DNA of 64,000 nucleotides from Promethearchaeota archaeon (GCA_030603385.1 JAUVXW010000009.1:1-64000), one strand, 5' to 3'; positions 1-64,000 are shown, numbered from the stretch's first letter. The notes: generated by a model from the sequence alone, not told the origin. A program made the numbers and translations.

Positions 1-1
1 C

Positions 2-925
2 CGTGAATTTCAAGAAAAATTTGCTAAATATAAAGAAGTGGAAGCGTCGCTCTTATGTCAGACTGGATTTGCAGTTAACTCAGGATTAATTCCTATGTTG
101 GTTGGAAAGCCTGATATAGTAGTCTCAGACGAATTAAACCATGGTTCAATTATTGATGGCGTTAGATTGTCTGGTGCGAAACGGGTTATTTATAAACATC
201 GGGATATTTCAGATTTAGAAAAACAATTAAAAGAAGCTGAAAAAGGAGGAGCTAGAAGAATTTGTATCATAACTGATGGAGTCTTTAGCATGGATGGAGA
301 CATGGCTCCTTTAGATAAGATTGTAAAAGTAGCAGAAGATTTTGGAGCGATGATATTCGTGGATGACTGTCACGGAGAAGGGGTGCTTGGAGAAGGCAGG
401 GGTATTGTAGCTCATTTCAATCTACAAGGAAAGGTTCATGTTGAAGGTGGTTCCATGAGTAAAGGATTTGGTGTTTTCGGAGGTACTGTGGCAGGTTCAA
501 AAGACTTAATTGAATTTTGCGCTAATAAAAGTAGAACATATTTACTCAGCACAGCCCACCCTCCAGGTATCGTAGCTGCTAACATAGCATCTATTGAAGT
601 GGTAGAGAGTGAACCACAACACGTTAAAAGAGTCTGGGAAAACACAGATTACTTTAAAAAAGAAGTTCAAAATATGGGATACGACACTGGAAGATCAGAA
701 ACACCAATCATTCCTTTGATTATTGGAGATCCTGGAAAAGCTCAAGAATTAGCACGAGTTCTTTTCGAAGAAGAAGGAATCTATGGGACACCTATAGTCT
801 TTCCTATGGTCGCAAGAGAACTTTCTAGAATTAGAGTCCAGATGAATGCATTATTAACTAAAGAGGATTTAGATATGGCATTAGGTGCCATAGAAAAAGT
901 TGGAAAAAAATTAAAAATAATATAA
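2..925 (+). CDS. PLP-dependent alpha-oxoamine synthase (glycine C-acetyltransferase Kbl / BioF family), 5'-partial
   Basis: Motifs SDELNHGSIIDG, ITDGVFSMDGD, DDCHG, GSMSKG (PLP lysine). The frame is open back to the window edge. Confidence 0.88.
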   Translation, partial: REFQEKFAKYKEVEASLLCQTGFAVNSGLIPMLVGKPDIVVSDELNHGSIIDGVRLSGAKRVIYKHRDISDLEKQLKEAEKGGARRICIITDGVFSMDGDMAPLDKIVKVAEDFGAMIFVDDCHGEGVLGEGRGIVAHFNLQGKVHVEGGSMSKGFGVFGGTVAGSKDLIEFCANKSRTYLLSTAHPPGIVAANIASIEVVESEPQHVKRVWENTDYFKKEVQNMGYDTGRSETPIIPLIIGDPGKAQELARVLFEEEGIYGTPIVFPMVARELSRIRVQMNALLTKEDLDMALGAIEKVGKKLKII

Positions 926-972
926 ATTTCTTTTTTATTTCATCTATCAATTATAGATGAATTTTTCTGGGA

Positions 973-1794
973 TTACAATGGTTTTATAGCTTTAATTGAA
1001 AGAGTAAGTGGTACCTCAGGTTTTAATGTTTGAAAACGCCATAAACCATCCTTACATCTCTTCAGATCCGGGTGAAAACCAAAAAAACCAAAAGGGAATT
1101 CATGTAAGAATTCGAGTTTTAATCCTACTCCAATCAGAGAGTTTAAGATTTCACTAATGCTATGAGACCACCCATATTGAAGTTTATTTTCAAGAATGGT
1201 AGGATTATTTGGGTCTTCATCAGTATAATCACCATCTTCTTGCCATATAAAGGGTTTCCCATTGGTAAAATAATGATAACTTATTTTGAATTTATCACTT
1301 ATTTTTTCATCTATTAAGCCACTAAATGGGTGACCATCGATAAAATAAAAAAACCCTCCTGGTTTTAAACAATAATTTATCACTTTTGCCCATCCTTCTA
1401 AATCGTCTAACCAATAAATGGTGCCATATGAAGTAAAAACAATATCAAATTTATCATTAATTACTTTAGGTATATCATAAACATTGGACTGGTTAAATGT
1501 TGCTTGAATTCCTAGTTCATTACTCAACTCACGCGCCTTAATTATCGCTTTGTCTGAAAAATCGACACCAGTAACTATTGCTCCTTTGCGAGCCCAAGAA
1601 AGAGTATCTATACCAAAATGACATTGAAGATGCAAGAGTGTCTTCCCTTGAACATCACCCATCTCTTCGATTTCAGTAGGTAATAATGAAGTTTTACCTG
1701 CCTTGAATTCTTCGAGCCTATAAAATTTTGACTTTACGTGAATATCTACCAATTCATTCCATAATTTTAAATTGGCTTCAAGCTCTTTTTTAAT
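973..1794 (-). CDS. Class I SAM-dependent methyltransferase
   Basis: LLHLQCHFG motif I, GVDFS, FDIVFTSYG, LKPGG. The frame continues upstream of the TTG at 1752 (ELEANLKLWNEL) to an ATT at 1794, 6 nt after a GGTGA Shine-Dalgarno. Start uncertain. Confidence 0.85.
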   Translation of the reverse strand: MKKELEANLKLWNELVDIHVKSKFYRLEEFKAGKTSLLPTEIEEMGDVQGKTLLHLQCHFGIDTLSWARKGAIVTGVDFSDKAIIKARELSNELGIQATFNQSNVYDIPKVINDKFDIVFTSYGTIYWLDDLEGWAKVINYCLKPGGFFYFIDGHPFSGLIDEKISDKFKISYHYFTNGKPFIWQEDGDYTDEDPNNPTILENKLQYGWSHSISEILNSLIGVGLKLEFLHEFPFGFFGFHPDLKRCKDGLWRFQTLKPEVPLTLSIKAIKPL

Positions 1795-1824
1795 AAAATC
1801 TCACCATTCTTCGTCTGCATCTAC

Positions 1825-2409
1825 TTATAAAGGCTTAGCTAAAATTGCTTTCACTCGTAATTTATCAAATAAACTAGTAGGTGCGGGTTTAATAAGGCAT
1901 ACAGTATCTGCTCCTCGTCCAGTTCCACCTATGCAAATAATGTCTCTTTCAATATCCTCTATTAAGCCGGCATCAACAGCCATAGTAGCAATCTCCATAC
2001 AAACTTTCATCCCTTGACTAAAATTTGTACGTAAATATTTAGCCATTATTTCAATAGGACCCCATTGTTTTAGTGAAATTCTCATACTCCTTTCTGGACC
2101 GCCAAAAGCATGAGTACCTATAAAGAATTTCAATCCTTTATTTTTTAGATCAGTCATTTTTTCTTCAGGAAATTCTTGCCTTTTATTTACTCCGGTAAAG
2201 TAATATGAATGCGTCATAACCACTAAATTATATTCATTTGGGTCAAAGAGATCGAGTGATTTCTCTGCAGTTGTGCCAGTCGTGCTAGCCATAACAATAT
2301 CCTTAATATTAAACTGATCAGCATATTTTTTAGCGATTTCTAAAGCTTTTTCTGTGTTTTGAGGACCTCCTTTTTCAAAATATGTGACTTCAAGATTTAA
2401 ATCTGTCAT
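1825..2409 (-). CDS. Pyruvate kinase alpha/beta-domain-like conserved protein (DUF1867-like)
   Basis: YFEKGGPQNT, ASTTGTTA, SQGMKVCMEI, GGTGRGADT motifs. Confidence 0.8.
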   Translation of the reverse strand: MTDLNLEVTYFEKGGPQNTEKALEIAKKYADQFNIKDIVMASTTGTTAEKSLDLFDPNEYNLVVMTHSYYFTGVNKRQEFPEEKMTDLKNKGLKFFIGTHAFGGPERSMRISLKQWGPIEIMAKYLRTNFSQGMKVCMEIATMAVDAGLIEDIERDIICIGGTGRGADTVCLIKPAPTSLFDKLRVKAILAKPL

Positions 2410-2613
2410 ATATTATCAACTTTGATCTAATTATATTTATTAGAAATTTCCATACATTAAAAAATGATTATATATCTCATCCATTCTATGTTTTTTTATT
2501 ATGTAGCTAACTTTGTTAATATTTTGGTCTAAAATTTTACACCTATAATTTTAAATAGAAAAAAATGTAATTACATTTATTTACAAATTTTAAAAAAAAT
2601 AGTGGGATATTAA

Positions 2614-4062
2614 ATGAGTGAAGAAACTCTTACTTCAAAAGAAAAGTTCTTATTTGGACTATCTAGCTTTCCGGATCAAATTTAAATGAATATTCAAGTC
2701 ATTTAAGGTCAATTTACATACCAGATATTCCAATTCTTAATCTTTACTTTCTACTTTACGGTAATTAGGATACCTACTACTTTGATGCTCACTGCTTATA
2801 TATTGTGGGGAATTTGGAATGCAATTAACGATCCTCTTTTAGGAGCGCTATCAGAAAGGACAAAACATAGGGGAAAATGGGGAAAGAGGAAATTTTACCT
2901 ATTAATTTCTATAATACCTCTTTGTATAATGATGGTATTATTGTTTTTTGTTCCGTTTAGTACCAGTGGTAAAACAGCTGAGTTTTTGTATTTTTTAATA
3001 ACAATAATAGTATTTGAGTTCTTTTACACTTTATTCGATGTAAATGTGAATGCTCTATTTCCTGAAATGTTTCCAACTGAAAAGAAGAGGGCTGCTACTA
3101 ATCTTTATATAAAAATCACCTTAGTTGTGGCATTGATTTTGGCTTCCCTTCTTCCAGGATTAATTATTTCCGATTTTGTACCCGAAAGTGATTCAGCGAT
3201 TCGAGGTATAAAAAGTGAATACTTTCTTATGGCTATTATTGCTGCAATTATAACTATTGTAATATCGATACCATTCCTTTTAAGGGGCGTTAAGGAAAAA
3301 GAGGAAAGGGCTGAGGATTTTGAAAAACGACCTTCTTTTATAGAATCTTTAAAATTTACGTTTAAGAATAAAACATTTGTCAAGTTTGTCATAGCAAACA
3401 CCATGCTCTGGTATTGTTATACAATTTTACCGCTTATTCTACCATTATATGCCGAACACGTTCTTGATATAGAGAAAGGCTCTTTTTTAATTAGTATAGC
3501 ATTATTGCTTGCATTTTTAGTTGCGGCTGCTTCTATGCCTTTGCATAGAAAAATTGGCTTTAGAATCGGGATGAGAAACGAATTAATTCTATCGATGATA
3601 GTTTGGATTGGAACTCTATTTCCTTTCTTCTTGATATCTGGGTCACAATTTAAGGTTCTCTTTCTTTTTATCACTGCCTTACAAGGTTTTCCATTGGCAG
3701 GAGCATTTTATCTTGTTGATATCATACATGCTGATATAATAGATGAGGATGCCCTTAAATTTGGAGTAAAAAGATCTGCCAGTTATTATGGCATTAATGC
3801 TTTTGTCCACCGAATTTCGATAATCTTGGTTATAGTCACAGTTATAGTAATGTTTGGTAATATCGGTTGGGATAAAGAATATGTACCAATAACTGGTAAT
3901 CAAGGTTTAGTTGAGTTTGGCTTAAAAGCGATAATTTGGATATTCCCTGCAATTGCCCTTACTATTGGAATTCTTATGATGAAATCATACGGTTTACATG
4001 GCGAACGTCTTGAAAATATGAGGAAAGAAATAGAACAACACCCTGAATTAAAACCAACCTAA
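2614..4062 (+). CDS. MFS transporter, GPH/MelB-like family; interrupted by a 33-nt insert (join 2614..2679, 2713..4062 = 471 aa)
   Basis: ATG 2614 is in frame with the 2782 ORF. Removing 2680..2712 gives MSEETLTSKEKFLFGLSSFPDQFTYQIFQFLIFTFYF, continuing into WNAINDPLLG, RWGKR-like KWGKRK and DIIDED...GVKR motifs; about 12 TM helices. Confidence 0.85.
2680..2712 (+). other. 33-nt in-frame hairpin insert with two TAA stops; candidate BHB-type mRNA intron
   Basis: Reads ATT TAA ATG AAT ATT CAA GTC ATT TAA GGT CAA. Inner stem TTAAATGA/TCATTTAA; exon GATC pairs with insert GGTC, and both are followed by AA. Confidence 0.55.
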
Positions 4063-4127
4063 ATATTTATTTTTCTTTTTTTTATATTAATTATTGGCTT
4101 TGTCATTCATATTAAACGAATATTAGT

Positions 4128-4889
4128 TTATTTACAAGGATTTTTTAGTGAACAGGGAACTTCGCAAGCACATTTCCCACACATATCTGATAAACCTAAT
4201 TTTGAATAAAGCCTACCGTTTTTTAAACAAATGTCATAACATTTATGCCGATCAAAGGAATCATTAATTAAAGCCCCAAAAGTACATTTATCGACACATT
4301 GTGTACAGCTTCCATCCTGAAAATAGAGACAATATTCCTCTTCACTTCTATTTGTGGCTTCAATTTTTGCTGAGGTTATTAAACTTCCTAATCTCCCACA
4401 ACATCCTTTTTCCGTTATCAGCATCTTATGTAAACCGAATTTTCCTAATCCCGCAATATAAGCAACATGCTTATGAGACCAATAGCTCATTAATTTGCTT
4501 TTGTCAAAATTGTGTGTTGGAGGTATTTCAAAACATTTATAATTTTTTTCTTTTAAAGAGATAGCTAAAAAACTTGTTAAATCTGTTATTAATTTATTAG
4601 TTTCGATGTATGCCATTGCCCATTCTTTTGAAGCATTTATACCGTTAGAGTTGCTAAGTACAACTTCATCATTGAATGGGATAAAAAAGGTAATTATACT
4701 GTTAGCGTTTTTAAGTAATTTATGTGGTAGTTTATGATCTTTATCAACTACTTGCTTTAATTGTAGAAAAATTGGATCTTTAGCATTAGCAAATGCTATG
4801 ATTGTCTCTCTCCATTTAGTCTTAGTGTTGTTTATTACTTTATAATCTTCAATGAAATACTTAATCAAATCCTTAATTTCTTCATGCAT
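4128..4889 (-). CDS. Epoxyqueuosine reductase (QueG)-like Fe-S/cobalamin protein
   Basis: WSHKHVAYIAGLGKFG, GCCGRLGS, CTQCVDKC and CGKC...VPC cysteine clusters. Confidence 0.75.
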   Translation of the reverse strand: MHEEIKDLIKYFIEDYKVINNTKTKWRETIIAFANAKDPIFLQLKQVVDKDHKLPHKLLKNANSIITFFIPFNDEVVLSNSNGINASKEWAMAYIETNKLITDLTSFLAISLKEKNYKCFEIPPTHNFDKSKLMSYWSHKHVAYIAGLGKFGLHKMLITEKGCCGRLGSLITSAKIEATNRSEEEYCLYFQDGSCTQCVDKCTFGALINDSFDRHKCYDICLKNGRLYSKLGLSDMCGKCACEVPCSLKNPCK

Positions 4890-5091
4890 GGCTATAAATT
4901 GATAAAAAATGTCTATATATTAATTAAAGATAATCATAGAATATATTCCGTTTTTTTATATCTAGGAAGTGCCGTATTCTTCTACTTTTTAATCGAACAA
5001 GTAATACTTCCATAGATAACTGTAAACCTTTTAAATTTTCACGATAATTTTAACAATAAATATAATAATTTTAAAGAGACGATTTTAAAAA

Positions 5092-5325
5092 ATGACTATA
5101 TGCTTTGTATTAATGAAAGTTAAGGCTGGCTTTGTAGTATCTGTTGCCAATGAATTAAGTAAAATATCAGAAATAAAAGAATTTTATCCCGTAACTGGAG
5201 GAATTGATATAATAACGAAGGTTGAAGGTAAGGATGTTGAGACCATCGCTAAAACGATTTTAGCAAAGATTCATAAAATTGAGGGTGTCGATAGAACTCA
5301 AACTCATATTGTAGTGCCCCTTTAA
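5092..5325 (+). CDS. Stand-alone Lrp/AsnC ligand-binding domain protein
   Basis: 77 aa; VTGGIDII...KIEGVDRTQT pattern; no HTH. Confidence 0.8.
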   Translation: MTICFVLMKVKAGFVVSVANELSKISEIKEFYPVTGGIDIITKVEGKDVETIAKTILAKIHKIEGVDRTQTHIVVPL

Positions 5326-5348
5326 TAGCAATAAAAAGGTGTTATAAA

Positions 5349-6089
5349 ATGGTAGAAAATAATCAAAAAGTTGAGTATTCCATGCCACGACAGTGTGGTT
5401 TATATCCTCCTCCTCCTATCGAATATATAAATGCACGTGCTCTCGCATTAGTATTTCAATGTGTACCTAACATGAAAAAATACTATTTACCCCCTGAATT
5501 AGTATCTATAGAAAGTAGTCTTGACACACTCATTATATTGGAATATCCAAATACTTCAATTGGTCCTTATAATGAAGCTATACTTTTACTAAGTTGTACA
5601 TATCAATATAAACCTGGAGTTTATGTCTATAGCATATATGTAGATGACGATGTAGCTTTAGCAGCAGGGAGAGAAATATGGGGGATCCCTAAGAAAATGG
5701 CTGAAATCAATTTATCTAAAATCAAGAAAAATAAAATAAATGGAACGGTTACCAGAAAAGGTAAAATAATCTTTGATATTAGTGCTGAAATTATGGACAC
5801 TGAACCAGGTTTAAATCCAAAAGATATGTTTGAAAGTCTACCTTTTTACAATTTGAAACTAATCCCAGACGTTGCAGATAATACAAAACCGGCACTTCGA
5901 CAATTAACAGAGACCTCCATAAAAATAGATAAGGTTCATACTCAAAATGGTGCATTAGCTAATTACTTAAAAAGCCAACAATCTCAATATGATCTTTCAC
6001 ATGAAGTACTTAAAGATGCTGTTAAGGATTTAGGAGGTTTTTATGCAGAATATGATTTCATACTGCCAAATGGGAAAATATTAGAATAA
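5349..6089 (+). CDS. Acetoacetate decarboxylase family protein
   Basis: IGPYNEA and AAGREIWGIPKK (Schiff-base Lys region). Confidence 0.82.
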   Translation: MVENNQKVEYSMPRQCGLYPPPPIEYINARALALVFQCVPNMKKYYLPPELVSIESSLDTLIILEYPNTSIGPYNEAILLLSCTYQYKPGVYVYSIYVDDDVALAAGREIWGIPKKMAEINLSKIKKNKINGTVTRKGKIIFDISAEIMDTEPGLNPKDMFESLPFYNLKLIPDVADNTKPALRQLTETSIKIDKVHTQNGALANYLKSQQSQYDLSHEVLKDAVKDLGGFYAEYDFILPNGKILE

Positions 6090-6196
6090 AAAATTAGATC
6101 AAAAAAGAAATTTAGAGCTAAAAGATTCATTTCATAGTAATTTCTGATGCTTATTGAAAACAAATAATCCTCATGAACAAAATTTAAATAACAAAT

Positions 6197-7579
6197 ATGT
6201 ATAGAAGTTTATTAATCCAAAAAATATACAGAAAGATAAGTAAAAAAATGAAAAATAAAACACACTATTTAATAATTTTAATTTCGGTCTTATATTTTAG
6301 TATTTTATTTCAAGGATCCTACAACTTATTGATTGAACGAAATAACAAGGCTTATAAGACTACTAATCCCGTTTTGTCTACAAGCGATTCAGTGGTATAT
6401 GAGTGGAATCGTACCTGGGGTGGAGTTGGTTATGAATATTGTACAGGAGTAACTCTGGATTCCTCATCAAACATTTATCTTGCGGGGATGACAGATAGTT
6501 TCGGTGTAGGTGCTTTTGATATGGCTCTTGTGAAATATGATGAGTCCGGTATGCTGCAATGGAATAACACATGGGGTGGAATTGGTTCCGAATCTTGCGA
6601 GGGTATTGCAATAGATTCATTAGATAATATCTATATATCGGGAATATCAAATATTTCCGGAATGGGATACAGTGATCTGGTTCTGGTGAAATATGACAGC
6701 TCAGGTGTACAGCAATGGAATCGCACATGGGGGGGGAGTAATTGGGAGGAGGGCAATGGACTTGCAGTGGATTCTTCGGATAATGTTTATTTTACAGGTG
6801 CTACAGCTAGTTTTGGAGCGGGAGGTTATGATTTAGTTTTACTGAAATATAACAGTTCTGGTGTGCTTCAGTGGAATATCACATGGGGGGGAATTGGTGA
6901 TGATGGTGGTACTGGAGTGGTTGTGGATTCATTAGATAATGTTTATGTTACAGGATCTACAGACAGTTTCGGAGCAGGAGCTGTTGATTTAGTTTTAGTG
7001 AAATATGACAGATCTGGTGTACAACAGTGGAATCGAACTTGGGGTGGTATTGAATATGAATATGCCTATAGAGTAATAGTAGATTCATTAGATAATGTTT
7101 ATCTTGCAGGAAACACACAAAGTTTCGGACCAGGATATTGGGATCTAGTTCTAGTTAAATATGACAGTTCTGGTGTAAAGGAATGGAATCGCACATGGGG
7201 TGGAATTAGTGAACTAACAATGGGACTAGCATTAGATTCCTTAGACAATATATTTCTTACAGTATTCACAGTCAGTTTCGGGGGGGATAATATGTTTTTG
7301 GTGAAATATGACAGTTCCGGTGTGCTACAGTGGAATATCACATGGGGTGGGACTTATCTTGTTGAGAGCTGGGCAATAGCAATTGATTCATTAGACAATG
7401 TGTATCTTGCAGGATATATAGAAAATTTCGGAGCAGGAGATTTTGATATGGTCCTGGTAAAATTTAATAAAGCAACTAAAAAAGATTCCAAATTTATTCC
7501 AGGATTCGACACAATTATGCTAATTAGCTTGGTGAGTATAATTACAGCTATTGTAGTTAAGAGGAAATTTAAAATTTAA
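6197..7579 (+). CDS. Surface beta-propeller (SBBP-repeat) protein with C-terminal PGF/Loki-CTERM-like sorting signal
   Basis: N-terminal hydrophobic segment, seven ~49-aa repeats (WNRTWGG...DSLDNVY...G.T.SFGAG..D..LVKYD), C-terminus IPGF-TM-KRKFKI. The start may be ATG 6248. Confidence 0.82.
   Translation: MYRSLLIQKIYRKISKKMKNKTHYLIILISVLYFSILFQGSYNLLIERNNKAYKTTNPVLSTSDSVVYEWNRTWGGVGYEYCTGVTLDSSSNIYLAGMTDSFGVGAFDMALVKYDESGMLQWNNTWGGIGSESCEGIAIDSLDNIYISGISNISGMGYSDLVLVKYDSSGVQQWNRTWGGSNWEEGNGLAVDSSDNVYFTGATASFGAGGYDLVLLKYNSSGVLQWNITWGGIGDDGGTGVVVDSLDNVYVTGSTDSFGAGAVDLVLVKYDRSGVQQWNRTWGGIEYEYAYRVIVDSLDNVYLAGNTQSFGPGYWDLVLVKYDSSGVKEWNRTWGGISELTMGLALDSLDNIFLTVFTVSFGGDNMFLVKYDSSGVLQWNITWGGTYLVESWAIAIDSLDNVYLAGYIENFGAGDFDMVLVKFNKATKKDSKFIPGFDTIMLISLVSIITAIVVKRKFKI
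6400..7465 (+). repeat. Intragenic ~147-bp imperfect tandem repeats (7 propeller blades)
   Basis: Recurring TGGAATCGxACxTGGGG and GTGAAATATGACAG motifs. Confidence 0.8.
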
Positions 7580-7690
7580 ATATATTGGGCTTAATCTTAT
7601 TAACAAATTACCTAAGAATAAAGAAGAGAACAAAGGAAAGAAAAAAATCGATGTGATATAATTTCTTTTCTATTTTAAAATAATTTGTAA

Positions 7691-8545
7691 TTATGCTTCT
7701 TTTTCCAGTTTTTTTTTCAAGAATTCGATGTTTTCTTGAATAGTCTCTGTTATAGGTTCTTGACTCAATTCAAGACGCTTTAAAATTTGTAATGCATCTT
7801 CAAACATTTTCAATGCTTCTGGAAACTGTGTTCGTTTATAATATACACCTGGAATATTAAAAAACTTGAATGAAATCATTTGAATTGCTGTAATTAGAAT
7901 CCATATTATAATAAAAGCAGTTACAATCCATTCGCTTAAAGGTTCACGCGTAATTAAAAAAATAATTAGTATAATAGATATACTAAATCCAAAATAGGAT
8001 AAAAATTTCTTAAATTTTGTCCCTGTATATAATTTAGATTTGGGGCCTTTATACATTAAAACACTATAGAGATCAATATAAAAACACGTACCAAAAAAAC
8101 CAACCCATGCTACAAAACCATGGAACATACGAAATAATTCAATATATGTATCATCTGGAATTATCCCAACTAAAGCAACACAAACTGAAGAAAATATTGA
8201 GACTCCTGTTGCAAGTCTTCGAATGCTTTCTTTAATATTTACCAATTCCCTCTCGAGAGAAATAAAAAAAGGAATACTCATTGAACCTGCGACTACAAAA
8301 CTTATACTAAATAATGATTTTGCTTCTCCTCTTCCTAATGAACTTACAGGTTTAAGCAATGGACTATATCCTGGAGTGAAAAAAACAGCCATAATTAAAA
8401 AAATAGTTGCAGTTAATACTCCAAACAACCCGAATAAGACTTCCATTTTTTGTTCGATTTTAGCTACCACTTTGATCTCACTATTAAGTATTTTTAAAGA
8501 ATTCTTTATAGTAAATAGATTATTATATTCTATAAGGAATATCAA
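7691..8545 (-). CDS. DUF998-like membrane protein with C-terminal helical tail
   Basis: PGYSPL..VSSLG, about 6 TM segments, HG and EW residues. The true start is probably downstream of the ORF start. Confidence 0.62.
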   Translation of the reverse strand: MIFLIEYNNLFTIKNSLKILNSEIKVVAKIEQKMEVLFGLFGVLTATIFLIMAVFFTPGYSPLLKPVSSLGRGEAKSLFSISFVVAGSMSIPFFISLERELVNIKESIRRLATGVSIFSSVCVALVGIIPDDTYIELFRMFHGFVAWVGFFGTCFYIDLYSVLMYKGPKSKLYTGTKFKKFLSYFGFSISIILIIFLITREPLSEWIVTAFIIIWILITAIQMISFKFFNIPGVYYKRTQFPEALKMFEDALQILKRLELSQEPITETIQENIEFLKKKLEKEA

Positions 8546-8648
8546 TATTTAAACGATTTATGTTCATATAAAAGTGCATTAAACAAATTTTTATATTCAA
8601 GAATATCTGTTATTTACAATAATTCGATTATAAGAAATTTACTTTTTA

Positions 8649-9266
8649 TTGGTTAAATCTATGAATAAGCATGGTGCTGGCTCTTATGTAGGTGGCGGAG
8701 GGCAAACAGTCAGTCAATTTAAGTTTAAGATTACTGTTATTGGAGATGGTGGTGTAGGGAAAACAAGTTTAATAAGAAAATTTACTCAAGGCAGTTTTCA
8801 GAAAGACTATATAAAAACAATAGGAGCACAATTTTCGAAATATGTAGAAGAAATAGAAGGTGATCAATGTGGATTACTTTTTTGGGATATTGCCGGACAA
8901 GATGAGTTTCATTTCTTACGTCCCTCTTTTTATAAAGATAGTAATGCAGCAATAATTGTGTATTCTCTTGAAGAAAATATTCTTGGTAAGGAGAGTTTTA
9001 AGAATATTAAGAATTGGTATAATGATTTAAAGCAATTTTGCGGTACTATTCCTGTAATGGTGTTCGCTAATAAGGTTGATTTAGTTAATAAAGAAGACTT
9101 AAACAATTCAAAGATTTTAAAATTTGTTAAAAAAAGGAACCTTCTTGGATTATATTTAACCTCAGCAAAGACAGGTGAGCTCGTACATGATGCGTTTCAA
9201 GCAATAATCCGAGAACTATATTATAAAAATAAAGCGTTATTTGCAGAATTAAAAGAGCTTAAATAG
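8649..9266 (+). CDS. Rab/Ras-like small GTPase
   Basis: GDGGVGKTS, YIKTIG, WDIAGQ, NKVD, TSAKTG; no C-terminal prenylation cysteine. Confidence 0.93.
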   Translation: MVKSMNKHGAGSYVGGGGQTVSQFKFKITVIGDGGVGKTSLIRKFTQGSFQKDYIKTIGAQFSKYVEEIEGDQCGLLFWDIAGQDEFHFLRPSFYKDSNAAIIVYSLEENILGKESFKNIKNWYNDLKQFCGTIPVMVFANKVDLVNKEDLNNSKILKFVKKRNLLGLYLTSAKTGELVHDAFQAIIRELYYKNKALFAELKELK

Positions 9267-9351
9267 CATCATCTTCTCCTTTTAGACCTTCTAAGTAGAT
9301 AAAAAAAAGCGATTTTTGAAAAATTGAATTAGACAAATTAATATGAAGTTC

Positions 9352-9927
9352 TTAATATACTTTAAAAATTACATCATCTAATTCCCTTTTGGGAACGTGC
9401 ATTTTTCCATCAGAGTCCTTCCAATATGTAAATGAATCTTTGTAAGTTTCCATAACCGATTCTTCATCAGGATACCCCAAACTTATAACTTGCTTTAGAT
9501 CATAATGTTCAGGGATTTCAAATAATTCTCTTATCTTTTTATAGTTAATTGCGGCCATCCAACAAGTTCCAATCCCGAAACTTACTGCGCCAAGTAACAT
9601 ATTTTCAACAGCGGCTCCCACATCAAAATCTACAAATGGTCTTTTAATTTTAGTGTTTACTAAGACAATGATATAAGCAGTGGGTTCTCTTCCATTTTCA
9701 GGAGTTCTTTGTTCTTTAGGAAGCGATCCTGCCCAGCTTACTAATGGAAATAATTTTTTTCTCATTTCAGCATTTTCAACAATAATAAACTCAAGTGCTT
9801 GAACATTCCTTGCCATAGGAGCAACACGAGCAAAATCTACTAATTTTTTTAATGTAACTAAAGAGATCGGCTCTTGTTTAAATCTCCGAATTGTTCTCCT
9901 TTTATATATAATTTCTTCTAAATCCAT
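9352..9927 (-). CDS. Nitroreductase family protein
   Basis: RRTIRRF, APMARNVQ, ENMLL, GIGTCW, LGYP. Confidence 0.9.
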   Translation of the reverse strand: MDLEEIIYKRRTIRRFKQEPISLVTLKKLVDFARVAPMARNVQALEFIIVENAEMRKKLFPLVSWAGSLPKEQRTPENGREPTAYIIVLVNTKIKRPFVDFDVGAAVENMLLGAVSFGIGTCWMAAINYKKIRELFEIPEHYDLKQVISLGYPDEESVMETYKDSFTYWKDSDGKMHVPKRELDDVIFKVY

Positions 9928-9944
9928 CTTTTTTCAAATTTTAA

Positions 9945-10973
9945 TTACTGTTTTGATTTATATAAAGTTTCTGCTGCTTTATAAAAACTTTGCTCTATAT
10001 TCTTACCCGTTAATGCAGATGTTTCAATATATTCGAGGTTTAGCGTTTCGGCTAACTTTAATGCTTCTTCAGTTTGGATTTTTCGCTGTTCTACAAGATC
10101 TTCTTTATTTCCAAAAATTAGTCCAGTTACATCTTTTTCATATCTTTTTATATCATTAAACCAATCGTAAACGCTTTCAAATGATTTAGGGTTAGTAAGA
10201 TCAAATATTAAAATCACAGCATCTGTCCCTTTGTAGAAATGACGCCGCATAATCTCGAATTTACTTTGACCAGCGATATCCCATAGTATCAGATTAATAT
10301 GTTTATCTCCTATGTTCATGAGTCTTTCAGAAATGCTTACACCAAGGGTAGGGACATAGGTTCGCATAAAAGCATTATCAGTAAGTCGCAAAATGGTACT
10401 AGTTTTTCCTACTCCAGGATCACCACACACAACTATTTTGAAATTAGACTCCTGTAATTCCTCTTTAATTTTTTCTTCGGGAAAAGCTTCCAATTCGGAG
10501 GTTGTTTTTTCTTTTTGGTATAAATCATCTAAAATTTCTTTTAAATTTAGTCGGAATTTATCTATTTCAACAAAGATCTCATCACTCTTTGCCTCTCCAT
10601 TTTCTAATGCAATAAGATTCTTAGCACTTTCAGAAAAAACGGGTTCAAGATACTCCATATACTTATAAAAAATAAGATCGTCAGCCTCATTAAACAATAG
10701 AGCAATTGATGACAATGCAACACCCCCTCGTCGAGAATCATCTTCTCTCTCAATATATTTGATAATTCCTTTTAATTTGAATGCAGGGAAGGGCATAATT
10801 ACTAATGAATTAGGAACAATTCCTTGATCGGTAGTGAGCATAGTAATAGTTTTAATACTTACGCCCATTCGAATCTTTTCTGGCAAATCAAGTGGAATCC
10901 ATAAAAGAGGGTTAGGACCAATGGACTCGTCAAGCGAAGTATACACGATTGCTTTGATAATCTCTTCAGACAT
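9945..10973 (-). CDS. NPRL2/uDENN-like longin domain fused to Rab-like GTPase
   Basis: N-terminal IKAIVYTSLDESIGPNP; C-terminal GDPGVGKTS, WDIAGQ, GNKED, TSALTG. Confidence 0.85.
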   Translation of the reverse strand: MSEEIIKAIVYTSLDESIGPNPLLWIPLDLPEKIRMGVSIKTITMLTTDQGIVPNSLVIMPFPAFKLKGIIKYIEREDDSRRGGVALSSIALLFNEADDLIFYKYMEYLEPVFSESAKNLIALENGEAKSDEIFVEIDKFRLNLKEILDDLYQKEKTTSELEAFPEEKIKEELQESNFKIVVCGDPGVGKTSTILRLTDNAFMRTYVPTLGVSISERLMNIGDKHINLILWDIAGQSKFEIMRRHFYKGTDAVILIFDLTNPKSFESVYDWFNDIKRYEKDVTGLIFGNKEDLVEQRKIQTEEALKLAETLNLEYIETSALTGKNIEQSFYKAAETLYKSKQ

Positions 10974-11096
10974 AGTTAAGGTGGTAATATGCTAAAATAG
11001 TTTTTTCATAGTTAAATGAGTTCATCTTATAGAATATAAATAATAAAATATAGAATATTATTTATCCTTATTAGTCTAATCGTATTTTATTCTTTG

Positions 11097-11120
11097 TTCG
11101 TGAAACAAGTCTTTCACGAA
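11097..11120. terminator. Perfect 9-bp inverted repeat TTCGTGAAA-N6-TTTCACGAA (3' hairpin or operator)
   Basis: Lies 15 nt past the stop of 11135..12178 and upstream of its paralog. Confidence 0.4.
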
Positions 11121-11134
11121 GAATTTAAAGTTTA

Positions 11135-12178
11135 TTACTTACGTGATTCGTAAAGTAATTTTGCGAGCGTTGTGAACGCATAATCCACATTTTCTCCCGA
11201 TAAAGCTGAAGTTTCAAGATACTCTAAATTAAACTTTTGGGCTAGTTCTTGAGCACTCTCATTGGTTATTTTCTTATCCTTCTCCAAATCTTTTTTGTTT
11301 CCAATGATATAGCCGGCGATATCTTCATCAAGCATATTAATTTGTTTCTTAATGTCTGAATACCAGATCGGGATATTGCTAAAGGTTTCAGGATTGGTTA
11401 AGTCAAAAACTAAAAATATAGCGTCAGACCCTTGATAAAACTGTTTTCTCATAAGTTTAAATCTTTCTTGACCCCCTACATCCCATAAAACAAGTTGAAT
11501 AATAGTGGAATCTTCAGTTTTAAAAATCTTATTTGAAACATGAACACCTAAGGTTGAAACATATGATCTTCTGAAGGCATTATTAGTATATCTTAAGATT
11601 AAGCTTGTTTTTCCAACAGTTGGATCTCCTACAACTATAATCTTAAATTGATAATCAATTAGGCTTCGATCTCTGAGTGGTTCTGTTAATGCCCCGATTT
11701 TGGACTCTTTTAGTTCTTGTTTTCTAAATTTTTCTAAAAGTTCTGTTACTGCATTTTCAAGATTTATTAATTCATTAGAAAATTTATCTTCACTTGCATT
11801 CGATTTTTCTAAGAAAGCAATATTTTGAGCAATATCATCAAAAGGGCTTGAAATTTCCTTCATATACTTATAGAAAATTACATCATCCATTTCTTGAAAT
11901 AATAAAACTATATTAGATTGACCAATTCCGCCTCGTTTATCAGGATCTTCCCATTGAATATATTTAATCAAACCTTTTAGTTGTAAGGATGGAAATGGTA
12001 AAATAACTAAGGATTCAGGTATAAGGCCTCTCTCACCTGTAAGAACCGCAAAAGTTTTAACACTAATATGCAGTAAATTTAGTTGAGAAAAATCCTCTGG
12101 AGAATATGCTTTCGGATTAGGACCGAGTTCCTCATCCAAATTACTATAAATAATAGCTTTGATTATTTGTCTTTCCAT
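11135..12178 (-). CDS. NPRL2/uDENN-like longin domain fused to Rab-like GTPase (tandem paralog)
   Basis: IKAIIYSNLDEELGPNP; GDPTVGKTS, WDVGGQ, GNKKD, TSALSG; colinear with 9945..10973. Confidence 0.85.
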   Translation of the reverse strand: MERQIIKAIIYSNLDEELGPNPKAYSPEDFSQLNLLHISVKTFAVLTGERGLIPESLVILPFPSLQLKGLIKYIQWEDPDKRGGIGQSNIVLLFQEMDDVIFYKYMKEISSPFDDIAQNIAFLEKSNASEDKFSNELINLENAVTELLEKFRKQELKESKIGALTEPLRDRSLIDYQFKIIVVGDPTVGKTSLILRYTNNAFRRSYVSTLGVHVSNKIFKTEDSTIIQLVLWDVGGQERFKLMRKQFYQGSDAIFLVFDLTNPETFSNIPIWYSDIKKQINMLDEDIAGYIIGNKKDLEKDKKITNESAQELAQKFNLEYLETSALSGENVDYAFTTLAKLLYESRK

Positions 12179-12284
12179 GATAGTTGAAGAATGATAATAA
12201 TATTCAATTGTTAAATATTTGGATCTAACTAATAATAAAATTTATTACTATAAATAATAATCGATAAGAAAAAAAAAAATTGAA

Positions 12285-12998
12285 TTAATCTTTTAATCCT
12301 AAATACATCAGCCAAAATGAGCTAAGGTAACCTAACCTTACAAAAATTACAAGAATTCCAGGAGCCGTTAATCCTTCTAATAATCCAAATATGCAAAAGA
12401 ATAGAGAACCTATCGATAAGAACAAGAAGTTTTTTCGTATTACCCCTGAAGATTTCAAACCTTTAAATAGAAATCCTAACCCAAGAAAGATTAACACAAG
12501 CAATAACAAGACTCCCATCAACATTCCTGCGGGAGTAAGTAGATTAACATTATAATCAATTAAATTTTCAGTTGGAACTAGAGGTGGTTCGGGTTTAAAA
12601 TTAAAAGAACTTAAAGGATACATGAAAATTATAATTTCAAAGAAGATTGAGATAACTAGAACTATGCTAAGAATATGTAGTTTTATTTTTGGGATTAAAA
12701 GTTTTGCTCCAATATACATTGAGGTGATCATAGCAGGTGCAAACCAGATATATGATAAAATGGCAACCATTCCATTGTTTTCCATATTCTCTTTAAAAAA
12801 TAGGACAAATAAGAAGTCTAAAAATACCCCTAAAAACATTAATCCTGCAAGCATATTTGCTAAACCTAAATAAGAAAGTAATTTTGCACCTGTTTTTCGT
12901 GATTTGTAGATGAAGAATAGGCCAAATATAATACCAAGAAGAACCACCCCTGTGGCGGTAATTCCATCAATCCATCCATTTATATCTTCTATTGCCAA
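12285..12998 (-). CDS. Polytopic (about 7 TM) membrane protein
   Basis: Seven hydrophobic segments; GGTGA SD before the TTG start. Confidence 0.7.
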   Translation of the reverse strand: MAIEDINGWIDGITATGVVLLGIIFGLFFIYKSRKTGAKLLSYLGLANMLAGLMFLGVFLDFLFVLFFKENMENNGMVAILSYIWFAPAMITSMYIGAKLLIPKIKLHILSIVLVISIFFEIIIFMYPLSSFNFKPEPPLVPTENLIDYNVNLLTPAGMLMGVLLLLVLIFLGLGFLFKGLKSSGVIRKNFLFLSIGSLFFCIFGLLEGLTAPGILVIFVRLGYLSSFWLMYLGLKD

Positions 12999-13056
12999 AA
13001 GTAGAGTTCACCAAATTAAATAAAATTATTTACTGGAAAAAGATATAATCTTAACT

Positions 13057-13082
13057 TATTATATGACCGATCGGTTTAATAA
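13057..13082. promoter_or_regulatory. Palindromic operator-like site, core ACCGATCGGT
   Basis: 10-bp perfect palindrome at 13066..13075 flanked by TTATTA/TAATAA, about 70 nt upstream of the 12998 start. Confidence 0.4.
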
Positions 13083-13131
13083 ATAATTGGTCTAAAAATA
13101 AGGGGAGAGAGGATCTTCTAAAAAAACTTTT

Positions 13132-13407
13132 TTAGTCTTTGATATTCTCTAAAATGGAGATGATACGGTAAACCGTAGTTCGTGTAGCGAACGGAATGTT
13201 GGCATCCTGTGCAAGATCATCAACCATATACATTACATTGCTAGAAATCACACCAGGAGTCTCATCTTCTTTATGTAATTCATCAACACTCCTTTGAGCC
13301 ACCCGTTTTATGTTTCGGGGCACACTTCGGTCCCCTAACATTCCATTTAAAAGACTTTCAACGATTTCAAAAGCATTCTTAACTTCATCACTAAATTCCT
13401 TAGTCAT
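13132..13407 (-). CDS. UPF0147 family archaeal protein
   Basis: DRSVPRNIKR...DANIP..TRT..Y.IIS.LE. Confidence 0.88.
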   Translation of the reverse strand: MTKEFSDEVKNAFEIVESLLNGMLGDRSVPRNIKRVAQRSVDELHKEDETPGVISSNVMYMVDDLAQDANIPFATRTTVYRIISILENIKD

Positions 13408-13502
13408 AGTCAGAAATCTCCAAAAATAGTGTATTTAGTTAATGAGAAATTTAAATTGTGAAATATTTTTTAAAATATAATTTTTTTGATTTTAAGCAAT
13501 TT

Positions 13503-16415
13503 TCAGTAAATTCCAAATTCCCGGATTTCGCGTTTCATTATAGGAATCTTTTCTTTAAATCCTCTAATTTCACTATTATATTTTTCATAATACTTATCGA
13601 ATTTGTCATCCTTTCCTTGATCTATTTCTTCTATAAATTTATATGATAAATTTTGAATAGTATCAAAAATCTGGTTGAATCGGTCTGTAGATTCCATTAA
13701 TTTTGGATTAACTTCTTTACCTTGCTTTCTAACCATGTTTCGAAGTTTTCCTCTAGGTATTCTAATCTTCTCTATCAATTGATCGCATTCGCTCAAAAAA
13801 TTGTAAGATTTAGTTTTATCTTCTTCACTAAGTCTTGCTTCTATTATTTCTGTCCTATTGCAATTTATACGACCTCGAGCAAATGTATCAAAATTAAGAG
13901 AAATTGAATCAATACCTTCTCTTACCAAGAATCTAAGAAAGTCGGGGTCATCACTTGGGGCTTGTCCGCATATCCCTACTTTTCTCCCGAACTCATGAGC
14001 TGTTTTAATTAAGTGACTAACTGATCTTCTTATTGCTTCGCTATTAGTATTGTAATTGTAATTATTCATTAAAGGAATCATTTTTTCATTATCTCGCCCT
14101 ACTCCATACGTGAGTTGAGTAAGGTCATTTGATCCTATGGAGAATCCGTCGAAATATTGACTAAAAATATCAGCGCAAATAATATTTGATGGAATTTCTG
14201 CCATAACATATACTTTTAGATCGTCTTGACCTCGAATTAATCCTTCGCTTTCCATAATCTCCATTATCTTTTTGGCTTCCTCGGGGCTTCTACAGAAAGG
14301 TAGCATAGGTATAATATTTTTTAACCCCCAATCTCTAGCTTTTTTAATCGCTCGTAATTCTAATATAAATGCTTGCTGAAATTCATCGTGTACATACCGT
14401 GAACATCCTCTGAAGCCCAGCATGGGGTTATTTTCTTCTCCCTCATAAATCCAACCACCAATAAGATTAGCGTATTCATTGGTTTTAAAGTCTGAAAGTC
14501 TTACTACACATTCAGCAGGACTTCCATCAGATAATGTTTTCCATACCCCTGCAGCAATAGTTGCGATCCCTTCAGCTAATTTTTCAACGTAAAATTCTTC
14601 TTTATTGTCGTAGCCAACTGTTAGTTCTCTAATTTTGTCTAAAGTTTGCTTTAGTTGAAAAATTTCTTGATTAAAAGGATCTTTATGGTATAAATCGCTT
14701 TTTTTAATATTCTCAATCTTATTTCTTTGGTCCAAAAGTATATCATATCTCATTATTAAAGCTGCAAAGTCAATTAACGCATTGGGATGAATCTGAATTT
14801 CGTCATTAATTATAAATTCTAGCCTTGCTAATCCAGTTCCATCTGGGTGTTTTCCAGAAGAAAGTGCTCCCTTTGGAATTCCTAAATTTACTAACACCTT
14901 AGTTTTTGTTTGAGGGAGTTTAGCAAATTCAATTGTATCAAAATCATATTCTACATCTTCCTTCCATATTCTTGACTCACCCTCACTGCAATCAATGGTG
15001 ACATATTCCATTCCTTCGCGTTGTTGTTCTTTCATTATTTGTACTATATTATCAGCACCAACAATAGAAGCTATATTTAATTCTCTCGAAACAATCGCGG
15101 CGTGACAGGTTGGTCCTCCGCGGCACGTGATTACACCCCCTAAATTCTGCATATAAGATGTCCAATCAGGATTAGTTTCTTCAGTGATAAGGATATCACC
15201 CTCCTTTAATAGATGAGCATTATTGATAGATTCTATTATTTTTACTTTTCCAAACCCAATTCTTCGGCCAATAGCGATTCCTGAGTTTTCAATTAAAAGC
15301 TCATTTTCAATTAGTTCTTGAGGATCTTCTAGAAGATAAAAAATCTCTTCGACATCTCCTTTTATGCTATGGACAGTTTCAGGGCGTGCTTGAACAATAT
15401 AAACTTTTCCGTTGTTACCAACAGCCCATTCAATATCCATCCTTCTACCGTAATGTTTTCTGATTTTTTGGGCATAATCTGCTAAGATTAAAACTTCTTC
15501 TTCTGTTAAGCAAAACTGCATCTGCTTTTCTTCTGACACAGGGACAACTTCAGTTCCAATTTTGTCAGTACCTTTAGAAAAAATCATTATTTTCTCTTTT
15601 TTAACAAGTTCCCGAGAGATAATTCTGAGACCTTTGGGATCATGTTTAAATACGATGAATTCATCGCCTTTTTCAACACCTTGTACAATTAATTCACCTA
15701 AACCCCACGTTCCTCTAATAACAACAACATTTGGATTACCTGAATCTGGGTCTTCCGTAAACATAACACCAGATGCCTTGACACCTCCCAATCCACCCGC
15801 AATTTCCTGGATTCCTACAGATAATTTCACAGAAAAATGATCGAAGCCTGCTCGTTCACGGTACATCGTTGCCCTTGTAGTAAATACAGATGACATATCC
15901 TTTAAGATATATTCTAAGATTTCCATTTCACCAGAAATGTTTAAATGTGTATCCTGTTGTCCTGCAAATGATGCATCAGGTAAATCTTCAGCTGTGGCAG
16001 AACTCCTCACAGCGAATGTAGATTCTTCCCCAATTTTTTCAATTAGTTTGGCATAAGCATTTAAGATCTCATCTGCTAATGAATCTGGAATTTTTGATTG
16101 CTCTATAATATACCTGATATTAGCACAGATTTTATCCACTTTTTCTACAGCTTTAATATCTTCTGATTTTAATTCTTTAGAAATCTTTTTAATGTCTCTT
16201 GCTATTAATTCTCGAAGAGATACTTCCTTCTCTTTAATAGTAAAGAAATTAGTATCTAGAACATAATCAAATGCTTTAGCAGTCACTGCAAAACCAAGTG
16301 GGACTGATATTCCAAAACTCAATAATTCTCCAAGTGATGCGTTTTTACCTCCTACAAGAGGCACATCGCCGACCCTTAAATCTTCAAAGAACTTGATATA
16401 TCTATAATCACTCAT
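13503..16415 (-). CDS. ppsA: Phosphoenolpyruvate synthase (pyruvate,water dikinase)
   Basis: VGGKNASLGE, AVRSSATAEDLPDASFAGQQDT, GGPTCHAAIVSRE (phospho-His), SIGSNDLTQL, GICGQAPS. Confidence 0.95.
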   Translation of the reverse strand: MSDYRYIKFFEDLRVGDVPLVGGKNASLGELLSFGISVPLGFAVTAKAFDYVLDTNFFTIKEKEVSLRELIARDIKKISKELKSEDIKAVEKVDKICANIRYIIEQSKIPDSLADEILNAYAKLIEKIGEESTFAVRSSATAEDLPDASFAGQQDTHLNISGEMEILEYILKDMSSVFTTRATMYRERAGFDHFSVKLSVGIQEIAGGLGGVKASGVMFTEDPDSGNPNVVVIRGTWGLGELIVQGVEKGDEFIVFKHDPKGLRIISRELVKKEKIMIFSKGTDKIGTEVVPVSEEKQMQFCLTEEEVLILADYAQKIRKHYGRRMDIEWAVGNNGKVYIVQARPETVHSIKGDVEEIFYLLEDPQELIENELLIENSGIAIGRRIGFGKVKIIESINNAHLLKEGDILITEETNPDWTSYMQNLGGVITCRGGPTCHAAIVSRELNIASIVGADNIVQIMKEQQREGMEYVTIDCSEGESRIWKEDVEYDFDTIEFAKLPQTKTKVLVNLGIPKGALSSGKHPDGTGLARLEFIINDEIQIHPNALIDFAALIMRYDILLDQRNKIENIKKSDLYHKDPFNQEIFQLKQTLDKIRELTVGYDNKEEFYVEKLAEGIATIAAGVWKTLSDGSPAECVVRLSDFKTNEYANLIGGWIYEGEENNPMLGFRGCSRYVHDEFQQAFILELRAIKKARDWGLKNIIPMLPFCRSPEEAKKIMEIMESEGLIRGQDDLKVYVMAEIPSNIICADIFSQYFDGFSIGSNDLTQLTYGVGRDNEKMIPLMNNYNYNTNSEAIRRSVSHLIKTAHEFGRKVGICGQAPSDDPDFLRFLVREGIDSISLNFDTFARGRINCNRTEIIEARLSEEDKTKSYNFLSECDQLIEKIRIPRGKLRNMVRKQGKEVNPKLMESTDRFNQIFDTIQNLSYKFIEEIDQGKDDKFDKYYEKYNSEIRGFKEKIPIMKREIREFGIY

Positions 16416-16527
16416 TTTAAAGAGAAACCCTTAAGTTATCGTAATAATGAGACTTTCTCCAAATAATAATTATTATTATTCTAATTATAGAATAAACGTT
16501 AATAAAAAAAGTAACGTCAAAAACTAA

Positions 16528-17058
16528 TTATTTTAACTCTTTGAAAAAGATGTCAAAATCTGAAGTAGTATAAAGGCAAAAAATGACCTCTTCAATTTGA
16601 GTATTACCACTTAAATATTCTTTCGCTGTAAAAATCATAATTTTTGAACATTTATCAATAGGATACCCAAAAATGCCTGTAGATATTGCAGGAAATGCTA
16701 TTGTTTTTAATTTATTTTCATCCATTAATTTTAGACTATTCAAGGTTGCATTTTTTAATTTATCATCCTCATTTCCTTCTCCCATTCTAGGTCCTACAGC
16801 ATGGATAACATATTTCGCTTTCAAATCTCCTCCCGTTGTGATAACGGCACCGCCTACAAAAGTGTCACCAATTTTATTACATTCTTCTTGAATAGTGGGT
16901 CCACCTTTTTTCCTAATTGCTCCTGCAACACCTCCACCTAAGATAAGTTGAGCATTTGCAGCATTGACAATAGCATCCGTTTCCGATTCTGTTATATCCC
17001 CTTGGACAAGTTTAATTATAGAATTTTTTACATGAATTTCTTTCATAAAATTACACAT
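16528..17058 (-). CDS. Macro domain (ADP-ribose-binding / O-acetyl-ADP-ribose deacetylase) protein
   Basis: GDIT, DAIVNAAN, GGGVAGAI, VIHAVGP, FPAISTGIFG. Confidence 0.93.
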   Translation of the reverse strand: MCNFMKEIHVKNSIIKLVQGDITESETDAIVNAANAQLILGGGVAGAIRKKGGPTIQEECNKIGDTFVGGAVITTGGDLKAKYVIHAVGPRMGEGNEDDKLKNATLNSLKLMDENKLKTIAFPAISTGIFGYPIDKCSKIMIFTAKEYLSGNTQIEEVIFCLYTTSDFDIFFKELK

Positions 17059-17129
17059 TAGTTATTGTTTTTAAATATAATATAAGTAGATAGGTTTTTT
17101 AAAAATTTTATAGAAAGAAATAAAAAAAT

Positions 17130-17876
17130 TTAGTGTTTATGATCAGGATCATGGTTTTGTTCTTGTTTCTTAAATACTTCATCTAATTTGGCTTTATCAT
17201 CATCCGACATCTTGCTCATCGCGTCCATTTGTTGTTTCATAAGCATCTTCATGAAATTACTCGATATAATTTGATTTAAAACTGGCAAGGCAATTCTCAT
17301 ACGTGTTAATTCATAATGCATAGTTTTTGCTGTTTCTCTCATCTCGATTAGTTCTTCTTTTGTCATACCTTCTTCACCTATACCAGGACAGTCAGCATCA
17401 ACCACTATGAAATTCTTCCCGTCGAACTCAAGCGGATACGTGCGGCAACTTAAGGGACGGTTATCATAAATGAGACACTTCTTATCATCTTTATTGTATA
17501 AAGGACATTTAACTTCAAGTAGTTCTTCAATTGGTACAGCATCAAATGGATCTTGTGGAGGTCCTTCTCCTTCTCCTTCTCCTTCTTCTTTTTTAACTGG
17601 TGGTAAAGGTTTTAATATTAAATCAATACTGCCATCTGGTTTTTGGTAGATATCTAAGTATGGCATAAAGTTTGCAACGACTCCCTTTCTTGCCCACATT
17701 TCTAAGTCCCAAAATGTAATTGGGATGGGACCTCTATCTAAGCAGCATGCGTCGCAGCGGGTACATTTGAATGTAAATTTAGTTTTAACTTCTTTTTCTT
17801 CATCAACAATTTCTTTTGCTTCCGAATCTTGTATTTCAGGATCTTCTTTTTTTTCTGAGTTTTGATTTTCTGACAT
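17130..17876 (-). CDS. YkgJ-family cysteine-cluster protein
   Basis: CTRCDACC, CPLY...CLIY..RP..CRTYP, CPG. Confidence 0.85.
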   Translation of the reverse strand: MSENQNSEKKEDPEIQDSEAKEIVDEEKEVKTKFTFKCTRCDACCLDRGPIPITFWDLEMWARKGVVANFMPYLDIYQKPDGSIDLILKPLPPVKKEEGEGEGEGPPQDPFDAVPIEELLEVKCPLYNKDDKKCLIYDNRPLSCRTYPLEFDGKNFIVVDADCPGIGEEGMTKEELIEMRETAKTMHYELTRMRIALPVLNQIISSNFMKMLMKQQMDAMSKMSDDDKAKLDEVFKKQEQNHDPDHKH

Positions 17877-17981
17877 TGTTTTTTTCCAAAAATTTATTTA
17901 TCTTAATTTGTCATAAATTACTATATTTCTTTGAAAAAAAGTTTTATTTTTAATTATTATAAACTTAATTGAAATACAATT

Positions 17982-18581
17982 TTATACACTCTTAAATAAT
18001 TTCTCCTTTTTTAATAATCGTCCAAGATTAGCTAAAACCGGTTCAATTACTTCTTTATCTCTAATCCCCGTAAGAACAACCTTCCCCGTACTGAATATTA
18101 AAAATACCGATTTCACAGGAGTAAATAATTTATATGTTAATCCAGGAAATACTTCTGGCTCATAAATAACATTTTCCAATTTGATAGAAGCAGTGTCTAA
18201 ATTAATTTCTTTAGAAAAATCAGCGGTTACCACTATATTGACGACTTGTGTTTCAACTAAATCATTTTTTATATCAATTGGATAAACATCGTTTAGCCTT
18301 ACAATTAGTCTTTTAATTATTAAATCAATGTGGGAGAATGATTTTAACCCGGTTAAAATCAACTTTCCATTCCTAAAAATTATAATTGCACTTTTAGGAT
18401 TACTAAATCTTGTAAAAAGTCCAGGAAAGCGATCTTTATCATATTTTGAGTTTTCTAATTTTTCTGATAATAATACTAAATCTAGATCTTTTTCAATTTT
18501 TAAACATGATTTAACAACGATGTTTTGAATGGTATAGGTTAGACTGCTTTTTTCTTCTCTGGATTTCATTGCAAGAACCAT
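17982..18581 (-). CDS. tbp: TATA-box-binding protein (divergent, likely paralog)
   Basis: Two repeats: IQNIV...FPGL...IFRNGKLILTG and VVNIV...YEPEVFPGL...IFSTGKVVLTG. Confidence 0.9.
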   Translation of the reverse strand: MVLAMKSREEKSSLTYTIQNIVVKSCLKIEKDLDLVLLSEKLENSKYDKDRFPGLFTRFSNPKSAIIIFRNGKLILTGLKSFSHIDLIIKRLIVRLNDVYPIDIKNDLVETQVVNIVVTADFSKEINLDTASIKLENVIYEPEVFPGLTYKLFTPVKSVFLIFSTGKVVLTGIRDKEVIEPVLANLGRLLKKEKLFKSV

Positions 18582-18896
18582 TAAACGACTCCGAAGATTA
18601 GTGATAACCTTAAAACCTTATATACTTATTAAGATAGCATATTATTTAACTATACTATTTTGCTTAAGATCTGCTTAAAATGAGATTTTAACTTCCTTCA
18701 TGGGAAAATTGATGTATCTCTAAAAATTTTTCAAATAAAAAAATCATGAATTAGTAAATTTTAGCTCTTTTGAGCAATCTACTAAAAAAATATAAGACAT
18801 AAAAATAAATAAAAACGACATTTTCACTTTCTAATAAAGGTTTTTTATCAATGGTTAATTTGATTTCTTTATATTAAAATAGTTGTTATCGAGATC

Positions 18897-19130
18897 ATGG
18901 AACAAATAACTTTAAAGAAACTATATTTTTGGATTCTTCTAACAATAAATTTGTTATTCGCTTTTATTATTGGTTTCACTATTCCAATATTGGAAACACA
19001 GAATAGCTATATATTCGGAATTGTAATGATTCCCTTGTTGATTATTTTAAATTACATCATTGTAGATAGATTTCAATTTATTATTGATCAGCTTAATGAT
19101 AAAGAGGAGAAGATCAATGTTAAAGATTAA
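18897..19130 (+). CDS. Small 2-TM protein, archaeosortase-associated
   Basis: Two hydrophobic helices; stop overlaps the start of the archaeosortase gene. Confidence 0.65.
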   Translation: MEQITLKKLYFWILLTINLLFAFIIGFTIPILETQNSYIFGIVMIPLLIILNYIIVDRFQFIIDQLNDKEEKINVKD

Positions 19131-19983
19131 AGAATTAAAAAAAATTAAGAAACCAATAATAGAATATGATAAAAGAAAATATATTTTTTCAATACCCTCT
19201 ATTATAATTTTTGCTATCGGGACACCTATTCTGTCCTATTTAGTATTTCTTTTTTTTGATATGAAATTCAATTATTGGCTCCATGAAATTGTTGTCAAAC
19301 AAACGGTCTACTTTTTAAACCTATTTTTTAATATGGGGGCAACTGCTGATCCAGTAGGAAAATATCATTGGGACTTTACTGTTCCTGGAAAATCAAGCAT
19401 CTCTTTTGAAACATTCTGCACTGGCGTCCAGGCAATCGCAGTCTTCGTAGGATTAATTATTTTCACACCGCATAGCCAAGATATAAATACTAAAAGGGAT
19501 ATTATCTGGAGAAAAACCAAATCTCTCGTCATCTCATCTGTAATCTTTTATGTAGTGAACATAATTCGCATGATAATTCAAATTGAGTTATATCACATGG
19601 GTTATCCATGGGAAGACATACATTTCTCAATAAGTGCGGCAAGCTCTTTTATTGCGGCAATCATTGTTCTTTTAATGCATAAGTGGTTGCCAGAATTTAT
19701 AATTTCAATAATATATGTAGGAACACTAGTAAGTGAACCAGTTAAGCAAAATAGAAAGAAAAAGGTTAAGGAAATTGTCAAAAAAACAAGTAAGGTTGAA
19801 TTAAATTTAATAAGAAAGGTTCTAAGGATGGAAAAGAAAACCTATTTAAAAGACATTGTCACATGGTCTGAGGAATATGGATACACAGTAGAAGGGGATT
19901 ATTTGCTTATTCCTGATAATGAAATTTCTAACTTTATTGAATCACTTATGCAAGACAAGCCATTCGCAAAAGAGAGAACTTAA
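19117..19983 (+). CDS. Archaeosortase/exosortase family transpeptidase
   Basis: Multi-TM with Cys-Arg-His triad (ETFCTG, NIIRM, DIHF); ATG at 19117; soluble C-terminal tail. Confidence 0.85.
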   Translation: MLKIKELKKIKKPIIEYDKRKYIFSIPSIIIFAIGTPILSYLVFLFFDMKFNYWLHEIVVKQTVYFLNLFFNMGATADPVGKYHWDFTVPGKSSISFETFCTGVQAIAVFVGLIIFTPHSQDINTKRDIIWRKTKSLVISSVIFYVVNIIRMIIQIELYHMGYPWEDIHFSISAASSFIAAIIVLLMHKWLPEFIISIIYVGTLVSEPVKQNRKKKVKEIVKKTSKVELNLIRKVLRMEKKTYLKDIVTWSEEYGYTVEGDYLLIPDNEISNFIESLMQDKPFAKERT

Positions 19984-20058
19984 ATTAACTTTAATAGAGT
20001 AATTAAGTTGTAATTGTTTATTATTAATCAAATAAATAAAGAAATCCTGTGATGAATT

Positions 20059-20961
20059 ATGTTAAATTTTGAATCTGAGCAAAAGGTAGCCCAAGTTGGT
20101 GAGGTTAGGATTGGTGGACAACCAGGAGAAAATCCAATTGTGATGATTGGCACCGTTTTTTACACCAAACATGCAGCTTTATTAAATGAAAAAACTGGTG
20201 AGATTGATAAACCTCTCGTTGAAAAAGAATTAAATGAATTTACTGAGATTATAGAAGATACTAAAATGCAAGGAATAATCGATGTTGTTGGAGCATATCC
20301 AGATGCACTATTAAAAGAGTGCGAATTTGTGGCAGATTTGGTAGATTATCCTTTTTTAGTTGATGGATTAAACGATTCATCCCGTATTCCCGCTATGGAA
20401 GGGCTGAAGGAAATAGGATTAATCGATAGAGCTATTTTAAATAGTATAGATAATGCTACTAGTGAAGAGAACCTTGAAAAACTAAAAGAAATTGGCGTTA
20501 AAAATGCTGTATTACTGACATTTGGAAGTAGATCTATTTTCCCTCATCAAAAACTAAAATTGTTAAAAGAAACATTAATTCCTAAGGCAGAAAAAGCAAA
20601 TATTGAAAATATAATTATTGATACAGCTGTATTAGATTTGCCTTCAATTTCAATAAATTTTGAAACTAGCCATATGGTTAAAAATGAATTAGGTTTACCT
20701 ACTGGATTTGCTCCTGCAAATGCGATTTATGGATGGAATTTCGTTAAGAAATATGGAGATATTCCGAGATGTGGGGCAATAGCTTCTATTATGACATACT
20801 GTGCTAGTGCACCAAGTGATTTCATATTATTTGGTCCTGTAAAATTCGCAAAATGCATCGTGCCTGCAGTCGCATTAATTTCTGGGGTTAACTCCTATTA
20901 TAGAAAAAGAATACTGCGAAAAAATATATCAGAAAAAACTCCTTTAAATGTGATTTTTTAA
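20059..20961 (+). CDS. mtrH: MtrH-like pterin-dependent methyltransferase
   Basis: IGGQPGENP.VMIGTVFY, NSID, IIDTAV, DFILFGP; no other mtr subunit genes adjacent. Confidence 0.8.
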   Translation: MLNFESEQKVAQVGEVRIGGQPGENPIVMIGTVFYTKHAALLNEKTGEIDKPLVEKELNEFTEIIEDTKMQGIIDVVGAYPDALLKECEFVADLVDYPFLVDGLNDSSRIPAMEGLKEIGLIDRAILNSIDNATSEENLEKLKEIGVKNAVLLTFGSRSIFPHQKLKLLKETLIPKAEKANIENIIIDTAVLDLPSISINFETSHMVKNELGLPTGFAPANAIYGWNFVKKYGDIPRCGAIASIMTYCASAPSDFILFGPVKFAKCIVPAVALISGVNSYYRKRILRKNISEKTPLNVIF

Positions 20962-20979
20962 TTCATTAACTCGTGTCAT

Positions 20980-22485
20980 TTAAGAGATATATCTTAAGAG
21001 TAGATCTTTAGTTTGATCTAGGAAGTCTACTAATTTGGCATTTATTTTTTCTTTTCTTTTTTCATTATCAATCAAAAATAAGATGAACATATCGTTTTCT
21101 GCGACTTGAATCTTTTTAAAAAGTATCACTGAGTCTGCTACTTTAAAGATGGCTTCTTCTTGCTTTAATGCCTTAAATCTAGAGAAGATCTTGAATAACA
21201 TGGCAAATTGAGGAGCAGTGACTTCAAAAACATTAATTAATTCCTCTGATTCAGCTATTTTTGTTAATTTTCTCGCTTTTGGGGAATAGAAATCTGCTAA
21301 AACTAAACCGTCTACACTTAACAATAGTGTTAGATATGCATTAGTTTTTAAAGAGAAATTCTTGAGATTATGATTAATCAGGTTTCTATTAGGGCTTAAT
21401 TTTGAGATTCCTGAGGAGAAGGCTCTTAAAATGGTAAATATTTGAAAAATGCTAGTCACATACATTTCAGGCGGTTCTTCTAGTGAAATTTCAGCCAATC
21501 TATTTTTAACAGTTTCAATATTCTCCATAATTTCTTCAGTTTTTATAATATCAGAATCTCCTTTTGATAAAATATAGATAATCGGGGTATATTGGTTAAA
21601 TTGTTTTAAAACTTTTTTCAAATCTAGAAGATATTCAATACTTTCTTCAAATCTAATTTTATTTCTGATATCAATAAAATAAAACAATAAATCTGCTTCA
21701 TATAAATAAATTTCGGCTTTATTAATGTATTTTTTTCTAAATTTTAATTGTCCTCCGAGGTCCCATGTGAAGATAGTTGCACCTAAAGCCTCTATTGATT
21801 TGATACTAGCACCAGTAGTAGGTTTTAATCCAATTAATTTACTATATTTTCGATCAATGCTTAGAAGAAAACTCGTCTTGCCTGAATCGTCTAATCCAGC
21901 CATTAAAACCTTCAGTTTTCTATGAGAGCTCACTGGAGTTGATGGACTTTTTTCTATATCTGTTAATTCTTTTAATAAATTAAGGAATAGCGATTGAACA
22001 TCCTCTTGTGGAGGATAATTATCAGCTAATTCATTATCAAATGATTTAAAAAAGTCAATAACAATAGGTTTAATTCTGTTTATATTATTATATAAAAAAC
22101 TTCTACTATTTTCATCAACTAATATTGAGAAAGCAGTAGGAATCTGGGAATTAGAAGAATTTGTCTTGATATAATGAAAATAGGTTAAAGATGTCACATT
22201 GAAATCAGGATACGGTAAAATAGCAAAATACATTAAATCTTGAATATTTAAATCTGGTGTAAACGCCCTATCACTAATAAACAAACTAAGATTTTTTATC
22301 GAGATTTGCGTAACATCTCTGGTTGATAAGGTGAGAAGGTTTTGTTTTTTCCTCTCTTCTTTGACATCTGCTAATTCCTTTTCAGTATAATATTTAGGCC
22401 ATACATAAATTGGGGTTGGACCTAAATCTCCGTAACTACTGAAGATTAATCCCTTGATAATTGAAGTTTTAAATAGTTCTTCCAT
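20980..22485 (-). CDS. Longin (NPRL2/FLCN-like) + Rag/Arf-like GTPase + roadblock fusion
   Basis: IKGLIFSSYGDLGPTP; GLDDSGKTS, WDLGGQ, SKGD, TSIF; C-terminal LLLSVDGLVL roadblock-like segment. Confidence 0.8.
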   Translation of the reverse strand: MEELFKTSIIKGLIFSSYGDLGPTPIYVWPKYYTEKELADVKEERKKQNLLTLSTRDVTQISIKNLSLFISDRAFTPDLNIQDLMYFAILPYPDFNVTSLTYFHYIKTNSSNSQIPTAFSILVDENSRSFLYNNINRIKPIVIDFFKSFDNELADNYPPQEDVQSLFLNLLKELTDIEKSPSTPVSSHRKLKVLMAGLDDSGKTSFLLSIDRKYSKLIGLKPTTGASIKSIEALGATIFTWDLGGQLKFRKKYINKAEIYLYEADLLFYFIDIRNKIRFEESIEYLLDLKKVLKQFNQYTPIIYILSKGDSDIIKTEEIMENIETVKNRLAEISLEEPPEMYVTSIFQIFTILRAFSSGISKLSPNRNLINHNLKNFSLKTNAYLTLLLSVDGLVLADFYSPKARKLTKIAESEELINVFEVTAPQFAMLFKIFSRFKALKQEEAIFKVADSVILFKKIQVAENDMFILFLIDNEKRKEKINAKLVDFLDQTKDLLLRYIS

Positions 22486-22579
22486 TGCTTTAAAGTAATT
22501 TTTTTTTCATTTTAAATTTTAAATTTCCTAAAGTAATTAAGAAAAATTAATTATTAATAACTTTATATTAAATTCATAG

Positions 22580-23545
22580 ATGACACTTAAAAAGATAGCT
22601 AACAGCATTAAAAATAATCAATACATTCTAGAAAAGAAACAAATTAGCCCGATAGTTCAATTTATTGACAAAAATTCTTTTAAAAGTGCAAATATATTCA
22701 CAGATATAGGAGAAGATGCTGCTACTATAAAAAATGATGATAAATATATACTAGTTACTACCGATAGAATAAAAACTACTTTTATAGAAAATTTCCCATT
22801 CGGAGCTGGCTTTAGCTCAATCTTAGTTAGTGTAGATGACATTTATGCGTGTGGAGGTATTCCATTAGCAGCAAGTATAATTATATCAGTGAAAGAACCA
22901 GATATCTGCAAAGAATTGCTTGAAGGGATAAGTGAAGGTTCTCAGAAATTTAAGGTTCCAATTATTAGAGGGCATACTAATGTTCATGGAAAGTATTATG
23001 AACTAAGTTCTACAATGATAGGCGAAATTAAAAAGGAAGATTATATTTCTGCGTGCAATGCGCAAGTAGGAGATAATATTATCTTAGCAGTTGATTTTGA
23101 TGGAAAAACAGGTAAAGCAAGCAAATTATTTTATGACACAACCACTTTCAAAAGTTCCGAAGAGGTTTTAAGAAAAAGAAAAGCTATGAATATGATCGCA
23201 CAGAAACATATTGCTAATGCATCAAAAGATATATCTAATGGGGGAATTTTTGGAACATTAATTCAAATGATTAATTATTCGAATGTAGGAGCAGATGTGA
23301 ATATAACTAAAATCAGAATTCCTCCAAAATTAATAGATAATGGATATGATTTAGAAACCTATATTCAAATGTATTTAACTACTTCATTTATATTAACTGC
23401 TCCCGAAGTAAATTGTAAGGAAATAGTAGGAACATTTCAAGAATATGGGTTAAATGCTAATATTATCGGTAACATTATTAAAGATCCAAATCTTCTGAGA
23501 ATAAATAATGGAAAAGAAGAGTCTATTGATGTAATTAGATTTTAA
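22580..23545 (+). CDS. AIR synthase (PurM/ThiL)-fold ATP-binding protein
   Basis: GEDAA, SVDDIYACGG.P, RGHT, KDISNGG. Confidence 0.8.
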   Translation: MTLKKIANSIKNNQYILEKKQISPIVQFIDKNSFKSANIFTDIGEDAATIKNDDKYILVTTDRIKTTFIENFPFGAGFSSILVSVDDIYACGGIPLAASIIISVKEPDICKELLEGISEGSQKFKVPIIRGHTNVHGKYYELSSTMIGEIKKEDYISACNAQVGDNIILAVDFDGKTGKASKLFYDTTTFKSSEEVLRKRKAMNMIAQKHIANASKDISNGGIFGTLIQMINYSNVGADVNITKIRIPPKLIDNGYDLETYIQMYLTTSFILTAPEVNCKEIVGTFQEYGLNANIIGNIIKDPNLLRINNGKEESIDVIRF

Positions 23546-23644
23546 AATTTTTATTTAGAATAATTAATCAGCGATAATCCTGAATTCTTAAGATCCAATC
23601 CAAATATACCAAGAGAAAAGTACAGAAAAAAAGAAGAAATAATT

Positions 23645-24136
23645 ATGATAAATTTGGAAGTTAAAATACCAGATACTCCTGGAAGTTTAATTGAATTAAT
23701 AAGGCCGATATCTAAGTATGGAGGAAATATTTATGGGATACTTCACTTCCATGATAGAAAATTAAATAATATGATTCCTGTAAACATTTCTTTTGAATTG
23801 AGTGAGGAAATTCAGGATGTTAGTTTACAAAATATAAAAAACGAGTTAAAAGAAAAAAATATTCAAATAGAGAACATAAATTATGGGCTTGAAAAGAAAT
23901 TAATCACAATAATTTTAACTGGACATGTTTTTGATACAGATGTGATGGATACAATAAAAAGATTAGCTTCTAAAAACATTAACGTATTAGAATTACAAGC
24001 TAAATTTACAAAATTAGAAGAAGTAAGTAATGTCAAGCTAAGAATTGAATTCCCGGAAGATATGAATAAAAAGGAGCTTATTAATGAACTTAGAAAAATT
24101 TGTGAGGAAAAGAAGTTATTCCTAATTACAAGTTAA
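23645..24136 (+). CDS. Tandem ACT-domain regulator of homoserine dehydrogenase
   Basis: PDTPGSL..LI.PIS..GGNI, GHVFDT; directly upstream of hom. Confidence 0.8.
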   Translation: MINLEVKIPDTPGSLIELIRPISKYGGNIYGILHFHDRKLNNMIPVNISFELSEEIQDVSLQNIKNELKEKNIQIENINYGLEKKLITIILTGHVFDTDVMDTIKRLASKNINVLELQAKFTKLEEVSNVKLRIEFPEDMNKKELINELRKICEEKKLFLITS

Positions 24137-24234
24137 GTGAAATAAATTTATTATGTGTAATGAATCAAATGCTATCAAACCGACTAAATTCTCTTTAAAC
24201 CCAGAATATAATTAAATTGATTCTAATTAAAATT

Positions 24235-25248
24235 ATGAATATCAAAATTTGTTTAATTGGAAAGGGTATTGTTGGGACTAGTTTGCTTCAATTATTAAAT
24301 GAAAAAAAACAATTATTTAAGCAAAAATTTAATTTAAAGATTACAGTGAATTCAATATTTGAAAGTGATGGAGCACTTATTAATGAAAAAGGAATCGATT
24401 TAAAAGAAATTCTAGATGTAGGTGACGATTTTAGAAATTTACCTTATTGGAGAAGAGATGTAAAAGCAATTGATTTAATATCTAAATTAGATGTAGACAT
24501 TTGTATAGAAACAACACCCACAAATCCGAAGACAGGAGAACCTGGTTTGTCTCATATTATTGAAGCCCTAAATAATCATATAGATGTAATTTCTTCAAAT
24601 AAAGGACCATTCTATCTCGAGTATAAAAAGATTAAGAATTTAGCTGAACAGAATAATTGCTATGTAAAATATGAAGCAACTGTAGCAAGTTGTGTTCCTT
24701 CATTAAGGATCAAAGAAGATTTAATTGGGAATGAAATTCTTAGTATTAAAGCGATTCTAAATGGCACTTCGAATTTTATTTTAAGCAGAATGACCGCAGA
24801 AGGAGTTGATTTTCCTTTAGCTTTAAAAGAAGCACAGGAATTGGGATATGCTGAGTCAGATCCTACCTTGGATATTGAAGGTTATGATGCTGCTGGTAAG
24901 TTGGTTATATTAGCAAATGAATTGTTAGGATGGTCAAAACATATAAAGGATGTTAAAGTAGAAGGTATTTCAAAAATAACATCTCATGCAATTGAATTAG
25001 CTAAACCAGATGGTTTTGTTATTAAGCCTTTAGCAATAGCAGAAAATAATGAATTATCTGTTGAACCACGTTTAATTGATAAGTATTCCCCTCTTAATAT
25101 TAGTGGAAATCTAAATGTAGTAGAATTAGAAACTAAATATGCAGGTCCAATAATTTTAATGGGGAGGGGTGCTGGTGGTTTTGAAGCAGCATCAGCTATT
25201 ATAAATGATTTAATAGATATAACAAGAAAAAAAGGTTATTCTCCTTAG
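24235..25248 (+). CDS. hom: Homoserine dehydrogenase
   Basis: GKGIVG, SSNKGP, YEATV, LNGTSNFIL, GYAESDPTLDIEGYDAAGK, GRGAGG. Confidence 0.94.
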   Translation: MNIKICLIGKGIVGTSLLQLLNEKKQLFKQKFNLKITVNSIFESDGALINEKGIDLKEILDVGDDFRNLPYWRRDVKAIDLISKLDVDICIETTPTNPKTGEPGLSHIIEALNNHIDVISSNKGPFYLEYKKIKNLAEQNNCYVKYEATVASCVPSLRIKEDLIGNEILSIKAILNGTSNFILSRMTAEGVDFPLALKEAQELGYAESDPTLDIEGYDAAGKLVILANELLGWSKHIKDVKVEGISKITSHAIELAKPDGFVIKPLAIAENNELSVEPRLIDKYSPLNISGNLNVVELETKYAGPIILMGRGAGGFEAASAIINDLIDITRKKGYSP

Positions 25249-25283
25249 ACTATTTTAAATTAAAGAGAGGAGGATTCAATATT

Positions 25284-25802
25284 ATGAGTTTTAATTACAA
25301 AAATAAGTTTAAAGCGATAATTTCTGTTATTGGGGCAAGCGAAATTGATAAAGAGATAGAAGATAAAACTATAGAAATCGGGAGATTAATCGCAAAAAAC
25401 CATTACGCTGTGGCATGTGGAGGACTTTCTGGTGTAATGGAAGCAATATGTAAAGGTGCTAAAGAAGAAGGGGGTTTTACAATTGGAATTATTCCACATA
25501 CAGAAAAAAGTTTGGCTAATAAATATGTAGATCTTGTAATTCCATGTCCCTTTTCTCAAGCGAGAAACATTGTTGTCGTTCTCACAGGTGATGTATGTTT
25601 AGCCATTAGTGGTAAAGCGGGAACTTTATCTGAGATTTGTTTTGCTTGGATATATGATAAACCTATAGTAGCCTTATCAAGTGTTGAAGGCTGGTCTTCT
25701 AAAATCGCTAATCAAAAATTAGATAATAGAAGAAATGACATGATATATGGCGTAAGTACTCCACTAGAAACAATCAATAAAATTAATGAATTATTAAAAT
25801 AA
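25284..25802 (+). CDS. TIGR00725 / LOG-like Rossmann-fold protein
   Basis: CGGLSGVMEA, ARN, GTLSEI. Confidence 0.85.
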   Translation: MSFNYKNKFKAIISVIGASEIDKEIEDKTIEIGRLIAKNHYAVACGGLSGVMEAICKGAKEEGGFTIGIIPHTEKSLANKYVDLVIPCPFSQARNIVVVLTGDVCLAISGKAGTLSEICFAWIYDKPIVALSSVEGWSSKIANQKLDNRRNDMIYGVSTPLETINKINELLK

Positions 25803-25819
25803 ATTCAGTGGAATAAATT

Positions 25820-27175
25820 ATGATAAAGTTTCACTCAACAAATTACGGAACTCCAGATGTCGACTTTAAAACTGCTGTTCTAAGAGGGCAAGCCTTAGAT
25901 AAAGGTTTATATATGTTAAATAAGATTCCAACTTTAGATCATCGAAAGATATTTAGTTTTAAAGACTTAAGTTTACAAGAAATTGCTTTTGAGATTCTAA
26001 TAGAAATTATTAAAGAACAAATACCAGAAGAGTCATTAAAAAAGATTATACATCGTGCTTTGAATTTTGAAATTGGATTAGAGAAAATTGAACAATATGA
26101 CTATCTTTGCCATCTAAGCAAAGGCCCTACATGTAGCTTCAAAGATTTTGGAGCAAGAGTCTTAGCAAGAATCATGGAGTATTTTCTTTCACTTGAAGAA
26201 AAAGAGATTATTATATTAACAGCAACATCCGGTGACACTGGTGGGGCAGTAGCTCAAGCTATGTATTCTATGTCAAAAATAAAGGTTATTGTACTCTATC
26301 CTAAAGAAGAAATAAGTGACCTTCAAAGAAAGCAGATGACCACTTTAGGTAAAAATGTTATAGCAATAGGAATTAATGGAAAGTTTGATGACTGTCAGAA
26401 AATAATAAAAACAGCTTTTGCAGATAAAGATTTGCAGGATTATAACTTGTCATCAGCAAATTCTATTAACATAGGGCGACTTCTTCCACAACTTATTTAT
26501 TATTTTTGGAGTTATTCACGAATTGCCCAAAATCCAAATGAAAAGGTTATCTACTCAGTACCTTCGGGAAATTTCGGTAATCTTACTGGTGGCCTTATAG
26601 CATCCAAAATGGAACTCTCTGTTGATAAGTTTATTTCAGCTGTGAATGAGAACGACGAGTTTCCAAAGTTTTTAAGTACTGGAATTTATCAACCAATTGT
26701 ACCCTCAAGAAATTGCCTATCTTCTGCCATGAATGTTGGTAATCCTAGCAATTTAGCCCGCATATTTGATTTATATGGAGGTCAAATTGACGAAAATGGA
26801 AATATCCAAAGAAATCCAGATTTGGAAAAATTAAGATCGATTATTACATCCTACTCAATAAGCGATAAATTAACAAAAGAGACAATAGTAGGATTTTATA
26901 ATAAATATGAGAAAATTATTGAACCACATGGTGCTGTTGGATGGGCAGCTCTTCAGATATATCGTACCAAGAATCCTTATCAAAACGATATTAAATCTAT
27001 TACTTTTGAAACCGCTGATCCAGCAAAATTTCCTGATGAAATTATTTCATTAATAAAAAAAAAGCCAAAACTGCCCAGAACATTAGAGATCATTCAAAAT
27101 AAGAAAGAATACCCGAATCCCATCGAGATTAATAAGTATGAAGATTTCAAATTATTTGTCCAAAATAAAATATAA
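25820..27175 (+). CDS. thrC: Threonine synthase (E. coli/yeast-type)
   Basis: GPTCSFKDFG, ATSGDTG, SANSINIGRL, VPSGNFGN, SAMNVGNPSN, PHGA. Confidence 0.93.
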   Translation: MIKFHSTNYGTPDVDFKTAVLRGQALDKGLYMLNKIPTLDHRKIFSFKDLSLQEIAFEILIEIIKEQIPEESLKKIIHRALNFEIGLEKIEQYDYLCHLSKGPTCSFKDFGARVLARIMEYFLSLEEKEIIILTATSGDTGGAVAQAMYSMSKIKVIVLYPKEEISDLQRKQMTTLGKNVIAIGINGKFDDCQKIIKTAFADKDLQDYNLSSANSINIGRLLPQLIYYFWSYSRIAQNPNEKVIYSVPSGNFGNLTGGLIASKMELSVDKFISAVNENDEFPKFLSTGIYQPIVPSRNCLSSAMNVGNPSNLARIFDLYGGQIDENGNIQRNPDLEKLRSIITSYSISDKLTKETIVGFYNKYEKIIEPHGAVGWAALQIYRTKNPYQNDIKSITFETADPAKFPDEIISLIKKKPKLPRTLEIIQNKKEYPNPIEINKYEDFKLFVQNKI

Positions 27176-27265
27176 TGCGTAATTTAAATAAACAATAAGA
27201 TCATAATTTATCTTACAAAAGAATATATATTGATAATTTTATTTTTATATGTGTAAAGGTGAAAT

Positions 27266-28246
27266 TTGACTTTGGAGAAAAATTTAAAACAATCAATAAT
27301 GTATTTGAAAAAAGAAGAACCGGAACAGAAACCGGAGCCTTCGAAGCTATTATTCACAGGTCTTGATGATGCGGGTAAAACCAGCATTATTCTCTCTCTT
27401 CAAAGAGAATTCTCGAAAATTGCCATATTATCTCCAACTAGAGGGGCCCAAAGAAGAATTTTTGATTTTTTAGGAAAGGAAATTTCAGAATGGGATTTAG
27501 GTGGACAAATTAGCTATAGAATCTCGTATTTAAAGAATCCAGGTAAATTTTTCGATGGTACTGAAATTGCTATCTATGTCATCGATATTCAAAATAAACC
27601 TAGAATGCCAGAAGCTATAAGCTATTTTAAGGATGTAGTTGAACAGTTTAATGAATTAGAGATCGAACCTCCAATATACGTATTCCTACATAAATATGAC
27701 CCCGCTTTAAGAAGGGGGGCATTAAATGAAATGGAAAACCTTATAATAGATTTAAAAGAGCAAGTAAAAGGTGCTACTGATTATAAGGAGATATACTTTT
27801 ATGAGACAACTATCTATGACTTTTCAACAATCATATCAGCGATGTCAGAAATCCTTTTAAGCTTATATCCAAAATCAGAACTTATTGAAAAAACAATAAC
27901 CGAGTTTGCCAAAAAAATTGACTCTGAGGGAGTAGTTGTAATTGACGATAACTCGCTTATTATCGGTTCCTATTATAAGAATGATGAAACCAAGCATTTG
28001 CTAAATGCTAGCTGTCCATATTTCCTTACCCTTAATGATAACATTCAATTCACTGGTGTATTGGAAAGTAAATATGAGGATAAAATGATTGTTCAAAGAT
28101 TCGGAAAGAACTTTATATTTAAACAAATTAATTTAAAGAAGGATTCAACTCCATATTATTTACTGCTTCTTAAGAATGATCCTGTTTTCCAAAAAGAAGA
28201 CTTTGAAACTTTTGCTAATATAATTAAAGAAATACTTTATAAGTAG
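27266..28246 (+). CDS. Rag/Arf-like GTPase with C-terminal roadblock-like domain
   Basis: GLDDAGKTS, WDLGGQ, HKYD, ETTIYD (Rag-like G4/G5); about 120-aa C-terminal domain. Confidence 0.83.
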   Translation: MTLEKNLKQSIMYLKKEEPEQKPEPSKLLFTGLDDAGKTSIILSLQREFSKIAILSPTRGAQRRIFDFLGKEISEWDLGGQISYRISYLKNPGKFFDGTEIAIYVIDIQNKPRMPEAISYFKDVVEQFNELEIEPPIYVFLHKYDPALRRGALNEMENLIIDLKEQVKGATDYKEIYFYETTIYDFSTIISAMSEILLSLYPKSELIEKTITEFAKKIDSEGVVVIDDNSLIIGSYYKNDETKHLLNASCPYFLTLNDNIQFTGVLESKYEDKMIVQRFGKNFIFKQINLKKDSTPYYLLLLKNDPVFQKEDFETFANIIKEILYK

Positions 28247-28541
28247 TAAAAATCGCTATTAAAAATATATAGTTCCTAAATTGCTAGTTTCATCAGTACG
28301 ATTAATTTTTAGATAATAAACTCCAAAATTTACATTTTGAGAATATATTATAACGTTACTTTATTGTTGCTAATATTAATAAAATCAGATTTTTATTAAT
28401 AAATTATACAGCAAAAAACTAAAAATCAGCAAATTCATAAATTTACTATAAATATAATAAAGAATCATGCTTAAATTTAATGGGAATTATCACCTATAAT
28501 AATCTTTTAGTAATTCAAATTCATGGAGGGGAGATAAAGCT

Positions 28542-29555
28542 ATTATCATTTGTCAGAATTGTGGTACAACAAATAACGAAGCAAAGAATCGTACATGTAG
28601 AAAATGTGGTGCTTTACTGCCAATTTCTTCCAAATCTACTAGAATTAGAACCAAAAAAAAAAAATCAGAAAAAAAAGTTGAAGAAAAAATCGAGTTGCAG
28701 AAAATTCCAAAAGAAATGGAATTAAATCTTGATGAAATTCCATCAGAAGCCAGTGAATATGTTGATACTGGTTCTATTAATGAAGTTCTAGACGAATCTG
28801 AACAAGAAATAGGAGAAGAAAAAAGCCAAGTTCTACAAGAAATTACACCAAAACCATTTCAGAGTTCGTTACTATCAGTTAAAAAAGACTTTCAACCTAC
28901 CTCTTCTACCTCCATAGATCCCATTTCTGATGCGTTTTCAGAACTTAAAGAATCAATTCTTGAAGAGGAGAAAGAAAAACCAAAACCATCATTAGTTCCT
29001 ATTCCCGCCAAAACATCAGAAGCCGAAGTATCTATTTCAAAACAGAAAAGATTAGAAAAAGATATGACTGAAGTTCTAAGCTTTCTATCAAAAAAGATAT
29101 CTGTGAAGAAATTAGAACCGCCTGTAGCTGAATCTAAAACTAAAAAAGAGCCTGAAAAAAAAATTCCTCCTTCTAGCATGAATGAAATTTTAAATGAATT
29201 AATTAGACTTGATTCTCGAATAGAAGCTTCAGCGATTATCAAAACAGATGGGACAATGTTAGCTTCAGCAATCTCAAGCAGGATATCAGAATCTTTATTT
29301 AGCACGATTGGAATGAATCTTTCAATGATAGGCTCTGATATTCTTCATGGCTTAAGCGCCGGTACACTAAAATCTATAAGTGTAAAAGGAAGTGAAGGTG
29401 TATTAGATTTGGCTCCTATTGATAGAGAATCTCCAAATTTAAAAGATATGATTTTAATTCTATTTTCTCACCCCAAAGTTAAAAGTGGAATTATTTCCGT
29501 TGCTATAAATCTTATAAAGAAACAAATAATATACTATTTGGGTTTAGAAAAATAA
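28542..29555 (+). CDS. Zn-ribbon + acidic linker + roadblock/LC7 domain protein
   Basis: The frame of the 28695 ORF extends upstream through CQNC...CRKC to an ATT at 28542 after GGAGGGGAG; C-terminal IEASAIIKTDGTMLAS roadblock. Confidence 0.78.
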   Translation: MIICQNCGTTNNEAKNRTCRKCGALLPISSKSTRIRTKKKKSEKKVEEKIELQKIPKEMELNLDEIPSEASEYVDTGSINEVLDESEQEIGEEKSQVLQEITPKPFQSSLLSVKKDFQPTSSTSIDPISDAFSELKESILEEEKEKPKPSLVPIPAKTSEAEVSISKQKRLEKDMTEVLSFLSKKISVKKLEPPVAESKTKKEPEKKIPPSSMNEILNELIRLDSRIEASAIIKTDGTMLASAISSRISESLFSTIGMNLSMIGSDILHGLSAGTLKSISVKGSEGVLDLAPIDRESPNLKDMILILFSHPKVKSGIISVAINLIKKQIIYYLGLEK

Positions 29556-29604
29556 CAGTTTTTTCATTTTAAAGACATAAAAGTAGCTAAATTGTTTTAT
29601 ACAT

Positions 29605-30420
29605 TTAATGTGAGAATTTATCCAATCTTTTTTGCAGAACTACTTTACCTACTTGAACTGATTTAAAATAGTGTAGATTGTTTGGGAACTCTTGCAAAAA
29701 ACCATTAAATTCATATATGGACACGAGTGGTATCTGGTTTTCATTTAACTTTATGCTATTATCTTCAAGGGTAACCATTATAGGTATAAGGATGAATGGT
29801 AAATGCCTTTTTATATGGGGTACTTCGCCTAAAATTGATGTAATGAGTTTTGAAAAAGCTTCTGGATTTCGTTTTAATGCCCTAATCCGGTTATATTGTA
29901 GATTTGCAGCCTTGTTAAGTGAGCCATATGAATCTTTACGCTTCCATTGTTTTGCATCTATGATTAAAATATATTTTAAATAAATTCCAATAACATCAAT
30001 CTCAAACTTTTTCTGAGAAACGTTTGATTTTAGTTTTGAACCAGAAAATCTAAAATTAGTTGTTGTGAGATAATTATTTTTTGATAATATTTCTTTTATT
30101 AATACCTCAAAACCACTATAATCTAATATTTCAGAAAGATGTGCAATGTCATATTTCAGGAATTTGATACAGTTAATAATGAACAAAATCTTATCAATTA
30201 CGATATAGTAAATATAATTTCCCTTTTTGAGAGAGATAAATTCAAACCTATCTAAAAAGTTATATAGGTCTGTTTTTCTCATTCCATTAAAAAAAGAAAT
30301 TTTTGAAATTTCACACCATATTTCAGTTATTTTAGGATCTGTTTCTCTTAGAATATAATGAATCTCAGTAAAGAAATCTTGTAGAGAAGAGTCAGAGTAT
30401 AAATTTAACATATATTTCAC
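29605..30420 (-). CDS. PD-(D/E)XK nuclease (Mrr/NERD-like)
   Basis: FE..I..IL, EIDVIG, IIDAKQW. Confidence 0.72.
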   Translation of the reverse strand: MKYMLNLYSDSSLQDFFTEIHYILRETDPKITEIWCEISKISFFNGMRKTDLYNFLDRFEFISLKKGNYIYYIVIDKILFIINCIKFLKYDIAHLSEILDYSGFEVLIKEILSKNNYLTTTNFRFSGSKLKSNVSQKKFEIDVIGIYLKYILIIDAKQWKRKDSYGSLNKAANLQYNRIRALKRNPEAFSKLITSILGEVPHIKRHLPFILIPIMVTLEDNSIKLNENQIPLVSIYEFNGFLQEFPNNLHYFKSVQVGKVVLQKRLDKFSH

Positions 30421-30667
30421 ATTATCAACTTTATAAAATAAACCATAGAGAGTATAGAAGTTCTAGAAAAAACAAGAAATAGAGATATATAAGTAATAAC
30501 CTCTCCTTATAGATAAAAAATTTAAAGGATTACAAGATGTAGTGAGCTTAAATACATTATAATTTTCCTATTTAACATATTAATAATTTAGTTTTTTAAA
30601 TCTTTTGAATATAATAATTCAAAAGATAATTTTTAAATTTATATAAAACACTTTTTTTAGACTAACC

Positions 30668-32467
30668 ATGGACTTATTTCCAAAAGTTTTTAGAACCGAA
30701 GGAGATTTTGCTGAATTTGACTCATCGAGAATTATTGAAAGTATTATAAAAGAAACTGGAATGAGCGAAGCAAATGCTAATAAAATTACAGAACTAGTCG
30801 CCAGAAGGATTATTAGTTCTGGAATACAGTTTCTCTCAGGGCCACATATAAGAGAAATAGTTTGTTCAATACTTTCTGAGCAACACTTTGAAAATGAACG
30901 TAAGTTATATACGAGAATAGGAATCCCTTTAATGGATTATGAAAAAATTCTTGAAACCGGATTTGATCGTCATCCAGAAAAAATAATTAATCCCGAAAAA
31001 ATCCATAATTGGGCTGCGAATCGAATCTCTGAAGAATATGCTCATTTAAAAATTTTAACTAGTGAAGAATCAGCTGCCCATTTATCTGGAGATCTCCATA
31101 TTCATAAGTTAAGATATTTTGATTTAAGGCCTTTAACCCAAATGTGGGATCCTCGTATAATATTAGATCATGGATTACCACCTATAAAAAATTTTATCCC
31201 TTGCTGTAAATTAAAACCAGCTAGCAATCTAAAAGAAGCAATCAATCATCTAGTTAAATGGCTAGCTCTAACTCAAAATGAGTTTTGTGGAAACCAAGGA
31301 TTTAATTACTTAACAATGTTTTTATCACCTTATGCTAAAGGAGTAAACGATTCAGATTTAATTCTTGCAATGACAAACTTAATCTACGAATTAAATCATT
31401 TATCGGTCATGACTGGTAGTACTATTTCTTCTAGTTCAGTCCTAACTTGTCCTACTGTTTTAGAGCCATCTTTAAAGGCTCCTGTTCTCAGTAAAACCAG
31501 AGATCACTATGAAGAATATTATGAAGAATGTTTAAAATTATTTAACGCACTCACAATAGCTTTTAAAGAAGGCGATGATAATAAAAATCCATTTAAATCC
31601 CCAAAGCATGAGATAGTATTAAATAATATCTGGTTAGATAAGTTCAATGATGCGTATCTGAATGTTTGGGACGAAATTGACACTATGAAAACGCCTATAC
31701 TAATAAATTCAAATATCAATTCTTTAAATGATAAAAATAGAGAGTCATTATCTTCAATTAATTTCATTAATTCAGGCATACTTCAAGAAATTTGTATAAA
31801 TCTTCCTCGATTTGCGTATGTCAGTAAAGATGAAGCAAATTTTTTGGAGATTGTTGATACTAATATGAAGATATCTTCTCAGATATTATTAAAAAAATAT
31901 GAAATAATAAAAAAAAGGTTAGAATTGAAACACTTACCGCTATGTAGTGGTATAATCAATAATAAGAAGCTCTATAATCTAGAAAATCAACACTTATCAA
32001 TAAGTTTTATAGGATTAAATGAAGCTGTTAAATTTCTAACTGATTTTGAACTGCATGAACATTCAGATGCATTCAATTTTGGAAAAAAAATCTTAATTGA
32101 GATGAATAAAATATGTTTAGAATCATCTAAAAAAAATAACATGTCATATGTATTAAGTGAAAATATCTCAAAGAAAGCACCGTTTCGTTTTGCGAAATTA
32201 GATTTAAAACATTTTCCAAAAATTGCGATACCTCAATCTAGTGGAGACACATTCTACTATACTAACTCTGCTCATTTTAAAAAAGATGCCGAAATTGATG
32301 TAATAGAAAAGGTTAAGAAACAAGAAGAATATCAAATTTTTATCCAAAATGGAGCAATAGAGTATATCTCATTAAATGAACTCAAAAGAAGTAATCTCAC
32401 TTTGGTAGATTTTATAAAAAAAATATTCATACCGTCTAAACTTGCAAGTTTGAAGTTTAATTCATAA
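30668..32467 (+). CDS. ATP-cone + class III ribonucleotide reductase (NrdD)-like protein, degenerate and C-terminally shortened
   Basis: ATP cone (FDSSRI...IREIV), GDLHIH, INLPR, IGLNEAV, RFAKLD, YYTNS; lacks the Zn site and glycyl-radical loop. Confidence 0.8.
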   Translation: MDLFPKVFRTEGDFAEFDSSRIIESIIKETGMSEANANKITELVARRIISSGIQFLSGPHIREIVCSILSEQHFENERKLYTRIGIPLMDYEKILETGFDRHPEKIINPEKIHNWAANRISEEYAHLKILTSEESAAHLSGDLHIHKLRYFDLRPLTQMWDPRIILDHGLPPIKNFIPCCKLKPASNLKEAINHLVKWLALTQNEFCGNQGFNYLTMFLSPYAKGVNDSDLILAMTNLIYELNHLSVMTGSTISSSSVLTCPTVLEPSLKAPVLSKTRDHYEEYYEECLKLFNALTIAFKEGDDNKNPFKSPKHEIVLNNIWLDKFNDAYLNVWDEIDTMKTPILINSNINSLNDKNRESLSSINFINSGILQEICINLPRFAYVSKDEANFLEIVDTNMKISSQILLKKYEIIKKRLELKHLPLCSGIINNKKLYNLENQHLSISFIGLNEAVKFLTDFELHEHSDAFNFGKKILIEMNKICLESSKKNNMSYVLSENISKKAPFRFAKLDLKHFPKIAIPQSSGDTFYYTNSAHFKKDAEIDVIEKVKKQEEYQIFIQNGAIEYISLNELKRSNLTLVDFIKKIFIPSKLASLKFNS

Positions 32468-32627
32468 AAGATTAAAACATTTAGATCTTTGGGAGAGAAA
32501 AGTAATTATTTAATAGTAATTATTATTTTGAGTATATTAAAGTAATATATTGATTTTGTTATAATCTAAAGAATATAATAAGGTACTTTCTAAAGTATTA
32601 CTTTATAGCTAAGGAGATGGGGATAAA

Positions 32628-34094
32628 TTGACTAATAACAACTCTAAATCGAAAAGGAAACAATCCGATAAAGAAAACGATGATAATAACAAATCCGATT
32701 TAATTAAGGCAATTGTTTTAAGTATATTCGATGAAAAGGGTCCAGCACCTAGAGTTGTTTGGCCCATTGATTTAGATGAGAAAGCTGGGCTTTTAATTGC
32801 AATGAAAACCATCAGTTTACTCATGGGTGATTCAGTTTATCAAGATTCACAAGGTTCAGATGTAGGGGTTAATTATTTTGGTATATTACCGTTTCCAGAC
32901 TTAAAATTAAATGGTTTAACATATTTTTTTCTCATTCCTGAAGAAAAAGCGCGTGGTCAAGCTCTGGCAGCTACTATTACCGTATTAATCAACGAGGATG
33001 ATAGAGTCTTTTTTTATGAGAATATGAAATATTTGAGAATTATTATTGATAAGACCGCTAGCCAGATACAAACAGACAAAGAATTTGATGATCATAAAAG
33101 AATTATGGACGAAATAAGAGATGAATTGTTTGAATTCACTAAGGACTTAAAAGATCCTTTTTCAGTGAGGAGACAAATCAAGGTACTATTAACAGGATTA
33201 GATAAAGCAGGGAAATCAAGTTTTTTAATGGGAATAAGAAGGAGATATTCAGAAATTATAAAGGCTTTACCTACTAGAGGTGTTGAAAGATCAGAGGAAA
33301 ACATTTTTGAAGAGCAAAATTCTGTAATCTCACTTTGGGATCTAGGTGGTCAAAAACAATATCGAGAGAGATTTCTTGAACAAAGTAAACTTTATTTGTA
33401 TAACGTAGATTTAATCTTCTTTTTTGTTGATATTCAAGATGTTGAGAGGATTCAGGAAGCCCTAGAACTTTTTAGGAAGATTACAGATTCTTTAATTGAC
33501 TTGGATGAATTCCCTCCTATTGTAGTTTGCTTAAATAAATTTGATCCAGATCTAAAGGGGTCAAAAGAAATTTTCAAGAATTTGGAGATAATTGCAGATG
33601 AAATTGAGAAGAATTCTGATAGATTTTTAATTAAAATTTTCCAAACTAGTATTTTCAATCACTGGAGCTTAATAAGCGCATATTCCTTTGGTCTTTCACA
33701 ATTAAGTCCTAATCGAGAATTATTCAGGAATCAATTAAAAAAGTTTGCTAAGAAAACAAATTCAGACGCAATATTGTTATTAAATGAAAATGGAATAATT
33801 TTATCTAATTATTCTAAAGATGAAGTTTCTGAAAGAGTATTTGAAATTTCTGCCCCTCATTTTCAAGAACTCTATAAGACTTTCAAAGAGTTTAAAATTT
33901 TACAACAAGATTTTTTAATATCTTCAGGAATCGCTGATGACTCTAAAAAAATAATATTTAAAAAAATTCAGGTCGAAAAATATAATCTATACTTGTTAAT
34001 GTTTATTGAGAAATCTCACCAAATTGAAATGATAGAGAAAAATTTACCAGATTTCTCTAAAAACCTTATAGATATAATTCATACATATATTTAA
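32628..34094 (+). CDS. Longin (FLCN/SMCR8-like) + Rag/Arf-like GTPase + roadblock fusion
   Basis: IKAIVLSIFDEKGPAP, EEKARG; GLDKAGKSS, WDLGGQ, NKFD, TSIF; ILLLNENGIIL roadblock-like segment. Confidence 0.83.
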   Translation: MTNNNSKSKRKQSDKENDDNNKSDLIKAIVLSIFDEKGPAPRVVWPIDLDEKAGLLIAMKTISLLMGDSVYQDSQGSDVGVNYFGILPFPDLKLNGLTYFFLIPEEKARGQALAATITVLINEDDRVFFYENMKYLRIIIDKTASQIQTDKEFDDHKRIMDEIRDELFEFTKDLKDPFSVRRQIKVLLTGLDKAGKSSFLMGIRRRYSEIIKALPTRGVERSEENIFEEQNSVISLWDLGGQKQYRERFLEQSKLYLYNVDLIFFFVDIQDVERIQEALELFRKITDSLIDLDEFPPIVVCLNKFDPDLKGSKEIFKNLEIIADEIEKNSDRFLIKIFQTSIFNHWSLISAYSFGLSQLSPNRELFRNQLKKFAKKTNSDAILLLNENGIILSNYSKDEVSERVFEISAPHFQELYKTFKEFKILQQDFLISSGIADDSKKIIFKKIQVEKYNLYLLMFIEKSHQIEMIEKNLPDFSKNLIDIIHTYI

Positions 34095-34123
34095 TAAAAA
34101 AAATAAAATTTATTTAGTTTTTA

Positions 34124-35368
34124 TTAATATCCTCCTTTGTTTCTCCTAATCCTTGTTATGAGAATTATTGTAATTAATACAGCAGCTATTCCAATTCCAA
34201 TAAACACAAGAAATAATAATGGAAATTGCTCTAAAGGTAACAAGTTTGACTCTATAACAGTTATATCAACGTCGTATCTATAAGTAAAGCTTGCTGATGG
34301 TGGATAGCCAAAGATGGGATTTCCGAACTCACTTACAGTGAAGTAAGGAGGAAGGAAGAAATTCGCCCCTACATTTAGATTAAAGCGAAGAAAATCAATT
34401 CTATTAAAATAGTTTGTTCCCCAAGTAGGATCACAAACAATCCACCCTATATTTGGAACGTAATATTCAACCCAAGCATGTCCTAACATGTTACTGGCTA
34501 ATTCTGAAACGTAGAAGCTCCATGAGTTACCCACCTGTGGTCGTAAAGCGGGATTATTAGATATTAAGAATCCTGTTACTTTACGAGCAGGAATATCTTG
34601 TATCCGTAATAGTGTAATCATCAAACTCGAATATTCACTACAGTCTCCTTGTGAGTTGTTATAAGCCCATGAAGCACCCATTTCCTGAAGTGGTAAACCT
34701 CCATTATAATTTAGGTTATTATAAACCCAATTATATATTTTTTCCGCTTTTTCAATAACACTTATATTTGTTGGGCCAACTATGCTATTAGATAAAAAAA
34801 TTAAATCTGGATCATCTCGCTCATAATAAGGTTCTGTATTATTACAGTATAAATCAAAAATCTCGTCTGACTTATCATATATACCAATATCTGTTTCTTG
34901 TATGTCTTGAAAACTGATAGCGTTTAATTCAATTATATAATGTTGGCTTAATGTTACTTTTCCTTCAGCCCCTAAAGTTGCATTGAATAAATCATATGTA
35001 TTATTAAATTGGTCATTGTGTCCCATATCAAGTACTGAATATCCTGTAATACTGTTATATAAAATCTCGCTCTCTTGATAAGGTGGTGTATATTGAGTCT
35101 CTGTAACGTTTGGCATCCTATTATTTAGTCGTGCAAATTTAAAATAATAATTATTGCCAGGACCTGATTGATGAGTCAAAGTAAAATTGATCTCAACATT
35201 ATATTTTACACTTTGAGTAATGTCATAATTAGAAACACCATAATCTGGTGATGAAATGAAAGGGTTGGTATACGAAACAGTAGAAAGTAATGGGGCTGTT
35301 GAATAGGCTGAAAATGCTATAGGGAAGAAAAGCAAATATATTAAAGCAAACTTAGCTTTAGCTTTCAT
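34124..35368 (-). CDS. Membrane-anchored secreted transglutaminase-like protein
   Basis: Signal peptide; Cys-His-Asp triad (GDCSEY, HAWVE, CDPTW); C-terminal TM followed by basic tail. Confidence 0.87.
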   Translation of the reverse strand: MKAKAKFALIYLLFFPIAFSAYSTAPLLSTVSYTNPFISSPDYGVSNYDITQSVKYNVEINFTLTHQSGPGNNYYFKFARLNNRMPNVTETQYTPPYQESEILYNSITGYSVLDMGHNDQFNNTYDLFNATLGAEGKVTLSQHYIIELNAISFQDIQETDIGIYDKSDEIFDLYCNNTEPYYERDDPDLIFLSNSIVGPTNISVIEKAEKIYNWVYNNLNYNGGLPLQEMGASWAYNNSQGDCSEYSSLMITLLRIQDIPARKVTGFLISNNPALRPQVGNSWSFYVSELASNMLGHAWVEYYVPNIGWIVCDPTWGTNYFNRIDFLRFNLNVGANFFLPPYFTVSEFGNPIFGYPPSASFTYRYDVDITVIESNLLPLEQFPLLFLVFIGIGIAAVLITIILITRIRRNKGGY

Positions 35369-35569
35369 TCTTAAAATTGTAGAATATGATTATTTTTTAT
35401 AAAATGTATAAAACTCTCGACTTATAATTTTATTTCTTTAGTAATTAGATGAAATTGATATCTTAGTTTTTATTCGGATATTTTTATTATTGTTAATTTT
35501 TATGTTTTTAATGAGAAAAGTAATTTTGATTTTTACATATCTTAACGAAAAAGTCAGGTTGAGGAATCT

Positions 35570-36205
35570 ATTATATACAAAACGTTTTTAATCGATGGGG
35601 ATAATGGAATTTCGATTTTTGAAGCAACCTTTAAAGAATTAAAAAAAATTCAAGACCAAATATTAACTGGATTTTTTAATGCTATTAATAAAACAATTGA
35701 CGCGATACAAGAATCTATGGCAAAGGGAAGACGAGTAAATGAGATGAATAGAGTTGTAGAATCTGAAGATTCAACAATTTTTATATATTATCATCCTTTA
35801 TCTAGAGTTCTTTTTTGTTCGATTTCAGATGCTGATGATGATACAGAGAAAATAAAAGAAGTAATTCATAAAATTGCCAATAGATTTTGGAAAAAACACC
35901 AATCGGATCTTAAAGTTTTCAGAACTACAAATGAAAAAAGTAGGTTCCAGACTTTAAATGCAGATATTGAGAATCTTACCATAGGAGGAAAAATAGCAGA
36001 GGTATTTCCGAAATTACTTATTGCTAAAAACGTATTAGAAAAAGTTTTGACTATGGGAATGATTAATAATTTTGAATTTCAAGTTGCATTGTTATGCACA
36101 GGGAAAAATTCTCCACTGAAGATTTCGAGAAATCTACATAAAAAAAGAAATGAAATCTATGATGCTCTTAAGAAATTAGAAAATTTGGATATTATAAGGA
36201 TGTAA
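35570..36205 (+). CDS. Longin-like domain + C-terminal winged-HTH protein
   Basis: The frame extends upstream of ATG 35717 (IIYKTFLIDGDNGISIFE...ILTGFFNAI) to ATT 35570 after GAGG; ends with HTH-like SPLKIS..L......IY..LKKLE...II. Confidence 0.68.
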   Translation: MIYKTFLIDGDNGISIFEATFKELKKIQDQILTGFFNAINKTIDAIQESMAKGRRVNEMNRVVESEDSTIFIYYHPLSRVLFCSISDADDDTEKIKEVIHKIANRFWKKHQSDLKVFRTTNEKSRFQTLNADIENLTIGGKIAEVFPKLLIAKNVLEKVLTMGMINNFEFQVALLCTGKNSPLKISRNLHKKRNEIYDALKKLENLDIIRM

Positions 36206-36341
36206 AAATTACATTCTTCTATTTCCAAAATATATTAAGCTAAATGATGAATGTATCTTCTAATTTGGATTTCATCTAAATAGAAAAAAATAAAAGTTTT
36301 CTTAGTTTATCAAAACTACATTATATAATAATGTGATAATT

Positions 36342-36941
36342 ATGAAGAGTAAAACGGAAATCATTGCTACTGTAAAAAGTCCCGCTAAAGGTTCATATTT
36401 GAGGCAAGGTGTAGGTTTCTCTTTAAAGGAAATAAAGGAATCAGGGAGACATATTAATCAATTAAAAGATCTGAGAATTAACATAGATTATTTTAGAACA
36501 TCTGCTCACCCTGAGAATATTGAAATACTAAAAAATTTAAAAATACCAAAGAAAGAAAGAAGAAAGAGAAAACCATTTATCCAAAAAGAGAAAAGAAGAA
36601 CTCCTTTCAAACCTAAGAAAGAAAAACCCAAAGTTGTGCCCAAAAAAGTTATTAAAAAAGCACCTAAAAAACCCGTAGTTAAGGAAAAACTAAAACCAGT
36701 GAAAAAGGAGAAAGTAAAACCTGTCAAAGCCGAGAAAATTAAAATCGAAGAAAAAGGGACTCCCTTAACCGATTTACCTGGATTAGGTGCTGCCACAGCA
36801 AAAAAATTCATTGAACTTGGAGTTAATACAATAGAAGAGCTTTGTAAGGAAAGCCCCGATGAATTAGCAACGTTAATCAAAGGAGTGTCTGTTGATAGAT
36901 TAAAAAATTGGATTGAAGAAGGTAAAGAGATCATCAAGTAG
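36342..36941 (+). CDS. rpl13e: Ribosomal protein L13e-like domain + Lys/Pro-rich linker + helix-hairpin-helix domain
   Basis: RQGVGFSLKEIKESG...ID..R.S.H.ENIE.LK resembles archaeal L13e; LTDLPGLG...AKK is HhH. Confidence 0.7.
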   Translation: MKSKTEIIATVKSPAKGSYLRQGVGFSLKEIKESGRHINQLKDLRINIDYFRTSAHPENIEILKNLKIPKKERRKRKPFIQKEKRRTPFKPKKEKPKVVPKKVIKKAPKKPVVKEKLKPVKKEKVKPVKAEKIKIEEKGTPLTDLPGLGAATAKKFIELGVNTIEELCKESPDELATLIKGVSVDRLKNWIEEGKEIIK

Positions 36942-37087
36942 TATTATTAATTCTTCTAATTCTTCAAACTCTAATTACACCTTTATTAAAAAGGTCTTTT
37001 CAAATATCAGAAGTTTTATAAATACCTAATTTATTTTAGAAATAAGTTTATTTAATAATTCAAAAATCAAACAAGACAAGTACAAAC

Positions 37088-37579
37088 ATGGAATATAATT
37101 ATTATGTTTACAATAAAGCAGAGTGTAATATAACAATTAATAAAATGCCAATTTGGTTTAAAGAAATAGAATATGAAGGCGATGAGAATAATGGATACAT
37201 TATCATGCACTCCCAAAATGATTGTGATGAGATTTGGGGGCCAAACACCAAACTTGAAATAAAATGGGAAAAAAGAGAAAGGATGAATCTTTTTTACTAT
37301 AAAGAAGTAGAAAAGAGTATTGAAACTTATAATGCGATTGGCATTGTGGTTACTAAAAAGGAAAGAGATTGGTTAATGAGTCATGAATTTACATTTTGGT
37401 TTGGGCAGCGAAGGAAGATGATAAGAAAGAGATATTACGTTGAAAAAGTAATACATGGTATTTTTTATTGTGAAATTACTGAACGATTATTTAGTATTCA
37501 TACTTCTATAATAGAAAGTATGTATGAAAATTACAAGCCAAACATAATAAAATCATACAATTCTGTTGAATGTCATTAA
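37088..37579 (+). CDS. Hypothetical protein
   Basis: 163-aa ORF with normal composition and spacing. Confidence 0.7.
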   Translation: MEYNYYVYNKAECNITINKMPIWFKEIEYEGDENNGYIIMHSQNDCDEIWGPNTKLEIKWEKRERMNLFYYKEVEKSIETYNAIGIVVTKKERDWLMSHEFTFWFGQRRKMIRKRYYVEKVIHGIFYCEITERLFSIHTSIIESMYENYKPNIIKSYNSVECH

Positions 37580-37582
37580 AGT

Positions 37583-38323
37583 TTATCTTTTTTGAGCGAA
37601 TAAAAAAAAGTTATCGTTATTATTTGGACCACCCATTATTTTAAACTCTTTAACATCAAAAATCTTTAACAATTTTTTTATCTCTCGTTTGGAGAAAAAG
37701 TGATAAAACCTATTATATGCTTTATTTTCTCCTGAAAGTTTCCATGGGATAAATCTATCGCCTGACTCTTTCAATCCTGCCATCTTCTGCTGTTCATTAT
37801 GCTTAAAACTAAACCTTCTTTTAAATCCATCCAAAAGAAAATAACCTCTATATTTTCTTTGCCATTTACGCCACACTGTAATAACTAAATTACCATTTTT
37901 TTTTAGTATTTCATTGGTTTGTGTCATCAAATCCTTTCTATCAGATTTATTTTTGATATGGTGAATTGTGGCGATTGAGTAAATATTTTGGATTGAATTT
38001 GTTCTAATTGGTAGATACCTTATATCCGCAAGAAGAACTTGAATTAAATTCGATTCAAGTTTTGAATAACGATCGGAATTTCTTAAATCACTACAAACAA
38101 TTTTTAAGAATTCAAGTGATATATCAATGCCGATTAATTTTTTTGGATAAGTTCCTAAAATTTTAAAATTTCTGCCATTAGCACATCCTAAATCCAAACA
38201 AATTCCATTAAAATTATAACCCTTTTTATTTAAAAAATTTAGAAAAAACTCAAGTGGTCTCCATGGTTTTCTTCTTTTTGAATGATAGTCTTTAGCAATC
38301 TGGTTATAGTTATGGCCCTCCAT
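37583..38323 (-). CDS. SAM methyltransferase, Trm9/ALKBH8-like (putative tRNA modification)
   Basis: YNQIA.DY...R.KPW, LDLGCANGR, SIATIHH, RFYHFF. Confidence 0.75.
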   Translation of the reverse strand: MEGHNYNQIAKDYHSKRRKPWRPLEFFLNFLNKKGYNFNGICLDLGCANGRNFKILGTYPKKLIGIDISLEFLKIVCSDLRNSDRYSKLESNLIQVLLADIRYLPIRTNSIQNIYSIATIHHIKNKSDRKDLMTQTNEILKKNGNLVITVWRKWQRKYRGYFLLDGFKRRFSFKHNEQQKMAGLKESGDRFIPWKLSGENKAYNRFYHFFSKREIKKLLKIFDVKEFKIMGGPNNNDNFFLFAQKR

Positions 38324-38418
38324 GAAATGAAAACGTTTTATTTCTTTATGACATATAAATGTTAATAAAGTTATATAATTTTCAATATATAATAGTGAAT
38401 ATGTTAGGAAATTAGGAA

Positions 38419-40188
38419 ATGGAAGAGCGCGTTATTTTTCTCACTAAGTTTACACAATTGTTGAGGAATGAAGTCTTAGATTATTATGATAAATCTCATT
38501 TGTATTTAAAGGATCTTGTCTCATACAAAGATATTGATTTAAGAAAAGATCCAACCAAAGAAAACGAAGAAAGTTTAAGAAATACACTTATAAAGATGTT
38601 AAAGGCAATAAAAACTGGTTTAAATACGATTGGAGTACCAATAAACAAATTATCTAAAATACAGAATAACTATTTGAAAGAAATTAGTAAAAAAAGAACA
38701 GAACTGCATGATTATGACTCTTATCTTAAAATATATTTCAAAGAATATATCAATAAAATATTATTTGAAATCTTAATTGAATATTTATTGGATTTAGACG
38801 TACAAAAAATTGAAACTTTAAAACTTTTTAAATTAGCACCTCAAAGTTTCATTGATAAATTACATAAATTTAAAATAACATATGTAGATTCGAGGACTAA
38901 AACTTTTATTACTTTCCCAGGTATTGAAGAAAATTTAAATTTTTCAGATTTATCTATTAATATAAAAGCATTCAATGTGAATCCAAAAAAGACCTTCAAC
39001 TCCACCATGAAAAAAGAGGAAGAAATAGATAAACGAGAAGAGAAGATCAGTGAAGAACCAAATATTTTAGCACAGTTACAAGAAGCTAAGAAGGATTTTA
39101 TTGAGACTTTAAAAACTCCAAAAAAAGAACTATTAAAACCTTCACTGGAACAATTGGAAAATTTTATACCTGAAGAAAAGCCAACAAAAACTATGGAAAA
39201 AATCAATCAGACCCCTTCTTTAATAGCCCAAAACAACTTAACCTCCTTTAAATCTGTACCAAGAGATTTGACTTTCAAGTCGCAAAAAGTGAATTTTCTT
39301 GATAATTTTGGCAACTTACCCCCTGTAAATCTTGAAATTCTTAATAAATTTAAAATTAATATTGGCAATCTTTTAAATTCAAGAGTAGTTAATCCAGATT
39401 TTATAGATTTAGAAAATCTCTTTTATTACATATCTATTTTGAAAATGGCAAACATAAAATTTCCTTTTACTTCAATAGAGATATTAAATTTTCTAAGGAA
39501 CCATATAACTGAAATGATTTTTAGCTTTTCAAGAAATACGATGCCAGATTCAATTAACATATTTTATGGTCTTTCAATTGTTACTGAATTGAAATTAATC
39601 CATAAAACTAACATCATTAACCTTCACGCTACTGAAGAATTTCTTAAAATGGAATTGAAGGAGTTTATACCTGAGAAATTAAAAATGAATTACTACACTT
39701 TACTTTGCTTAAAACTGCTAGCAAAAAGTGAAATAATATCAACACGCAAAGATGCTTTATTAAATCAAGTGTTAAATTTAGATATATTGAGTATGAGAGG
39801 ATTTAACCCAACATTAGATATTTATAATCAACTAGCTATTATCAATAGTCTGGACAAAAATGTGAAGCTTACTGGATTTATCGTGCCTTATATGAATGCA
39901 CTTAAAAGAATGTTAACTTCAAAAGGTTCCATTGATGATTCAATAACGGAATCTGCCAAGACATTATTAATTTTAGTTATTTTCGGTTTAAAAGAGCAAG
40001 AATCAGTATTGTGCAGTCGTTTACTCAATTACATTATAAAGTCTACAGATTTCTTTAATCTAGAAAATCTAGATAAAGATTTTAATTGGCGTATTGACAA
40101 ATTAGCATATAAAATAGAATTAAGAATGTTATTTTGGGCATTATTAGCTTGTTCTCAGTATTCTCCCGATAATTTGTTAAATCTTTGA
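38419..40188 (+). CDS. Hypothetical helical protein
   Basis: 589-aa ORF; no motif recognised. Confidence 0.7.
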   Translation: MEERVIFLTKFTQLLRNEVLDYYDKSHLYLKDLVSYKDIDLRKDPTKENEESLRNTLIKMLKAIKTGLNTIGVPINKLSKIQNNYLKEISKKRTELHDYDSYLKIYFKEYINKILFEILIEYLLDLDVQKIETLKLFKLAPQSFIDKLHKFKITYVDSRTKTFITFPGIEENLNFSDLSINIKAFNVNPKKTFNSTMKKEEEIDKREEKISEEPNILAQLQEAKKDFIETLKTPKKELLKPSLEQLENFIPEEKPTKTMEKINQTPSLIAQNNLTSFKSVPRDLTFKSQKVNFLDNFGNLPPVNLEILNKFKINIGNLLNSRVVNPDFIDLENLFYYISILKMANIKFPFTSIEILNFLRNHITEMIFSFSRNTMPDSINIFYGLSIVTELKLIHKTNIINLHATEEFLKMELKEFIPEKLKMNYYTLLCLKLLAKSEIISTRKDALLNQVLNLDILSMRGFNPTLDIYNQLAIINSLDKNVKLTGFIVPYMNALKRMLTSKGSIDDSITESAKTLLILVIFGLKEQESVLCSRLLNYIIKSTDFFNLENLDKDFNWRIDKLAYKIELRMLFWALLACSQYSPDNLLNL

Positions 40189-40230
40189 ACTGATAAAGAG
40201 ATTGAATTAAGCCTAATTTAAATTGAATCC

Positions 40231-40851
40231 TTAGTCTTCATTCATTTTCATAATTCTTTTAATAAAGTTCTTAGCCGATGGAGAAATACGTTTATTTTTA
40301 ACATAATTATTCCAATCTTCATTAAAAATATGATTATCCTTTAATTCCCTTAGTGTCCTATTTGCTACTGTAAACCAATAATCAATATCAATAAGAGGAG
40401 CATCATTATCTATTCCAGGGCAATACTTTTTAGCTTTCTCTGTATATATTACACCGATTTTTTCTTTAGTAATAATATCTTCATTATTAGATTGAATAAA
40501 TGAAAAAGGAAATGACCTACAAAGCATAGGCCTTAAGCTATAAATTAAGCATTTCTTATTTTTTTTTTCATAAAAGCAACACTCACCTTTATTAGTTTTC
40601 ATAAGCCCAATGAAGGCTAAACCTTTTTCAGTTTCTATTGGTGAAATTACCATTTTCTTTAGGATGATATTATTTAATGCTTTATCATAAACGTAAAATC
40701 CGAAAATTTCAAGTGATTCTTTTAACTCTATTTTTAAACCCTTAATTATCCTCGATATATCTAAGTAAGTCACATTTACAAGTGTATTTCTATCTGTACA
40801 ACAATTTCCACACCTAATACAGAAAAATTTCAAATCTTTCGGATTTAGCAT
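40231..40851 (-). CDS. YkgJ-family cysteine-cluster protein
   Basis: CIRCGNCC, CCFY...CLIY..RP..CRSFPF, CPG. Confidence 0.85.
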   Translation of the reverse strand: MLNPKDLKFFCIRCGNCCTDRNTLVNVTYLDISRIIKGLKIELKESLEIFGFYVYDKALNNIILKKMVISPIETEKGLAFIGLMKTNKGECCFYEKKNKKCLIYSLRPMLCRSFPFSFIQSNNEDIITKEKIGVIYTEKAKKYCPGIDNDAPLIDIDYWFTVANRTLRELKDNHIFNEDWNNYVKNKRISPSAKNFIKRIMKMNED

Positions 40852-40898
40852 TAAAATAAAAAAAAGAATTTTAAAATTTGAATTTTTTTATAATAAAT

Positions 40899-43800
40899 TT
40901 AAGGATTAATCGGTATAATCAATTTTCGCTCTATCAACGTTTCAATGGCTACAATTATGAGATCCTTATTATCTTCACTAACCAATTCAATTACGTCATT
41001 TAAATTAACAATATTATTGTTTCTTTTTGATGCTGATTGGATTACATTTAATGTGCGGATCTCTAGTTTGTCTAAGTTTTTCTCTTTTCGCAATTTAAGA
41101 AGATCGATCTTTCCAGATAATCTGAAAGAGCCTTTATAGTGTAATTCAAAGTACTCGTTTATTATTGTAGGGACTAATTCTTCAAACAGGTCTAAGGAAC
41201 CATCCCAATTTTCTAATTCTATAGATAATTTTAGATTTAAGGCTAAAACCAAATTAGATACTTGACTTTTTAACCTTTCAGAAGACTTTTCTCTTAGGAT
41301 AAATACAGCTCTTACATCATCTTTATCTGCGATTAAACAGTAGAAATACTTGAAATCCAACTCAATAATCTTCTCAATACCATAGCTCTTTGTAGATTTC
41401 TTTGATTCTACGGAACTTATTTCTTGTTCAGAAAACTCTTCTCCAACAGTTGTTATTGCTTGAATAAATCCTGAGAATAATTCCTTCTTGTGTTTTTCTA
41501 AAATCGAATAGCTCTGCGAATAAATAGGTATCCCGCTCAATTTATGTATTATTACAATAGCCTGAATATTTTTGAGGTCCTTAAATCTTTGTGTTTTTGC
41601 TAACAATTCTGCTTCTTTCTTCCTCTTTCTTGGTAGAATTACATAAGACCTTAAACTTAATATTCCTAAAGCACTAACTATGCTTATTAATACACCTATA
41701 ATTATCCATAACAACAGGCCTGGGAATTCATTTCCACCAACAACAGGTTCACCGATTACAACAATAAATGAGTATATAGTTGATTTGTAGATTGAACCAT
41801 TAGGTGTAATTATTAAATCAAATTTATAATTACCTTCTAATCCTTCTGGCAATTTTATATCTACTTCATAAGTTCCAGGAGCGGTCTGATTGATAGTGCC
41901 TATACCATAATCCCATGTATATTTTATAGTCGCGTCTTCGATGATATTTAGTGTTTTATTATCTAGTAATTGAATTTGAATATTTATTGTTTCTCCTACT
42001 TCAGCATTTATTGTGTCTTCAAAACTAATTGGATCTACCTTTATTTCAATCTGATCTATCAAAAGTTGAAAACTGAAAGTTGCATTTTTATAATTAGGAT
42101 GTTCAAATTGAAGGTAAACTAAATTAAACCATAAAGAAAAATCCTCCTGTGAACATATAATTGTTGTATTATACCAGAAATTGGGGTTTATTGTCAAATT
42201 CTTTTGGAAAGCACCGCTTATACAAGTTATTACACCCCCGGTTAAATATTCTGCGTCTATATTTGAGAGTGCCCTTACTGATATATTAAGCTCTTCGTTG
42301 AAAACTGTTCCTAATAATGCATTTTCATTAATTTGTTGAGAATTGATATAAGCTAATAAATTTACAGATTGTTTTATCATCTCAAATTCATAAATATAAT
42401 ATTGAGGTTCGTAAGCTACTGCAGAAAAATTAATCCTCAACTGATAACTACCAATATCGTCAATAAAAAGGGTACTAAATTCTATTTCATATACACCGTT
42501 TCCAGGATTTTTAATTGTATATAAAGATTCATTACTGATGCTGACATTGACTAATGCTCCATCAATCCCATCGCCGTCATAATCTGAAAACTTAAATCTT
42601 ATAGTACTATTAGCATGTAATTCGATCTCATTATCTGATTCAAGAACTTGTATATTTGTTTCTTCACCTAAGTTAATTTCTAATGTAATATTACTCGTAA
42701 TAAATCCAATTTTTGAAGAATTAATAATTATATTATGCAATCCTCGTGATATTAAGTCCCCAGTAAATAACGTTGTTTCATAAATACCTAATCCTGAATC
42801 TGTAAAATAACGAGTCCCATCAGACCAGTTATAAGATACAATCGCATTGGGTATTGTAAAATTATTTTCAAAATCTTTTAAGAGAATCCTTACTGGAATA
42901 ATATCACCGACAAATCCCTCAGTTCTTAAGTCTAACTCTGCGTCATCTGGTTTTAATAAAGTTAGTGAAGTCTGATGGTTTACAATAAGGTCGGATTTAA
43001 CTCCACCAATGGCAGTTCCATTACTCCAAAATATCGTATAATTATATTGACCTCCTATTGAATTCAAGGCTGTGAACGTGATCTCAGAAAATAATACAGT
43101 TCCATTAGAAAGAGGATTTATAGCTTCTTCAAACCAAATTGAACCAGTTGGGTCATAGATGGTTAAATTTACCATAGTTAAAGCTAAATTTGGAGGAATT
43201 TCATTACTATTATTAATTTGGGTTCTAATTTTGGTAGATTCACCTGTAACAAATGATGATTCTACCCATTGACCTTGTTTAAACATTTTAGTGTTTGAAC
43301 TGTTAAGGTAATTAGGTGATGTTGCTACGAATGACCACCAACCAGGAAATATCGCGAATGTAGTATTGATTGTTAAATAAGTTTCCCCATTACTCCCACC
43401 CTCATAAGAAACTGATTGTAATGTAGGATCTAAAACTGAAGTAATTTCCCCGTTTGTCGGCTTAGTAATTGTAAATTCAAAATCAGTATATTGAGATGGC
43501 ATATAAAAATTATGAGTAAACTCCCAATAAACTGATCCATTTTCCAAAATTGTATAACTGATCCCTTCTTGAACTGTTTGTCCAATTTTAGTTGTTGTAT
43601 CATGATACCCATACAAGAACGTATCTAATTCAAATTCTAAAGATGGAGATGCTGTTTGGATAGTTAAAACTACAGGATTATATTCCCATTTTCCAGTAAA
43701 ATTTCGAGAAGAATGCCCCCATTGATTCCCATCAGAAAGGATTTCACTGTTTATAGTAAGGTTTATATCACTTTGGGTTGAATTAGCAAGTGTCGTCAGT

Positions 43801-45068
43801 TCTAAAGAGACGTTATCAAACCTGAAAATTTGTTGAAATTGATCCTCAAAACCACTATACGTAATCGAAGCACCACTCATTATGCCAATTGAAATATTAA
43901 ACTCATTATTATTTTTAATATTTTCAAAAATATTTGAGGTATTTAACCATAAATCCATATTTATCTTTCCAGTATGGTGCCATGTTTGCCTCCCTGCGTC
44001 TGCAACATCTCCGATACCTTTTGAATATACTTTTTTATTATTAATTTCACAATATATAAAATTTTCATTAGAATCCATAGCAAATTCAGCGTAATAATCG
44101 AAACTAATATAAGCATCAATAACAGCACCTCTGGGGATGGTTATATTTTGATATAATTCTACAAAATCTCCTTCATAATAAACCGTATCATATTGTGGTA
44201 GGTCAGGGGAGATTTCTGAATATAATGCCACAAACATACTATCTGCACCCCCAACATTACCCGCTCCATAATTAGTCATTGTAGAAGAATTTGCATTAAA
44301 TCCCCATGATGGTGAATTCACATAGAAGTTAGAGCTCGTATTAATAAACTCATAATAGTCGATTTTATATCCCCAATACTCGTATAAACCGTCTGATTCA
44401 AAGTAGAAATTTAATTCACTTCCCCAAATCCAAGGTGAATAATAGTCAGATTTAAATCCTGTTTCAGTATAGATTATTGTATTATTTTCATTTTCAATAA
44501 AGAAATAATCCCAACTATCCTCAAATTCTAACCGCGTAAAATGAACTCTCATCGCTATTGTTCCAGGATTCGCAGTAATTGAGTCTAGAGTCTGAGGTCG
44601 ACCTCTATTTGGCTGATAATCATGAGGACTTTCTTTACCTGAAACATTTAATCTATAAATGGTAATTGGTAAAAAATCGCTATTATTAACCCACTCCCTA
44701 GTATCTTGTATACTTCGTATTGAATTCTGAATTTCTGAAACTTTCCAATCATGGACTTCATCTAAATAATATGTTAAATTCACTTCTTCCAGATTTGATG
44801 CTGAGATATCTTGATTAAATTTATAAAGATTTCCAGTATCAGTAATATTCAAAGATGGTTCTAATCCTTGGAACAAGATAGCACCACCATTAGCGCCGTT
44901 TAATTCATGTTTAAATATCTTCTTATCATTAATATAATCGTTATCATCAGAGTGGAAGGTTATATTTAAAATAGAATTAAAAAATAACAGTGAAACCAAT
45001 ATCATTGAAATAATAGACAGACAATTTATTTTCTTCTTCATTGAAGAAATCTTTTTATTACATTTCAT
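40899..45068 (-). CDS. Large single-pass receptor-like protein: extracellular CUB-like/Ig-like region, TM, cytoplasmic longin-like + wHTH
   Basis: N-terminal signal/TM; MRVHFTRLEFE..WDY (CUB-like); many N-x-S/T sequons; TM LLLWIIIGVLISIV; IQAIVIIHKLSGIPIY...LFSGFIQAI (longin-like). Confidence 0.75.
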   Translation of the reverse strand: MKCNKKISSMKKKINCLSIISMILVSLLFFNSILNITFHSDDNDYINDKKIFKHELNGANGGAILFQGLEPSLNITDTGNLYKFNQDISASNLEEVNLTYYLDEVHDWKVSEIQNSIRSIQDTREWVNNSDFLPITIYRLNVSGKESPHDYQPNRGRPQTLDSITANPGTIAMRVHFTRLEFEDSWDYFFIENENNTIIYTETGFKSDYYSPWIWGSELNFYFESDGLYEYWGYKIDYYEFINTSSNFYVNSPSWGFNANSSTMTNYGAGNVGGADSMFVALYSEISPDLPQYDTVYYEGDFVELYQNITIPRGAVIDAYISFDYYAEFAMDSNENFIYCEINNKKVYSKGIGDVADAGRQTWHHTGKINMDLWLNTSNIFENIKNNNEFNISIGIMSGASITYSGFEDQFQQIFRFDNVSLELTTLANSTQSDINLTINSEILSDGNQWGHSSRNFTGKWEYNPVVLTIQTASPSLEFELDTFLYGYHDTTTKIGQTVQEGISYTILENGSVYWEFTHNFYMPSQYTDFEFTITKPTNGEITSVLDPTLQSVSYEGGSNGETYLTINTTFAIFPGWWSFVATSPNYLNSSNTKMFKQGQWVESSFVTGESTKIRTQINNSNEIPPNLALTMVNLTIYDPTGSIWFEEAINPLSNGTVLFSEITFTALNSIGGQYNYTIFWSNGTAIGGVKSDLIVNHQTSLTLLKPDDAELDLRTEGFVGDIIPVRILLKDFENNFTIPNAIVSYNWSDGTRYFTDSGLGIYETTLFTGDLISRGLHNIIINSSKIGFITSNITLEINLGEETNIQVLESDNEIELHANSTIRFKFSDYDGDGIDGALVNVSISNESLYTIKNPGNGVYEIEFSTLFIDDIGSYQLRINFSAVAYEPQYYIYEFEMIKQSVNLLAYINSQQINENALLGTVFNEELNISVRALSNIDAEYLTGGVITCISGAFQKNLTINPNFWYNTTIICSQEDFSLWFNLVYLQFEHPNYKNATFSFQLLIDQIEIKVDPISFEDTINAEVGETINIQIQLLDNKTLNIIEDATIKYTWDYGIGTINQTAPGTYEVDIKLPEGLEGNYKFDLIITPNGSIYKSTIYSFIVVIGEPVVGGNEFPGLLLWIIIGVLISIVSALGILSLRSYVILPRKRKKEAELLAKTQRFKDLKNIQAIVIIHKLSGIPIYSQSYSILEKHKKELFSGFIQAITTVGEEFSEQEISSVESKKSTKSYGIEKIIELDFKYFYCLIADKDDVRAVFILREKSSERLKSQVSNLVLALNLKLSIELENWDGSLDLFEELVPTIINEYFELHYKGSFRLSGKIDLLKLRKEKNLDKLEIRTLNVIQSASKRNNNIVNLNDVIELVSEDNKDLIIVAIETLIERKLIIPINP

Positions 45069-45178
45069 TTAGTTCCCCTTTAATAAAAGAAGTTAACCTA
45101 TATTCCTATGTAATAAAAATGAAATTTCATAAATTTAAATAATTGTTTTGGCCAAAATTTTAAAATTGGTCTGGAATC

Positions 45179-45493
45179 TTAGTTAGGTAAAAATTCTTCC
45201 TTTAAATCCGCAATTAAAGATTTTCTATCTTTAACAGATATACGATTAATATTAACTCCACGATTATTATAAGTATCGGGAGGTATATCTTCAAATAAAG
45301 ACAACATTAAAATAATAGAATTAGTAACTAAGACTCGGTTTTTTGCTTTATCTAATAATTTCATCAATTCTATTAAGGAATGATCTTTCCAAATCTCAGT
45401 TTTTTCCCTATTTACTTTTTCGTTTTGAAAATAGTCAAGAATTTTCAAATAACAATCTAATTCAAAATCTTCGGTATTCTTGTTAATTTTCAT
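45179..45493 (-). CDS. Hypothetical protein
   Basis: 104-aa ORF filling the gap; plausible composition. Confidence 0.65.
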   Translation of the reverse strand: MKINKNTEDFELDCYLKILDYFQNEKVNREKTEIWKDHSLIELMKLLDKAKNRVLVTNSIILMLSLFEDIPPDTYNNRGVNINRISVKDRKSLIADLKEEFLPN

Positions 45494-45814
45494 CTTTTTT
45501 TAGTAAGCACTTCGATTCTATTTATTTAAACTTAAAACTTATTTTTAAGTCAGTTTATTTTATCACATTTTTGTTATAGTATTCCGTACAATTTTGCTTT
45601 TTCCTAAGTTAACTACTACTAATAACCCCGTACAGCTATATTTTTATAGAGTATAATTTGTGTGTAAAAATCTTTTAGTATTTAGATAATAAATTTTTGT
45701 GCCTTTTTATTTTCTAATATAATATATAGATATCACTAAATTTTGGAAAATGAAATTTAGACTTATTTTATTAAAGAATTTAAAATAAAAACTATGCTAA
45801 ATTCTTAAGAAAAA

Positions 45815-46441
45815 ATGCAAGATTTATTCGAGGTTATAAACAATCTTAAGAAGAGTGAAGTTAGTAAATTAGTAGAACGCAGAATTAATGAATTTAAAGA
45901 AATTAGAAGCAAATTTCATGATAAAATATTTGGAGAACTTAGTTTTTGTGTTATGACAGCAAACTGCAGTGCAGAGAAATGTATTGAAGTTCAAAAGTTA
46001 GTAGGTGCTGGATTCCATAATTTACCTGAAGTGAAATTAGCTCAAAAATTAAGATTAAATGGCTATAGGTTTCCTAATATTAGAGCGAAATATATTGTAC
46101 AAGCAAGAGAATTACAAGGAGAATTAAAAAGCAATATTAAAACCTATAAAGATCTCCATAAGTTAAGAGAGTGGATTGTAAAAAATATTAAAGGATTAGG
46201 ATATAAAGAAGCTAGCCATTTTCTAAGGAATATAGGTTTTACGGATTATGCGATAATAGATTTTCATATTTTAGATCTTCTAACGAAATTTAACCTAATT
46301 GAAAAGCCGAAAACTTTAACAAAAACAAAATATCTTGAAATAGAGGAATTATTAGAAAAAATCTCAGAAGGATTAAACTTAAATCTTGCTGAACTTGACC
46401 TTTATATGTGGTATATGGAGACTGGAAAGATCCTTAAATAA
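45815..46441 (+). CDS. ogg: 8-oxoguanine DNA glycosylase/AP lyase (archaeal Ogg)
   Basis: ELSFCVMTAN, RFPN.RA, KGLGYKEASHFLRNIG, IIDFH, LDLYMWY..TGKILK. Confidence 0.93.
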   Translation: MQDLFEVINNLKKSEVSKLVERRINEFKEIRSKFHDKIFGELSFCVMTANCSAEKCIEVQKLVGAGFHNLPEVKLAQKLRLNGYRFPNIRAKYIVQARELQGELKSNIKTYKDLHKLREWIVKNIKGLGYKEASHFLRNIGFTDYAIIDFHILDLLTKFNLIEKPKTLTKTKYLEIEELLEKISEGLNLNLAELDLYMWYMETGKILK

Positions 46442-46468
46442 AAATCCTAATTTTAATGGGATATGATT

Positions 46469-46624
46469 TTTAGGGTGGGGTGTATATAGAATTAATCTTT
46501 TTTTGGAATAACGGTTGTTTTCCTGTCTTGTGTATCACGTGTACTTCTGTTAAGGCTAATGAAATCATTTTCCTTTATTGTACAGTGAATATACATGTTA
46601 GTCTATATATCACCCCATTTTAAA
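46469..46624 (+). ncRNA. Candidate structured RNA (long closing stem, three-way junction)
   Basis: Extensive pairing including G-U pairs that work only on the + strand (see findings). Confidence 0.4.
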
Positions 46625-46702
46625 GAGGAATGATGAATTACAACTTCACAGAAATAATAAGACAAAAGTGTATATAAAGCTTTTGATTATTTTTATTACT
46701 TT

Positions 46703-46993
46703 TTATGAAACTATAGGAGGCTTTAACTCTCTTTTTTTCTTTTTTTTACTGATAATACCATGTTTCCTTTCTTTCTGTTTAGTATAAATTCCAATAAAAA
46801 TTAGAAATATTGAAAATCCTAAATAAGAAATACAAACTGTGAGTCCAATGTAGAAATTTGTAACGTCTCTAATTCCATAAATTAATGTTGAAAAAATTAT
46901 ACCAATTAATGCCAAAATTGAGTTAACGATACCGCAAATTATGTCAAAATAAAGACCCTTTCTTTCCTCTGTAGCTTTATCTTTACGAACCAA
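46703..46993 (-). CDS. Small 2-TM membrane protein
   Basis: Two hydrophobic helices and a basic tail. Confidence 0.65.
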   Translation of the reverse strand: MVRKDKATEERKGLYFDIICGIVNSILALIGIIFSTLIYGIRDVTNFYIGLTVCISYLGFSIFLIFIGIYTKQKERKHGIISKKKKKRELKPPIVS

Positions 46994-47026
46994 TACTGTA
47001 TTTGATTATTTAATTATTCAATTTGA

Positions 47027-48211
47027 TTATTTAATAAAGTTTTCGAGTTTATTATACACAGTTTCTAAAATTTTTAAATTAGGTAAGAATGTAAATCTAA
47101 CATGACCTCTTCCATATTCACCAAATCCAGAGCCATAAACAGTACAAATTCCTGTTGTTTCAAGTAAATCTATGACAAACTCCTTATCATCCTTCCATTT
47201 TCCTAATTCAGTAAAATCAAATTTTGGGAAGAGGTAAAATGCACCGTTAGCTTTGACACAAGTAATCCCTTCAATTTTTCTTAATCTTTCATATGAATAA
47301 TCTCTTCTCTCCTTTAATTTTCCAACCATTTCTTTTGTATGTGTTCCAGGGTTTTTTAAAATTTCAATAGCAGCATATTGAGCAATTGAACTTGCGGATA
47401 ATCTTGCTCTTGCCATTTTTGCAATACCCTCTTTTAATTCATCTAATTTATTTTCGGGATCATGATAGTACATATATCCTAAACGCCACCCTGTCGCAAG
47501 ATGAGTTTTTGAGAAACCATTCAATCCAATTACTGGAACATCCTTACTAAGACTTGCAGGACACGTGAAAGGTTTTTCATAGATGATTTGATCATAAATC
47601 TCGTCTGATAAAATAGGTATGTCATATTCCCCAGCAATATCTATTATTTGCTTTATCATTTTTTCACTGAACATTACACCAGTAGGATTATTAGGAGAAC
47701 AAATTAAGATTGCTTGAGTTCTTTCATTAATTTTTTTCCTTAAATCATCAATATCGGGTTCCCAATCATTAGATTCATCTAATCCATATTCTACAGGAAT
47801 TCCATCAAAAAAATTAGCATAATTTATATATAATGGATAACTTGGTCCAGGAATTAATAGCTCCTTCTTATTCTCTATCATTGCAGCTATGAGAAAAAAA
47901 ATAGCTTCAGTTACCCCTGTAGTAACCAAAATATCATTTGAGTTTATATTAAGGTTATAATTTTGAGTTAAAGACTTACTTAATTCCTCTCTAAGTTCTG
48001 GAGCACCTAATGAATCAACATAAAAATTTTTGCCTCCAAAAGAAGCATCTGCTAATGCTTGGGATATATACCGAGGCGTATTAAAATCAAATATTACAGG
48101 GTCTCCAATATTTAAATGATATATTTTCTTCCCGCTTTTAGCAACTTTATTAGCAACCGCAGCTATTTCGCGTATTGCATAGGAAATTTCTTTAATTCTT
48201 TGGGCAACCAT
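47027..48211 (-). CDS. Class I/II aminotransferase (alanine aminotransferase-like)
   Basis: LNIGDP, SPNNPTG, SDEIYD, NGFSKTHLATGWRLG, GAFY. Confidence 0.9.
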   Translation of the reverse strand: MVAQRIKEISYAIREIAAVANKVAKSGKKIYHLNIGDPVIFDFNTPRYISQALADASFGGKNFYVDSLGAPELREELSKSLTQNYNLNINSNDILVTTGVTEAIFFLIAAMIENKKELLIPGPSYPLYINYANFFDGIPVEYGLDESNDWEPDIDDLRKKINERTQAILICSPNNPTGVMFSEKMIKQIIDIAGEYDIPILSDEIYDQIIYEKPFTCPASLSKDVPVIGLNGFSKTHLATGWRLGYMYYHDPENKLDELKEGIAKMARARLSASSIAQYAAIEILKNPGTHTKEMVGKLKERRDYSYERLRKIEGITCVKANGAFYLFPKFDFTELGKWKDDKEFVIDLLETTGICTVYGSGFGEYGRGHVRFTFLPNLKILETVYNKLENFIK

Positions 48212-48463
48212 AATTATTCACACGTTCTTGAAGATATAATAGTGAAAAATATATTTAGTAATTATTCAACAAAATTTAATAATTTTTTTTTAGTTGCAAG
48301 ATTAGCCCAAATCACGAAATCTTTTAATTTCGTATAATAGATACGATTAAAATTTGACAAAATTATCATATAAATTTATATATTATATTGATAAAGATAT
48401 TATTATAATATCTAAATAAAAATCCTACTACACAAATAATTAAATTATAAAGAGGAAAATAAA

Positions 48464-48670
48464 ATGATTTTTCAAGATTATGGGTTAGCAGCTGGTGTAT
48501 TGATGTTTATCCTTATACTTTCTGTTGTATTTCTTATTATTGGTATTGCATTAGCAGTTTGGGTTTATAAGGATGCAAAGAAGAGAGATATGAATGCTGC
48601 CGTATGGTTATTAATTGTGCTCCTGACTGGATGTTGTGGATGTGTAATTTATTTAATTGTCAGAGATTAA
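48464..48670 (+). CDS. Small membrane protein (PLDc_N-like)
   Basis: WVYKDAKKR...W......G...YLIVR; GAGG SD. Confidence 0.72.
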   Translation: MIFQDYGLAAGVLMFILILSVVFLIIGIALAVWVYKDAKKRDMNAAVWLLIVLLTGCCGCVIYLIVRD

Positions 48671-48729
48671 ATATAACTAAAACTATTTTTTTTTTCTAAT
48701 TCAATATCAACAAGGGCAATGATTCAAAA

Positions 48730-49302
48730 ATGAAGTTATCTCGAATATTACTTTTTTTCTCAGATATAAAACCAATATTATTGTCACACCATCCAAATTG
48801 CACTGCATTTTCTAATCATGTGTATAACCTTGGAAGATTCAAATTATGTATTGGGTGTTTCACTTTTTATCCCACAATTGTAGTAACTATTCTATTCATT
48901 TTAACATTCTTTAATCTAACATTAATTAACCTTTTTGTTATGTTTTTTATCTCTTTTGTGTTTTTCATACCCATCGTCTTAAACATTTTTGGATTGACCA
49001 AATATAAGTTGCTAAAAATTCTTACAAAAATTTCAATTGGAATAGGAACAGGTTTGTTAATAGTCTCGACAGTTTGTCTTCCAATTTTCCTTTTCATAAA
49101 GATTTCAATCTTAATTGATATTCATTTTATTACTGGGGCAATTGCATATATAAGAGCAAAGCATATCAAGGAAAGATGCTTAGATTGTGAATTTGAGGGT
49201 AATTGGGATCGCTGTCATGCTATGAAGCCCATAATGGACAAATTATATGAACATAATTTTAAGAGAAAGAAAAAATCAGTTAATGATGATTTAAAAGAGT
49301 AA
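48730..49302 (+). CDS. Cys/His-containing membrane protein (DUF2085-like)
   Basis: SHHPNC...CIGC, 4 TM, C-terminal CLDC...C. Confidence 0.6.
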   Translation: MKLSRILLFFSDIKPILLSHHPNCTAFSNHVYNLGRFKLCIGCFTFYPTIVVTILFILTFFNLTLINLFVMFFISFVFFIPIVLNIFGLTKYKLLKILTKISIGIGTGLLIVSTVCLPIFLFIKISILIDIHFITGAIAYIRAKHIKERCLDCEFEGNWDRCHAMKPIMDKLYEHNFKRKKKSVNDDLKE

Positions 49303-49351
49303 GAGTATTCCTTTTAAAATTAATAAAAATAAATAAGAAACACGTTTTAGG

Positions 49352-50413
49352 TTATAATAATAAATTCCAATCAATTTCTTTTTCGATCAAGGCTAAAACT
49401 TTATCCGTCTCATCTTCTTGAATACCTGGTCTCAAACGTTCTAAATTTCTCATAGTCGTATATGTGTCTGATGGACTTAAAATTATCGGGATATTTTTGT
49501 CATTCGCAGCAGTAATTACACCCATATCAGGTTGAATGAATCCTGTTAATATTAATGTTGAGACATCTTGATCTAATGCAGCCATTGCTAAGTCTGTCCG
49601 ATCACCACCTGTAATAAATGCTGCCCGTTTAACCTGTCTTAAATATTTTAATGCAGATTGTGCATTCATAGCACCTATGAGGAATTTTTCTACGAGATTA
49701 TCTAATCCTGACGTTGCTGATTCATTTATTAATTCTCCTCCAATTTGCTCTTTAATCTCGTTTACGCGAGGAGAAAATAATTCAACACTCTTTTCTATTA
49801 TACCCAAAATAGGGATATTATATTTAGTTATATGACCATCTGAAAGCTCTTTGATTCGTGCAATATATTCAAAATCTATTTTATTGAAAAGAATTCCTAA
49901 AATGCTTATTTTTCGAAAATCAAAATATTTTTTCGTAAAAAAGAAGTCGTCTATACATCGATCTGAGGATTCTGTTGAAATATAAATTAATTCTTTTATT
50001 CCTAAGTTCTCTGCAATGCTTACATCATCAATACCTAATCTAACGAATTTTCTTATGCTAGGATTTCCTTCAATTACAATGTAATCCACATCTTTAGCGA
50101 TTTTGTCATAAGCATTCTTAATCTTTGCTAAGTATTCTTCTTTTTTGCTTGCATCAACTAAATCAATATAATATGCATCCGGAATTGAGGTTGGAGAAAT
50201 GTAGTCATATGGATATTCTGTTTTATAGACAGTATTTAGGATGAACCCAACATCAGGGTCCGCTTTATTGGTAAATGCTGCTTTTGGCACCCCAATTGGT
50301 TTAAAATAGGCAAACTTCTTCCCTTCTTTTTTTAACTTTTGGATAAAACCAATTGAAAGAAAACTTTTCCCAGCATGTTCTTTTAATGAACAAAAATAAA
50401 ATGTTTTTATCAT
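49352..50413 (-). CDS. Phosphotransacetylase N-terminal-like (BioD-like + DRTGG) protein
   Basis: GKS, YFKPIG, IGAM, ITGGDRTD, LILTG. Confidence 0.87.
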   Translation of the reverse strand: MIKTFYFCSLKEHAGKSFLSIGFIQKLKKEGKKFAYFKPIGVPKAAFTNKADPDVGFILNTVYKTEYPYDYISPTSIPDAYYIDLVDASKKEEYLAKIKNAYDKIAKDVDYIVIEGNPSIRKFVRLGIDDVSIAENLGIKELIYISTESSDRCIDDFFFTKKYFDFRKISILGILFNKIDFEYIARIKELSDGHITKYNIPILGIIEKSVELFSPRVNEIKEQIGGELINESATSGLDNLVEKFLIGAMNAQSALKYLRQVKRAAFITGGDRTDLAMAALDQDVSTLILTGFIQPDMGVITAANDKNIPIILSPSDTYTTMRNLERLRPGIQEDETDKVLALIEKEIDWNLLL

Positions 50414-50475
50414 TTTCTTCCCTTATCTTAACTTTTTACTTTCTATTTTATTTTAATTTACTTAATAATAATTAT

Positions 50476-52626
50476 TTATCTTTTAATTGTGATTTTAATA
50501 TCAACGGCACTATAACCTTTAATAAATGCTAAAAGAGGATTAATATCAAGCTCAACTATTTCTGGAAAATCATTAACTAGCTGAGATAGTCTTAAAAGAA
50601 CATTAATTATCGCTTCAATATCAGATTGCGATTCTCCCCTAACACCTTGGAGTAGGTTGTAAATTTTTGTACCTTCTATCAATATTTTTGCATCTTCTTT
50701 AGTGAATTTATAAGCTAAAGCAAATGCTACATCTTGCATGAAATTAGCGTAGATTCCTCCAGTTCCAAACATTAGAAGAGGACCAAATTGAGGGTCTCTT
50801 GACATACCAATTATAATTTCATTTACTTTTGGCTCAGCTTTAAAGTCAATCATTTCTTGTACTTCCACACCGTAAATTTTAGCGTTTTGTGGACCAAATT
50901 TTTTAGCATTATTTACGATTTGAATGTAAGCTTCAAAGGCATCCTGTTCTGTTTCAATATTTAATAAAATTCCTCCCACATCAGTTTTATGAATAATATG
51001 CGGACTTACGATTTTCATTACAGATTTTCCTGTTTCAGACAGTAGTTTCATTGCTTGTTTGGGAGTTTGTGCTAACCTAGATGTAGGAGATTTTATGCCG
51101 TAGTAATCAAAAACTTCACTTGTCTCATAACTTAATAAAACTGTTCTTCCATCTTCTCTAACTTTAGAAAAAATTTCTTTTACCCTTTCTTTTTTTACCT
51201 CAAACGCAGGAATTACTAATTCATCTAAAGAAGTACTTCTTAAGTACTTACATCGTTTTACAAGTGTTTTCAATGAATGAGCTGCTCTATCTGGAAAATG
51301 GTAACACGGGATATGGTTTTTTTTTAAATACTCTCTCCCATCAAAAATATTTTTTCCTCCTATGAAGGAGCAGACTATTGGTTTTTCTTTTAAATGTTTA
51401 GATGAGATATCATGAATAATTCGAGCAACTTCAGAGGGATTAGTCTGAGCTTGAGGAGTTACGATGACTAACGCTCCTTCTGTAGTAATTTCATTAGATT
51501 CTACTTTTCCATTTAAACCAAAAATTGTTTTTATTGTAAATTCATATCTATCTGGCGCTGCATCTCCTACAATATCGATTGGATTAAAAATTGATGCTTC
51601 TAAAGGTAATTTTGCTCTTAATGCATGAAGAATTGACTCTGAAAAGCCAGCGAACTTTAAATTTTCTCGTTCAAATGCGTCTGTGGCAACAATTCCTGGA
51701 CCTCCCGCATTTGTTATTATCGCAAATGAATTGTTTTTTGGAACAGGTTGATATAGGAAAACCTCACCAAAGTCAAATAGATCTTCTATAGTTTTAGCTC
51801 GAATAACACCACATTTTTCAAACGTTAAATCGTAAGCAATATCCGCGCCTGCTAACGCACCCGTATGACTAGATGCAGCTCTAGCACCTGCTTCACTTAC
51901 ACCTGATTTTAAAATAACTATTGGTTTTTTTCGTGTAGCTTTTGGCAAAATTTCTAAAAATTTTTGTCCATCATTAATACTTTCTAAGTAACATAAAATA
52001 ACACTTGTATTATCATCTTCAGCTAAAAATTTAATGAAATCAACTGCTCCTAAGTCTGCCTTATTTCCTAGACTAATGTTGCAAGAGAATCCGAATGCTT
52101 GTGTCATTGAATAATCCATCATTCCTGTAAGCATGGCACCTGATTGAGAGATCATAGCAATTCCCCCTTTTTTAGGGGTTTCAGCTGCAAAAGAACCATT
52201 GTAATTAAGCCCAATAAATCCTAAACAATTTGGTCCTAAGATCCTCATGTTGTATTTTTTGCCGATTTTGATGAGTTGTTCTTCCCTTTCTACACCTTCT
52301 CCACCAATTTCTTTAAAACCTGCTGAGATAACAATTAAACCTTTTACTTTCTTTTTACCGCACTCTTCTGCTGCTTTATTTACAAACTTACCCGGAATAA
52401 CAAAAATCGCTACATCTATATTATCTTTCACATCTAAAATGCTCTTGAAACATGGGAGATCGCAAACAGTATCTGCCCTAGGATTTATAGGAAAAATTTT
52501 ACCTTTATATCCTGAGTTTATAATGTTATTTAAAACGGTATTTCCCACTTTACCTTTAGTAGAACTTGCCCCTATAACTGCAATACTCTTAGGATTGAAG
52601 AAGAATGAGATATCGTTAGTAGCCAT
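50476..52626 (-). CDS. acdAB: Acetate-CoA ligase (ADP-forming), fused alpha/beta
   Basis: SIAVIGAS, GPNCLG, SQSGA, ASSHTG (phospho-His), NAGGPG, HKTDVGG, DPQFGP, ELDINPL. Confidence 0.92.
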   Translation of the reverse strand: MATNDISFFFNPKSIAVIGASSTKGKVGNTVLNNIINSGYKGKIFPINPRADTVCDLPCFKSILDVKDNIDVAIFVIPGKFVNKAAEECGKKKVKGLIVISAGFKEIGGEGVEREEQLIKIGKKYNMRILGPNCLGFIGLNYNGSFAAETPKKGGIAMISQSGAMLTGMMDYSMTQAFGFSCNISLGNKADLGAVDFIKFLAEDDNTSVILCYLESINDGQKFLEILPKATRKKPIVILKSGVSEAGARAASSHTGALAGADIAYDLTFEKCGVIRAKTIEDLFDFGEVFLYQPVPKNNSFAIITNAGGPGIVATDAFERENLKFAGFSESILHALRAKLPLEASIFNPIDIVGDAAPDRYEFTIKTIFGLNGKVESNEITTEGALVIVTPQAQTNPSEVARIIHDISSKHLKEKPIVCSFIGGKNIFDGREYLKKNHIPCYHFPDRAAHSLKTLVKRCKYLRSTSLDELVIPAFEVKKERVKEIFSKVREDGRTVLLSYETSEVFDYYGIKSPTSRLAQTPKQAMKLLSETGKSVMKIVSPHIIHKTDVGGILLNIETEQDAFEAYIQIVNNAKKFGPQNAKIYGVEVQEMIDFKAEPKVNEIIIGMSRDPQFGPLLMFGTGGIYANFMQDVAFALAYKFTKEDAKILIEGTKIYNLLQGVRGESQSDIEAIINVLLRLSQLVNDFPEIVELDINPLLAFIKGYSAVDIKITIKR

Positions 52627-53044
52627 TTTTGTATCTAAGGTTACTTAATTTTAAAAAAGGTATATAAAAATCTATAATTGTAATTCCTTTTAAAATTTTC
52701 ATAGATTTACAATAAACATGTAAAAAGCTTATTTAAGAGAGAAAAAAAACCTAGAGGAATCTATTTTTAATAAATTTAAAAATAAAATTCGATTAATATC
52801 TTAATTATTTTTCTATTTGTTAGTGATAAATATTCTATTTGTTAAAAATCAAATCTAACAATACATTAGAGAACAAGAGATTTTTATTTTCCAAATCCCT
52901 AAAACAAAATAAATCCAATTTTTCAAATCCACTAAAGAAATAAAAAAGTTTTGAATTTACATTTCAAAATTAATAGATTTATTCTCGGACTCAAAGAAGT
53001 TCATCTTCGTTTACTAATTGCCGAGGAGCTAAGAAATAAACGTT

Positions 53045-54292
53045 CTATTTTCCTATAAGATAAAGAAGCCCATCTGCTATTGAACCTCGGAAACAAATAA
53101 AGTCATGCCCTCCAAGAAATTCCGTATAGTAAACGGGATATCCTTTTTCTTGTAACACTGTACAGAAATGACGGTTAGATATAAATATTCCTGAAGGACT
53201 AGCTTCCTCAAGTACTCCTACGTCAAGATAAAATTTTAAAGATAATCTTTCGCTTTGAGAGAATTGATGGGCGAATTCTTCTCCCTCCTTCCAATAAGAT
53301 CCTGATATAGATAGTACATTACCAAAGATCTCCGGATGTTTAAATGCTATAAATGCAGACATAACCCCTCCGGCACTGGCCCCAGCAATAACAGAATGAG
53401 ACGGATTTGTAGTGACATTGAAATTCTCACGAACCCAAGGTAATAATTCTTTAATGATATACTCCACAAATTTAGGATTAGGAGCTAATTCACTATTTCT
53501 TAAAGCTAAGTTGGTAGACAGGAAATTTTCTACCATAATAGCAACTACGGGAGGCATTTTATCATCCGCAATGAGATTATCAAGAGTAGAGGATACTTTA
53601 GCCACTTCTTCGGATATTATTCCATCAAATAATAGAACAAAATGAAAAGAAGAATGTTTTTTAGAATAATTTGGAGGGGTATAAACTAAGATTTTGCGTT
53701 TATTATTTAGTACTTCACTGTAGGATGTAAATTCTTCTACTTTACCATAATCAATATTAGCTCTTTTCCCATACCAAGGTTGGGGAGGAGCTTCAGGAGA
53801 TTCAGTTTCATTAAGTGGAAAACTAATTCCATTTATTTTATAAAAGTATTTTTTGGAGTTAAAAGGATCAGGGATAATCGAATCTGCATACTTAAACAAA
53901 TTTTCAGTGGGATTTTTTGGTTCTAGTGGAGTATTTTTACTAAAATTATAGGTTGCTCTTATGCCTTTAAGGAGCTTATATGATTTGAAATATATGTTTG
54001 TGTCTTTGATTCTTTCAAGTAAACATTCTTTTATATCTTCAGTCACAAACATATTCTGAAGATATAAACCGATATGACACACAATATTGTCTACTTCCTC
54101 ATCTTCCCTAAAAACAAAGGTAATGAGGTTATATTTATTATCTCCTTCAATATCTTCAAAGATAGGGGTTCCTATCCCTTCAATTTCTTTCCAGAACTTC
54201 GAAACTGCCTCTTTCTTATTTACTTTAATTTCATCTTGAAGCCTTGATATTTTAGGGCTTATTATCTTTGAACTATTACTTTTATTCGACAT
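53045..54292 (-). CDS. Enterochelin esterase (Fes)-like alpha/beta hydrolase
   Basis: GTPIFE...ITFVFR N-terminal domain, VYTPP.Y, LLFDG, GASAGG nucleophile elbow, GGHD. Confidence 0.87.
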   Translation of the reverse strand: MSNKSNSSKIISPKISRLQDEIKVNKKEAVSKFWKEIEGIGTPIFEDIEGDNKYNLITFVFREDEEVDNIVCHIGLYLQNMFVTEDIKECLLERIKDTNIYFKSYKLLKGIRATYNFSKNTPLEPKNPTENLFKYADSIIPDPFNSKKYFYKINGISFPLNETESPEAPPQPWYGKRANIDYGKVEEFTSYSEVLNNKRKILVYTPPNYSKKHSSFHFVLLFDGIISEEVAKVSSTLDNLIADDKMPPVVAIMVENFLSTNLALRNSELAPNPKFVEYIIKELLPWVRENFNVTTNPSHSVIAGASAGGVMSAFIAFKHPEIFGNVLSISGSYWKEGEEFAHQFSQSERLSLKFYLDVGVLEEASPSGIFISNRHFCTVLQEKGYPVYYTEFLGGHDFICFRGSIADGLLYLIGK

Positions 54293-54416
54293 GATTTTCC
54301 ATAATTTTTAAACTCTTTATTTAATTAAAAGGTTTCCTTAGATTTGGTATTTTGTAATTATAATCTCACGGAATTTATCAAAACATCAGCTATGCAATTT
54401 ATCTGGAGATAAAAAG

Positions 54417-54575
54417 ATGCTTTACCATCAATATTCTACATCGAATTTAAGAAATAACGAACAAAAAACAATTGATGGATTAATTTCGGATATTCTGAAT
54501 GAGGAAGATTTGACAGCATTAGTTGGGAAAGCAGAGAGAAACATAGATAAAAAGATGAATAAATCAAAAAAATAA
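54417..54575 (+). CDS. Small hypothetical protein (52 aa; not in the ORF track)
   Basis: GGAG SD; MLYHQYSTSNLRNNEQKTIDGLISDILNEEDLTALVGKAERNIDKKMNKSKK. Confidence 0.45.
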   Translation: MLYHQYSTSNLRNNEQKTIDGLISDILNEEDLTALVGKAERNIDKKMNKSKK

Positions 54576-54696
54576 GATTTAAACCAATTTTGGCTAGTTA
54601 AAATGATGGATATACAAATAAATTTATAAATATTTTAAATTTTATAATAATTGGATAAATTAGATTACTCCCATTTTCAAATTTGTCTCTAAGTTT

Positions 54697-54735
54697 GTGT
54701 TCCCTTCGTTTTTGAAGGGTAACACTCTTTTTTTT
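54697..54735 (+). terminator. Intrinsic-terminator-like hairpin with T-tract
   Basis: GTGTT-CCCTTC-N6-GAAGGG-T-AACAC followed by TCTTTTTTTT. Confidence 0.55.
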
Positions 54736-54988
54736 CTAATTTTAAAATTTTTAGAGATTATAAGTTTAGATGAAAAAAACAGCGTTAAAAAACTATAAAC
54801 AGAACAATTGAAAAATTTAAAATATTAATAAATATTCGAGTTAATTTGTCAAAATCATGTGTTAATATATGTTAAATGGCGAAATATTGTATTAGCGTTA
54901 AATTCCATCAACTTACATCAATAAATTTAAATAAAAATTAAAATTTATTTATTTGGATTAAAAACTAATAAAATTTAGAGGTTTTAAT

Positions 54989-55222
54989 ATGCCTATTGAA
55001 GAATACACTTTAATTCGTGTTAGCAAGTCAAATAAAGAAAAATTAGATGATTATAAATTAACCAAAGGTGAATCATATAATTCTGTACTTGACGAGTTAA
55101 TCGAATTTGGAGAGGAAAATAATTTTAAAAGTATTAGAATTCAAAATTTATCTAAAAACTTGGAGATTAAAGAAAATGGGAGAAATAAAATTAAACAAAA
55201 GGCGAGTACTCAAATCGGATAA
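54989..55222 (+). CDS. Ribbon-helix-helix / antitoxin-like small DNA-binding protein
   Basis: TLIRVSKSNKEKLDDYKL..GESYNSVLDELI pattern; GAGG SD. Confidence 0.7.
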   Translation: MPIEEYTLIRVSKSNKEKLDDYKLTKGESYNSVLDELIEFGEENNFKSIRIQNLSKNLEIKENGRNKIKQKASTQIG

Positions 55223-55349
55223 TTTAGTAGATAAATTCAAGCTCTATTTTTATCAAACTCATTTTAATAGCCCTATATATAAATTTTTATGTTATAAATC
55301 GAATTTTAATTATAAAATATTAAAAAAAAAGTTAAATATGATAAGAATT

Positions 55350-56156
55350 TTAAAGTGATGTCTTTTTCTGAAAGATCTTAATTCCTAAAAAGATAAATGT
55401 GGAAGTGAATGCTAATATGATTAGGATTCCGCTCCAAATGGGAAAGATAGAGGCTTCAGAAGTGGGTAGAATTATACTACCACTATACATTAAATCAGAG
55501 AAGGAATTTCCAATAACTGTCAATTGGAGATAGACTTGTTTGATCCAATACTGTGGAGTAAAAAACACACCCCCATTGTCCAAGGGGAAAAATGAGCCCG
55601 ATACAAACATTAAGGTCATGTGAGACAACATAGCAATTCCGTTTGCTCCTTCAGGAGAATTGAGAAAGCTCGCAATAATAAGACCCAATCCAATAGCTCC
55701 AATACCGAAAATCATAGCAATCAAGTATCCAAGTGGTAACATTGCGAGTTCAAAGTGAGCCCCTAAAATCCCATACCCAAATCCGAATACTAAAATAAGC
55801 TGAAGATTCATAAAAATGGTCTCAGATAATACAGCTCCCAAAAATACATTTCCACGACTTACAGGCATTGAATCTATACGCTCTAAGGTTCCATCTACTT
55901 TACTCATTGCGAACATAACTGCACTTGTAACTGAAGACATACCGATTGTATATACTACTATTCCAGGAAATTCTACGTCAAATGCGGTTAATCCATTTAT
56001 CATAGCATCTCCACCTTCTTCACTAAATGCTAACTTGTAAACAAGCAACATCATAATTGGAAATACAACAGTCCAAAACATCGAACCTAAGTTCTTAAGC
56101 TTTTCTTTTACATTCTTTTTGGTGATATACCATACTTTCAAATCAATTGAATACAT
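55350..56156 (-). CDS. ABC-2 type exporter permease
   Basis: 6 TM; PGI, GTLERI..MPV, SGSFFPL. Confidence 0.9.
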   Translation of the reverse strand: MYSIDLKVWYITKKNVKEKLKNLGSMFWTVVFPIMMLLVYKLAFSEEGGDAMINGLTAFDVEFPGIVVYTIGMSSVTSAVMFAMSKVDGTLERIDSMPVSRGNVFLGAVLSETIFMNLQLILVFGFGYGILGAHFELAMLPLGYLIAMIFGIGAIGLGLIIASFLNSPEGANGIAMLSHMTLMFVSGSFFPLDNGGVFFTPQYWIKQVYLQLTVIGNSFSDLMYSGSIILPTSEASIFPIWSGILIILAFTSTFIFLGIKIFQKKTSL

Positions 56157-57211
56157 TAATCACGTAACCCCCTACCAGTTAATTTTAAGAATATATCTTC
56201 AAGTGAATCTTCCCTAAAGTGTAAGGCTTTAAATGATTCTATCTCTCTTAGAATTTCTCGCTTAAAAGTCATAACTCCTCCAGTAAAGGAGATAATTAAC
56301 TTATTGTTATCCATTTCTGAGATTTTTTTCACATTGGTTATTCGTTCTAACTTACTTTTAGCTTGGATAAGTTCATCTCTTGAAGAAAAACTAAATTCAA
56401 GAATATTACCATTACTTGAACTACTTTTTAATTCTTCTAAGGTTCCAAAAGCAATGATTTTACCAAGATCCATAATCGCAATATGATCACTTAGTGCATC
56501 GGCCTCTAGCATATCATGAGTAGTAAGGATGATTGTCACTCCTGTATTTTTAAGGTCCTTGATAAAATCCCATACAAGTCGTCTTGCTTGAGGATCTAGA
56601 CCGGCGGTTGGTTCATCAAGAAATAGAATTTGTGGTTGATGAATAAGGCTCATTACAAGATTTAATCGTCGTTTCATTCCCCCAGAAAAAGTTTTAGCAG
56701 GCTTTTTTCTTCCTGCAATATTCATTTTCTCTAACAGAGTATTCGTCCGTTTTTTTATGTCAACAGGGTCCATTCCATGCATACGACCAACAAATTCTAC
56801 ATTATCCTCTGCTGTTAAGGCTTTAAAAATAACGTTTTCTTGAGGACATACACCAATAAGTGGTTTAATTTTATTTTTTTCTTTTATTAGACTATAATCT
56901 TTGATTCTTGCATCTCCATTCGTAGGTTTTAATACTGTGGTAAGCATTCTAATTGTTGTAGATTTCCCCGCTCCATTAGGACCTAAAAGTGAAAATAATT
57001 CACCTTTACGAATTTTAAGACTAATACCATCAACTGCTTTAATACCATTGAACGACTTTTCTAGATCTTGAACTTCGATGATAAATTCAGTTGAGTATTT
57101 ATTCTCATAGAATTGATTAGGATCTGAATATTTCATTTGTGCTTCTTCTTTTATTGATACATTCATATTTAAAATCAAAATTAGTTTGAATAAATTTCTT
57201 CCGTAGACCAA
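56156..57211 (-). CDS. ABC exporter ATP-binding protein (DrrA-like)
   Basis: GPNGAGKST, FSGGMKRR, LDEPTAGLDP, TTH. The true start is probably a downstream ATG. Confidence 0.93.
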   Translation of the reverse strand: MVYGRNLFKLILILNMNVSIKEEAQMKYSDPNQFYENKYSTEFIIEVQDLEKSFNGIKAVDGISLKIRKGELFSLLGPNGAGKSTTIRMLTTVLKPTNGDARIKDYSLIKEKNKIKPLIGVCPQENVIFKALTAEDNVEFVGRMHGMDPVDIKKRTNTLLEKMNIAGRKKPAKTFSGGMKRRLNLVMSLIHQPQILFLDEPTAGLDPQARRLVWDFIKDLKNTGVTIILTTHDMLEADALSDHIAIMDLGKIIAFGTLEELKSSSSNGNILEFSFSSRDELIQAKSKLERITNVKKISEMDNNKLIISFTGGVMTFKREILREIESFKALHFREDSLEDIFLKLTGRGLRD

Positions 57212-57293
57212 TTTTTGTTATAAACAAGCTAAAAAACCTACCAAAAATGGGTTAAAGCATAATGATTAAAAATTTTTGAATCTTTTTTGTAGT

Positions 57294-57773
57294 ATGACTA
57301 GAATTGTAATGATTACAAGTAAAGGGGAAATAAATCTTAACTTATTTGATGAAGATGCTCCAATGACTATTGCTAGTTTCTTATTTCTAGCAAAACAAGG
57401 TTATTATAATGGTCTAAAATTTCATCGAGTTATACCGGATTTTATGATACAAGGTGGATGCCCACTAGGTACTGGAACAGGCGGACCAAAACAAAAAGGT
57501 ATTGCATCATTTCCATTTGAAGGGAAAAACATAAATTACCCTTTTAATGATGAATTCCAATCAGGAAGAAAATTCGATAAACCGGGGTTATTAGCAATGG
57601 CGAATGCGGGGAAAAATACAAATGGGTCACAATTCTTTATCACACATGTCCCAACTCAACATCTTAATAATAACCACACTATTTTTGGAGAGGTTGTAGA
57701 TCCTATAGCTGATCAAGGAGTTGTAAACTCAATTGCTCAAGGAGATACAATAAAAGAAATCAGAATAATATAG
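57294..57773 (+). CDS. Cyclophilin-type peptidyl-prolyl isomerase
   Basis: FHRVIPDFMIQGG, LAMANAG.NTNGSQFFIT, HTIFG. Confidence 0.95.
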   Translation: MTRIVMITSKGEINLNLFDEDAPMTIASFLFLAKQGYYNGLKFHRVIPDFMIQGGCPLGTGTGGPKQKGIASFPFEGKNINYPFNDEFQSGRKFDKPGLLAMANAGKNTNGSQFFITHVPTQHLNNNHTIFGEVVDPIADQGVVNSIAQGDTIKEIRII

Positions 57774-57920
57774 ATATCGAGTTAAAGGATATCTTTTTAA
57801 TTTTTTTTAAAGTCCTTACATTCTTTTTGATATATATCTTAAATAGTAAACTAAAAGTTTATAGAGTTTATCAACATTAATATATTTGAAAAAACTAATT
57901 TTCTAATGAAATTAAACTGA

Positions 57921-59396
57921 TTGGATTCTGAAGTTATGAATAGAGATTTAAAGGATTTAATTAATACAGTTGAAAAAGAAACTAAATCACGATCAGAATT
58001 AGAAGCTACCATCAACTCTTTAAAGGAAGATATTAATCGTTTGAAATTTACAATAAAAGAACAACATTTATTGATCGAAGAACAGGGAGATCAAATTAGC
58101 TTCGCTCAAAGTGATTTACCAAGTGAATTTAATATTTTAAAGGAAATGATTACATCTCAAAGGAAAGATTTAATAAAAAGAGATGAAAATATCGATAAGC
58201 TAAATGATAAAATTGATATATTAGCATCTCAAATAGAAAAACCTAAAAATGGGACTTTTGAGATACAAAACGATGACTTATTAGAAGCTCAAGAACTGAT
58301 ACTGAAATTATCTGAAGAAAGTGAAGAATATAGAAATCAAATTGAAGATTTGAAAAATCAACTTGAATCTATAGAATCAGAAAAGGTTGATCTTGAAGAA
58401 ACTGACAAGGTACAAACAGAAGAAAACGAAGAAATAGTGAATATAAAGCGATTGAACTTTCAATTAATGGAACAAAATGGTTTATTACGTGTTGAAATAG
58501 AATCTTTAAAAGCAAAAATGCAAAAAAGAATCCAAGAAGCGAGATCAGAAGAATTGGAATTAGCTAACAGAAAAATTGAAGATTTAACTTCAGAAATAGA
58601 TTCTTTAAACGCCCAAATGCAGGAAAGAATCGAAAAAGTGAGTTCAGAAGAATTAGAATTAGCCAACAGAAAAATTGAGGCTTTAACCTCAGAAATAGAT
58701 TCTTTAAACGCTCAAATGCAGGAAAGAATCGAAAAAGTGAGTTCAGAAGAATTGGAATTAGCTAGCAGAAAAATTGAGGATTTAACCTCAGAAATAGAGG
58801 ATTATGATACCCAATTAAAGTTCTTACAAAGAGAACTAGAAAAACCAATTGAACCTGCAATAATTTCCACGGAGGATGCATTAGAATTTGCTGAGATGAA
58901 GGAACAATATGAAAATGTAAAATCTGAATTATTGAAATATCAAGAAGAAAATGAACTCCTAAATAATAAATTATCAGAATTAGAATCTCACAATATCGAA
59001 TTGATTGATATAGAAAGTTCTACTAATTCAATTGCTTATGATTTTCCAGAGCACTTCCAAATTTCTCTTTTTAAAAGAATGTATAAACTTTTAGATGATA
59101 ATAACAAAAAAGGTGTTATAAACACACTTATTAAAGATTTAAATAGCAAAAATAATGAAATTAAAAGAAGCGCTATAAAAATATTAAGCGAAATAAAAGA
59201 TAAAAAGGTTTATGATGCATTTTTAGAATTAATTCATGATGATGATTGGTTAATTAGATATAATCTTATTAAAGCTTTAAGTAAATTTGATTTTGAATCA
59301 GAAGAGTTTAAGGAATTATTGAAAAGGCTTTCAAAAGATGCAGATGTAGACGTTAGAGAGCTTGCTGTTAAAATGTTTAATGAGATTTCTAAATAA
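57921..59396 (+). CDS. Long coiled-coil protein with C-terminal HEAT repeats
   Basis: E/K/L-rich coiled coil; D.DWLIRY..IKAL and D.DVDVRE.A HEAT motifs. Confidence 0.8.
   Translation: MDSEVMNRDLKDLINTVEKETKSRSELEATINSLKEDINRLKFTIKEQHLLIEEQGDQISFAQSDLPSEFNILKEMITSQRKDLIKRDENIDKLNDKIDILASQIEKPKNGTFEIQNDDLLEAQELILKLSEESEEYRNQIEDLKNQLESIESEKVDLEETDKVQTEENEEIVNIKRLNFQLMEQNGLLRVEIESLKAKMQKRIQEARSEELELANRKIEDLTSEIDSLNAQMQERIEKVSSEELELANRKIEALTSEIDSLNAQMQERIEKVSSEELELASRKIEDLTSEIEDYDTQLKFLQRELEKPIEPAIISTEDALEFAEMKEQYENVKSELLKYQEENELLNNKLSELESHNIELIDIESSTNSIAYDFPEHFQISLFKRMYKLLDDNNKKGVINTLIKDLNSKNNEIKRSAIKILSEIKDKKVYDAFLELIHDDDWLIRYNLIKALSKFDFESEEFKELLKRLSKDADVDVRELAVKMFNEISK
58494..58798 (+). repeat. 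Intragenic 99-bp (33-aa) tandem repeat, about 3 copies
   Basis: TCAGAAGAATT.GAATTAGC begins at 58545, 58644 and 58743. Confidence 0.9.
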
Positions 59397-59419
59397 TATG
59401 AATTATTTGATTTATTACT

Positions 59420-60163
59420 TTAGGATATATAACTTTTTGTTCTCTTTCTAGATAGATGGTCAGCTAAATATAGCGGTTCTGGTTGCCGATGTCTTTTAGT
59501 TGTAATTAAACAAATTTTAAGAGCAATGTCAATAGTGGTTTTATAGCCTACACTTATGAAAACTGGCTTTGAACCATCATTTAAACAGATAACATATCCT
59601 AACAATTCGTTTGAAGAATCTTCATCAACATTTTCTGGATCTTTTGCCCATACTGGTGCTTTATTACCCTTAATTTTCTGAATTTCATTCTTATTAAAAT
59701 ATCCGATATAAGGATTTTTCGCAATGCCTATAGTAGGAATATTTAAAGCAAAGCCAAGATGAACTGCTTCTCCAAACCTCCTAGGATGAATCTTCCCATG
59801 ACCGTCACACATTATAAGGTCTGGGCTACTTGGAAGTTTTGCAATTGCTTTAAATAATAATTTGCATTCTCGGAATCCTAGAAAGCCTGATTTATATGGA
59901 AAACTGATGAGATCTTGAGCGAAATAATGTTTTTCTTCTTTATTCTGTTCTAGATTCCAGAGTACGGCACACGAGACTCCATTTTCTTTATTTTCGTCGT
60001 AAAAATAAGAAATATCTACTCCAGCAATAGTCTTTATTGGCTTAATGTCGCTAATATACTCCTCTTTTCTTATACTCTTAATTTTGTTTTGATATTTAAT
60101 TTGAATTAATTCTGCTTGCTCAAATGAGTAGTTATTTCTTAATAATTCTTCTTTAAATATCAT
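59420..60163 (-). CDS. nfi: Endonuclease V
   Basis: AGVDISY, FPY.SGFLGFRE, CDGHG.IHPRRFG.A, IGIAK, KPVFISVG, PEP..LAD. Confidence 0.92.
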   Translation of the reverse strand: MIFKEELLRNNYSFEQAELIQIKYQNKIKSIRKEEYISDIKPIKTIAGVDISYFYDENKENGVSCAVLWNLEQNKEEKHYFAQDLISFPYKSGFLGFRECKLLFKAIAKLPSSPDLIMCDGHGKIHPRRFGEAVHLGFALNIPTIGIAKNPYIGYFNKNEIQKIKGNKAPVWAKDPENVDEDSSNELLGYVICLNDGSKPVFISVGYKTTIDIALKICLITTKRHRQPEPLYLADHLSRKRTKSYIS

Positions 60164-61232
60164 TCAAGTTAATAACTTTATTAGTATTTGAGGATTTATA
60201 GATTCCAAAAATTGTTTTCATGGTATTTAAGTTGTCTTTCCCACTACTAAAGGGTTCTTTATCATTTTGACAACTATCAACAAAATGAATAATTTCGTTG
60301 ATAAATGGATCATTACCTACTAATGTATTAGAAATTGGTTTTATTGGAATAAATTCTCCTTTCTGAGAAGTTCTTCCATCGTTATCTAATTTTCTAGATG
60401 ATATTACAGCACTACCGATTTGATAATGAGCTTTATTTAATGGAGGAGGATTTGAATAAATAGTTCCAGAATCACCATAGATCAGGTATTTTATATTCCA
60501 AGGAGTTCTTCCAATAGAAAAACTAGCGAAGATGTTTCCAATTGCGCCTGATTTGAATTCTAATGTAGCACTCGAGAAATCTTCAGCACCATTAATGAAT
60601 AATGGGTTCATAGTTTTACAGATACCACTTACCTTTTTCACATCCCCAAGAAAATATCTTAAAAGATCTATTAAATGTATTGAGAGAGTAATTAAAACAC
60701 CTCCACCAGCACGATTGCCATCAAACATCCAATGATCGTGAGGTAATATCAATGATTGCTTAAGAATAGAATTTCCTTGAGCAGCGCGAATTGAACCAAG
60801 TTCTTCATTTTGTATGAGACTTAATACTCCTTGAGATGATGGTAGATATCGAAGAACTTGTGCGATCATAAAATTAACACCAGCTTTTTCAGTTGCTTTA
60901 ACCATATCTCGGCAATCCTGCAATGTACAAGCCATTGGTTTCTCAAGTAATATATGTTTTCCTGCTTCAGCTGCGATAATGGTTTGAAATTTATGTTGAT
61001 CATGGATAGTACATATATCAACGGCATCAATATCTTCTTCTTTTAGCATTTTCTCAAAATCATTGTAAATAGCACTAATTTTTGCGGTTTTAGCAAATAA
61101 TTTTACTGCTTCTTGTCGGATATCACAAACAGCAGTTAATTGAACCTTATCAGGGAATTTAAGATAAGCGGGTAAATGGGCATATGCCATTGCTCCAGCT
61201 CCTATCAACCCTACTTTGATAGGTTTTGAAAT
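60153..61232 (-). CDS. Gfo/Idh/MocA oxidoreductase
   Basis: The Rossmann strand KPIKVGLIGAG lies upstream of the TTG at 61208, reached from ATT 61232 (7 nt after GGTGA); EKPMA, GGG.L....IH..D. Confidence 0.88.
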   Translation of the reverse strand: MSKPIKVGLIGAGAMAYAHLPAYLKFPDKVQLTAVCDIRQEAVKLFAKTAKISAIYNDFEKMLKEEDIDAVDICTIHDQHKFQTIIAAEAGKHILLEKPMACTLQDCRDMVKATEKAGVNFMIAQVLRYLPSSQGVLSLIQNEELGSIRAAQGNSILKQSLILPHDHWMFDGNRAGGGVLITLSIHLIDLLRYFLGDVKKVSGICKTMNPLFINGAEDFSSATLEFKSGAIGNIFASFSIGRTPWNIKYLIYGDSGTIYSNPPPLNKAHYQIGSAVISSRKLDNDGRTSQKGEFIPIKPISNTLVGNDPFINEIIHFVDSCQNDKEPFSSGKDNLNTMKTIFGIYKSSNTNKVINLNDI

Positions 61233-61239
61233 AGTAATG

Positions 61240-62094
61240 TCACCGTTTTAAAAAGATTTTTTTTATTACCGAGTCCCCAAGAGGTACATATCTTTGAAAC
61301 ACTCCTGGAATACTTAATGTTTCAGGGATTAGATCCGCCCAACGTTGCTTCCTATCGACGGTAACTTTAACTGATCCTTGAATCCTTTCTTGAACGCTTA
61401 TAGGACCATATGAAAATATTAGCACTATACCCTTTCTTAAAGGATGAACAACTGCCATGTTATTAATTCCCCATGCGTTTCCTGGGGGTATAATAACGTC
61501 GCTTTCGTTTATAGATGGATTTGGAGTAATCTCAAGGGCTATATGCGTAACTCCTTTATCTAAAACTAGGGTTTTTTCTTTTGTGACTGTTATATCAAAA
61601 ATACGTTTGGGAAATCCCCAATCAACACCCATTTCCATCATCAACCATGTTTCAACTGGCATACTCAACACGAACCAAGTTTCTTCACCATCAGGGCATA
61701 TCCCCTTGATCATTACCATACTTTCATTATAGCGTGTTATTGAATTTCCAGTGTTATAATCAACCGTAACTAAAGATACAATAGGGTGCTCTGGCATGAT
61801 AAGATGTTTCGGTAGGAGTGATTGGTAAAGTTCAATATTAATAGGTTTAAAGGCAGCGAAAATACCATTTGTGCCTAAATCTCCACCGACTTTTACGGTT
61901 TTAGGATTAATTGTTGATTTACTCCTTGATCCATAGCCCCAATTGATGAGTTCTTTAATGTCATCATTTTTCACGAAATTACGTACACGTTGGATGATCA
62001 TACCACTATAATAAGCGTGTTCGACCTCATTTTTCGGACCAATTCCTCTATTTCTTGACTCTGTCATAATGATCAATAATTGTCCAATATACAT
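61240..62094 (-). CDS. Acetoacetate decarboxylase-like protein
   Basis: LLP..L, Y.E, G..WGFPK motif. The start is probably ATG 62067. Confidence 0.6.
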   Translation of the reverse strand: MYIGQLLIIMTESRNRGIGPKNEVEHAYYSGMIIQRVRNFVKNDDIKELINWGYGSRSKSTINPKTVKVGGDLGTNGIFAAFKPINIELYQSLLPKHLIMPEHPIVSLVTVDYNTGNSITRYNESMVMIKGICPDGEETWFVLSMPVETWLMMEMGVDWGFPKRIFDITVTKEKTLVLDKGVTHIALEITPNPSINESDVIIPPGNAWGINNMAVVHPLRKGIVLIFSYGPISVQERIQGSVKVTVDRKQRWADLIPETLSIPGVFQRYVPLGDSVIKKIFLKR

Positions 62095-62246
62095 AAATTG
62101 TTTTCATAATTATTAAAAACTAATTATAATAATAAATCCTATTTTGTTATAATTTTAAATGGGCTTGTTCTGAATAATAACCATGAAATTCAAATCAAAG
62201 AAATTCTTAATTGAAGTAAGTTAAAAAAAAACTACGTTTGATATCG

Positions 62247-63050
62247 ATGAAAATAGCCGTCTCAGGAAAAGGTGGGGTTGGAAAAACTCTTATAGCTGGT
62301 ACGTTGGCAAGAATGTTTGCTAAAGATGGATTTAATGTGTTAGCCATCGACAACGATTCTGCTATGAACCTAAGTTATACTCTTGGTATTGATTCAGAAA
62401 CTAAAGAAAAAATTGTTCCAATCTCAGAAATGAAAAAACTAATTGAAGAGAGAATAGCTGTCAACGGGGCGGGACCTGGAGTATATAACATTAATCCTAA
62501 AGTTTCAGATATTCCAGATAGATATAAAATATCAGGTCCGGATGGCTTACAACTTCTAGTACTTGGTTCAATTGAGGAACCTGCAACAGGATGTCTTTGT
62601 CCTGAAAATGCGTTAATAAGAACATTATTGTATAATTTGTTTGTTAAAAGAGAAGAAGTTATTATCGTCGATTTTGAAGCGGGATTAGAACATTTAGGAC
62701 GAGGAACAGCTAAAGGTATTGATGTAATGCTTGTAATAACAGAACCTTCCCAAAAATCATTAGATCTTTGCAACAAAATTATAGACTTATCAAAAAAATT
62801 AGGTGTTAATAATATTTATCTAATCGCAAATAAAATAACTGATGATACTCAAAGAGATATTATTAACAAACGAATTGAAGATTGGGAGGTACCTCTTTAC
62901 CATTCAATTCCTTTTGATTTTGAAATAGGAAAAGCCGATTTGAATGGAGAATCCCCCATAGATTTTAATCAAGATTCTCAAGGTATACAAGCCATTAAAA
63001 ATCTCTACTCTAAATTAAAAAAATTGAAAAAAGAAATTATCGATTTATAG
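62247..63050 (+). CDS. cooC: CooC-type nickel-insertion ATPase
   Basis: GKGGVGKT, GCLCP (CxC), DFEAGLEHLGRGT, NK. Confidence 0.88.
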   Translation: MKIAVSGKGGVGKTLIAGTLARMFAKDGFNVLAIDNDSAMNLSYTLGIDSETKEKIVPISEMKKLIEERIAVNGAGPGVYNINPKVSDIPDRYKISGPDGLQLLVLGSIEEPATGCLCPENALIRTLLYNLFVKREEVIIVDFEAGLEHLGRGTAKGIDVMLVITEPSQKSLDLCNKIIDLSKKLGVNNIYLIANKITDDTQRDIINKRIEDWEVPLYHSIPFDFEIGKADLNGESPIDFNQDSQGIQAIKNLYSKLKKLKKEIIDL

Positions 63051-63088
63051 TTCTCCATAGATTTATTTTTAATTCTATAAATCTTAAG

Positions 63089-63331
63089 TTATAGCATCTC
63101 GGATAAATCTAAATCTTGTTCTTCTGCAAGTTCCTTCCACTGTTCTATTGACTCTAATGCATCTTTTTCATCCATCATTTCAATTGCATAACCTGCATGG
63201 ACAATAACGAATTTCCCAACCTCTGGATCTTGAATTAAAGCTATAATTACTTTTTGTTTGATACCATCAAAATCTATTAATGCTGAATTTCCATCGATTT
63301 TCAAGATTTTTCCTGGTATGGCTAGACACAT
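63089..63331 (-). CDS. hypC: Hydrogenase maturation chaperone HypC
   Basis: MCLAIPG...VHAGYAI. Confidence 0.95.
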   Translation of the reverse strand: MCLAIPGKILKIDGNSALIDFDGIKQKVIIALIQDPEVGKFVIVHAGYAIEMMDEKDALESIEQWKELAEEQDLDLSEML

Positions 63332-63499
63332 ATTAAATCAGTTTGGAACTTTATTTTATACACATTTGATAATATATAAAACCAAATAAAATTATTGATT
63401 CATTTTCAAAAGAGAACCATTTATTTTTAAGTATAATGAAAACAATATATTTCTAATACATTAGCTTAAAAATTCATTAAATAAAATACGTGAAGAAAA

Positions 63500-64000
63500 A
63501 TGTTCTTGGATAGATTTAAAAAATTTCCTAAAAATAGAATCTTGTACCTTATAACAATAGCAGGTTTCTTGATCGTTCTATTAGTAGAAATATTCGTATT
63601 TATACCTATTGAAGCTACTGTCTCTGGGTATGGTATCTTGGATTATGAGTTTGCTTGGACTTCAAGCCGAGTCGAAATTATTTTTTCTGTGTGGGGTACT
63701 GATGGAATAGATAATCAACTAATGGCAATATATTGGGACTTCTTATTTATTGTTGGCTATGTTTCATTGGCTTTTGGTTTAATAATCATAGTATTACGGA
63801 GATCAAATAGCAAAATCGAGACTATTGGATCTTTTATGGCTATAACACCCTTTTTAACAGGAATTTTTGACGTAATTGAGAATGTATTTTTAATAACAAT
63901 GGCTAATACTCCGACTTCTGTTTCAAATCCTCAACCTTTAATAGCCTCTTTAAGCGCAACGCTGAAATTTGGTCTCTTATTTGCTGCAATAATATATTTC
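63500..64000 (+). CDS. Polytopic membrane protein, 3'-partial
   Basis: ATG 63500 (MFLDRFKKFPKNRILYLITIAGFLIVLL...YWDFLFI...FDVIEN); open to the window end. Confidence 0.72.
   Translation, partial: MFLDRFKKFPKNRILYLITIAGFLIVLLVEIFVFIPIEATVSGYGILDYEFAWTSSRVEIIFSVWGTDGIDNQLMAIYWDFLFIVGYVSLAFGLIIIVLRRSNSKIETIGSFMAITPFLTGIFDVIENVFLITMANTPTSVSNPQPLIASLSATLKFGLLFAAIIYF

What the first reader, a model, noticed from the sequence alone, without database searches (positions are those of the whole stretch)
2671..2727. Candidate bulge-helix-bulge intron inside a protein-coding (MFS transporter) gene of an Asgard archaeon
Seen in sequence: the MFS reading frame runs ATG 2614 ... CCG GAT CAA (to 2679), then 33 nt with two in-frame TAA, then TTT ACA TAC CAG in the same frame. 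Deleting 2680..2712 gives a clean TM1 (FGLSSFPDQFTYQIFQFLIF), and the rest of the gene shows no decay. The insert folds as follows: inner stem UUAAAUGA(2682-2689)/UCAUUUAA(2699-2706); a 4-bp central helix of exon GAUC(2674-2677) with insert GGUC(2707-2710); unpaired AAA(U) after the exon strand and AAU after the insert strand. Established: archaeal tRNA-splicing endonuclease cuts after the second bulge nucleotide 3' of each strand of the 4-bp helix. Here that means after A2679 and after A2712, which are exactly the junctions that restore the ORF. Such mRNA introns are known mainly from crenarchaeal cbf5. Inference: an EndA-spliced mRNA intron acting as a splice-or-truncate switch on a transporter. 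Caveats: the exon-exon outer helix is weak (G2673-U2714, then a loop closed by UAUCU 2660-2664 / AGAUA 2723-2727), so the motif is a relaxed BHL type. The GATCAA/GGTCAA direct repeat makes the junction degenerate and also fits a transposon footprint or recombinase-site scar that inactivated the gene.
Basis: partly seen in the sequence, partly recalled or inferred. Interest (0 to 1): 0.9.

Follow-up and report, generated by a model that had tools for sequence, protein, structure and literature searches.

The report
Young tRNA-type mini-intron in transporter gene
A sugar-transporter gene of an Asgard (Promethearchaeota) archaeon is interrupted by a 33-base, stop-containing hairpin shaped like an archaeal tRNA intron. 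It is probably cut out of the mRNA by the tRNA-splicing enzymes, and because close relatives still carry the empty site, it shows how such an intron looks soon after it arises.

Summary
Bases 2680-2712 are a 33-nt insert with two in-frame TAA codons inside a GPH/MFS_2 transporter gene. Removing them restores exactly the N-terminus of uninterrupted orthologs.

- **Real, not an artefact.** The identical insert is in four other independent metagenome contigs about 90% identical to the window. It is absent from about 70 other orthologs and is not a repeat in 154 related genomes.
- **Splice geometry.** Of the five cut registers that give the same product, only one forms a bulge-helix-bulge motif. 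It has a central helix GAUC/GGUC, an 8-bp intron hairpin and no exon-exon helix (class HBh').
- **Machinery.** The genome encodes an alpha plus beta EndA pair and RtcB.
- **Same genome.** I verified that single-copy uL11, rpoA1 and uvrB, and a proteasome alpha gene, are broken by 29-37-nt inserts with the same geometry.
- **Selection.** Insert-bearing alleles stay intact, and their private changes are mostly synonymous.

I therefore read it as an EndA/RtcB-spliced mRNA mini-intron (confidence about 0.7). No RNA contig covered the junction, so splicing is inferred. The "splice-or-truncate switch" is untested.

One new point concerns origin. The insert ends copy the target site as an imperfect 13-nt direct repeat around the palindrome GATC. 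A second young intron in this genome has a perfect 12-nt repeat.

Earlier notes of this scan describe similar mini-introns on other contigs of this genome and in other Asgard genomes.

The parts
2614..2679 (+). Exon 1 of the GPH/MFS_2 transporter gene (22 codons, MSEETLTSKEKFLFGLSSFPDQ)
   Evidence: It is identical or near-identical to the N-termini of uninterrupted orthologs. It covers MFS_2 profile positions 2-10.
2680..2712 (+). 33-nt insert, the proposed HBh' mini-intron. It has in-frame TAA at 2683-2685 and 2704-2706.
   Evidence: It is present and identical in 5 independent contigs, absent in about 70 orthologs, and single-copy in the genome.
2713..4062 (+). Exon 2 (449 codons plus stop)
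   Evidence: PF13347 MFS_2 E=1.9e-45; 83-91% identical to orthologs.
2674..2677 (+). Central helix H, exon strand GAUC
   Evidence: It pairs 4/4 with 2707-2710.
2707..2710 (+). Central helix H, intron strand GGUC (one G-U pair)
2678..2681 (+). 5' bulge AAAU, with the predicted cut after A2679. It has 4 nt in the best fold. It has 3 nt only if U2681-A2706 and U2682-A2705 pair instead.
   Evidence: The cleavage rule (between bulge nt 2 and 3) is from PMC2738675.
2711..2713 (+). 3' bulge AAU, with the predicted cut after A2712
2682..2689 (+). Inner helix h', 5' arm UUAAAUGA
2699..2706 (+). Inner helix h', 3' arm UCAUUUAA
2674..2687 (+). Copy A of the imperfect direct repeat of the target site (GATCAA-A-TTTAAAT)
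   Evidence: The empty site in relatives reads GATCAA|TTTACAT.
2707..2719 (+). Copy B of the direct repeat (GGTCAA-TTTACAT)
   Evidence: The insert ends match the flanks at 5/6 and 6/7 positions; shuffle P about 2e-4 (post hoc statistic).
2782..4062 (+). N-terminally truncated ORF (426 aa, lacks TM1). Gene callers annotate this on insert-bearing contigs.
   Evidence: P0009, P0014 and P0015 are 428-aa calls from contigs that carry the insert.

Best explanation
The 33 nt at 2680-2712 are a recently gained archaeal bulge-helix-bulge (HBh' class) mini-intron in the mRNA of a GPH/MFS_2 sugar-cation symporter.

**Proposed mechanism.**
1. In the transcript, exon bases GAUC (2674-2677) pair with intron bases GGUC (2707-2710).
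2. The intron's own 8-bp hairpin stacks on this helix.
3. The heterotetrameric (alpha-beta)2 splicing endonuclease cuts after the second bulge base on each strand, after A2679 and after A2712.
4. RtcB joins the exons, and probably circularises the 33-mer.
5. The joined mRNA encodes the full 471-aa, 12-helix transporter.
6. Unspliced mRNA would give only a 23-residue peptide.

**What is shown.**
- The insert, its geometry and the exact restoration of the ORF.
- Its presence in several diverged lineages with intact genes.
- The enzyme genes.
- The same kind of insert in essential genes of the same genome.

**What is inferred.**
- Cleavage and ligation in vivo.
- The efficiency of splicing.
- Any regulatory use.
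For: 1. **Exact restoration.** Deleting 2680-2712 restores the ortholog sequence ...PDQ|FTYQ.... Exon 1 plus the next 24 codons encode the conserved first transmembrane helix.

2. **Unique register.** Of the 5 cut registers that give the same product, only one gives a BHB. It has H 4/4 and h' 8 bp, class HBh'. This is also the MFE fold. Null rates are 1-4%.

3. **Not an artefact, not a dead gene.** The identical insert lies in 4 further contigs from other samples, only about 90-93% identical to the window over 1.6-2.8 kb. All have intact 471-474-codon frames after removal. Pairwise dN/dS among insert-bearing alleles is 0.13-0.21, for example 92 synonymous against 60 non-synonymous differences for WIN against L005. 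In codons 1-100, changes private to insert-bearing lineages are 8 synonymous to 5 non-synonymous, where 79% of sites are non-synonymous (binomial P 0.002; 0.05 with a conservative 65%).

4. **Machinery.** The genome has a catalytic EndA (198 aa) and a second EndA-family protein without the catalytic His (200 aa), and RtcB. Kaneta et al. 2018 (PMC5829648) report that Asgard archaea have (alpha-beta)2 EndA with the L1 loop that confers broad specificity for relaxed motifs.

5. **Same genome, checked here.**
   - The single uL11 gene is split by 37 nt (HBh', H UGGG/CUCA).
   - The single rpoA1 is split by 30 nt containing TGA.
   - The single uvrB is split by 30 nt containing TAA (H CCAG/CUGG).
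   - A proteasome alpha gene is split by 32 nt and 29 nt (both hBHBh').
   - Bulges are A-rich as here (AAA, AAU).

6. **Not a repeated element.** The genome holds one copy. No true copy occurs in 154 genomes of the order.
Against: - There is no RNA evidence. Contigs of four metatranscriptome runs cover only 3367-4042.
- The motif is relaxed. It has no exon-exon helix next to H and a 4-nt 5' bulge in the best fold. The fold is weak (-6 kcal/mol, z -1.4 to -2.6).
- All five copies are identical, so there is no covariation test.
- The gene is mosaic by recombination. Part of the purifying-selection signal could therefore have been imported from insert-less alleles.
- The insert has the look of an insertion with target duplication. 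At a palindromic target this makes the central helix appear with roughly 15% probability, not 1-4%.
- The gene is not essential, so a tolerated defect cannot be excluded.
Confidence: 0.72

Rival explanations
1. The insert is not removed. It is a recent small insertion (a repair or transposition scar with target duplication) that either killed the gene or left an N-terminally truncated, 11-helix protein started at TTG 2782 or ATG 2785.
For: - An imperfect 13-nt direct repeat of the target and an 8-bp inverted repeat look like an insertion scar.
- The distribution is narrow, which means the insert is young.
- The gene is non-essential, and the genome has distant paralogs at 27-40% identity.
- Gene callers do find a 426-428-aa ORF.
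- No spliced RNA was seen.
Against: - The allele sits in at least three backgrounds about 9% apart, with no second lesion in 471-474 codons and dN/dS 0.13-0.21.
- Private changes in codons 1-100, including the stretch between the insert and the internal start, are mostly synonymous.
- A truncated protein would lack MFS_2 profile positions 1-37, which is TM1.
- The same genome must remove inserts of this size and shape from single-copy uL11, rpoA1 and uvrB.
Confidence: 0.16
2. Programmed translational bypassing. The ribosome takes off at CAA 2677-2679 and lands on the matching CAA 2710-2712, skipping 33 nt, as in phage T4 gene 60 or the mitochondrial byp elements.
For: - The take-off and landing codons match (CAA/CAA). 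They are part of the TCAA repeat.
- A hairpin begins 3 nt after the take-off codon.
Against: - The codon after take-off is a sense codon (AUU). The stop comes one codon later.
- The other inserts of this genome cannot be hopped in this way. The uL11 insert is 37 nt, and the rpoA1 junction has no matching codons.
- Bypassing is not known in archaea (my own knowledge).
Confidence: 0.04
3. The insert is removed from RNA, but by a route other than EndA and RtcB (another nuclease, or self-cleavage).
For: The motif is relaxed (4-nt bulge, no outer helix) and the fold is weak.
Against: - The only register that restores the ORF and forms a 4-bp helix places both cuts after bulge nt 2, the EndA rule (PMC2738675).
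- I did not run an Rfam search on this stretch, so the ribozyme option is untested rather than excluded.
Confidence: 0.05

Closest known systems
BHB intron in the cbf5 (pseudouridine synthase) pre-mRNA of Crenarchaeota (Watanabe 2002; Yoshinari 2006; Yokobori 2009, PMC2738675)
   Same: - A short intron inside an archaeal protein-coding sequence.
- The motif is frequently relaxed.
- Predicted cuts lie between bulge nt 2 and 3 and match the exon borders.
- It is processed by a hetero-oligomeric (alpha-beta)2 endonuclease.
- It has a gain-and-loss history.
   Different: - Different gene (a transporter, not cbf5) and different phylum (Asgard/Promethearchaeota).
- The intron here is polymorphic among lineages about 90% identical, and empty-site alleles are available.
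- The ends of the insert duplicate the target site.
- Splicing of cbf5 was shown by cDNA; here it is only inferred.
Non-canonical tRNA introns of Asgard archaea (bioRxiv 10.64898/2026.10.13.758758) and Thermoproteales
   Same: - Same motif definition (four exon nt pair with four intron nt, 3-nt bulges, h or h').
- Similar sizes: likely 21- and 27-nt tRNA introns in this genome, picked out of a noisy scan.
- Repeated recent gains and no sequence families.
   Different: The host is an mRNA, so the exon half of the motif is constrained by codons, not by tRNA structure. That preprint found no arrival route and did not examine direct repeats or palindromes.
46-nt BHB intron in the 5' UTR of Haloferax volcanii HVO_1309 (Schwarz et al. 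2020, PMC7714728)
   Same: An mRNA substrate of the archaeal splicing endonuclease. The excised part circularises.
   Different: It lies in the untranslated leader, so it does not interrupt a reading frame. The Haloferax enzyme is not the two-subunit Asgard/TACK type (the alpha'2 assignment is my own knowledge). Its processing was confirmed in vitro.
Translational bypass elements (T4 gene 60; byp elements of Magnusiomyces mitochondria)
   Same: A short stop-containing insert with identical codons at both borders and a hairpin (my own knowledge of these systems).
   Different: No stop directly after the take-off codon. Sibling inserts in this genome lack matched codons or are not multiples of 3.

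Membership tests
Archaeal BHB (splicing-endonuclease) intron | [quoted passage not shown] | tested here: met
   GAUC 2674-2677 pairs with GGUC 2707-2710, 4/4 with one G-U. Only this one of the 5 equivalent registers qualifies. The definition is from 10.64898/2026.10.13.758758.
Archaeal BHB (splicing-endonuclease) intron | Two 3-nt bulges on opposite strands, cut between nt 2 and 3 | tested here: inconclusive
   The 3' bulge is AAU (3 nt). The 5' bulge is AAAU (4 nt) in the MFE fold. A 3-nt form needs the weaker register U2681-A2706, U2682-A2705. Cuts after nt 2 give the correct ORF.
Archaeal BHB (splicing-endonuclease) intron | At least one flanking helix (h exon-exon, or h' intron-intron) | tested here: met
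   h' is 8 bp. h is absent next to H (one G-U only), so the class is HBh'.
Archaeal BHB (splicing-endonuclease) intron | Excision yields the functional product | tested here: met
   The product equals the ortholog N-terminus and a complete MFS_2 domain.
Archaeal BHB (splicing-endonuclease) intron | The host encodes an endonuclease able to cut relaxed motifs, and the ligase | tested here: met
   The genome has EndA alpha (C44), a beta-like subunit (C9) and RtcB (C39). Broad specificity of the Asgard (alpha-beta)2 enzyme is taken from PMC5829648 and was not assayed.
Archaeal BHB (splicing-endonuclease) intron | Spliced RNA or a circular intron observed | tested here: inconclusive
   Four RNA runs were laid. 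Their contigs cover only 3367-4042, none near 2680.
Archaeal BHB (splicing-endonuclease) intron | Helices kept by compensatory changes among orthologs | tested here: inconclusive
   All five copies of the insert are identical, so there is no variation to test.
MITE / IS footprint (mobile-element scar) | Multiple copies or relatives of the sequence in the genome or in related genomes | tested here: not met
   The genome holds one copy. The two 3-mismatch hits in 154 genomes are ordinary sequence: one lies in an open reading frame, the other is unrelated DNA I only read by eye.
MITE / IS footprint (mobile-element scar) | Target-site duplication and terminal inverted repeats | tested here: met
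   There is an imperfect 13-nt direct repeat of the target and an 8-bp inverted repeat. This is compatible with a duplicative insertion as the origin of the intron.
Programmed translational bypass (gene 60 type) | Matched take-off and landing codons, with a stop codon directly after take-off | tested here: not met
   The CAA/CAA codons match, but the next codon is AUU and the UAA comes one codon later.

The most novel reading that the evidence does not exclude
This is a mini-intron caught shortly after birth, and it points to an arrival route that published work calls open.

**Proposed route.** A short duplicative insertion (about 20 nt of filler plus a 12-13-nt target duplication) lands on a site holding a self-complementary tetranucleotide (GATC here). 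The two copies of the target then pair with each other in the RNA and form the central helix. An inverted copy supplies the hairpin. The insertion is spliceable from the moment it arises.

**Second case.** The other young intron I found in this genome is the first intron of a proteasome alpha gene. It is absent from 29 same-genus genomes. It consists of 20 nt of filler plus a perfect 12-nt repeat, AGAGTACTAATC, holding the palindrome GTAC, and its central helix is GUAC/GUAC.

**Older introns.** They show partial or no repeats (rpoA1, uvrB, uL11, proteasome intron 2).

If this is general, a simple kind of insertion plus a tolerant endonuclease would explain how Asgard genes and tRNAs collect introns.
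Probability: 0.3. Interest if true: 0.85.

Novelty: new member of a known kind. Interest (0 to 1): 0.7.

Why it matters
In the papers I could search, endonuclease-spliced introns inside archaeal coding sequences are documented only for cbf5 of Crenarchaeota, plus one 5' UTR case (PMC7714728, PMC2738675).

If Asgard archaea, the closest prokaryotic relatives of eukaryotes, routinely interrupt protein genes with such introns, three consequences follow:
- Gene annotation there is systematically wrong. Here the automatic calls lose the first transmembrane helix.
- Expression of many genes depends on tRNA-splicing enzymes.
- Translation has to wait for RNA processing.

This case adds something the essential-gene cases lack. 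Filled and empty alleles coexist in closely related lineages. The insertion junction can therefore be read directly, and the question of how these introns arrive becomes testable.

Tried and rejected
1. **RNA evidence.** Four metatranscriptome runs (X15, X17, X18, X19) were laid at 88% likeness. Their contigs cover only 3367-4042 and show no joint or gap, so nothing can be said about the junction.

2. **Genome-wide scans for BHB geometry plus ORF restoration.** There was no enrichment over a parallel-pairing control, because ordinary gene boundaries swamp the signal. A relaxed scan of the window gave 216 candidates. The 11 I inspected, including the strongest, were gene-boundary or non-coding artefacts. 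Filtering for direct repeats gave 246 mostly AT-palindrome hits and was useless.

3. **Sequence relatives of the insert.** I found none. The weak hits on C9, C18, G018 and G081 are ordinary coding or 5' sequences.

4. **Origin of the filler by local duplication.** The local alignment score was no better than shuffles.

5. **A copy of the spliced junction elsewhere in the genome** (a retro-copy or a guide). None with up to 4 mismatches in 24 nt.

6. **More distant orthologs with an insert at this site.** None among about 70 loci.

7. **Survey of tRNA introns** by splicing candidates and running ARAGORN. It was too permissive to give a clean catalogue, and only a few clear cases emerged.

8. **Assembly artefact.** Rejected, because five independent assemblies agree.

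9. **Stop-codon readthrough or an altered genetic code.** Rejected, because the 11 extra residues would sit inside TM1 and the orthologs lack them.

Full report
**What is there.** The + strand carries a gene that starts at ATG 2614. After 22 codons (...FPDQ, ending at 2679) come 33 nt with two in-frame TAA codons (2683-2685, 2704-2706). The same frame then continues from 2713 to the stop at 4060-4062.

The downstream part is a GPH-type transporter (PF13347 MFS_2, E 1.9e-45). It has hundreds of homologs labelled Promethearchaeota, Lokiarchaeota or Thorarchaeota. Uninterrupted orthologs of 471-474 aa read ...FGLSSFPDQFTYQIFQF..., exactly what deletion of 2680-2712 gives.

In such an ortholog the Pfam match starts at profile position 2. 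The 428-aa gene call made on an insert-bearing contig starts at position 38. The interrupted part is therefore the conserved first transmembrane helix.

**Is it real, and how widely does it occur?** The identical 33-mer, at the same place, is in four other contigs from other samples: L004, L005, L095 (ENA) and L052 (JGI). These contigs are only 90-93% identical to the window over 1.6-2.8 kb, flanking genes included.

About 70 other orthologs and paralogs have the uninterrupted site. They include the closest insert-less ones: L003, L055, L066, L096 and L068. L052 (insert) and L055 (no insert) come from the same JGI metagenome.

The 33-mer is single-copy in the 3.9-Mb genome. A search with up to 3 mismatches in 154 genomes of the order found two chance hits in ordinary sequence, one of them clearly in frame. 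So this is neither an artefact nor a repeated element.

**Geometry.** Because TCAA is repeated at both borders, five cut registers give the same product. Only one forms a bulge-helix-bulge motif:
- central helix GAUC (2674-2677) / GGUC (2707-2710);
- an 8-bp intron hairpin (2682-2689 / 2699-2706);
- bulges AAA(U) and AAU.

Cutting after the second bulge base is the rule stated for cbf5 in PMC2738675. The motif definition is from the 2026 preprint on Asgard tRNA introns. Applied here, the rule gives cuts after A2679 and A2712.

There is no exon-exon helix next to H, so the class is HBh'. The 5' bulge has 4 nt in the best fold. This fold is the MFE of 2650-2740 and both MFE and centroid of the local 40-53 nt, but it is weak.

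Such a motif at an ORF-restoring register arises in 1.2% of shuffled inserts and in 3.6% of placements of the insert elsewhere in the gene. If the insert arose with a target duplication, however, the central helix only needs a self-complementary 4-mer at one offset. By my estimate that has about a 15% chance. Geometry alone is therefore moderate evidence.

**Is the gene alive?** Among insert-bearing alleles the frame is intact over 471-474 codons, and dN/dS is 0.13-0.21. For WIN against L005 there are 92 synonymous and 60 non-synonymous differences.

The gene is a recombination mosaic. L005 (insert) and L066 (no insert) are almost identical over most of the gene but differ by 13% in the first 150 nt. 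In the first 300 nt the insert-bearing alleles form a tight group (4-9 differences). The nearest insert-less alleles differ at 25-26 positions, which fits a single gain.

Within codons 1-100, changes private to insert-bearing lineages are 8 synonymous to 5 non-synonymous. The non-synonymous ones are all conservative, and 79% of sites are non-synonymous (P 0.002; 0.05 under a conservative assumption).

A loss-of-function allele would have to be old, which would bring decay that is not seen. Otherwise it would have to have spread into several lineages about 9% apart. The genome has no close paralog of this transporter.

**Can the cell remove it?** The genome encodes a catalytic EndA (198 aa, C44) and a second EndA-family protein lacking the catalytic His (200 aa, C9). 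That is the alpha and beta pair. It also encodes RtcB.

Kaneta et al. 2018 report that Asgard archaea have the (alpha-beta)2 enzyme with the L1 loop, which confers broad specificity for relaxed motifs. ARAGORN finds only 18 tRNA genes and Rfam 22, as expected if most tRNA genes are heavily interrupted.

**The same kind of insert elsewhere in this genome.** Following leads from earlier notes of this scan, I checked five more cases myself:
- The only uL11 gene is split by 37 nt. With the BHB rule the junction is GGS|ASGG, H is UGGG/CUCA, and there is no outer helix.
- The only rpoA1 is split by 30 nt with a TGA. H is ACGG/ACGU (3/4), the hairpin is 9 bp, and there is an outer helix.
- The only uvrB is split by 30 nt with a TAA. 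H is CCAG/CUGG.
- A proteasome alpha gene is split by 32 nt (H GUAC/GUAC) and by 29 nt (H CUCA/UGAG), both hBHBh'.

In all of them the predicted cuts give an in-frame product that fits homologs. The bulges are A-rich (AAA, AAU), as in the transporter. The cell must therefore remove 29-37-nt inserts of this shape from essential mRNAs, and the transporter insert fits the class in size, geometry and bulge sequence.

A ribosomal hop is a poor alternative for the class. The uL11 insert is 37 nt, and rpoA1 has no matching border codons. For this insert the stop is not adjacent to the take-off codon.

**What is missing.** Four metatranscriptome runs hold parts of the gene, but only 3367-4042. Splicing is therefore inferred, not seen.

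**Origin.** The empty site in relatives reads GATCAA|TTTACAT. In the filled allele the insert ends with GGTCAA, a copy of the upstream flank (5/6). It begins, after one A, with TTTAAAT, a copy of the downstream flank (6/7). This is an imperfect 13-nt direct repeat around about 19 nt of filler. The shuffle P is about 2e-4 for a statistic I chose after seeing the data.

The last 8 nt of the filler are the inverted copy of the end of repeat copy A, and this forms the hairpin. Because the duplicated target holds the palindrome GATC, the two copies pair with each other and form the central helix.

The first proteasome intron shows the same architecture more cleanly. It has 20 nt of filler plus a perfect 12-nt repeat, AGAGTACTAATC, around the palindrome GTAC. 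It too is young: all 29 same-genus genomes examined have the empty site.

The second proteasome intron is shared with two other species and shows no repeat. rpoA1 and uvrB show partial repeats, and uL11 shows none.

With six introns and post hoc statistics this is only a lead. Still, the 2026 preprint states that the arrival route of Asgard introns is open, and it did not examine direct repeats or palindromes.

**Verdict.** The best reading is an EndA/RtcB-spliced HBh' mini-intron, recently gained and polymorphic (0.72). The main rival is an unspliced insertion that leaves a dead or truncated gene (0.16).

In print the kind is known from cbf5 of Crenarchaeota (PMC2738675) and a Haloferax 5' UTR (PMC7714728). 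Within this scan, similar mini-introns were already noted on other contigs of this genome and in other Asgard genomes.

Noticed in passing
G000 contig C17:41996-42027 (locus L116:1619-1650): The first intron of a proteasome alpha gene is 32 nt: 20 nt of filler plus a perfect 12-nt direct repeat, AGAGTACTAATC, of the exon end. It forms a canonical hBHBh' motif with H GUAC/GUAC. All 29 same-genus genomes examined have the empty site, so it is a very young gain.
   Followed up: yes
G000 contig C17:42137-42165: The second intron of the same proteasome gene is 29 nt (H CUCA/UGAG, hBHBh'). It is shared with two other species (loci L117, L119), is absent in most of the genus, and has no junction repeat.
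   Followed up: partly
G000 contig C41 minus strand (locus L097:1840-1945): The single uL11 gene is split by a 37-nt insert. The BHB rule places the junction 2 nt to the right of the simplest ORF-based guess and gives ...VTGGS|ASGGPPIG. The class is HBh', without an outer helix, like the transporter intron.
   Followed up: partly
G000 contig C4:220013-220042 and C4:251907-251936: The single rpoA1 and uvrB genes each carry a 30-nt in-frame insert with a stop codon (TGA and TAA) and BHB geometry.
   Followed up: partly
loci L004, L005, L095 (proteins P0009, P0014, P0015): Public gene calls on insert-bearing contigs start at the internal Met and give 428-aa proteins that lack TM1. The mini-intron causes a systematic mis-annotation.
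   Followed up: yes
window 2614-4062 compared with L005, L066, L096: The transporter gene is a recombination mosaic. Divergence between close alleles swings from 0-3% to 26% along the gene, and the central loop region (codons about 150-200) is hypervariable.
   Followed up: partly
locus L044 around 1001 and locus L043:1001-2764: A distant homolog (L044) has an in-frame stop at the Q of the conserved ...DQMTYQ motif. Another (L043) gives a tblastn match of 1764 nt for 446 residues, about 420 nt too long. It may carry a larger insertion.
   Followed up: no
whole genome G000: Only 18 (ARAGORN) or 22 (Rfam RF00005) tRNA genes are detected in a 94%-complete 3.9-Mb genome. This is consistent with most tRNA genes being heavily interrupted.
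   Followed up: partly
window 2609-2616 and 2682-2689: The 8-mer TTAAATGA occurs both at the gene's start codon (ATG 2614) and as the 5' arm of the intron hairpin (with ATG 2686). This is probably chance in AT-rich DNA.
   Followed up: no
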